This document shows, one piece after another, positions 1 through 64,000 of a stretch of 64,000 nt of DNA (positions are counted from its first letter, which is position 1; each line of letters begins with the position of its first letter). The stretch covers positions 186,001 to 250,000 of the forward strand of contig NW_027590242.1 of NCBI RefSeq assembly GCF_964213995.1, given 5' to 3'. The notes under the pieces were generated by a model. The model was not told the origin of the DNA. It did no database searches and was given only the letters and a program-made list of their open reading frames with translations. The translations under genes and the position numbers were made by a program. This DNA is from Mustelus asterias. Its lineage: Eukaryota.

Positions 1-35
1 AGAGAGTGAAGCAGGGAGAGAGAGAGAAACAGGGA

Positions 36-73
<38 letters not shown>

Positions 74-336
74 CAGGGAGAGAGAGAGAGCAGGGAGAGA
101 GAGAGAAGCAGGCAGAGAGAGAGCGAGGCAGGGAGAGGGAGACTGAGAGGCAGGGAGAGAGAGGAAGAGAGGCAGGGAGTGAGGGAGAGAGAGATGCAGG
201 GAGAGAGAGGCAGGGAGAGAGAGTGGCTGGGAGAGAGAGAGAGAGGCAGGGAGAGAGAGGCAGAGAGAGAGGCAGGGGGAGGGAGAGGCAGTTGGGGAGA
301 CAGAGAGAAAAAGAGGCAGGGAGAGCCAGAGAGGCA

Positions 337-373
<37 letters not shown>

Positions 374-910
374 TGGTCCAGGAAGAGAGAGAGAGAGCGC
401 CAGGGGGAGAGAGGGAGAGAGAGAGAGACAGGGAGCGGGAGAGAGAGAGAGAGGCGGGGGAAGGGGGAGAAAGGGAGAGGGAGAGAGAGGCTGGAAGAGA
501 GAGAGAGAGAAGGAGCGAGAGAGGGGTAGGGAGAGAGAGAGAGAGAGAGAGGCGGAGAGAGGCAGGGAGAAAGAAAGGCAGGGATAGAGAAAGAGGCAGG
601 GAGAGAGACAGAGGAAGAGAGATAGAGAGAGAGGCAGGGAGAGAGAGAGAGAGACATGGAGAGAGAGAGAGAGAGGCAGGGGGATAGAGAAAAAGAGGCA
701 GGAAGAGAGGGAGAGAGAGAGAGAGCGAGGCAGGAACAGAGATAAGCAGAGAGGGAGAGAGACGCAGGGAGAGAGAGAGAGGCTGGAGCAGGTAAAGAGA
801 CAAATAGAGGGGCAGGGATGGAGGGAGAGTCAGGGAGGGAGAGAGGGAGAGAGGGAGAGAGAGGGAGAGAGAGACAGGGAGTGAGTGAGATAGAGGGGCA
901 GGGAGAGACA
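1..910. repeat. GA-rich low-complexity / degenerate (GAGAGAGGCAGG)n tract
   Basis: Nearly pure purine tract of GA repeats with recurring GAGGCAGGGA. The RE-rich ORFs 179..529 and 223..687 are translations of this repeat. Confidence 0.95.
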
Positions 911-1249
911 GTGTCTCTTCGCTGAGATTGTGTGCTTTTGCTCACATGGACACTGCATTTCCTTTATCCTAATGATTTGAGAGTATATAGAACTCCCCCC
1001 AAAACTTTAGCAGTGTGACAATTCTAATTATCTTCAAGGATCACACCGTGATGCCTCTTGCCCAGAGCAGGGAAAATCCTGACATACATTCCCCTGAATC
1101 GCCTACTTCCTGTGGCTGAGAATATCCTCCCAGGGTCACAGCGCGGAGATTTCCTGTCCCACTCACGGCAATATTCGCCACTGGTGGGACCAGAAAATCC
1201 CTCTGACAGTGCAGCTTTAGGACTTCCAGAGGAACCTCATGGTCTTCGT

Positions 1250-1560
1250 TGCCAGACAAATCCAAGAAGATTCGAGAACCACATCAGGAACTTTTTGTTG
1301 CATTCATTGACCTGCCCAAAACATTTGACTCAGCAAATTGTGAGGCTTTGAGGAATGTGCTTCCAAGAGAATTTATCTGCAGTTGCTTTACGATGATCTG
1401 GCTGCAGCCATCCTGCATGGGAAATCTGAGTAAGAAGTTTAACAACACCAGACTTGTTTGATATCCTGACTGGCATCAAACAAAGCTGTGTAAAAACCTT
1501 CACACTATTTACAATCTTCCCAATAGCCAATGTTCACTGCATCAAATATGATCCAAGTGT
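1250..1560 (+). mobile_element. RTE-clade LINE reverse-transcriptase fragment (degenerate)
   Basis: Translates to FVAFIDLPKTFDS and TGIKQSCVKTFTLFTIF, resembling RT motifs FIDLxKAFD and GVKQGCVLAPTLF. Confidence 0.6.
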
Positions 1561-1726
1561 CAATATTTTTATAGAATCTACAGTGCAGAAGGAGGCCATT
1601 TGGCCCATCGAGCCTACACCGACAACAATCCCACCTAGTCCCTATCCCCATAACCCCACATGTTTAACTTCCATTCCCCCTGACACTAAGGGGTAATTTA
1701 TCATGACCAATCAATCTATCCCATTG

Positions 1727-2100
1727 GGAGAGACAGAGAGAGGGGCACGGAGGGAGAGAGAGAGAGGCAGGGAGAGATAGAGCGAGTAGGGCAAGGAGAG
1801 GAAGAGAGAGAGATTCAGGGAGAGAGAGGAAGAGAGGCAAAGAGAGAGAGGCAGGGAGAGAGAGAAAGAGAGAGAGAGAGAGACAAAGAAAGAGAGATGC
1901 AGGGAGAGAGGGAGATAGAGGGGCAGGGAGAGAGAGACGTAAGGAGAGAGAGAGAGAGGCAGGAAGGGGGAGAGAGAGAGAGGCAGGGAGGGAGAGGGAG
2001 GGAGAGAAAGAGAGAGAGAAACGGAGAGGCAGAGAGGAAGAGAGAGAGGGGTACTGAGAGAGAGAGACAGAAAACAGAGAGAACAGAAACAAAGAGGCGG
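1727..2100. repeat. GA-rich low-complexity tract
   Basis: Same GAGAGGCAGG-type purine repeat as 1-910. Confidence 0.95.
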
Positions 2101-2144
2101 GATGGCAGGTAAATAGGATGGTGAAAAGAGCACATGAAACACTC

Positions 2145-2765
2145 GCCTTTTCGAATCGGTGTTTCGGTTACAAAAACATGGAGGTCATGATGAAGTTGTA
2201 TAGAACTTTGTTTGGCCACAGCTGGAGTGCAGTTCTGGTCGCCACATTATAGGAAGGACGTGAACGCCCTGGAAGGGGGTGCAGAGGAGATTAACCAGGA
2301 TGATGCCTGGGATGGAACATTTAAGTTATGAAGAGAGTTTGGGTCGGCTTGGGTTGTTTTCCTTGGAGGAGAGCAGACTGAGGGGGCGACCTGATTGAGG
2401 TGTTCAAGATTATGAGGGACATGGACAGAGTGGATAGGGAGCATCTGTTCCCCTTAGTTGAAGGGTCAGTTACGAGGGGACACAAGTTAAAAGTGAGGGG
2501 TGGGAGGTTTTGGGGGGATTTGAGGAAAAACCTTTTTACTCAGAGGGTGATGACGGTCTGGAATGCGCTGCCTGGGAGGGTGGAGTAGTGGGATACGTCA
2601 CATCCTTTAAAAAGAACCTGGATCAGTACATGGCACCTATAACATTCAAGGCTATGGGACAAGTGCTGCCAAGTGGGATTACGTGGGCAGGTAACGGCAT
2701 TTCATGCGTGGGTGCGGATTCGATGAGCTGAGGGGCCTTTTCTGCACTGTAGGATTCTGTGATTC
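2145..2765 (+). mobile_element. CR1 LINE 3' fragment
   Basis: FKIMRDMDRVDREHLFPLVEGSVTRGHKLKVRGGRF...FTQRVMTVWNALP is the typical CR1 ORF2 C-terminus, ending in a gattctgt tail. Confidence 0.9.
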
Positions 2766-4632
2766 TGTGAAAGAGAGACAGATACAGTGAGGGACAGAAA
2801 CAGTAAAATACAAATAAAGTGACAGACACAGGGGCTGGGAAACAGTGGCTGGGAAAGAGGGCGGAGAATGAGTGAGATAGAAAGAATAAGGCAGCAAGAA
2901 GGAGCCAAAAGAAAGGATCAGAAACAGAGAGACACTGAGTGACACAGAGACAGCACATTCCAAACCCACAACCACTACCTTCCAGGACAAGAGCAGCAGA
3001 TGCTGGGAAAACCGATAGTCAACAAGTACCGTAAGGGAAAGTTGAAAAGAACTTTGAAGAGAGGTCACTCTCCAGGTCACTCACCAATCCGACTTGAAAA
3101 TATATTGCTGTTCCTTCATTGGTGCTGGGATAAAATCCGGGAACTCCCGACCTATGGTGTGTCGACACCTCAAGAACTGCCCAGTTTAAGAACGCAGCTC
3201 ACCACCACCTTCTCAATGGCAGTAGGGATAAATCCTGGTGTAGCCAGCGATGCCACATCCGATAAACAAATAAATAAAGAACTCTTCTCCCAGGCAAATG
3301 GATTCTTTCTGTATTTCTAAACAGCTGATTATGGTTTCCGGGGGCTACTGGTATCGCAGCAAGTCATCTCGAAGTTTGTACAAATTCAAAAACTTTTCTG
3401 CAGCTATCAGACATCACAACATGATGACAATTGGAACTAAATACTTTGCTTTCAAAGACTTGGCCTTCATCATTCAGCAAATGCTTGAACACGGGAGATA
3501 TGGAAATTACCTCTGAAGTGATTGTTTCTGTCTCTGATTAAAAACCGGAACTGAAAACCAGCAAGCTTGGGTATCATTGTTTCTGACATTGAAATTGATA
3601 AAATATATTGAAATGAGCTGCTATTTCAAAGCATTCAAGTACAAACAAAAACTAATGGAAAAAAAAAGATCAGGGTTCCCGGGTATCAAGAAGAGTTCTT
3701 TGAGGAGAAGTAAATTGAACAGGAACAAAACCAATGAGCTCAACAACAAATCTGGAATTGATTTGAAATTTCTGACACTTTATAATGGGTTAAAGTGAAA
3801 AACAAATAAAATATATTAATCTCTGGATTTAAGTGGTAATGTTTGAATCTGTTTTACAGATATTATGAGAGTATTGAATTCGACAGTTGTTTCTCCAAGG
3901 CTGATCAGTGAGTTCAGATAGTAATTGAGATCTGTCTGCTTGAATGAGAAAAGGGGCTGAGGATGGTGGAACATCACAGTCGCAAATGGGAATTGGAATA
4001 ACTCACCCTGGGTGTAGTTTAATGTAACAGTTCAATCTGGTGTTGATGTAGATTCTAGTGAAAGAAAGGTGCAAATTAGACTCATATATTGATGGCTTCT
4101 CTCGGATATATTTGTATCTTTGCCTTTCAACATTTATTTTGAAGGAAAACTGCATTTGTTAGTCCAGCTGCAAACAAATTCATCAGGACAATGCATGTTG
4201 ATGTGGAGACTGACACCATTTCATTTTCTGACAGGATCACCTGAATGGCGAGGAATGGCTTGTATTGGATGGAGCATGTGACATGATGTTAGAATGCCAG
4301 TGTGAGTGTGCCGATATGATTTATTACTTGTAGAGTAACTAACATGCAGAAGTGCTTGGTGAACCGCTCCTGAAGGACAGGCCCCAGACTTGCTCAGCTA
4401 CTGGACAACAGATTATGCAGGTGCTAACGGGGGCTCGAAGAGTATATCACTTTTTGCAAGTCAATTAGACATGCTCCATAAAAAAGTGGATTTGAAACTA
4501 TTAAGATAGTGGTCCGACGGAGTGAAATGAAAGTAAAAGGGATTTGGATTGGGACAATTGAAGGAATTCTTAATAAGAATTATACACAAGATGGATACAG
4601 GAGAAGGGAGAGCTGGAGAATATTTTAAGCAC

Positions 4633-5232
4633 AGTAAGAAGTCTCACAACACCAGGTTAAAGTCCAACAGGTTTATTTGGTAGCAAATACCATAAGCTTT
4701 CGGAGCACTGCTCCTTCGTCAGATGGAGTGGATATCTGTTCTCAAACAGTGCAAACAGACACAGAAATCAAATTACAGAATACTGATTAGAATGCAAATC
4801 TCTACAGCCAGCCAGGTCTTAAATGTACAGACAATGTGGGTGGAGGGAGCATTCAACACAGGTTAAAGAGATGTGTATTGTCTCCAGACAGAACAGCTAG
4901 TGAAATTCTGCAAGTCCAGGAGGCAAGCTGTGGGGGTTACTGATAATGTGACATAAATCCAACATCCCAGTTTAGGCCGTCCTCATGTGTGCGGAACTTG
5001 GCTATCAGTTTCTGCTCAGCGACTCTGCGCTGTCGTGTGTCGTGAAGGCCGCCTTGGAGAACGCTTACCTGAAGATCCAAGGCTGAGTGCCCGTGACTGC
5101 TGAAGTGCTCCCCCACAGGAAGAGAACAGTCTTGCCTGGTGATTGTCGAGCGATGTTCATTCATCCGTTGTCGTAGTGTCTGCATGGTTTCCCCAACGTA
5201 CCATGCCTCGGGACATCCTTTCTTGCAGCGTA
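4633..5232 (-). mobile_element. Penelope-like element 3' part: GIY-YIG endonuclease end plus pseudo-LTR with hammerhead ribozyme
   Basis: ORF 4937..5320 contains CKKGCPEAWYVGET...RMNEHR...VGEHF...GLN (GIY-YIG of Penelope). The downstream region holds CTGACGA-A-GGAGC-AGT-GCTCC-GAAA. Confidence 0.9.
4688..4730 (-). ncRNA. Minimal type I hammerhead ribozyme (Penelope pLTR)
   Basis: Minus strand CCAT-CTGACGA-A-GGAGC-AGT-GCTCC-GAAA-GCTTA-TGG: intact core boxes, 5-bp stem II, palindromic AAGCTT stem III, UUA cleavage triplet and CCA/TGG stem I. Confidence 0.8.
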
Positions 5233-5599
5233 TTTTAAGCCCTTGCATGATCTGTTGTTTCCATTTAACATTTTTTAAAAATTCATTCCTGGGACCTGGG
5301 CGTCGCTGGCTGGCCAGCATCTATTGCCCATCAATCGTTGCCCTTGAGAAGGTGGTGGTGATCTGCCTTCTTGAATCGCTGCAGTCCATGTTTAGCAAAC
5401 ACTCACTACAAAAGGATAATGAATATCATTGAAAGGTGGGGAGCACAATCCACATCAATCACCTTTTCCAAATCTATTCCTGTACCTCGTGGTGCACTAA
5501 GACAGGCGTTTGTCTGTTCCCATAGCAAGTTCTTTCAGGAATAGGTCGCTCGTCTGTTTCCAGGGCATTGTAACTTGAGAGACATCACTCCGCAACAAC

Positions 5600-5760
5600 G
5601 GAACCATCACATCTTTGGAGTCTGGGAGGAAACTCAGCACCGAAAGGAAACCCACACAGGCACAGGGAGAACATACAAACTCCAGGCAGACAGTCACCCA
5701 AGGCCGGAATTGAACTCGGTCCCCTGGCACAGTAAGGCAGCAGTGCTCACCACTGTGACA
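5600..5760 (-). mobile_element. HE1-type tRNA-derived SINE (partial)
   Basis: Minus strand cacagtggtgagcactgctgccttac...tgactgtctgcctggagtttg matches the shark HE1 SINE head. Confidence 0.8.
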
Positions 5761-5810
5761 CATTCGTTAATAGTTTCCCAGAGGTCAGAGTCCTCATTGA
5801 TTTGAGGCCA

Positions 5811-7022
5811 TAAGACCATAAGATATAGGAGCAGAATTAGGCCATTTGGCCCATCGAGTCTGCTCCATCATTCAATCATGATATGATTCTCATCCCTATT
5901 CCCCTGCCTTGTCTCCGTAACCCAAGATTGCTTTCTTGATCGAGAACCTATCTAACTCTGCCTTAAAGACATTCAATGACTTAGCTTTCACAGCCCTCTG
6001 TGGCAATGAGTTCTATAGATTCACCACCCTCTGGCTGAAGAAATTCCTCCTCATCTCATAGAATCCCTACAGTACAGAAGGAGGCTATTCAGCACATCGA
6101 ATCTATACCGACCACAATCCCACCCAGGACGATTCCCGCCAACCTACACATTTACCCTACTAATCCCCCTGACACTAGGGTCAATTTTAGCATAGCCAAT
6201 CAACTTAACCTGCACATCGATGGACTGTGGGGAGAAACCAGAGCACCCGGAGGCAACCCACGCAGACATGGGGAGTAAGTGCAAACTCCATACAGACAAT
6301 GAGTGACCTGAGGCCAGAATTTAACCCAGATCCCTTGGTGCTGTGAGGCAGCAGTGCTAACCACTGTGCTGCCTCAGTTACAAAGGAGCGATCGTTCACT
6401 CTGAGGTTGTGCCCTCGAGTTCTAATCTCTCCCACTAGTGGAAACATCCTCTCCACATCCACTCTATCTGGCCTCTCAGTATTCTGTAAATTTCAATTAG
6501 ATCCCCCCTCATCTTTCTGAACTCCATCGAGTATAGACCGAGACTCATCAACCACTCCTCATATGACAAACCCTTCCTTCCTGGGATCATTCTTGTGAAC
6601 CTCCTCTGGACCACCTCCAAGGCCAGCACATCCTTCCTTTGGTATGGAGTCCAAAACTGCTCACTATACTCCAAATGGGGTCTGAGCAGAGCTTTATACA
6701 GCCTCAGAAGTACATCCCTGCTCATGTAGTCTACCCCTCTAAAAATAAAATTTGACATTGAATTTGCCTTCCTAATGTCCAACTGAACCTGCACGTTAAC
6801 GTTGAGAGTCCTGAACCAAAACTCCCAAGACCCTTTTTGCTTCAGATTTCCAAGACCTTTGCACATTTAGAAAATAGTCTACGCTTGCATTCTTCCTACC
6901 ATAGTGCATAACCTCACACTTTCCCACTTAGAATTCCATCTGCCACTTCTTTGACAACTGTACTAACTTGTCCAAGTTCTTCTGCAGTCTCCCCACTTCC
7001 TCAACACTACCTGTTCTTCTAC
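5811..7022 (-). mobile_element. CR1 LINE 3' fragment interrupted by an HE1 SINE (about 6057-6375)
   Basis: ORF 6435..6866 YKALLRPHLEYSEQFW...RRFTRMIPG, with an HE1 SINE nested in the ORF2 end. Confidence 0.9.
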
Positions 7023-7479
7023 AAATTGTAACCTCTTATTTATTGTTCCCCTCCCCCATCCTCTGAAGTGAACCATCCTCCAGTGGATGTGCCAGGATGG
7101 GGCCGTAAACTTGGGCCTGCCCCGGGAGGGAGAATGCCCGCAGCTGCAAAGGGAGCTGACAATGATCCTGAAGGTTTTGCAGATCCGCAAAATGTTCCCA
7201 AATCCTCACATTTCTAGCCCCGCCCCCTCTTCCTATTGGTTCGGAGCTGCCGTCAATCAGTCCCTGGGCACTGTGACGTGGAACAAATCCTTCTGAATCA
7301 TTGTCAGCTCCCTGTATTGCAGCTGCGTGGCTTCTCCATCCCTCCCGGGAACAGGCCCAGGTTAACGGCCCCATCCGGGTTTGCAGCTGGAGCATGTGCA
7401 ATCCCTGGAGACAGACGGCAAGGAGCTTCAGCGAGAGGGTTTTAAATGGAGATTTTTACCAAGACCCAGTACGGATGCA

Positions 7480-7700
7480 GAGCCCGAAGTAGAACCGGAA
7501 ACAGATATTGAGCCGGTTGGTGGGTTCTGAGGCTTCATGAACAAGCGGTATATCGAGTACAAACAAAATCCTCGGGCCTTCAGGCCCGAGTTCACATCCG
7601 ACATCTTGAAAGAAGGCAGTGAGTGCCAAGGCGCATGCGTGTGTGTCAATGTATGGGGTAGTAAGCTGCAGGGCGCATGCGTGTCCGCCATCTTGCAATT
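7480..7700. promoter_or_regulatory. Putative CpG-type promoter with NRF1 and YY1 motifs
   Basis: GCGCATGCG at 7631 and 7673 (NRF1-like), CCGCCATCTTG at 7685 (YY1-like) and ACCGGAA near 7495 (ETS-like). It lies upstream of the ZNF pseudogene. Confidence 0.55.
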
Positions 7701-8352
7701 GGGCAAATCCGAATGAATAATCCACAGAAGACAAAATATTGGAGATAGAATTTGTCGTGAAATCAATGCATTGTTGAAAGAGGACTCCAGGGTTACAGTC
7801 AGCAGCAACTTGTATTTATATAACACCATTAACATCACCAGTCCCAGTGCATTTCACAGGAACATTATAAAACAAAGTGAGAAAGCCAGACGCATCAGGA
7901 CTTTTTCAAACAAGTGATCTGAAGCTTGGGAAAAGTGGTTTATTTTAAGGAGGGTCTTAAATCGTAGGCAGATAGTACAAAACCTAAGTATTGCTGAAAA
8001 AAGAGGCATGGTGTTAAAGCTTTTCAAATTGCTCTCATCAAGATTCCAAAGGGAACAACAATTTATACTGTGTAAGCAAAGGACAACCATTGGTTTGCCA
8101 GTCAGCTCTGATTAGTCTAGCCATTGCTATGTAGAACAAGTGACGGAGCTGTCAACCGCCGCCCCCCCCCCCGCCCAACCCCCATCCACCGATGCTCCCC
8201 CAGGCTTTTCCTTTGACCTGCAGAGGACAGGTTCTTGTCCATGAATATATGCAGCCTGAGTGATATTTTGAAATTTGGAATTCTGGAATCTGTTCTGATG
8301 ACTACAAGGACAGCATGCCCTTTTTACAGCAATATATATATATATATATTAA

Positions 8353-8662
8353 GTCCTACAGTGCAGAAGGAGGCCATTCGCAACATCGAGTCTGCACCAA
8401 CCACAATTCCACCCAGGCCCTATCCCCATAACCATGTATTTATCCCAGCTCGTCCTCTTGACACTAAGGGACAATTTAGCAGAGCCAATCCACCTAACCC
8501 GCACACCTTTGGACTGTGGGAGGAGACCGAATCTCCTGGAGGAAACGCACGCAGACACGGGGGAGAACGTGCAAATTCCACACAGACAGCGAGCCAAGCC
8601 GGGAATCAAATGCAGGCCCTTGGCGCTATGAAGCAGCAGTGCTAACCACTGGGCCACCGTGT
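8353..8662 (-). mobile_element. HE1-type SINE, near full length
   Basis: Minus strand acggtggcccagtggttagcactgctgcttcatagcgcc...gcctccttctgcactgtagg. Confidence 0.9.
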
Positions 8663-9079
8663 CACCGTTTAAAGCAGGAAAGGGAGGGAGGCAGATGGAG
8701 AAATTCGGGAGAGAATTTCAGACCTTGGAGCCGGGGAAATTGACGGCCTGGTAACTAATGGTCGAGCGATTAGAGTACAGAATGCTCAAGAAGCGAGTAT
8801 TAGAGCAGTGCAGATACATCAGAGGATTATGAAGCAAAAGGGGATTTGAGAGATAGGGAGGAACGAGGCCTTGAAGTGATTTATACAATTTGGTCAAAAG
8901 GATACTGAAAAAATAAGCTGCACATTATTTGAATTTCAGCCCAGAGGGAAGGGAGATCATGTGGGGCAGAGATTTACAGATTTGGGGGAACAAGAGAAGA
9001 AAACATGTTCCGGATATTAGAATTGTCTGTTTTGAATTTCTGTCCTGAACTGACAGTAATTTTGTTAACTTCTTTTGCA

Positions 9080-9230
9080 GGATATTTGAAGTGGAATCAC
9101 ACATCAATACTCACACCAATGGCTCGATTCATCAGCTCCTAAATACTGTCAGCCTTTGCATGTGGAATGAGAAATGTTTGTTTTGCCCGTGGGAAACGAT
9201 TTCAAACATCAGTGTGACTGAAAAGCTCCC

Positions 9231-9261
<31 letters not shown>

Positions 9262-12200
9262 ACACACACATCCGAGTGAGAGTTTTCCAGTGAATTGACT
9301 GTGGAAAAAGCTTTATCAATTTCTGTCTTGAAGACGCTCAACGTCTCGGCCTCCACAGCCCTCTGTGGCAATGAATTCCACAGACCCACCACTCTCTGGC
9401 TGAAGAAATTTCTCCTCATCTCTGTTCTAAAGTGACTCCCTTTTATTCTAAGGCTGTGCCCCCGCGTCCTAGTCTCCCCTGTTAATGGAAACAACTTCCC
9501 TACGTCCATCCTATCTAAGCCGTTCATTATCTTGTAAGTTTCTATCAGATCTCCCCTCAACCTCCTAAACTCCAATGAATATAATCCCACGATCCTCAGA
9601 CGTTCATCGTATGTCAGGCCTACCATTCCTGGGATCATCCGTGTGAATCTCCGCTGGACCCGCTCCAGTGCCAGTATGTCCTTCCTGAGGTGTGGGGCCC
9701 AAAATTGCTCACAGTACTCCAAATGGGGCCTAACCAGTGCTTTATAAAGCCTCAGAAGTACATCCCTGCTTTTGTATTCCAAGCCTCTTGAGATAAATGA
9801 CAACATTACATTTGCTTTCCTAATTACGGACTCAACCTGCAAGTTTACCTTTAGAGAATCCTGGACTAGGACTCCCAAGTCCCTTTGCACTTTAGCATTA
9901 TGAATTTTGTCACCGTTTAGAAAATAGTCCATGCCTCTATTCTTTTTCCAAAGTGTACGACCTCGCACTTGCCCACGTTGAATTTCATCAGCCACTTCTT
10001 GGACCACTCTCCTAAACTGTCTAAATCTTTCTGCAGCCTCCCCACCTCCTCAATACTACCTGCCCCTCCACCTATCTTTGTATCATCGGCAAACTTGGCC
10101 AGAATGCTCCCAGTCCCGTCATCTAGATCGTTAATATATAAAGAGAACAGCTGTGGCCCCAACACTGAACCCTGCGGGACACCACTTGTCACCGGTTGCC
10201 ATTCTGAGAAAGAACCTTTTATCCCAACTCTCTGCCTTCTGTCTGACAGCCAATCGTCAATCCATGTTTGTACCTTGCCTCGAATACCATGGGCCCTTAT
10301 TTTACTCAGCAGTCTCCCGTGAGGCACCTTGTCAAAGGCCTTTTGGAAGTCAAGATAGATAACATCCATTGGCTCTCCTTGGTCTAACCTATTTGTTATC
10401 TCTTCAAAGAACTCTAACAGGTTTGTCAGGCACGACCTCCCCTTACTAAATCCATGCTGACTTGTCTTAATCCGACCCTGCACTTCCAAGAATTTAGAAA
10501 TCTCATCCTTAACGATGGATTCTAGAATTTTGCCAACAACTGAGGTTAGGCTAATTGGCCTATAATTTTCCATCTTTTTTCTTGTTCCCTTCTTGAACAG
10601 TGGGGTTACAACAGCGATTTTCCAATCCTCTGGGACTTTCCCTGACTCCAGTGACTTTTGAAAGATCATAACTAACGCCTCCACTATTTCTTCAGCTATC
10701 TCCTTTAGAACTCTAGGATGTAGCCCATCTGGGCCCGGAGATTTATCAATTTTCAGACCTTTTAGTTTCTCTAGCACTTTCTCCTTTGTGATGGCAACCA
10801 TATTCAACTCTGCCCCCTGACTTTCCTGAATTGTTGGGATATTACTCATGTCTTCTACTGTGAAGACTGACGCAAAGTACTTATTAAGTTCCTCAGCTAT
10901 TTCCTTGTCTCCCATCACTAGATTACCAGCGTCATTTTGGAGCGGCCCAATGTCTACTTTTGCCTCCCGTTTGTTTTTAATGTATTTAAAGAAACTTTTA
11001 CTATCATTCCTAATGTTACTGGCTAGCCTACCTTCATATTTGATCCTCTCCTTCCTTATTTCTCTCTTTGTTATCCTCTGTTTGTTTTTATAGCCTTCCC
11101 AATCTTCTGACTTCCCACTACTCTTTGCCACATTATAGGCTCTCTCTTTTGCCTTGATGCATTCCCTGACTTCCTTTGTCAGCCATGGCTGCCTAATCCC
11201 CCCTCTGATAACCTTCCTTTTGTTTGGGATGAACCTCTGCACTGTGTCCTCAATTACTCCCAGAAACTCCTGCCATTGCTGTTCTACTGTCTTTCCCACT
11301 AGGCTCTGCTTCCAGTCGATTTTTGTCAGTTCCTCCCTCATGCGCCTGTAATTACCTTTATTTAACTGTAGAACCTTCACATCTGATTCTGCCTTCCTTC
11401 TTTCAAATTGCAGACTGAATTCTACCATATTATGATCACTGCTTCCTAAGTGTTCCCTTACTTTAAGATCTTTTATCACGTCTGGCTCATTACATAACAC
11501 TAAGTCCAGAATAGCCTGTTCCCTCGTGGGCTCCATCACAAGCTGTTCCAAAAAGCCGTCCTGTAAACATTCAATGAATTCCCTTTCTTTGGGTCCACTG
11601 GCAACATTATTTACCCAGTCCACCTGCATATTGAAATCCCCCATGATCACTGTGACCTTGCCTTTCTGACATGCCCTTTCTATTTCGTGGTGCATTTTGT
11701 GCCCCTGGTCCTGACCACTGTCAGGAGGCCTGTACATAACTCCCATTATGGTTTTTTTGCCTTTGTGGTTCCTTAACTCTACCCACACAGACTCCACATC
11801 GTCTGACCCTATGTCGTTTAGTGCTATTGATTTAATTTCATTTCTAATTAACAAGGCAACCCCGCCCCCTCTACCCACCCCTCTGTCTTTTCGATAGGTT
11901 GTGAATCCCTGGATGTTTAACTGCCAGTCCTGAACCCCCTGCAACCACGTCTCTGTGATGCCTACCACATCATACCTGCCAGTCACAATCTGGGCCACAA
12001 GCTCATCTATCTTGTTCCGGACACTGCGGGCATTTAAATATAGCACCTTTAATTCCCTATTGACCGTCCCTTTTTGTTTTCGTAGTGTGGTGGACCTTGG
12101 TTTACTGAGCCTTTCCAGACACTGTGTCATATTTTGTGAGATGGGGACTATCGTAACCTCTCCTGAGTGCTGTCTTTTCGTGATTTTTTTGTAATCCTAA

Positions 12201-13600
12201 GCAGCTACGCTTCCCACTGATTCCTTCACCTCTTGGTTCCCTGACTTTCCCTTCCCCCCCAATCTCTAGTTTAAAGTCCTATTGACCACCCCATTTACTC
12301 TCTTCGCCAGAACACTGATCCCAGCTCGGTCCAGGTGGAGACCATTCCAACGGTATAGGTCCCCCCTGCCCCAAAACTGATGCCAGTGTCCCATGAAAAA
12401 GAACCCTTCTTTCCCACACCACTCTTTCAGCCACGTGTTAACTTCCCTTATTCTTGCCTCCCTATGCCAATTTGCACGTGGCTCGGGCAGTAATCCGGAG
12501 ATTATGACCCTTGAGGACCTGTTTTTTAATTTGAATCCTAGCTCTTTATAATCTCTAAACAGGTCCTCTTTCCTAGACTTGCCTATGTTGTTGGTACCAA
12601 CATGGACCACAACAACTGGATCCTCCCCCTCCCTCTCCAGTATCCTTTCAAGCCGGTCAGAGATGTCCCGTACCCTAGCACCGGGCAGGCAACATACCAT
12701 GCGGGACACTCTATCCTGCTCACAAAGGATCCTATCTATCCCCCTGATAATAGAATCCCCTACAACTACAACTTGCCTATTTACTTCCTCCCCTTGAATG
12801 GCCTGCTGAACCATGGTGCCTTGGTCAGCTGACTCATCCTTCCTGCAGCCCTGTGACACAGCCTGAAAAATTGAGACCAGGCGCCTGTATTTGAGACGGA
12901 GGAGAAATCAGCCATGATCTGATTGAATGGCGGAGCAGGCTCGAAAGGCTGAATTTGGCTACATATTCCTTTGTTCAAATTCAAAAACATTGCAACATTC
13001 ACAGCGGGGAGAAACTATACACATGTTCTGTATATGGACGAGGTTTCAACTAATCATCTAATGTGGAGAAACATGATGGTATCGACACCACAGAGGAACT
13101 GTGGATATGTGGGGACTGTGGGAAAGCATTCACTTGCTCATCCAAACTGGAAACACATCGACACTCCCACACTGGGGAGAGGCCCTTCACCTGACCCGTG
13201 TGTTGGAAGGAATTTACTCAAACATCCTGCCTAACATTACACCAGCGAGTTCACCCTGGAGAGAGACTGTACACTTTCTGTGTGTGTGGGAAGGGATTTA
13301 TCCAGATACATAACCTCGAATTACACCAGAGAGTTCACACCAGGGAGAGGCCGTTCACTTGCTTCGTGTGTGGGAAGTGGTTCATTAATTCATCCAACCT
13401 CGTGAAACACCAGCGAGTTCACACTGAGGAGAGGACTTCATCTGCACTGACTGTGGAAAGAGCTTCAGACATTCATCCAGCCTCAAAGCACATCAGCGAC
13501 TTCACACTGGGGAGAGACCATGCACCTGCTCAGAGTGTGGGAAGGGATTCACCACCTCCTTCCACCTGGTCACACACCAACGAGTTCACGAGTGAGTGCA
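9080..13600 (+). pseudogene. C2H2 zinc-finger gene pseudogene, split by a CR1 (9316-12853) and a CR1 tail (12871-12980)
   Basis: Acceptor ttttgcag at about 9080. The finger ...gactgtggaaaaagcttta (9315) resumes at gacacagcctgaaaaa (12855) and cattcacagcggggagaaa (12995). There are tandem HTGERPFTC-type fingers over 13000-13590, with an in-frame TGA near 13190 and a frameshift near 13435. Confidence 0.85.
9316..12853 (-). mobile_element. Young CR1 LINE: ORF1 esterase part plus ORF2 (APE endonuclease and RT), one frameshift near 9950
   Basis: ORF 12266..12859 GDSIIRG...VHVGTNN...GLHL (SGNH esterase ORF1). ORF 9917..12130 LNARS, ITETW, GDFN, NYRPISL, DFQKAFD, GVPQGSVLGP, FADD. ORF 9132..10007 gives the C-terminus. 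Confidence 0.97.
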
Positions 13601-14796
13601 GGTAGTGGATTCTGCTGTAGGTGCTGCTGTTAATCACATCGAGGAGTGAGCCACATTCATTCTGACATTTGGGGTCTGTTTCTGCTGATGTTAACAACCC
13701 CTGTAACTGGGCTGGAGTTTAATATTCTGGATCTTCAGCTGATTGTGTTCTCGGGGTTGCAGTGTCCATTTATGAGCCGTTGTCTGTAATCTTTCCCCAT
13801 CATTCTGGAACTCTCATCACAGAATATTTCCAGTGCAGAACGAAGCCATTCAGGCCATCGAGTCTGCACGGGCTCTCTGGAAGAGCCTTACCCCAATAAC
13901 CTTGCATATTATTTTCAGATAAGAATCCAATTGTCTTTTGAGTACCTTGATCGAAGCCGCCTCCATCGCCGTCTCAGAAGTTTATTCCAGACTCCAACCA
14001 CATTCAACCTGAAAAGATTTTTGCTCATATCACTTCTACTCTGTTTTCCCCATTGATGTAAATCTATGCCGCCGAGCTCTTGATGTTCTCCTGGTGGGAA
14101 CATTTGCTCACTATTTCACCTGCCCATACCCCTCAGAATCTTGAATACCTCTATCAATCTCCTCTCAATCATCTTCATTCAACAAATAACGTTTATTTCT
14201 TACGATGTAATTAATCTATGTTACTGGGCGGGAGTTTAATATCTTGATGTCTGTTTAATGAATCAGCTTTGTTTCAAATACACGGTGTTTAAAGTCCGTG
14301 ATTCCTTCAGGAGAAGAGGAGATTAATTGATGTCCTGTTACCGACTGTTCTAATATTGGATCTTTTCTTCTTTCTAAATCAAATTATTTCAGTCTCAGAC
14401 AAGTCTCAGCTCCCCATACCTTCCAGAAGGTCTCTCCCAGCCTTAAGATCCAGGGAGGTTTCAGTGTTAAAAACAGAAAATGATGAAAATAATAATCCAT
14501 ACTTTTCCAAGTACCAGTTGATTGCATCCCAGGTTATTGGTTTCATTTTTCCCCACAGCTGATGTTAAGCTGATTGTTCTGCAATTGTTGTGTTTTTGAA
14601 CAGGGATGTAATATTTACAATCTCTCTGTCCTTTGGCGACACTGCTCTACAAGGAGGATTGGAAGGGTGTGGCCAGAGCCTCCACAAGCTCCATGTGAAG
14701 GACACTGTGTGACAGAGTGCAGCAGTCCCTCAATGTCAGACTGGAGTGTCAGCGAAGATAGTGTGCTTATTTTTACGAATATTTCTCGTTGTTCTT

Positions 14797-16370
14797 GAAC
14801 AAAGAAAATTATAGCACAGGAACGGGCCCTTCAGCCCTCTAAGCCTGCACTGACCACACTGCCCAACTGAACTAAAACCCCTAACCCTTCCGGGGACCAT
14901 ATCACTCTATTCCCATCCTATTCGTGTATTTGTCATTACACACCTGAAATGTCACTATCGTATCTGCTACTACTACCTTCCCCAGCAGCGAGTTCCAGGC
15001 ACCCACCACCCTTTCGTAAAAAAAAAACTTGCCTCGTACATCTCCTCTCAACTTTGCTCCCCACGCATTAAACCTGTGCCCCCTAATATTTGACTCTTCC
15101 ACCCTGGGAAAAAGCTTCTGACTATCCACTCTGTCCATGCCGCTCTTAATCTTGTGGACGACTATCAGGTCGCCCCTCAGCCTCCGTCGTTCCTTTGAGA
15201 ACAAACAAAGTTTCCCCAACCTCTCCTCATAGCTCATGCCCTACGTACCAGGCAACATCCTGGTAAATCTTTTCTGTACCCTCTCCAAAGCCTCCACATC
15301 CTTCTGGTCGTGCGGCGACCAGAATTGAATACTGTATTCCAAGTGCAGCCGGACAAAGTTGCTATAAAATTGCAACATGACTTGCCAATTTTTAAACTCA
15401 ATGCCCCGGCCAATGAAGGCAAGCATACCGTATTCCTTTCATGGCTACCTTCTCCACCTGCGTTGCCACTTTCAGTGACTTGTGTACCTGTACACCCAGA
15501 TCCCTCTGCCTATCAATAGCTTAAGGGTTCTGCAATTTACTGTATATTTCCCCATCTGTATTAGACCTTCCAAAATGCATTACCTCATTCTTGTCCGGAA
15601 TAAACTCCATCTACCATCTCTCCACCCAAGTCTCCAACCGATCTATATCCTGCGGTATCCTCTGACGGTCCTCATCACTCCACTTTTAAACCCGCCAATA
15701 CCTCCAATAACTCGTCACTCCCTATGGTAATATTCTCGAGAGCCTCACAGTCCCTCTCCACGTGTTCTATAGCTACCTCCTCCTCATGGGTGAAGACAGA
15801 TGTGAAATATTCATGTACACCCTACCAATTTTTTTTTTTTTTTTAACTGGTCGGTGCAACATCGTGGGCCGAAGGGCCTGTTCTGCGCTGTAATGTTCTA
15901 TGTTCTATGTTCTATGTTCAATGTCCTCTGCCTCTACCCACAGATTTCCCCGTTGTTCCATAATGGGGCCCATTCTTTCCCTGGTTCTCCTCTTCCCATT
16001 GATATACTTTTAGAACATCTTAGGATTCTCCTGACATTTAACACCAGAGCTTTCTCATATCCCCTCTTTGCTCTCCTAATTGATTTCGTAAGTTCCACCC
16101 TGCACTTTTGTGCTCCATTAATGCCTCCACAGACTTACTCTCCTTCTGCTTGTTAAAAACCTCTCTTTTCCTTCTCACTGTACCCTGAATTTCTCTGATC
16201 ATCCATGGTTCCCTGGGTTTGTTATAGCTTCCTATTACCCTCGAGGGAACATGTTGGGTCTGTGACCTCCCCATTTCTTCTCTGAATACCCCCCACTGCT
16301 CTTCGGTAGATTTCCCCACAAATAACTCGTTCCAGTCTTCCTTGGCCATATCCTTCCTAATTTTGTGAAA
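14797..16370 (-). mobile_element. CR1 LINE fragments
   Basis: ORFs 14902..15237, 15241..15426 and 16038..16373 are CR1 ORF2 pieces. Confidence 0.85.
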
Positions 16371-17199
16371 CATTTATTGACTAAATGGCTAAATTCCATT
16401 TTGTCTTTTCATATTAACGCTACTCTGTCCCACACAGTATTTGGCAGCAATCCAGCTTGCTACCAAAAGCCTAAAGTTATATACAGGAAGCATCTGTTGG
16501 TGTTAGTTCAGTAAATCAAAGGGCTGTTTCCTCAGTACTGACCGCTTGGCTGCAAGCCAAATTCAAGCACGCAACATTGTTAATGAGGCCTATTTATAAA
16601 CAAAACTGCCCAGCAACAGTACTGGAAGAAATTTATATTTTAAAGTTGTAAACCTATGTGGAATATTGCCATCTCTCAGGAAATTAAAATTATCGAGCTT
16701 CCCTGTTTGCAAAAATGATGATTTTTCCAGCACATCAGGATATTGTAATGGATGGATAGAAAAAAATATAGACAGACTGTGAGAGATGATTCAGAGAGAG
16801 GATATATGTTGTAATACATAAACATGTAAGTTTGTGTTTACTTTCCCTTTTCCTTCCAGGGAGATGGAAATTGGTGGAAAGTCCAGCATTTTTTGCCTGT
16901 CCTCAGTTCCTTTGGACTGAGTGGTTCAGAGAAGACATTGAAGGGTCAGCCATACTGCCGACCGCCTGGAATCACATCCAGGTGAAACCACGTAAGGATT
17001 GCAGATTTCCTTCAGTGGGGAATCAGGGAAGTTTCCTTGGTCGTCTTTACTTTGCATTCCAGATTTATTAATAGAATTGAAATTCCACCAGTTACAATGG
17101 TTGGATTTAAACTCATCCTGGGCCTTTGCCTCTGCAGGATCTGCCTCTCCAGACCTGCTAAATCCAGTCGTGAATAGTGATGGTCAATTGAACAAATAA

Positions 17200-18810
17200 C
17201 AATTGAACAATAGCAGGAGCTTCAAGAAAAGTAACCACCCTGAATGACGGTGATCCGGCACATCAGAGAAAAAACAAGACTGAACCATTTGCTACAACCT
17301 TTAGCCACAAGTGCCAAGAGGAAGATCCATTTCGGCTTCCTCAAGGTGACTCCCAGCATCGCAAGGCCAGTCTTCCGGCAATTTAATTCACATCACATGA
17401 TCATGCTGAGTGCATTGGATAGTGAAAAGCAAATTGGGCCTGACAATATTTCAGCACTAGTAATTAAGACTTCTTCTCTGGAACTAGCTGTGTCCCAGCC
17501 AATATGTTCAAGTGCAGTTGCAATACTGACAGTTGCTCAACTATGTGAAAAATTGGCAGACATGCCCTGGTGCAAAAACAAGGGCAAATACAACCCGGCC
17601 AATTACTGCCCAATCAGTCCTCACTCGATCACCACATTGAAAACTTTCAAGGATGATCCTATCAAATGGCTTTGACTCAGCAATAGCCTGCTCAAAGATT
17701 TGGGTCCCGCCAGGAGCACTCAGTTCTAGAATGATTTACAACCAGTCCAAATATAAATAGAATATTTAAATTAAAGAGCTTTAAATTAAAGGCAATTGAC
17801 CGTGTGTGGTATTAAGGAGCCCGAGCAAAATGGGAAACGGGGAAAACAGTTCACTGACTGGAGTAATACTGAGCACAAAGGATGATAGTTTAAGCTGTTG
17901 AATGCCAATCATCTGAGTCACAGGGCAGTGCTGCAGGAGTTCCTCACGATAATAACCTCGCTCCAAGCCTCAGCCTTCGGCAGAGTTCAGAAGTGGGATG
18001 TGCACTGATAATTGCACAAAGTTCAGCACAGTTGCGGGATTCCCCAGATACTGAAACAGTCTGTGTCTATTTGCAGTAAGACTTAGAAAAGGTTCAGTCT
18101 TGGGCTAATGAGCGGCAAGTAACATTGAACTGCTCCAATAAGCGAAATTCCAACCATCTTATCTTGACATTGAATGGTATTACACATTGCTAAATTCCTC
18201 ACCACCAACATCCTGGTAATTATAATTAAAAATGCACTGAACTGAGACTGACACTTCAATAATTTTGCTACATCAACAGATCAGAGGATAGGAGTTCTGC
18301 GGTGAACAACTCACCTACTAAATTTCCAAACCCTATCCATCATCCACAAGGCAAAAGTCTCAACTTGTCAAACTTTTGCCACTCATAACGCTCCACACCA
18401 TCTGGGAAAAAGTATCTGTCTCGATGAACACCCCACCCACTACTTTAAACTTCACTTCCTGCATCACAGATGCACAATTGTAGCATTGTGAACCATGAGC
18501 AAATGTACAGCAGCAAATCATTCCTCAACTACCAAACCCATTACTTCTGACACTTAAAAGGACAAGGGTAGCAGATGCGTGAGAATACAATTACCTGCAA
18601 GTGCCGATAAGATCCACGCACCATCTTGACTGGGAACTATATCTCTAACCTTTCACTGTCATTGGATCAAAAGTTTGAAACTCCCTCCAATTAGCACTGT
18701 GGGTTTCCTTACTCAATATCGAATTCAATGGTTCAAGAACAAGGCTCACCACCACATTCTCAAAGGAATATAAGGTTTCACTGATTTTACCAGTAACACC
18801 AAAATCCCAT
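17200..18810 (+). mobile_element. Old APE-RT LINE (CR1/L2-group) fragment
   Basis: GPDNISALVIKTSSLELA...NPANYCPIS. The same family occurs at 30600-33360 and 51995-53540. Confidence 0.75.
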
Positions 18811-19679
18811 TAAATAATCTAAAACATTTTTGTCTTCTTATATTCATTGAGCCCCTGCTTCTGTCTGTATTATACTAGGCCGTGCCTCGATCACGTTACA
18901 GCAGGACGTAGCTCAGCTTTCTCTGCATTCAGCTCGATATATCAGCTATTCATATACAATGCCAAGGCCCTATTTACATGATACTTTCTTAGTTATGACT
19001 GCATGGAACACAGTCTCGGTTAATTTGGCAAGAGGCTGTGTCTCAATTCTTACTACATCAGAACGGTTATCTGTATATCCGGAACTGGGATCACACCCTT
19101 CTTGCATTACACACTGTTCGGTCACAGTTCTTACTCTAATAGCTCACTAAATTCTAATAAACTGGATTCTCTTTTCATTAATGCTACATCAGTCCATATA
19201 TTTTTTATTGAACACCATGCTCTGTCTACAATGTTATTGTATTATGTGACTCCTCTAATTGCTGCATTGTCCATATCTCAGTGTGTACCATTCTAGATAC
19301 CATATTAATAATTACTATTAATGCACTCTCTTTGTCTCAGTTTATTTCAGTCTATGTCCTGTATCAATAATTGATGCTGGGACATTAGGCTCCATCTCAG
19401 TTAATATCACACAAACCTCTGTATCCAGTTAAACTGCACGAGCCACCGTCTCGATTTTTCTTGTCAGAGACGAAGTCATTCACATTTCTCAATGTTTGTG
19501 TCATGGGATGTGGATGCCACTGGAAAGACAAGTGTTTAGCCTTTAACTAGCCCACAAGGCACTTGGCACTACCTCATTTCTATTTTACTGGATTAGGCCT
19601 CTGTTTAGATTAAAATTGACCCTGTCAGTGTTAAACTAATAGCTCATTAAATTCTAATGAAATCGATCCTGACCAAAAC

Positions 19680-20530
19680 ATAGTTTAGAACATAGAACAT
19701 TACAGCGCAGTACAGACCCTTCGGCCCTCGATGTTGCGCAGACCTGTTAAACAAATCTAAAGCCCATCTGACCAACACTATTCCAATATCATCCATATGT
19801 TCATCCAACGACCATTTAAATGCCCTTAATTTTGGTGAGTCCACTACTGTTGCAGGCAGGGCATTCCACGCCCTTACTATTCTCTGAGTAAAGAACCTAC
19901 CTCTGATATCTTTCCTATTTCTATCTCCAAGTGTGGATCACCCCTCAATTGAAAGCTCTGTCCCCTCGTGCGAGCCATCACCATCCGAGGGAAAAGGTTC
20001 TCACTGTCCAACCTATCTAATCCTCTGATCATCTTGTGTGCCTCTACTAAGTCACCTCTTAACCTTCTTCCCTCTAACGAAAACAGCCTCAAGTACTTCA
20101 GCCTTTCCTCATAAGACCTTTCCACCATACCAGACAACATCCTGGTAAATCTCCTCTGCACCCTTTCCAATGCTTACACATCCTTCCTATAATGTGGCGA
20201 CGAGAACTGTACACAATACTCCAAGTGCGGCCGCACCAGAGTTTCGTACAGCTGCAACATGACCTCATGGCTCCGAAACTCAATCCCTCCACCAATAAAA
20301 GCTAACACACCGTACGCCTTCTTAACAACCCTATCAACCTGGATGCCAACTTTCAGGGATCTATGCACATGGACACCGAGATCTCTCTGCTCATCCACTT
20401 TACCAAGTATCTTACCATTAGCCCAGTACTCTGTGTTCCTGTTACTCCTTCCAAAGTGAATCACCTCACACTTTTCCGCATTGAACTCCATTTGCCACCT
20501 CTCAGCCCAGCTCTACAGCTTATCTATGTC
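19680..20530 (-). mobile_element. CR1 LINE 3' fragment
   Basis: ORFs 20174..20491 and 19877..20170 (LVRPHLEYCVQF, RRFTRML), with a 3' tail. Confidence 0.9.
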
Positions 20531-21344
20531 CCAATGTATGTCCTATGCCCCAACCTATGTCCTAAGTTTATATTACACCAGACACGATCCCTGTGTATAT
20601 AATATTTAATCCGAATTTTGTCTGTATTTCATTCGATCAGGACATTGCTATTACTACACTAGACTATGCCTCTGTTTGAATTATGGCTGCATTATTCCAC
20701 GGTTTTGGGCAGAGAAGAGATAAATGATACATTATTATGTTGCGATAAAAAATTATCGTATGCAACAAGATGCTGAAGCGGACAGTATGGATCAACAGTG
20801 CATGCCAAGCGGGGTATTGTAGTCACCAGAATAAGAATTTAGATTTCTTCTTCTGGTAGAATGCCCAAGGCAAATTTCTACTCCACAGAGTTGTATGTTG
20901 GATGATGCAGGCAATTGTGTTCCCCAGCCACTTTCCACATTATTGGGCATTATAACTGAGGACGTCTGCAATGTAATATAAATATGGACATGATCAATTG
21001 CAGAAGTGAGGCCCAATCTAGTTTGATACAAATAGAGACAGGTCAAGATAATATAGATGATTCGGGGTCTAGTTTAGTATAAGTAGGGACATGGGGACGT
21101 GTAATAGAAACGGACACGGTTTCTTGTTTTATACGAACAAGAAAATATATTCTATTCAAGATAAATAGAGACAGGTTCTAGTGTAATATAAGAAGAAGCA
21201 GGGCCTAATTCAATATGAATTGACACAGTGGCAAATATAAATATTGAAATAACTTGCCACTTGGAGTACTGTGTAGAGTTCTGGTCGCCACATTATAGGA
21301 AGGATTTGTAAGCATTGGAAAGGGTGCAGAGGAGATATAGATTG

Positions 21345-22075
21345 ATAAATAAATTCCTTGTGCAATTTTGAGACAGGGCCTACTGTCCCATGAAATAGTC
21401 CCAGGGAAGAAGTAACATGGGACTAGGTATAGAACATAAGGCTCTCTCTTCATCGCCACATCAAACACTCTGAAGGGTGGTGCAGCACGGGTTAGATACG
21501 AAGAGAAATTCTCTGGAAACTGGCAAGCTTTCCCAGAACCGGTAGACTGTTTAGAAACACAGTGAAACTCCCTCTCCAAAGTCCGCTCAAACACAAAGAA
21601 GGCATTCAGATCAGGAGTTCTATGCTAGGAAATGTCTCTTCTGCGCTCTTCCTTCGAGGTTCTCGAGGTAGGTAGCCATTGGTTGTTCGGCACAGGGTAA
21701 AGAGCCATCTTTGCAGTTCCATCAAACGCACCCAGGCCTCGTACAACAGAGATTGAATTTCCCATTACAAAGTCATATCGAACATTCGCGGGGCAGCTAC
21801 AGTGCAGGTTAGATGCAGGGTAAATATTCCTATGCACTGTCGAATAAAAACCTCCAAGGGGAGGGATAACATGGTTTAGATCAAGGGAAAGTTCCTCCGG
21901 TACTGCCATATCAACTCCTTACCACTAAGAACAGCCCAGGTTAGGTAATGAGGAAAATCTCCACTATAATTCTATCAGATACTCCAAGGTCATTGAACGC
22001 TCAACGTATTTTTTTGAGTCAAACTTCCTCTAGGAATTCCAATCAATTGAATTAGATCATTTTACACGCCTATGG
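21345..22075 (-). other. Candidate endogenous viral element: articulavirus/amnoonvirus NP-like, C-terminal part (copy A)
   Basis: ORFs 21625..21909 and 21205..21594 share a frame, giving about 190 codons with one stop. It is homologous at protein level to 34368-34745. Motif order NDLIQL..DRI..FPHYL..PPLGGFY..GLGAFDG resembles TiLV segment-4 NP as I recall it. Confidence 0.5.
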
Positions 22076-22809
22076 CTCGGGCTGAAATAATATATTGGGC
22101 AGATGTTGACTTCATGTTGTGGAGTGAAGACAATGATCCATCATGGAGAGACAAGACTCAGAGAGATGAAACACAGGAAATCTTCACAAACACACTGGCC
22201 GTGTCATTTTATTCCGAGATTAGAGGGAACATTTCTTAATTTTGAACATAGATATCTAATGACGCAACACAATGTCGAAAAGCAGTCGCTGCTCGAATCC
22301 GTTGATTTATTTACATGTTTGCCTTTATTTCTGTGCTGTTGGCGGGGAAATATTTGTTGTATTTTTGTCAGTGAACAATCTTATTTGGGAATTCTACTTC
22401 TGTGCTTATTTACATAAATACATAACTGGCAGCAATGCAAATTGTTTATAGCAGCACAACCAAGTGACAACCAATCGCTTCTTTATTCAACACAATTGCA
22501 GTGTATTTTTTAGCATATCGGCAGTTGGTTCTTAATGAATAGAAATTTCTAGAACATTCATTAGATCAGATGCTATTTAATTTAAATAAAATATACATTC
22601 CAATTAAGAATTAGTTTTGAAAGCTCTGATGTCACAACAAATAAAGCGTCTGTGAACAGGCTGGTATTCCACAATGTATCAATCTGATTGACGATAATCT
22701 CGATAAACTGAGCAAGTTAAAGCATGTGTGCAGTATCACACTCACATCGAGAGAAGGATAGGAAACCCAGAATGTGTATCATTACAGAGGTACAGTTATA
22801 CTTTCTGCA

Positions 22810-23110
22810 TCACGGCGACAGGGAAGCGGGTTCGATTCCAGCCTTGGGTGACTGTGCATATTCTCCCCAAGTCCATGTGAGTTTAATCCGGGTGCTCCAG
22901 TTTTTGCCTACTGCCCAAAGATGTTCAGGTTAGTTGGATTGGCCATGCTAAATTGCCCCTAAGTATCCAAGGATGTGTAGGATGGGGGGAATAGCGGGTG
23001 TATATGTGGGAATAGAGTAGAGGGTGGGCTTGGTAGGATGCTATGATGGTGAGCCAGTGTAGACTCAATGGGACAAATGGCCTCCTTCTGCGCTGTAGGG
23101 ATTCTATGAT
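22810..23110 (+). mobile_element. HE1-type SINE
   Basis: gggttcgattcc...ggattggccatgctaaattgccc...ggcctccttctgcgctgtagggattctatg. Confidence 0.85.
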
Positions 23111-23984
23111 ACTATGATCAGGCAGAGAGGTAGCTGCAATTGCATTAATTCTTGTAACTTTCAACATATCGAAAGTTGCGTTTTATAATGTTAACATTTG
23201 GAAATAACTTGCATTTTTAAAACGCTTTACCTGACATTCTGTCGTTCCAAAGCATTTATAACTCACTGAGGTACCTCTACTGAATTTAGTCACTGTTGAA
23301 ATGTTAGAAATCCAGCAGGCAATTTGTGCACAGCAAGCTCCCATACACCGAAATATGATAAATCACCAGTGCATTTGCGATTTTAGTTGAGGAATGGACA
23401 TTTGTCCAGGATACTCGGAGGCCTGTCGTATTCATAAGAATTATATCAATGTGAATTTACATCCTTTCATCGACCTGGAATGTGAATCTCTCTCTCTCTG
23501 CTAATGCCCACTAACATGCTGAGCAACATTTCTTGTTGTTTTTGTAGATTTCCGTAATCTGCAGTACTTTGTCCTGTTTTAATTCATTCTCTGGATGTGA
23601 GCATTACTGACAAAATCAGTATTGATTGTCCATCCTAACAAGGCAGTCGTGAACTATTTTTTATTTGAAAACCTGTCCTCTGGTGGGCTTTATCATTGTT
23701 TGACTTTCTGGAGCAGCTTTGATACAAGTGGATGTCTTTTTCGGCTAAAAGTCATTTTCATCGCTGTGGAAATGGAATCAAATGTAGGACAGATGGGGTA
23801 AACTTGGGAATCCTTGATCTTCAGGCTCTTCATTTCCAAAGCCAAGGTTTTGTTTGAAGTGTCTTTGGGCGGATAAAATTAATTATGGGGAATTTCACAG
23901 TAGTTTCGTTGCAGTGTTACTGTAAGCCTGACTTGTGACTATTCAATAAATAAATATTAAAAACTTATTAATAAATTAATTCGG

Positions 23985-24335
23985 AATCCCTGGGGGATAT
24001 GTGTTGGAGGATGATCCAGGACTACCGTCCTGAAGAAGACACTCTAGACCCTTCCCAATAACCTGTCAGACTCAGGCCATCGAATTGCTGCCAACAGTGA
24101 ACCCGCCGATTATTTAAATCAGTCTCAGGGAGTTTCCGGGACACCCTGTCGCTGCCTTTGGCTGAGTCAACACGACTCCGTCTGGCAACTGGGATTATAT
24201 CAAAACCCCGAGGAATAATCCTGGTGAAATGATTACAGTCTCTGAAACATTGCAGACCAACACTGAGACAGTAACGTGAGATCCATTGTAATCTCTCTGC
24301 TGAACCTAAATGCGAAATTGCATTTGAGCATCTGT
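23985..24335 (-). other. Candidate endogenous viral element: NP-like N-terminal part (copy A)
   Basis: About 100 open codons (AERLQWISRYCL...DRVSRKLPETDLNNRRVHCWQQF...GSRVSSSG). SRKxPE and GS..SG resemble TiLV NP as recalled, and there is a paralog near 37560-37770. Confidence 0.45.
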
Positions 24336-25288
24336 TAGTTAAAAAAAAACATTCGAATTTAAGTCTCTTTATTTCTGAAGCATTTGACAAATGAATTGAC
24401 ATAAACAAGATTAAATTATTTTATCAGGGAAAATACATCAGTTGAAACAGTTGGAAGCTTTTTCCCAGGGCAGAAATGACAATTAACAAGGGGGCACAAG
24501 TTCAAGCTAAGGGGGGAAAGGTTCAGTGGAGCTGTGCGGGGGAAGTTTTCTTTCGCAGATAGTGGTGGGGGCCTGGAATGAACTGCTAAGTGATGTGGTT
24601 GAGGCAGACACTTTAGCAATATTGAATACTTATCTGGATTAGACATATGAACACACGGGGAATAGAGGGATACAGGCGGCTGGTCGAGATAGGACAACGC
24701 GATCAGCGCAGGGTTGGAGGGCCGAAAGGCCTGTTCTATTGCTGCACTGTTCTTTGTTCTTTGATTTGCAACAATTCCGTGTCTCTAACACATTACACAA
24801 ACAAAACATAATTTATCAGATAAATTATTATAGATTCATGTGACTAGATGTGCGGATGAAAGTAAGTGATGCTATTTGCAGTGCCGATGACTATCGCTGC
24901 AATTTGGGATTGGATATAAGAAGAAACTCCTTTTATTATATAATTTTTCTCCTTATATTTCTCGAACAGCCACTTCACCCTGTGGAAATTAGCGGTGAAA
25001 TAAAGCCAGTTGACTTACAATTATATAGTGAGTTGACAGGGAAACATAAAATTGAAATCGACTTTTGACAGAGACGTTAATGAATCGGAACGGGCACAGC
25101 GATCCGTAAAGTTCTCCTTCAGCATCCAAATCATTGCAGCTCATTTTATTGGCCACTGGCTGTCTAACATTCACTGTATTCGGAACAAAAGATATCAGTG
25201 CTTTGTGGCATATTGCCCAATATCACGCGAATAAGTGTTTTGTCTTCCATTGAATCACGTTCTGAACTTGTCATTTCTCCACTCATTG

Positions 25289-25346
25289 GCAGCTATGAGA
25301 GCGACGAGAGCAGCTATGAGAGCGACGAGAGCAGCTATGAGAGCGA
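25289..25346 (+). repeat. 21-bp tandem repeat, 2.8 copies
   Basis: GCAGCTATGAGAGCGACGAGA repeated perfectly. Confidence 0.95.
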
Positions 25347-27504
25347 TGTTCAAATCACATTGCGCTGTCGAACAGTACCCAGTGTTAAACAGGTACAAGA
25401 GACGCTGCCATTGAAATGATGTGCAGAACTCTGAGAATATCCCAGGAATCCCCGCTGTTCAAGGCAGTTTTATGGTTTTAATTTTATTTCTATTCCTTTT
25501 TTGCCACCACACTGATCTCATTAGGCTGGGGATTTGGGACCATCAACATTTCTCCCTCGCATTTTCATGAAGTTGTTTGCAAAAAGGCTTTAATTGCTTT
25601 GACAACGGGCCATCTGGACTGGAAACATCAGCTCCTTTCTCTCCTGACAGATGTTGCCAGACCTACTGAGATTTTCCAGCATTGTCCTTTGGTTTCAAAT
25701 GCCAGCATCCGCAGTAATTTGCTTTTATCCAGGCTTTAATTATTGGAATGACATTTACTTGGAAGTTGTACAAATAAAATATCATCTTGCCAATTTATAT
25801 TTTCCGATAGTATTTAATCACAGAATGAACATGACATTTATTTAAAACATTTGTTTAGATGGTTGAGATGAGAATGAAACATTTATTGTTTAAATGGCTG
25901 AATCCTATTTTGTCCATTCAGATTCGCGCTAATCTGTTCCACACAGTATTTGGCAGCAATCCAGCCTGCTGCCAAATGCCCAAAGTTGTTTACAGGAAGC
26001 ATCTTGGGGTGTTGTTCAGTAAATCAAAGATGTTTTAACTCAGTACTTAAGCCAACTTCAAACTCTTCGGATTTTCAATGAGGACTCTTTATAAACAAAT
26101 ATAGCCTGCAATGGTACTGCAGACAATTAAATTTTCCGACGTTGTAAACCTATATGAATTATTCTCATCTCTCAAGAAAGGAAAGTTATCCAGCTTCTCT
26201 GACACGATACTGGTACCAAAGATGAGCTATCCAACAGATCTGAACATTGCGATGGACAGACAGAAATAAATACAGGCAGACAGTGATAGTTGACTCACAG
26301 GGAGATTACATGTTGCATACATAATTATGTATGTTTGTATTGTCTTTCCCTTTCATCTTCCATGGGCTGTGGAAAGTCTTGCAACTCCAGCATTTGTTTC
26401 CTCTCCCTAATTCCCTTGAAATGATTGGTTTTCTAGGCCGTTTCGGAAGGCATTGACGAGTCTGCCACATTTCTGTCAGTCTGGAGAAACATCCTGGTGA
26501 GAACAGGTGGCATGGCAGATTTCCTTAATTGGTGAATCAGAGAGGTGTCCATGATCACCATTCTTCTGTATTCCAAATGTATTAATTGAATTCAAATTCA
26601 ACCAGCTGCCAACGTCAGATTTAACTCGTGTCCCCATAGCATCAGCCTGGGCGTCTTGCATTAATATTAATCCATCATCTTTCCTAAAATAAACAAATGA
26701 TTGTGTTGATGCAGGAATGAATGATATTTGGATGCCTGATTATTTTGATTGAGGAACCAGTGAATGGAATGATGGATGTAACGATCGATGATTTTTAAAT
26801 TTTGCTCTTCTAGACTCTCATATTTGTGTTTGACTACTTCAGAAATTGATGCAGATTTTGTATTTCATTTGTGTCAGTCTATAACCTTCTGTCCTTCCAG
26901 CTTTTCTGGGTGAATTTCACCCCCGGGCTAACGGGAACAAACGAGCTGAACCTCTTTGAGAGGAGTCTGGAGATATTCCTGTATTTCCTCTGCTGATGAT
27001 CAGTCTTCATATCCAAGATAGAAAGAGGGGACATAATTAGGTTGAGGAGGGAGGATTGTAACATTTGGAACATGTGGCCCTTTCATGTGCAACAAATTAC
27101 TCAACTTATCATCATTCATATTGGGGAAGTAACAGGCTAAAATGTTAATAATATGGGAACAGGAATATCGTGAAAGTTACTGGACAGATGCAATTTTTTA
27201 ATTGCGTTCCAAAACAATGTAACACCAAATCGGGATTTTAAGATTCCAAAACTCCACAATAGGGACAGATAGTTTCAGTTATACAGTCGCTTTAAAAAAC
27301 GGATCGCACGCCCCAGTTATATATCGTGAGTTTCTGTGAGATGATGAGGTGATCACTTTTCAATGAAGTGCAGAGGCTGCTGGGTAGCTGGTCATTATCC
27401 TCGGTCTGAATTAATTTATTTTCCCATTGAATTCTGGAACATATTTGATTCACAGAAAGGCCAATGTGGTCTCAATAAGTTTGAATCTCAATTAATTATA
27501 TCAA

Positions 27505-28470
27505 AAGGTGCATGGTCCACTGTTATTTGTTATTTATATTCATGGTTTGGATGAGCATTTATGGGGCATGATTAGTAGGTTTGTCGCTGACACCAAGTAT
27601 GGTGGCATAGTGGACGGTAAAGAAGGTTATCTCGGATTGCAACCGGATCTTGATCAATTGGGCCAGTGGGCCGATGAATGGCAGGTGGAGTTTCATTTAG
27701 AAAAATATGAGGTGATACATTTTGGTAGCTCGATTCGGGGCCGGTTAATGTTCAGGCGTTGGGGAGAATTATAGAACAAATAGATCTAGGACTACAGATG
27801 TATAGCTCCTTGAAAGTGGAGTCACAAATAGACAAGGTCGTGCAAAATGCTTGGTGTCATTGGTCAGAACATTAAATACAGGAGTTGGGACCTCTTGTTG
27901 AAGTTGTACAGGACATTAGTTAGGCCACACTTGGAAGACAGTGTACAGTTCTGGTCAGACTATTATAGAAATGATATTATTAAACCAGAAATAGTGCAGT
28001 AAATGTATTTACTAGGATGCAACATTGACTTCATGGTTTGAATTAGAACGAGAGGCTAGATCACCAGCACCTTTTTTCCCCTGGAGCGTCTGAGGCTAAG
28101 GGGTGATCATATAGAGGTCTATAAAATAATGAGGGGCATGGCTAAGGCAGATAGTCAACGTCATTTCCCAAAGGTAGGGGAGTCTAAAACTAGAGGGCAT
28201 ATGTTTAAGGTGAGAGGGGAGAAATACAAAAGTGTCCAGAGGGGCAATTCTGGTGACTGTCTGGAACGAGCAGCTAGGGCATTAGTAGAGGCGGGTACAA
28301 TTTGATATTTCAAAAAGCATCAAACTTTTGCATGTTTAAGATGAGTATAGAGGGATAGGGGCCAAATGCGGGCAATTGGGACCGGCTTCGTGGTAAAATG
28401 TGAGCGCATGGGCAAGTTGTGGCGGAAGGCCTATTTATATGTTGTAAACCTCGATGACTCTGTAACTCTA
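27505..28470 (+). mobile_element. CR1 LINE 3' fragment (degenerate)
   Basis: GPLLFVIYI...ISRFVADTK...QWADEWQVEF. Confidence 0.85.
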
Positions 28471-29289
28471 AATGAATTGAAATTATATTTTGTATCAAAT
28501 AAAATGCTGCAAATAATTGGTGAAATTGTTTTTATCATAGTGAATTGATGATAATTTACAATAATTATTTCTCTTTGTGAATTGATAATGATTAGTGAAA
28601 ATTGCTTTTTAATCTTTTTGAATTAATAGTAATTTGTGAATATAATTATCTATCTGTGTGAATTGATAATTGTTGGTAATATTCGCCTCAGGCAACGACC
28701 ATCTCCAAAAGGAAGAAATCTTCCCATCGCCCCTTGGTACTCAATCATATTGTGAAAGCTGAAATACCCACTAAAAACTTCCTTGGCGTTACCATTGGCT
28801 AATCATTGAATGAACAAGGAATGCAAATGCTCCGGCTGGAATATCAAATCATCCTGGTGTGAGTAACTCACCCCCTGACTCCCCAAGCCTCTTCAACATC
28901 TATAAGGCTCAAGTCAGTAGTGTAATGGGGTTCACTCCACTTCCTTGAATGTGTGCACCTGAGGCAACATTCAAGAAGCTTTACACAATTCAGGAGAAAG
29001 CAGCCAGCTTGACTGGCACAGCATTTGCAAACATGCACTCCCTGTCCCAGAGACGAACAATAGCAGCATTGTGTGCCATATGCAAGATTCATTTCAAGAA
29101 CTTGCCAAGGCTCCTTTGGTTGCACTTTCCAAACACACGACCGTTCCAATCTGGAGGCACAAGCGGAAGAGGACCCTGGGGAATCACCTAGAAATTCCCC
29201 TCCAAGTCATTCATGGACCTGACTTGGAAATATATCGTCCTGATCTGTGGCCTAACTCCATGTACCTGCCCGAGACCCATAATCCTTGC

Positions 29290-30165
29290 TACCTCTGCTC
29301 TATAAATTATTGCCTATCTCAGATGTAAACCTAACAATTGAACGAGCATCCAGCGCCATTTGCGGAAGAGAGATCCAAATCTCTGCCACTCTGCGTGTCG
29401 AAATGTTCTATAAAGTCGCTCCTGAACGGCTTGGCACTAATTCTCAGAACACGACCCTTTGTTCTAGAGCCTTCAACTGGTGGAAATACTTTATCCTTAT
29501 TCACCCTGTCCTTCAATGTAAATATTTTTTGGGCATCTATCAGAGATCCACTCAACCTTCTGAATGCGGGAGAATAACGGCCTAATTTGTCTCATCTCTC
29601 CTCATAGCATTACCCCTGTTATCCAGCTGCCATTTCTTGTAAACCCTGCGTTGAACCCCCTCCAGAGCGACAACATCCTTCCATATGGTGCCCATGTCTG
29701 CTCACAGTACTCCAAGTGGGGTCTATCTAGGTTTTTGCACATCTGCAGCGCAACATCTGCATCCCTAAACTCCGGTCTTTTAGGCATGAAAGCCAGCATT
29801 CAGTTGACAAGCTGGACTATTTTCGGCAGCTGCTCGTGACATTTTAAGCAGGTTTGAAACCCCAAATCTCGTTGGACATCCACTATATTTAACGTTTTGC
29901 CTTCTGATAATATCTTGATCTCTCATTTTTGATCCGAAATGGCTAACATCACACTTGTCCATGTTAAAATCAATATGCCAAACCTTTGCCCATTCGCACA
30001 ATCTATCAAAATCCTTATACTGTCCTCAACAGTATCTACAAAGCTGCCCAATTTTGTCTTGTCTATAAGTTTGGATATTTGATGTTCTATGCCATTATGC
30101 AAGCCATTAATGAATCTTGTAAATAATTGAGGCATCAAGACAGATCTTTGCGGGGCACACACTTA
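29290..30165 (-). mobile_element. CR1 LINE fragment (degenerate)
   Basis: PQRSVLMPQLF, RPHLEYCEQTW. Confidence 0.8.
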
Positions 30166-31274
30166 AGCTGCATTATTCATCAACGTACACCTGCAATTCG
30201 TTGCACCTTAAATTTTGGCACTTCGCAAAAAAGGCGATGCGGTATTACATTTATGGGGATGCATTCTAAATACATTAATATCAAAGATCAAACCTGACAG
30301 CCGTATATTCACAGTAGTTGCAATTACAGGGCTTGGCACGCAGATGGAATTGAAAACTTGATGGTTTGAATTACATGAAGCAGGCACTGCCTCAATAAAT
30401 ATTACACTGGGCCCCGGGTCTGTTCATTTTGAATTGTGCTCCATGTGTATTTATGTTATAATAGGCTCTGCCTCTGATTATATTACACGACACCCTATTT
30501 AAATTAATATTGCAACAGTACACGTCAATGTTTACATCAAATAATCACTCTGATCCGATTTTTTACAGAAGGATCGAAATTTGCAGTTTCGCCACATGCC
30601 GCCCTGAATGGTGGTGGACATTTAAACAAATAACCAGAGCAGAAGCCTCAAGTAAAAACCCAATTTTTAATGACGCGGAACCCAGTACGTCAGTGCAAAC
30701 AAACAAGGCAGAAACAATTGCTCCCATCTTCAGCCTGAAGTGCTGAGAGGATGACCCATCTCGGCCTGCCCCAGAAGTCCCTAGCATCACATATACCAGT
30801 CTCCAAGCAGTTCAATTCACATTACATGATAACATAGCAACAAAAAACAGGAGTAGGTCACTCAACACCTCGAGCCCTCTCCGCCATTCAATAAGATCCT
30901 AGCTGTTCTGCGATCTAACTCCATGCTGAATGCACTGGATGCTGCAAAGATTATAGGCACTGACAATATTTCAGCAAAAGTAATGACGATTTGTGCTCTG
31001 GAACTTGCTGCGCCCCAACCAAACTGTTCAACTACAGCAACAACACTGTCATATAGCCAACAGTGTGAAAAATTGGCAGACATGCCCTGTCGCAAAAGGC
31101 AGAACAAATCCAACCCAGCCAATTACCGCCGCATGAGTCCCCACTCGATCAATATGATGGAAAGTGTCAAGAATCATCCTACCAATTAGTTTTCACTCAG
31201 CAACAATCTGCTCAATGATCCTCAGTTTTGGTCCCACCAGGAGCATATTGGTTCCAGAAATGATTTAAGTTTAA

Positions 31275-32190
31275 ACTAAGCATGGATGTAAGGGAAGTTG
31301 GGGAAATACAGAGTGATGTTTTGAGGAGTATACATATTACAGAGAAGGAGGTGCTGGAAGTCTTAAAGCGCATCAAGGTAGATAAATCCCCGGGACCTGA
31401 TGAAGTGTATCCCAGGGCATAATGGGAGACTCGGGAGGAAATTCCGGGTCCCCTGGCAGAGATATTTGAATTATCGATAGTCACAGGCGAGGTGCCTGAA
31501 GATTGGAGAGTGGCAAATGTTATACCTTTGTTTACAAAGGGCTGCAGGGAAAAGCCAGGGAACGATAGGGCAGTGAGCCTCACATCTGTGGTGGGTAAGT
31601 TGTTGGAAGATATTTTGAGAGACAGGATCTACACGCTCTTAGAGACGCAAGGAATGATTTGGGACAGTCAGCATGGTTTTGTGAGTGGAAAATCATGTCT
31701 CACAAATTTGATTGAATTTTTCTTAACTTTGGGACTTGATGATTTGTGTTTCAAACAGAGGCTGGATAGACTGTGACTTTTTTCTCTGGAGCGTAGGAGG
31801 CTTAGGGGTGATCTTATAGACGTCCATAAAATAATGAGGGGCATAGATCAGCTAGATAGTCAATATGTTTTGTCAAATGTGGGGGAGATTAAAACTAGAG
31901 GGCATGGGTTTAAGGTGAGAGGGGAGAGATACAAAGGTGTCCAGAGGGGCATTTGTTTTTCACACAGAGGGTGGTGAGTGTCTGTTACAAGCTGATAGAG
32001 GTAATAGTAGAGGCGGGTGCAATTTTGTCTTTTAAAAAGCATTTAGACAGTTACGTGGGTAAGATGGGTATAGAGGGCTATGGGCCAAATGCGTGCAATT
32101 GGGACTAGCCTAGGGGTTTAAAAAAAAGGCGGCATGGACAAGTTGGGCCGGAGGACCTGCTTTCATGCTACAAACCTCTAAAATCTCTAA
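31275..32190 (+). mobile_element. CR1 LINE with internal deletion, nested in an older LINE
   Basis: PEDWRVANVIPLF...SQHGFVSGKSCLTNLIEFF jumps directly to the 3' end near 31720. Confidence 0.85.
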
Positions 32191-33509
32191 ATCTAGAAAG
32201 TTAGTCCAAATATCGTGAAAATCGTTGATTTAATGAGGTGAGGCGAGGATGCCTGCACTTGACATCATCAAAGCACTTCACCGATGATGACATCAAAAAG
32301 TTCGAGCAAAACAGCAGTCTATGGGGATCCGGGGGAAAACATTCCACTGGTTGGAGTCATACCAAACACTGAGGAAGATAGTTGTTGTTTTTGAAAACCA
32401 ACCATCTCAGTCACAGGGCATTGCTGAAGGAATTCCTCAGTATTGTATCCTCGGCCTAATATTCAGCCTTAATTGCAAGGTCAGACGTGCAATGCTCACT
32501 AATCATTCCACAAACATTGCACATTTGTGACTCCTCAGATGCTGAAGCAGTCGGTCTCCATAAGCGGAAAGACTGAGAAAAAATTCAGGCTTTGGCAAGG
32601 AAGTGGAAAGTAACATTCACGCGACACAACTGGCTGGCAATTATACTCTCAGGTAAGAGAGGTGCCAACGTTCTCCCTTTGACATTAGATGGCATTACGA
32701 GCGCTCAAACCCACACTATCATCATTCTTGGAATTACTACCGATGGAAAACAACTGGGCAGCAATGTACATAATATTGCTAAAGAGCAGGTTAGAGGCTG
32801 GGAATTGTGTGGCGAGTCACTCACCTTCTGAATTCCCAAACACTGCATCATCTACAAGGCAAAGGTCAGGCGTGTGATTGAATATTCTCTACTTTCTTGA
32901 TTCTTGCCCCTGAAGCAACACTCAAAAAGCTCAATACCACCCAGCAAAAAGCAGCCGGGTCGATGAATTAACCCATCCACCACTTAAAACTTTCACTCCC
33001 TGCATAATAGATGCACAATGCTCGCAGTGTTCATCATAGACAATTGGTATCGAGTAACTCATTCCTTCGTTAGCACTTTCCAAACCCAGCAACTCTAACA
33101 CTTGAAAGGACAAGGGCAGCAGACGCCTGTGAATACAATTACCTGCAAGTTACCATTAACACCCACGCACCATCTTGCCTTGGAACTACACCATTTTTAT
33201 TTCACTTTCATTGGATTAACATTTTGGAACTACCTTCCGATCATCACTGTGGGTATATTTACTCAGGATGGAACAAAATGAAGAAGGCTCGCCACCATTC
33301 CCAAGTGAAATTAGGAATTGGCAAGAAATGTGGATTTTACCAGTGACACCAATATCCCATTCAATAATTGTAAATATATCAGATCTCTGCTTATACACAC
33401 CCTCCTCCCACACACTGTTTATATTACACCAGGCCATGTCTCTGGCCACATTACAGCAGGCCCTGTTCCATTGTTTCTATACTCGGCTCAACATCAGTTG
33501 TTCATGTCC

Positions 33510-33810
33510 GGGGCGGTGCGGTGCCTCAGTGGTCAGTACTGCTGCCTCACAGCGCCAAAGACCCGGGTTCAATTCTAGCCTCGGGTCACTGCCTCTGTGG
33601 AGTTTGCACATTCTCACCGTGTCTGCGTGGGTTTCCTCCCACAGTTCAAAAATGTGGCTTCATGTGGATTGGCCATGCTAAATTGCCCGTTAGTGTCAGG
33701 GCTGTTAAAAGGGTGAATGTGTCGGGTTACGGGGATTGGGTCTGTTGTCGGTGCAAGCTCGATTGGCTAAATGGCCTCCTTCTGCGCTATGGGGATTCTA
33801 TGATTCTATC
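33510..33810 (+). mobile_element. HE1-type SINE
   Basis: gggcggtgcggtgcctcagtggtcagtactgctgcctcacagcgcc...gattctatgattct. Confidence 0.9.
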
Positions 33811-34367
33811 GATTATTTTATGAGGCCAAGCCCCTATTTAAGTTCATAGTTATGACTGTACCGAACCATGTATCAAGTCATATGGCAAAAGGCCGTGTCT
33901 GAATTCTTGATGCATTGGAACATTTATGAAGTGCAGTAAACTGTAACAACATCCTGCTTGTATGACATGTGGTTTGGTTACAGTCAGTGCTCTAATAGGT
34001 CATGAGATTCTAATAAACTTGATCCTGCTTTTGTCAATTCTGCGCCAGTCTATGTATTTGGATATTCAGTGTGTGCCCTTCTCTGTTATTTTTGTATTAT
34101 GTGATCCACCTAACTGTTGCATTGTCCATGTCTCAGTGTGTACCAGAGCGTATATGGAATGAGCTGCCAGAGGAAATGGTAAAGTCAGGTACAGTTACAA
34201 AATGTAAAATACATTTGGGCAGGTACATGGATAAGAAAGGTTTAGAGGGATATGGACCAAATGTAGGCGAATGGGACGTGTTCAGTTGAGGAAACCTAAT
34301 CGGCATGGAGGAATTGCGCTGAGGGGTCGTCTTCCGTGCTGTATATCTCTATGAATTTAAGACTCTA

Positions 34368-34745
34368 GGGATAACTTCCTCTGTACTCTTCCTTCAGAGA
34401 TTCCCAACGGAGGTTGACGTTGGTGCTAGGACAGTGTAAATCTCCCTCTGCGCTGTCCAGTCAAACAAACCCAGATCATTTACAGCACAGTTTAGATCCA
34501 GAGGCAATCTCCTTCTACACAGTAAATAGCAAACCCTCGCAGGACAGGTCCAGTGCAGCTTAGCGTCAGCTACACATCCTATGTTCTGTCCATTCAAACA
34601 TAGAAATGGCTGGCACAGCCCGGGTCAGATACAGGAAATGATCAACGCACATTTTAAAGCACAGCGTCCTCTACGGATTCAATTGACTGAACAGAATTCA
34701 TTTACCAAGAAGCGCATGAATAAGGTTAAGGTGGTACATCGGCTA
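34368..34745 (-). other. Candidate endogenous viral element: NP-like C-terminal part (copy B)
   Basis: KLHWTCPARVCY...VNDLGLFDWTAQREIYTV aligns with copy A NLHCSCPANVRY...VRGLGAFDGTAKMALYPV, and has the same host junction. Confidence 0.5.
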
Positions 34746-36744
34746 AAAGTTAACTTCATATTCTGGAGTGAAGACAATGACGCAGTGCGAAGACACAATG
34801 CACAGAACCAGACAGGAGGAAGACACAGAGAAACAGATAAAACACAGGAAATCTCGACAAACATATTTGTCGTGTGATTATAGTTCGAAATTAGCGGGAA
34901 TCTTTCCTAATTCTGATCGCAGATATGATCATAGCTTATTTTTCACATATAACTGACGAAGGAAAAATGTCTCAAAAAATAAAAACTACCGGAATACGTT
35001 GATTGATTTGCACATTTATCTCTATTTCTGTGCTGTGCAAATGGCGAAATATTTGTTTTGTTTTCAGTCAACAATCTAATCTGGGATTTCTATTTCTGTA
35101 TTTATTTACATAAACACCTCACTGGGTTACAGTGAAATGTTCATGGTAGCAAAACCAGATAAACCGCCACCTATTGATTAGTTTCAACTCACAATAGCGA
35201 TTTATTTTAAGAATATTCACAGGTGGTTCAAAATGATTAGAAGCTTCTTGAACACCAATTAGACCAGATGCTATTTAATTAAAAATAAAAGATACATTCA
35301 ACTTAAGAATCAGTTCAAAAAGTCCTGATAATAAATGAAGCATTTGTGAACAGGCTTGTGGGTTCCATTGAAAGTCAATTTGAATGGCGATTTAATCTAC
35401 TTGAACTACACAAGTTAAAGCATCAGCCAGAGGACTGACCTTTATTCACATTAATTTCAGAGGTTTCAACATATCAAGAATTAACATTTAAAATGTTGAC
35501 ATGTGAAAAGAACTTCCATTTTCAAAATGCTTTACCCGACCTCATTTCGCCCGAAAGCATTTAAAACTCGCTGAGGTACATTTGCTGAATTTAGTCACAG
35601 TCGCGATGTTGGAAATACAGCAGGTAATTTGTGCACAGCAAGCTCCCACACACCTTGATGAGATAAATGGCCAAAGAAATTGTGATTATTATTGAAGAAT
35701 GCATATTGGCCGAGGATATTTTCATTCTGAGATTCATTTTGATAACATCCATACAGATTATAATTGATAGAACAGACTGTTTGATTTCCCAAATAAAGCA
35801 ATGCAATTTACATAAAGTTTACAGTGGCAATAAAAATTGATTGTAAGGGATTTCTTCTTTTAATTGTTCACAAGGTTTCCACTTGGCCATTTTATATATC
35901 AAATAAAGTTAATTCTCAACCTATGAAATCCCTTCCTCTATCTGCCCTCAGTTGATTTTGTCTTCTGGTTTTTGAGCATCATGCTCCGATTTCACCAAGT
36001 AAAACCGTTCATTGATGGTCTGACAGTGTACTTTCTACAGGCTCTATCCTACGGGATGGATTGCAGGAAAGCAAGAATTCTGGAGTTCAAAATTCTACAC
36101 GTCTCTTTAGGATTCTGGGCCACTGCAAGATCCAACAACCCAGTCATTTTCTTCAGGATTCCCCTCGGTGCGTAGAGTTCTGCTCTTTAGAATTATATCA
36201 GTGAGATTTTGCATTTTATCATCGATCTGAAATGCGAATCTGTTTCTCTCTCAGCTGATCCCCACTGACCTGCTCAGTATCTATTTTGTTGTTTTTGTTT
36301 CAGATTTCAGGAACCTGCAGTATTTTGCTCTGTTTTATTTATTCTCGGGATGCCAGCATCACTGAAAAATTCACCATTAATTGCCCACCCTGAGAAGGTG
36401 GCTGTGAATCACCTATTGAAAACCTGCCCTGTCATCGGTTTTATTCTTGTTTGAATTTCTGCAGCAGTTTTGAAAGAATAGAATGGTTTCTTCGGTAGTT
36501 AAGAGACAATGACGTCATGTGTAACTGGAGTCATATGTAGGGCAGGCAGGGTGAATAGGAATATAGGAACAAGGAAAGAAAGGAGCAGGACTAGGCCACT
36601 CGACCCTTCGAGCCTCCTCCGTCATTCAACATGATCATGGCTGGTCATTTATCTCTAAGGCCACATTCCTGATTTCTGTTCATGCCCTTTGATATCATTT
36701 AAATCTGATCAAAAATCGAGATCTTTCATGAATATATTCAGTGA

Positions 36745-37285
36745 CTTGGAAGGATGCTGATGCATTTGAAAGTGTGCAGAAAAGAGTTACTAGGATGCTG
36801 CTTGGTTTGGAGGATATGATCTATGAAGAAATGTTGAACAAAGTTGGATTGTTTTCATTGGAGCGTCGAAGGATGGGAGGAGGAGGGAGTGGGGTGGGAG
36901 TGGGTGGGGAACTGATAGATATTTACAAGATTACGAAAGGCTTGGATAGAATGGATCGTCAGAGTCTTTTTTCCCGGGGCCGATGGGTCAATTACTCGGG
37001 ACATAAGATGAGAGTGAGAGGGGGTATGTTTAAAAAAAATGAAAGGGGCAAATTTTTCACATGGAGGATGGTAAATGCTTGGAACTGTCTGCAGGAGGGG
37101 GCGGTGGAATCAGAATCTAGAACAAAAGTTGAAGAGGTACCTACAGAGATACATGAATAAGCGGGGAATAGAGGGATATAGGCCATCTAGAGGCAAGAAA
37201 ATATTAGATTAGGGAGGCATTTGTGTCGGCACAAACTTAGTGGGGTGAAGGGCCTGTTCCTGTTCTGTATTGTGCTTTGTTCTTT
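36745..37285 (+). mobile_element. CR1 LINE 3' fragment
   Basis: ORF 36741..37160 VQKRVTRML...GLFSLERRR. Confidence 0.85.
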
Positions 37286-39374
37286 TGCATCCACGCCATT
37301 CTGCTCTGGAGAATTCCACAGGTTCGCTACCCTCTCATATGAAGAAACATTTCTCACAATAAACATCTCACACTTAAACTTTTGTATTACAGAATAACAC
37401 TCTGTGGGAAAAACCATTACTTTAATTTTCTGATTTTTCTCCCATTCATAGTCGTCAGTCCATCTCTCCTTCAATTACTGTGCTAAAAACCAAACTATTA
37501 TCATTTCTTTTACACATTGAAATGGGAATGGAGGTGAATGTAATGCTGAGACCGGCAGCATTCTGTGCGGTTGTTCTGGACGCTGTCAGAGTGAGTTCAC
37601 CCTCACAGGCAGGAAGTCTGTTCACGGCGATAACATCAAATTGACCCCGGTTCTTTCATTCCCAGGTGACACATCTTCCTGTTCCTCTGTTGCAAACCGT
37701 ATATCTCACTTCTGAGAAAAAAATAAATCCATGGACCACAATCTGGTGAGAACATCTGTCAAGGCGGCCTATATCTGTCTTCAGTCACGGCAGTGTCACA
37801 TAGATCACATTGGGATGACATTTACAAATTAGCCTGTTGTGATCTGTTTAGAGCTTCCATTCCAGGACATAACTGCATGGTCAGTGGATCAGTCACTGAG
37901 CTCCCTTCGTTCTCTGAGGCGAGAAATGAGATCTTGCTAACTTACACATTTTTCTATTATTTCTCTCTCTCTCTGTTACATTCTCTTTAATGGTTCTCAG
38001 CTTTTAACTGCCAGCACCCTGTCTCTATTTCTCATTTTAATTTTCCTATCTCTCCTGGTATCTCTCTTCATCTCCCTGTCAGTCTATATAATTAAAGTTT
38101 TCAAAATCATTAAGGTGGGAGTGGCAGGAGTGTCGCTAACCAGTGTGCACAGGTTATTAGACAGATGACGTTAGAAGAATAATTGTTTACTTTTACACAA
38201 CGAGTTGACATGAACTGCAATGAGCAGCCTGAAAGGGTGATGGAATCAGATTTGACAGTAACTTTGTAAATTGAATTAGATAAACACTTGATGATGTTTA
38301 AATTTGATGTCTTGTCGAGAATAGGACTATCTGGATGGTTCGTTATATCATTGTCCAAGCATAATTTCTGTACCAAACGTCAAAAGAGTGATAAGGTCAC
38401 AGGAAGGCGTCCATCGTTGGAAGGAGAAATGTCGAGAGTTTCTCTCTTCTTCAGCTCTCTCACCCATTCTGAGTCGAAGAAAATAACAGATAAGAGAAAC
38501 AGAAAGAAATTGAATATAAAGTATCATCGTGAACATTGGCCTTTATTATGTGGTCAATACTCTGAACTCAGACTTGAACCCAAATCATTCCGAGGAGTCT
38601 GTGTGACTGCAGTTAGTCAGTGTCGATCTGGTCTGTTCCCAGTTCCTACTGCACAATTACAAATGTAACCTGCCACAGACGCTGAAAATCTGAAACCTAA
38701 ATGTAATGTGCTGAGAAAGACTCAACACGTCACACAGCAGAAGGAAAATACGTTTGTTTTTCACATATTCTTATCCTTTGCACGCTTACATTATGGGTTT
38801 TGGAGACTGATTCATCATCACCATTTAGTTTAAAACGTTAACTGTTTCTCTCCTCAGATCCTGTCTGAGACGCAGAGCATTTCCAGAAGTTTGTGTTGTA
38901 GCTGTCCTGACACTAGACCCTGTCAGTATGATTGCACTAACTCTTTCCTGACCATATTGCAATGGCACTTGACTCTGTTTTTAAGAATTAAACAAAGCAT
39001 TTGTTAGCATATCAATAGGCGCTGTCTCTCACTCACGATTATTTCAAACAGAACTTTGACTGTGTGCAGCAGAAACTGACTGTGTCATCATCAGAATCGA
39101 CCCAGTTATGTGTTCAGTAAAATACTGCACATTCCTTCTGTTAAAATTACACCAAGCACTGCATTTCTTAAACTCAATTAAGTATTGATTTGCTAATTTT
39201 ATTGCGTGTTATACATTAAGATTGATTGTAATCGTTGCTCTAATAGCGCCCCTGTCATCCACATTTCAATACAGGGCGTCAGCTAGGATGTTTTCTTCAG
39301 GACAATAGGCCAACATTACAGCAACTCACTTTAAATTCCAAATTTTAATTGCATGTTTGAATCTCACGATCTTC

Positions 39375-39862
39375 TGTGGGATGTAAATAAGGTTGAAAGA
39401 GTGCAGAGAAGGTTCACAAGGATGTTGCCGGGACTTGAGAAGCTGAGTTACAGAGAGAGATTGAATAGATTGGGACTTTATTCCCTGGAGCGTAGAAGAT
39501 TGAGGGGAGATTTGATAAAGGTGTATAAGATTTTGATGGGTATAGATAGAGTGAATGCAAGCAGGCTTTTCCCGCTGAGGCTAGGGGAGAAAAAGACCAG
39601 AGGGCATGGGTTAAGGGTGAAAGGAGAAAAGTTTAAAGGGAATATTAGGGGGGGCTTCTTCACGCAGAGAGTGGTGGGAGTGTGGAATGAGCTGCCGGAT
39701 AAAGTGGTAAACTTTTAACATTTAAGAAAAACTTGGACGTGTTCATGGATGAGAGGGTGTGGAGGTATATGGTCCAAGTGCAGGTCAGTGGTTCGGCACA
39801 GACAAGAAGGGCCAAAAGGCCTGTTTCTGAGCTGTAATTTTCTATGGTTCTATGGTTCTATG
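39375..39862 (+). mobile_element. CR1 LINE 3' fragment
   Basis: ORF 39353..39718 ERVQRRFTRMLPG...RVVGVWNELP, with a ttctatgg tail. Confidence 0.9.
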
Positions 39863-40754
39863 ATCATTCAGCCCGCAAATATTGTGTGCTGAGCCTTTTC
39901 AACAATTTCAGCTTTTACCAGAGATGGTTGGGCTTCTTTGAATTGAAACAAATGTGTTATATTCCGGTCAACAATGTTCATGTGTCGGGTCGTAGCTCCA
40001 GGAATATTCTTCCCGCTTCGGATGTTTCAACTGGTGGGCACGCGAGAGGTTCCCTCATTCAAATCGTAGGCAACCCCTTTGCTTCGTTTTGTCGAAAATA
40101 GGTGTTTTGATTTGTTTGTGGCGCAGGTGGCGGAGTTAGTTTTTGCTGGCCAGCTCCGAAAACGATTCAGAGAGACACAGAGTTTTACAGTACGGGAGAG
40201 GCCGTTCGGCCCATCGGCCATCGTGTCCGCGTCGACCGTCAACCCCCAGAACTTGAAACATGAACGCTGTTTCCCTCACCATAGATGCTGCCAGGCCTAC
40301 TGAAATAACGCAGCATTTTCTGTTTTAATTTCAGGTTTCCAGTTTTTGCCGTGTTCCACTTCATATTCGGTCCGGTTTGAATGATACCAATTGCTGGGCC
40401 GTGAGTATCAATGTGCCAGAATGTTTGATGCGTTGCAAATTTGATCAGGGGGTCAAAGGAATGTATCAGAAAAGAGGGGCAGCGGCAGATCCGCACTTCA
40501 TCTTGAATTCCTCGTCTTGAATATTTTTCCCCATTTCTCCATCATGAAGGCATCTTTTTTGAAAAGGTGGATCCCCTGTCATTTCCTCTAGTTCAGTTAC
40601 AACATCAATTGTGTCTCTCTCTCTTTGAGCACACGCTACTGTTCGACATGTTTTAGATGGAAATTAACTTTGTTATCTCCGTCTATAAACTCAGTATTGT
40701 TGAAAGAAGCAACGACTATATATGCACGGTGTGAAAATAGGAACATCATTTTAC

Positions 40755-41555
40755 AAAGAACAAAGAACAGAGAAAATTCCAGCACAGAAACAGCCCTTCT
40801 ACCCTCCAAGCCTGCACCGGCCACACTGCCCGACAGAACCAAAGCCCCCTATCCTTCCAGGTACCATAACCGTCTGTTCCCATCCTAATCATGTATTTCT
40901 CAAGACGCCCCTTAAAAGTCGCTATCGTATTTGCTTCCACTGCCTGCCCGAGCAGCGAGTTCCAGGCACCCACCACCCTCTGTGAAACAAATTACCTCGG
41001 ACATCTCCTTTAAACCTTTCCCCCCACAGCATAAACCTATGCCCCCTAGTAATTGACTCTTCCACCCTGGGAAATAGCTTCTGAGTATCCACTCTGTCCA
41101 TGCCCCACAGAATCTTGTCGACTTCTATCGGGTCGCTCATCAACCTCCGTCATTCCAGTGAGAACAAACCAAGTTTCTCCAACCCCTCCTCACAGCTAAT
41201 GCGCTCCATACCAGGCAACATCCTGGGAAATCTTTTCTGTACCCTCTCTAAAGCCTCCACATCCTTCTATCAATGTGGCGACCAGGATTGAACATTATAT
41301 TCTAAGTGCGACCTAACTAAAGTTCTATAAAGCTGCAATACTTAATTGAGAATATTTAAACTCAAAGCCCCGGCAGATGCAGGCAAGCATGCCGTATGCC
41401 TTCTTGACTACCTTCTCCACCTGCGTTGCCACTTTCAGTGACGTGTGTACCTGTACACCCAGACCTCTCTGACTATCAATAGTCCTAAGGGTTCTGCCAA
41501 TTACTGTATATTTCCTATTTGTATTAGACCTTCCAAAATGCATTCCCTCACATTT
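40755..41555 (-). mobile_element. CR1 LINE 3' fragment
   Basis: ORFs 41325..41585, 40922..41143 and 40746..40976. Confidence 0.9.
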
Positions 41556-41718
41556 TCTTCTCATTGTACCATGAATATTCAGCACTTCTAATTTTAATGA
41601 ATGAATTTTGAGGCCATGTCAGAGCAAATAAATATCCCTGGGAGCTAGCAGGTCTATTAAGATTGGGCATGAAATTTAAATTCTACAAACGTCCCTCAAG
41701 CTGAGCGAGAAACAATTG

Positions 41719-41778
41719 ATTTTTCTTCCTGGTTTTAGAACGTGTTAGGTGAACATGATAACCACTATACTGAAGCAG
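41719..41778 (-). pseudogene. tRNA-Val(AAC)-derived relic with internal deletion
   Basis: Minus strand cagtatagtggttatcatgttcacctaacacg...aaaccaggaagaaa resembles vertebrate tRNA-Val. Confidence 0.55.
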
Positions 41779-42333
41779 CTGATCGCAGAGCCCATGCAAT
41801 CAGGCTGTCTGCAATGTTCAACTCCACTATGTTGTTGCAGGTTCTAATGGTGAAACTGACAGCCCATGTCACTGAATACAAGAAGACAAACGTTACATCC
41901 GACCGGATGTCTCAATTTATCTTGAACTTCAAAATTTAAAATCTTTCATCTGTCAAATGTCTAAGAGAGCAATGATTTATGCTCAATCATTAATGCATCA
42001 TTCTCACCTTCCTTCGAATAGTATCAACCAATTCTACTCAGTGTATGTTTCATAGAATCATAGAATCCCTATAATGCAGAAAATGCCATTCGACCCAACG
42101 AGTATGCACCGACCCTCTGACATCCTATCCCCGTAACACCACAGCTTTCCTCTGGATGATCTATCTAACCTAAGGGGCAGTTTCGCATGGCCAATCTACC
42201 TAAACTGCGCATATTCTGTCAATATTTAATATCCGTACATTTATTAATATAAATGTTATCATCGTGAATTGAACTTATCTGAAATACATAATATTGAATT
42301 GCAAACATGACTGACCAACAAAAGAAATCGAGT

Positions 42334-42682
42334 TTAAAGCAGAACACTGCGGATGCTGGAATCTGAAACAAAAACAACAAATGCCGCAAAATCCCAGCAG
42401 GACTGCTAGCATCTGCTGGGAGAGAATGGAGCCAAAGTTTTGAGTCCAGATGACTCTTCGTCAGAACGTATTTCCTCCTTTCATTCCATGAAGCTGATTT
42501 TTCTCCGTGTGAAGTCATTGTCCAATCCAAATTTGAAGAAGGAGTTTCTGCATTTTGCCTTAGTTAACAAAAGTTATCTGACGAAGCGTCATCTATTAGA
42601 CTCGAAACGTTGGCTCTATTCTCTCCCCACAGACGCTGTCAGACCTGCTGAGGTTTTCCAGCATTTTCTGTTTTTGTGTGTG
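42334..42682. mobile_element. Composite insertion: two inverted hammerhead-bearing Penelope-type short elements around a 109-bp cargo, with 14-bp TSD
   Basis: AAAAGAAATCGAGT at 42320-42333 and 42683-42696. The left arm (minus) carries CTGACGA-AGAGTC-ATCTG-GACTC-AAAA and the right arm (plus) carries CTGACGA-AGCGTC-ATCTATTA-GACTC-GAAA. Confidence 0.85.
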
Positions 42683-43740
42683 AAAAGAAATCGAGTCGCT
42701 GGGTGATACAGATCCCATGGTGTTTATTTCACATTGAGCACAGGCAGCTATTAAACAAAGTCAAATATCTTAAAAGGGAAGACGTTTAAGAATGATCTAT
42801 TAGTTATACTTGATCCCCTTTTATTCTGGGTGTGAAACATTCTGGCGCCTAAATCCTGTTCATCTATAGGGAAGTCCAGCAGATCGCACTGAGTCTTGAT
42901 TTCGTCATCTGCCTGAGTGTTTTTTTGCTACTTCTCTATTATGATGAACGATGTTAAAAGATTGTTCTGCGCAATGTTGCCATTTCCTCTAGTTCAGTTA
43001 CAGTATCACTTGTGTCCGCTTTATTAGCACACAATTCCATTAGATATGTTTCAGATGGTGATTATAGGTTTGTAGGTGCAGACATGTTAGTCTGCACCTA
43101 TAAACCCATTGAATTTTGTTGTACACTGAACGAATTGCCAACATGTGCATCTTATCAAAATAGGAACATTTCATTCCTCATGACGTCTTAAAATGCAGCA
43201 TTTCTGAATTTGCTGAAAGCATTTGGGGCCGAGGTCACGTCAAATATAATATGGCTGTAACATCGAGATTCTGATAATGTTCAGAAACAAGCTTGAATCC
43301 TGCAAACATCGCAGTTCTATGTTTCCAATCGGTTGCAAACCAGTGACTTTTCGGGTGCAAGGCGAGCGTGATGACCAATAAGCTACAGAAATGATTGTTT
43401 ACTCTAAAACCTAAAGGGACTGTCTCTGTATCATTCACTGCTCTCAGGCCCGCATTCATCTCTGTACTTCAGTTGGATTGTCTCTGAATCATTCCGCTCA
43501 ATCTCAGCCTTGCCTATGTCAATGACTTTTATAGCTCTCTCAAAGTGTACAGGTGCATTGGATGATATAGGAAGTGTACAGCTTAGGGACTAAGGACTTA
43601 CTTGCCTGCATAGCACCGTTGATCAAATCTTTAAACATGGTGGGTTAGCAAGCACTGAGCTGATGCTCTGCTGACGCTTCATTCAGCCACCTAGTCTTGG
43701 AAATTTCTTCGACATTAAACAGAGAGATCAGGCAGTGACA

Positions 43741-43890
43741 GGGCTGATCCGCTGTAGGATGCCGAAAATAGCTCCATGGCCAACAGTCTCCGACTCCAAA
43801 TCACTGAATCCAGGCAGCCACTGAGCTGATGCACAAACTGGGCCACACTCACCTGCATAGGCACATTGCTCAGGTTTTTAACAGGAAGTA
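43741..43890 (-). other. Candidate endogenous viral element: PB1 (RdRp) thumb-region-like fragment
   Basis: With small frameshifts it reads NLSNVPMQVSVAQFVHQLSGCLDS-DLESET-AMELFGILQR, resembling recalled TiLV PB1 GVPFRGP..QTAAMLSGAVDSG...AERLFQIKQ. Confidence 0.45.
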
Positions 43891-44551
43891 TGTACAGGGA
43901 TAGGAAAACATACCTTTCAAGTTATCACCAATTTACACTTGCATATTGCTCAGATCTACCTTGCAGCCACATTCATTTTACTGCTGCATTGTTTTGATTA
44001 AATGTTTATTTTTCTATTCTTTGATTGAAGTGTTTTTAGGCGTACATTTCTTCCCATCTGTTCTCTCTTTTGTTCGCTCCCTCAACATCAACTTCATTAC
44101 TCCCTTTGTCAGCCGGAGATATCCCCTACCGCCCCGCCCCCTTTTCTATCGTCCCGTTCCCTGGTTAAATCTCGCAGTCCATGAGGTGCTGTCGGGCAGC
44201 TCTGAAGCCTTTTTAAGTCTGAGCAACCTTTACTTGGTGAAGCTGATCTTCCCAGCCAAGCCTGAATTGAAGCAAATAACAATTGGAAACGAAACATAAA
44301 CTCTTTAACTGATAGCTACTCTCTCTCTCTCACTCTCGCCGATCAACCTTCCAGTCTGATGGGATTCTGCTGTGTGTTGTCTCAGCCGATCCTGGATTCA
44401 GTTGGGTGACAGTTTGATCCGAGGTTAATGAGGTTTCCTCTGGGTGTGTGTTGGAGCGGCTGACAGCGCCGCTGCTCAATCTGGCTGTAACCTTCCGCGA
44501 TTCTCTGCACAAACCTCAACAGACTGGAGCACCCAATGATAGCTGGAAAGC

Positions 44552-44590
44552 AGTTTTTGTACGGGGGTGAGACTGCTTTCTATCACTGTG
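44552..44590 (-). promoter_or_regulatory. 23-bp-spacer recombination signal sequence
   Basis: CACAGTG (44590-44584), a 23-nt spacer, then ACAAAAACT (44560-44552). Confidence 0.97.
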
Positions 44591-45158
44591 AGGCTGAAAG
44601 CGCAGTAATAGCGGCCAGCGTCAGTCAGCTGTAGGCTCGAGATGGTTAAAGTGGTTAATTTAGCCGAGGTCTGGAGATCAGCAGAGAAATTTGGTCCAAA
44701 AACTTCCCCTCTCTCTTCTTGTGTATCCCAGGACCTTTTCCATATAATGAACTGCAAATTCTTCTGTGGCTGCTGTCTGTACCAATATAGGACATAGGCG
44801 CTCGCTGTTGTGCTGTAGGTACATCGGAGAGTCACCGTTTCACCTTCTTTCCTCTCGAAAGACTGCGGCTGAGAAACAGAATCTCCATCACTCGGATCTG
44901 TAACATGTATTCAAGAAGAAAAATAAACTATGTGTTGGATGTGCTGCTGAAATAATATTAACACTTTACAGTCCAGTCTACATAACTGGAGTTATGAAGT
45001 AAAAACAAATAAAGGCTGAATTACTCAGCAGCGTCAGGAAGCATCACTGGAGAGAAGCAGAGTTAAAGTTTCAGATCGAGATAACATTTAACCAGATTGG
45101 AGTCATCCTTACCGACAAGAAACAGCCCGAACACAATGCATACGGTGAGGAACTCCAT
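44591..45158 (-). CDS. T-cell receptor alpha/delta-type V gene segment, apparently functional (leader exon 45158-45113, V exon 44897-44591)
   Basis: Leader MEFLTVCIVFGLFLV with a GTAAG donor and a TTACAG acceptor. The V exon reads DPSDGDSVSQPQSFERKEGETVTLRC TYSTTASAYVLYWYRQQP...TLTISSLQLTDAGRYYCAFSL with no stops, followed by a perfect 23-RSS. Confidence 0.93.
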
Positions 45159-45225
45159 GGCGGCAGCAGAGCCCGGGGCTATGGTTACCTTTAAAAATCC
45201 AAGCATTACCGGTACGGAATCTATT

Positions 45226-45330
45226 TTTAACGTCACTTTCTGATTTCAATGTTCCCGTCCAATCAAACAATCTGCAATCTACCCGTCATAGATTGAGATA
45301 ATATTTAAATGAGTTTCAGTGATTGGCTGA
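45226..45330 (-). promoter_or_regulatory. TCR V promoter: CRE-like decamer and CCAAT boxes
   Basis: AGTGACGTTA (minus, about 45228-45237) lies roughly 70 bp upstream of the ATG and resembles the TCR V AGTGAYRTCA decamer. CCAAT occurs near 45259 and 45323. Confidence 0.6.
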
Positions 45331-45427
45331 AGCTCTTTGACCAACTGTATTAAATATCTGAGACTGGAGTCAGTCACTTGAGTGAATGCAATGTGTGGTG
45401 TGACGGAAGAGTCAGCTTTGCTGACAA

Positions 45428-46135
45428 GACCATAAGATATAGGAGCAGAGTTAGGCTATTCGGCCCATCGTGTCTGCTCCATCATTCAGTCATGGCTGAT
45501 ATGTTTAGAATCCCGACAGTGCAGGAGGAGGCCATTCCGCCCATCGAGTCTTCACCGACCACAGTCCCAGTCAGGCCCCGTTTCCGTAACTCCATGGCCA
45601 ATCAACCTAACCCACATACTTTTGGACTGTGGGAGGAAACCGGAGCACGCAGGGGAAACCCACGCAGACACGGGGAGAATGTGCAGACTCCGCACAGGCA
45701 GTAACCCGAGGCTGGAATTGAACCCGGGCCTCTGGCGCTGTGAGGTAACAGTGCTAACCATTGTGCTAGAGTGCCATCCCTGTGGGGTTTCTCAACCCCA
45801 TTCTCCCATCTTTTCCCCATAACGTTTGATCCCTTCACCAATCAAGGACCTATCGATCTCTGTCTTAAATATACTCAATGATCTGGCCTCCTTAGCCTTC
45901 TGTGGCAAGCAATTCCACAGATTCACCACCCTCTGCCTGAAGAAATTACTCCACATCTCGATTCAAACGGGCCCCCACTTTACTCTGAGGCAGTGCGCTC
46001 GGATCCAAGACTCTCCTACTAATGGAAACATCTTCCTCACGTCTACTCTAACCAGGCCTTTCCGTATTCTGTAAACCTCAAAGAGATCCCCCACATCACT
46101 CTAAACTGCATCGAGTACAGACCCAGAGTTCTCAG
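45428..46135 (-). mobile_element. CR1 3' fragment with nested HE1 SINE (about 45507-45770)
   Basis: CR1 tail cataagatataggagcag, interrupted by an HE1 SINE. Confidence 0.85.
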
Positions 46136-47639
46136 GTGGAAGCAGTTTTTTATTTGATCGGTTTAAATCGTTCATATTGAATTTTATTTATTTTTATGTA
46201 GGTTTGTGATGGCTTCTCAAGATCATTAATCTCACTGTCATGTGCGTGACCTGTTCACACTGAACGCTTCGTTCTGAACAGTAGACTTCGTCGGGTTGCG
46301 AATTTAAATAAAACAATATACTGATTGTACAACAGCGGATTAGATGCAGATCCCTTGAGAGAAACAAGTTCAGCAACACAGAAACATCCAAGCTAAGAAA
46401 TGAAGGTAAACGAATGCAAAGACACTGAGTGATTCGAAGGCCGAGACCGTGATCGAAGGAGAGAGATAAGTGGAGAGGAACAGATGGAGATGGAGAGAGA
46501 TGAGCAAGAGGAAAGAGAATGACAGAAATGAGGCAGTGACAGGGAGATAAAAAGTGGGACAGACATTGAGATAAATGAGGGAGAGACGGGGGCAGCAAGG
46601 GAAATAGATGGTGATACGGTGAAGGGAACAGTTGCAGATATGTAGAGATAATACAGAGAGTGACACAAAGAGAGACAAACGAACAGATCACAAGAGAAAC
46701 AGAGATAGACAGTGACAGGAACAAACGGGTACAACTTGAAAATCAATGGCCTAAATCCAATCAGGAAGGGATTCCAGAAAGCGAAAGATAAATAACATAA
46801 TTTAGAACGTGATGCCAGCGGGGAGATTTCCGGGAGCTCCTTGACACCCTGAGAATGAAACCAGTATCACTATCACATTGTGATCCTTCTCGTGCCCCTG
46901 CAGTAAACACGCACATGCGGTGAGGCAGCTCCATCTGGCGGCGATCCGAGGTACGTTGTTAATTTCTAGAAAACCACCGAATTCTCAGAAGACGGAAGGA
47001 CGTTACTGCATTCGTTTCAAATCTACGTTTATTTATTAGTGTCACAAGTCTCTGGACTAATAGATTCTGAGTTTCTCTTTCTCCCTGTATTTCTCGGGTT
47101 CTCCGGTTCTCTTTTCGTTTGGGACCGATGTATCTCGTTCTGTCATTCCGCCTCGGTTTCTCTATCTCCCTTTGTCCTGCTTCTGACCGTCTCTGTCTTC
47201 ACACTGGCTCTACCTTCTTCTGTTTCTCCCCTTTTCCCTAAGGTTCAGGGTTGAGACAATCCGATTTCTCCCACTCTCCCACTTCAACGAGTCCACTCAA
47301 TTACTCATTATATTGGAGCAGCAATAATTGATAAAGTTAATAACCAGAACTTAAGGGGTAACATTACGATGGAAAGATTTAAATGCAAATAACTAAAGAA
47401 TATAGGAAGTGAATGTGAATCCAGGGTCATGTTTGCATCTTGTGTTGTTATTTTAGAGTAGGCATCTTATCGGAATCTTGATGGCTCCTTCTTGTTTAAA
47501 ATGGGCGTTTATAACCACTATTAATTGAATAAAGCGAATCGCCAGCAACGAAATAAAGTTGGGATTATCTCTCATGCATACGTTCAACTGCATCAAATTA
47601 CACTGCAATAGTAAAAGTACTGCTAGAATAATCCGACAT

Positions 47640-47890
47640 CGTAGCACAGTGGTTAGTCATGCTGCGTTACAGCGCTTTGGACCCGGGTTCAGCCACTGTC
47701 TGTGTGGAGTCTGAAGATTCTCCCCGTGTCTGCGTGAGTTTCCTCCGGGTGCTCCGGTTTCCTCCCGCAGTCCGAAAGATGTGCTGGTTAGGTGCATTGG
47801 CCATGCTAACTTTTCCCTCAGTGTACCCGAACAGGCGCCTGAGTATGGCGACGAGGGGATTTTCACATTAACTTCATTGAAGTGTTGATG
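47640..47890 (+). mobile_element. HE1-type SINE
   Basis: gtagcacagtggttag...gggtgctccggtttcctccc...ggattttcacattaacttcattg. Confidence 0.85.
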
Positions 47891-47994
47891 TGACTGAAAA
47901 TTTTCAGCATTAAGCCAATGTTTGAATGATCAATGCCTGTTCCATGGGCTCTCTTCGCTCTGAGATATTTAATATCTTCTGTGTTTTGTTACAG

Positions 47995-48338
47995 GGATAA
48001 ATGCTGAAGCTTCAGTGTTTCAAGATCGATCTAAATGAAGCGCTCTGGAAGGACAGAGCATATTGTTGGACTGTAAATACTCGACAGCTGCTTTTCAAAC
48101 TGTGTTCTGGTGCATCCACTATCCCGGGCAAGCTCTGCGATATTTGATGAAGATATATAGCTCGGGCAATACCGATACGTCTCCGGATTTGTCAGATAGG
48201 TTCTCGGCTGCTTTGCACAAAGGAAACAACACTGTTCCTTCAAAAATCGCCAGGGCTCTTCTGCCTGACAGCGCCGTGTATTTCTGTGCCATGGAGGCCA
48301 CACTGGTGCAGAAATACAGCGAACCCCGCACAAAAACC
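47995..48338 (+). pseudogene. T-cell receptor alpha/delta-type V pseudogene with RSS
   Basis: TTACAG acceptor, then GINAEASVFQDRSK*SALEGQSILLDC...FWCIHYPG...DSAVYFCAMEA. In-frame TGA at 48036. The RSS is CACACTG (48299), 24 nt, then ACAAAAACC (48330). Confidence 0.9.
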
Positions 48339-48363
48339 CCAGACTGGGAGTTCCGGTTAGAGA

Positions 48364-48378
48364 TCAGCAGAGGGCGCT
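48364..48378 (+). promoter_or_regulatory. CTCF-like motif just downstream of the RSS
   Basis: TCAGCAGAGGGCGCT matches the CTCF core, about 25 bp after the nonamer. Confidence 0.55.
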
Positions 48379-60849: not shown

Positions 60850-63800
60850 GAGGGAACTCAACATTTGCACTGTCAAACGGTTTCCCCGTTTCAGACTTTT
60901 CAGTAAGATCACCTCTGATAATTCTAAACTCCAGAGCGAACAGACTCATCCCACTGATTCTCTCCTTGCAGGAGAAACGCAGAAATCAATCCAGTGAACC
61001 TCGGTTACACACAGACAGCGAAATAATGGACAGAGCAAGGAGCAAAATATGTCAACGTAATAAAAACATAGTCAGAGAGTCTGAGGGAGATATATAGAGA
61101 CATGAAAAACAGAAATAGCGAGTGTGGTACACTTCCACAACCCACGAATGAATAACAATAATTACACAGCCAGCTGTCTCAACCAACAAACATGGGGTCC
61201 TCTAAACTGGTGAACAGCGATAAAGTGAATGGCCACAAGCATATTAACAATGAAAATATTTCCATTGACATCCAAAGCTGCTCAGACTTCTGCAGTGAAA
61301 GGTGAAAATGCTGGAAAAACTCAGAAAGCCAGACAGCTTGTGTGCACAGGAGAACAAATCTTATATTTTAGCTCCATAACCTTTCATTGGGAATAACTGG
61401 GAATTTTTAGAAATGTAGGAAGTTTTAAACAAGTGTTATCCAGCCGCATAGCAAGAGGGTTTGAGGCCTCTTGCGGGTGTAAATCAGGAGAGATTAAATG
61501 AGGGAAACAATGAAGTTTAAAGAAATTACACCACAGAATGGGGCCATTCCTAAGCCCCTTACAGGACTCAGTTGTGGTGTGGATGAAGGGGAACCTGTGG
61601 ATGTAATGTACGTAGATTACATTGGAGCCACAGTGATGAGTTGGTGGGTTTTGAAAATTGAAATTTGCACTTAGGAACATAGAATTCGGAGTAGACGTGG
61701 GCAAATTCAGCGCTTCGAGCCTGAACCGTCATGCAATCAGTTCATGACTGATCTCTCCCTGTTCTCAAATCCACCTCCCTACCTGTTCCAATATCCCCTC
61801 ACCCCTTTAATTATCAGGAATATATCTGTCTCTTTCTTGAAATCATTTACTGATTCAGACTCAACCGCGCTATACGGCAATGCATTCCACAAATTCACGA
61901 CCCTTAGTGAAAAGCAGTTCCTCCTCATCTCAGTTTTAAATCTACCACCTCTCAACCTATACATTTGACATGGTGTTCCCGATTGCGCATAAGAAAAAAG
62001 ATTTTACTTTCTTTAATACTATTAAGAATTTTATAAAGCACGATCACTTCAGCATCTTGTGGGAGTATTTCACCTCACTGTCGATTTCATGTCCCAGCAA
62101 GCACAATCGGTGTTGTCATTAGCTGAAGCAGTCACTTATGTTCCCTCCAAACTGGACACATTCAGGGATATATGGAAAGTCATTTTGAAACACACAGTTC
62201 ACCCGCGGCCCTGGGAGTCCAGTGGGTTGTATTCTGTACTCCCCAGTGTTGTTTGTTTTCAATTCCCGCTCAGGAAACGATTATTTATAGCTCTCGGCAA
62301 ACTATTCAAAAATAGCCTGATTTACTATCTGATCGAAAGCAGATCTACTAATATCAGCCGAGTGAGTTTTGCAAGTTGACATCACAGCTGGAAATGTCAC
62401 ATGTGCAACAGGTCAAAAACACAGTTGCAAGAAAGACAGTGATCGGCTGGAAAGAGCTGACAACAGAGATGGTGATGTAAGGTAACATTTGGATGGTAAA
62501 TTGATCAGATTTTGGCGTTCACACTGAATTATTCAACTTGTCCCTCAATCTGCAACGAAAATATTTGGAAAAGGTTCTCTCCAGTTTCGAACAGTCGGAA
62601 GCGGAATTAATAACTGTAAGTGGAATGTCTGTTGTATGTTGTCACTAATTGAATGTATCACTAGGCTGGTAACAGAAAGTGCCATTTTGCAACAGAGACT
62701 TGCTTGTGGTGAATGTAGTCTGGCCTGGCGCGAAAAATAAAGCAACACATGCAGTGTGTGTAAAGTAAGTTGTAAAACAGGCAACAAGCTGCTGATCTGG
62801 TGGTTAGAGTCTGACACTTTCACTGCTGTTTGGATTGGTGGTCAGGTAATGGAGATTTGTTGCTCTCATCCAAACCGTAAAAACAAACGTCAGTTATTGC
62901 CTGGTGGAACATATAAAACACAATGTCGCCTCGTGTCCTGAAGTGAAGACTGCGCAAATTCAACAGGAGGTTTTTTTTTGTCATTTCTGGCAGGATATTG
63001 GGAACCAGACATGGTTAAGGGCAGTTTAAATGGTGCTGGTCCTTCACTGCAACTCATTCTGTTTCTGACTGGATGTGATTCCTGTTTGTTACACAGTTCA
63101 GGATAAATTGATTCAGTGAAGGAGCAGGCTCAAGCCAACTGATGGACTGTCGCAGCTCCTTTGCTGCTAATTTCAATAACAATACCAATAAAGAACGCAG
63201 CTGCTTACGTGGTAACGTAGCCGAGTAATTTCAGCCAGTGGTTGAAAGTCCAATTTCGACGGAGTTGTTGTGTTCGACTGCAGCCACTGCCAGAATGGGT
63301 TTGAGTTTTGGTCCCTGCAGTTGAAGTCCAGCATTTCAGATTGAATGCAAGAATTTGTGTTGTGTCGTTTTTGGCATGAAGAAAGAGGAGCGACAGAGCA
63401 ATGTAAACAGTTGTTGAGGTAAATGAACGAGTGTGGAAGGAGTGGAGCAAATTATCGTGGATTCTGGTATCGGAAACAAAAAGAGAAAATGCTGGAAAGT
63501 CTCACCAGCATCTGTAAGGAGTGAAGAAAGCTGACATTTCGAGTCCAGATGACCCTTTGTCAAAGCTGGGAGGAATGGAGTTGCTCCGATAGAGAATACA
63601 AACGGGAACACCGGTTGAATGGCTGTCTGTCGAAATAAACAGCAGGATTGCAAACATTGAGACTGCAGTCCCGGCCCAGGGGATGTGTTGGGATGTTCAA
63701 ACTGAGGTTCAAATCCTGACGTGCGCTTCCCGTCATTCCTCATTGTGACTTCTTTTTAAATTGAAAGTTATTGGAAATGAAGCAATGGGTGCAGCTATGA

Positions 63801-64000
63801 TCAACTCCTGCAAAATTGTCACATCAGCGTCACTGAGGGTCCAGTGATCAGCGTCGGCGCCGTGACGCGGTTTCGTTTCCCAGTCACGGAGTGAATAGAT
63901 TTTTGTTCATTTCTTCATTTAATAAAAACAGCGTCCGTGAAGGGAACAACAAGCTAAATCTTCCAGCTGGATGAACTTGTGTCAGAGCTGGAAAAATCAG
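60850..64000. repeat. Mosaic of duplicated blocks of the tRNA region
   Basis: 60850-61640 matches 55150-56290 (direct). 61640-62230 matches 53500-54190 (inverted). 62390-62470 matches 58030-58110 (inverted). 62780-63400 matches 49910-50520, and 63780-64000 matches 51450-51660 (both direct). Confidence 0.8.

Follow-up and report, generated by a model that had tools for sequence, protein, structure and literature searches.

The insertion at positions 42320..42696 of the window (the whole 64,000-nucleotide stretch of Mustelus asterias DNA analysed here) is probably the product of a single insertion of a Penelope-like element (PLE), during which a new cDNA end copied approximately 119 nt from a position approximately 1 kb distant, after which the two halves were joined. 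The insertion and its host context consist of the following parts:

42320..42333 (+), left copy of the 14-bp target-site duplication (TSD), an exact repeat that is present once at empty paralogous sites
42334..42469 (-), long arm, the 3' pLTR end of a Penelope-like element with a tail of approximately 35 nt
42470..42575 (+), cargo, host DNA in the donor's orientation
42576..42677 (+), short arm, a pLTR end without a tail
42678..42682 (+), 5-nt GT-rich filler between the short arm and the TSD, read from the sequence and also found in L001-L008
42683..42696 (+), right copy of the 14-bp TSD, an exact repeat
41741..43425 (no strand assigned), host context, one of the duplicated units of which a degenerate tRNA(Val-like) tandem array consists

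The 14-mer direct repeat that a sequence-only reading of this DNA had reported around a 349-nt insert was confirmed, and within the window it occurs only at 42320-42333 and 42683-42696. Also confirmed were the opposed arms, which lie head to head with 80 per cent identity across 101 nt, and their CTGACGA boxes at 42458-42464 (minus strand) and 42578-42584 (plus strand). The arms are unequal in length (approximately 133 nt on the left, with a 3' tail, and approximately 100 nt on the right, without one), so that a tail of 30–40 nt is found at one end only. The 5' end of the long arm is situated 4–5 nt upstream of its CTGACGA box. The cargo is located between the arms, as had been described, but the part that matches a donor spans 42470-42575 (106 nt) and not 42468-42576; its right junction shows a GTT microhomology. 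The GT-rich filler at 42678..42682 presumably arose by slippage.

The arms are the 3' ends of a PLE that encodes a reverse transcriptase (RT) and a GIY-YIG endonuclease (EN+). They match sequence located downstream of RT and GIY-YIG frames, on the same strand, in six of eleven longer copies of the element, and two more of the eleven carry partial arm matches in this position. Because the copies have decayed, the parent frames score weakly in Pfam, with both domains below the cut-off (RVT_1, E = 0.0036; GIY-YIG, E = 0.012). A Cys-rich linker between RT and EN is visible by eye in translations of the longer copies, and the family looks, from these sequences, similar to the Neptune clade. The window also contains, at 4937-5320 (-), the GIY-YIG end of a second Penelope-like family, which is 30 per cent identical to the arm family. 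Three further solo arms, which are older, belong to the same family as the insertion (approximately 25600-25725 (+), 53777-53860 (-) and 63459-63562 (-)), and two of them likewise start near a degraded hammerhead box.

Among 200 arms, 131 have intact cores of the predicted minimal hammerhead (CUGANGA and GAAA). Pairing is found in 94–98 per cent for helix II and 77–92 per cent for helix I, in copies that are related to each other, so that these values do not amount to proof of covariation. The features of PLE minimal hammerheads (cores, helices, bulge and the palindromic 15.2-16.2 pair) are all present, and a search of Rfam gave no hammerhead match. In the window copy, the GAAA core of the left arm is mutated, and the right arm has intact hammerhead boxes, one mismatch in helix II and an incomplete 5' strand of helix I.

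The 14-bp repeat is a true TSD, as paralogous units without the insertion hold a single 14-mer. The empty site, in which the left and right flanks of the window insertion are joined around one 14-mer, was found in seven of the 12 donor loci fetched. Among the matches listed (the first 100 of 390), 20 of 22 distinct sites are empty and the other two are known filled paralogs. Eight loci (L001-L008) are paralogs that share both the insertion and its flanks (87–100 per cent identity) and therefore trace back to one event that was duplicated afterwards. No one-armed intermediate, as expected from separate insertion of the arms, was seen among the 22 sites listed or the eight filled paralogs. A single TSD brackets the whole unit, its two copies abut the 3' ends of the two arms, and no separate TSD belongs to either arm in the window. 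The unit thus contains an inverted 5'-truncated element copy within one TSD, as in EN+ PLEs. The true TSD, the abutting arm ends and the recurrence of this anatomy in the genome support the earlier proposal of one integration event primed from both nicks.

The cargo had been regarded as unique, but it is host DNA with a donor in units that lack the insertion. When the M. asterias genome was searched for the cargo, 135 candidates were obtained, of which 40 were scored, and the many host copies of the sequence have continuous flanks. In empty units, the donor lies 0.7–1.1 kb downstream of the empty site and in the same orientation as the cargo; in two further units, this distance is approximately 2.5 kb. 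As the donors have no arms, the possibility that the cargo belongs to the element's consensus was rejected. In L008/L100, the insertion and the native donor occur together, approximately 1.0 kb apart. The homology of the window unit to the donor-bearing paralog L100 stops at 43425, and hence the window copy is without its native donor; neither a second cargo copy nor a native donor was found anywhere in the window. The cargo is 119 nt long in L008 and 106 nt long in the window, 13 nt near 42550 having been lost in the window lineage (the deletion is present in seven paralogs and absent from L008).

The cargo differs from donors in other units at 11–14 of approximately 106 positions and from the cis donor in L008 at 18 of 103, whereas at six positions the cargo agrees with the cis donor and not with the nine others. 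Both the cis donor and a nearby paralog are therefore possible sources. Overall, the cargo was likely copied from approximately 1 kb away during the insertion.

The head-to-head pairing of one long with one short arm is the routine insertion form of this element family. The genome scan for inverted pairs with TSDs, which had been suggested from the window sequence, identified at least 278 head-to-head pairs, a lower bound that refers to an exact-motif pattern with spacers of 0–300 nt. In the first 50 of these 278 pairs, direct joins with a 4-nt spacer occur 11 times, and the spacer is exactly AGCT in seven. We examined 100 of the 136 pattern matches with spacers of 20–500 nt, a set in which L123 and L124 represent a single duplicated event. 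Arm ends in the examined pairs cluster at approximately 95 and 130 nt; 66 pairs combine a long with a short arm, and two consist of two long arms. A TSD of 10–17 nt brackets 31 of the 100 pairs, in comparison to none of 200 mismatched controls. The mismatched controls were used instead of a reversed pattern, which gave no matches, because the latter is blind to chance adjacency of copies. Paired arms share a loop variant in 48 of 80 cases compared with 27.5 in shuffles, and in 14 of 24 compared with 7.3 when only TSD-bearing pairs are considered (P-value = 0.001). This is consistent with the two arms having one source or one time of origin. In L061, L067 and L152, there is no outer TSD and one arm has its own TSD, and each of these loci looks like two separate insertions. 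The reverse holds for the window, L075, L068 and L082, where an outer TSD is present and none belongs to an arm.

Most long spacers in the examined pairs are element sequence. Several of them (L052, L069, L071, L073, L065, L066 and L087) represent remote internal stretches of the element ORF, which implies that template jumps took place along the element RNA. Spacers with inverted-repeat ends occur in L055, L084 and L151 (around 4850-5150), which suggests either fold-back or the templating of both cDNAs by the same second template. Host-DNA spacers with a donor 0.9–5.6 kb away were found in four of the 100 other pairs. In L075, the TSD is a perfect repeat of 17 bp and the donor, at a distance of 1.7 kb, shows 90 per cent identity, the next best of 40 scored matches having 77 per cent. 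The donor of L149 is located approximately 1 kb away and is the best match in the genome, with no TSD detectable at this locus, and L068 combines an 11-bp TSD with a donor 5.6 kb away (83 per cent identity across 47 nt). L082 has a two-piece cargo from 3.7 and 4.2 kb away, of which one piece is a common SINE and the other adjoins another arm. In this locus (L082:770-871 and 4873-5128), the right arm together with 86 nt of upstream host flank matches a solo arm 4.2 kb off (93 per cent identity), and it is possible that a neighbouring arm was re-copied together with its flank. Each of the four single-piece local cargos (window, L075, L149 and L068) has the same orientation as its donor, and the donors occur on both sides of the insertions, in what is a small sample. 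Donors were not found for the spacers of L055, L058, L059 and L060; genome searches with the spacers of L067, L061 and L055 yielded no full-length donor, and wider flanks (15 kb on each side) of six loci contained only one donor, that of L068.

These features would be accounted for by the following series of steps. The element endonuclease would cut both strands, 14 nt apart, and both 3' ends would prime reverse transcription, which would begin at two internal positions approximately 35 nt apart and give rise to the long and the short arm. Both cDNAs would halt at the AGCT palindrome that immediately precedes the hammerhead box on its 5' side, a point at which direct joins are frequent. One end would then prime on nearby genomic sequence by 2–3 nt of microhomology, be extended and join the other end. 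The unit would later have been duplicated to at least eight copies, most of which would have lost the native donor. As the template of the cargo, DNA is weakly favoured over nascent RNA.

Some observations speak against this single, locally templated event. The left arm has 12–17 differences from the family's commonest letters and the right arm 5–8, and nine and three of these, respectively, are common to all eight paralogs; the identity between the two arms (0.81–0.84) is at the bottom of the range for the 27 TSD-bearing pairs (0.82–0.96). The more diverged left arm would be explained if two separate insertions had been accompanied by an unrelated short local duplication, and two-step pairs do occur in this genome, as in L061, L067 and L152. 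We nevertheless consider this scenario improbable, since a single TSD surrounds everything, no intermediate was found among the 22 listed sites or the eight filled paralogs, and comparable asymmetry exists in other TSD-bearing pairs (10 versus 2 and 13 versus 5 differences). A two-nick insertion in which the Penelope RT jumped onto RNA transcribed nearby or in a paralogous array unit has a somewhat better claim but is still unlikely. Template jumps do happen, as many spacers are other parts of the element RNA (L052, L069, L071 and L073); the text of PMC10191854 reports one case in which a nearby pre-mRNA was inserted together with L1; and trans paralog donors differ less from the cargo than the cis donor does. 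On the other hand, the uniformly direct orientation of the four single-piece cargos, with donors on both sides, is expected for copying across a break, although the number is small. Local templating is itself weakened by the small number of other pairs with a local donor (four of 100) and by the several spacers for which none was found, as well as by donor distances beyond those typical of L1 and cargo sizes beyond those typical of Pol theta, whose insertions are typically shorter than 25 bp according to the text of PMC12426944.

The sequence-only reading had instead invoked the capture of viral RNA, and this is largely refuted at the window locus, since the cargo matches host sequence approximately 1 kb away in the same duplicated unit, an outcome that the sequence-only reading had itself listed as refuting. 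The minus-strand peptide of the cargo does read as had been stated. It had been likened to PB2 of TiLV, but no viral similarity was detected: the peptide has no matches in PDB at E-values up to 10, or in Pfam, and TiLV polymerase structures are deposited in PDB (as given in PMC10709604). The N-terminal part of the peptide is present only in copies with the 13-nt deletion, which means that a later deletion created part of the virus-like peptide. The donor frames likewise have no matches in PDB at E-values up to 10, in Pfam or in a longer-protein search, and their best value in the Atlas is 0.77. Two matches (P0001 and P0002) among 1.84 billion representatives were rejected as repeat proteins with weak single stretches that had been summed. 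Open frames flanking the insertion contain nothing viral (best PDB E-value of 0.19), and 71 frames of at least 28 amino acids from 15 selected spacers gave no Pfam matches at an E-value of 0.01, in a comparison of low power. Neither similarity to a viral protein nor a foreign nature of the cargo before its insertion, as expected of an Amnoonviridae-like endogenous viral element, was found. We therefore regard it as very improbable that the element bridged a TiLV-like viral RNA or that the host donor is itself an unrecognized endogenous viral fragment. The donor does lie within a 122-codon open frame in two paralogs (L101:4886-5254, plus strand, and L103:4826-5194, minus strand), which is repeated in many units, it is AT-rich by eye, and highly divergent viral proteins may evade such searches. 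However, no homolog of this frame was found and coding constraint was not seen, third positions are not enriched among the differences between donor copies, and a 4-nt indel shifts the frame in four of the eight copies compared. Even with a viral donor, the insertion would have copied a sequence that was already endogenous.

Returning to local templating by a single two-nick insertion, we give slightly better than even chances to its generalization: Penelope two-nick insertion would recurrently template 50–200 nt of host sequence, from up to approximately 6 kb off, into the junction of the two cDNAs; the hundreds of pairs would be a fossil record of the PLE joining step, with the helix I palindrome as the default annealing site. 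The same joining step could in principle take up foreign RNA, and no such case was found.

Several components of this picture are already published: pLTRs in inverted pairs, the tails, sequence captured between pLTRs and, for L1, local templated insertions. In EN+ PLEs of Adineta vaga, as described in the text of PMC3846280, there are head-to-head pLTRs within one TSD, with a tail at one end and palindromic junctions, and also unrelated sequence captured between solo pLTRs with TSDs and proven by an empty site. The cases in that text are few and the captured sources are not given there except for a member of a multigene family, whereas here there are hundreds of minimal pairs and five cargos traced to 0.7–5.6 kb. 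Inverted pLTRs with captured sequences in rotifers are also mentioned in PMC8557442. For the Poseidon protein PAc, the text of PMC11167929 reports nicking and extension of both strands, with the tail defined by a pair of internal RT start sites, in agreement with the arm ends at approximately 95 and 130 nt found here. That system is in vitro only, its text does not describe junction formation or host-DNA capture, and it refers to the steps after PLE reverse transcription as unvalidated. Unlike Poseidon, the family studied here has a Cys-rich linker and is Neptune-like in look.

The predicted hammerheads resemble the minimal hammerheads of metazoan PLEs in the bulged base before helix II, the short helix I and the palindromic 15.2-16.2 pair, as presented in PMC4209133. 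Its text also notes dual motifs 100–700 bp apart on opposite strands in Schistosoma and contains no analysis of TSDs or of the sequence between such pairs. Twin priming and templated insertions of L1, as covered in the texts of 10.1101/2024.08.27.596794, PMC11702581 and PMC10191854, are similar in that both nicks prime, the TSD is discrete, joins use microhomology, and nearby genomic DNA (<250 bp) or pre-mRNA is copied in. They differ in that the two products of L1 twin priming come from different parts of one RNA, whereas both arms copy the same RNA segment here, and in that L1 templates are typically within 15 bp, whereas the donors here are kilobases off. Local cargo from kilobase range at PLE junctions was not found in the literature searches or in the texts cited here, to which supplements may add such cases, and the texts of bioRxiv 10.64898/2026.07.22.740005 and PMC9977147 provided nothing further on PLE junction cargos. 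At the window locus, a proposed route for viral sequence into the germline is removed. The hundreds of minimal two-arm insertions, with their arm lengths, junction palindrome and occasional local cargo, constrain the steps that follow reverse transcription, and these constraints are testable in the existing in vitro PLE system.

Elsewhere in the window, antigen-receptor V-set exons are situated at 44476-44910 (-) and 48039-48671 (+) (Pfam E-values of 3e-16 and 7e-11, respectively), the former followed by a heptamer-nonamer-like signal, and interspersed with these exons are tRNA-like arrays and zinc-finger remnants (13168-13600). At 9917-12196 (-), an open frame of 759 codons that includes endonuclease and RT domains represents a well-preserved piece of a LINE, which we take to be of CR1/L2 type. 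Intact-looking tRNA genes for Thr-CGT (51879-51951, plus strand) and Lys-CTT (60533-60605, minus strand) score above the Rfam threshold.
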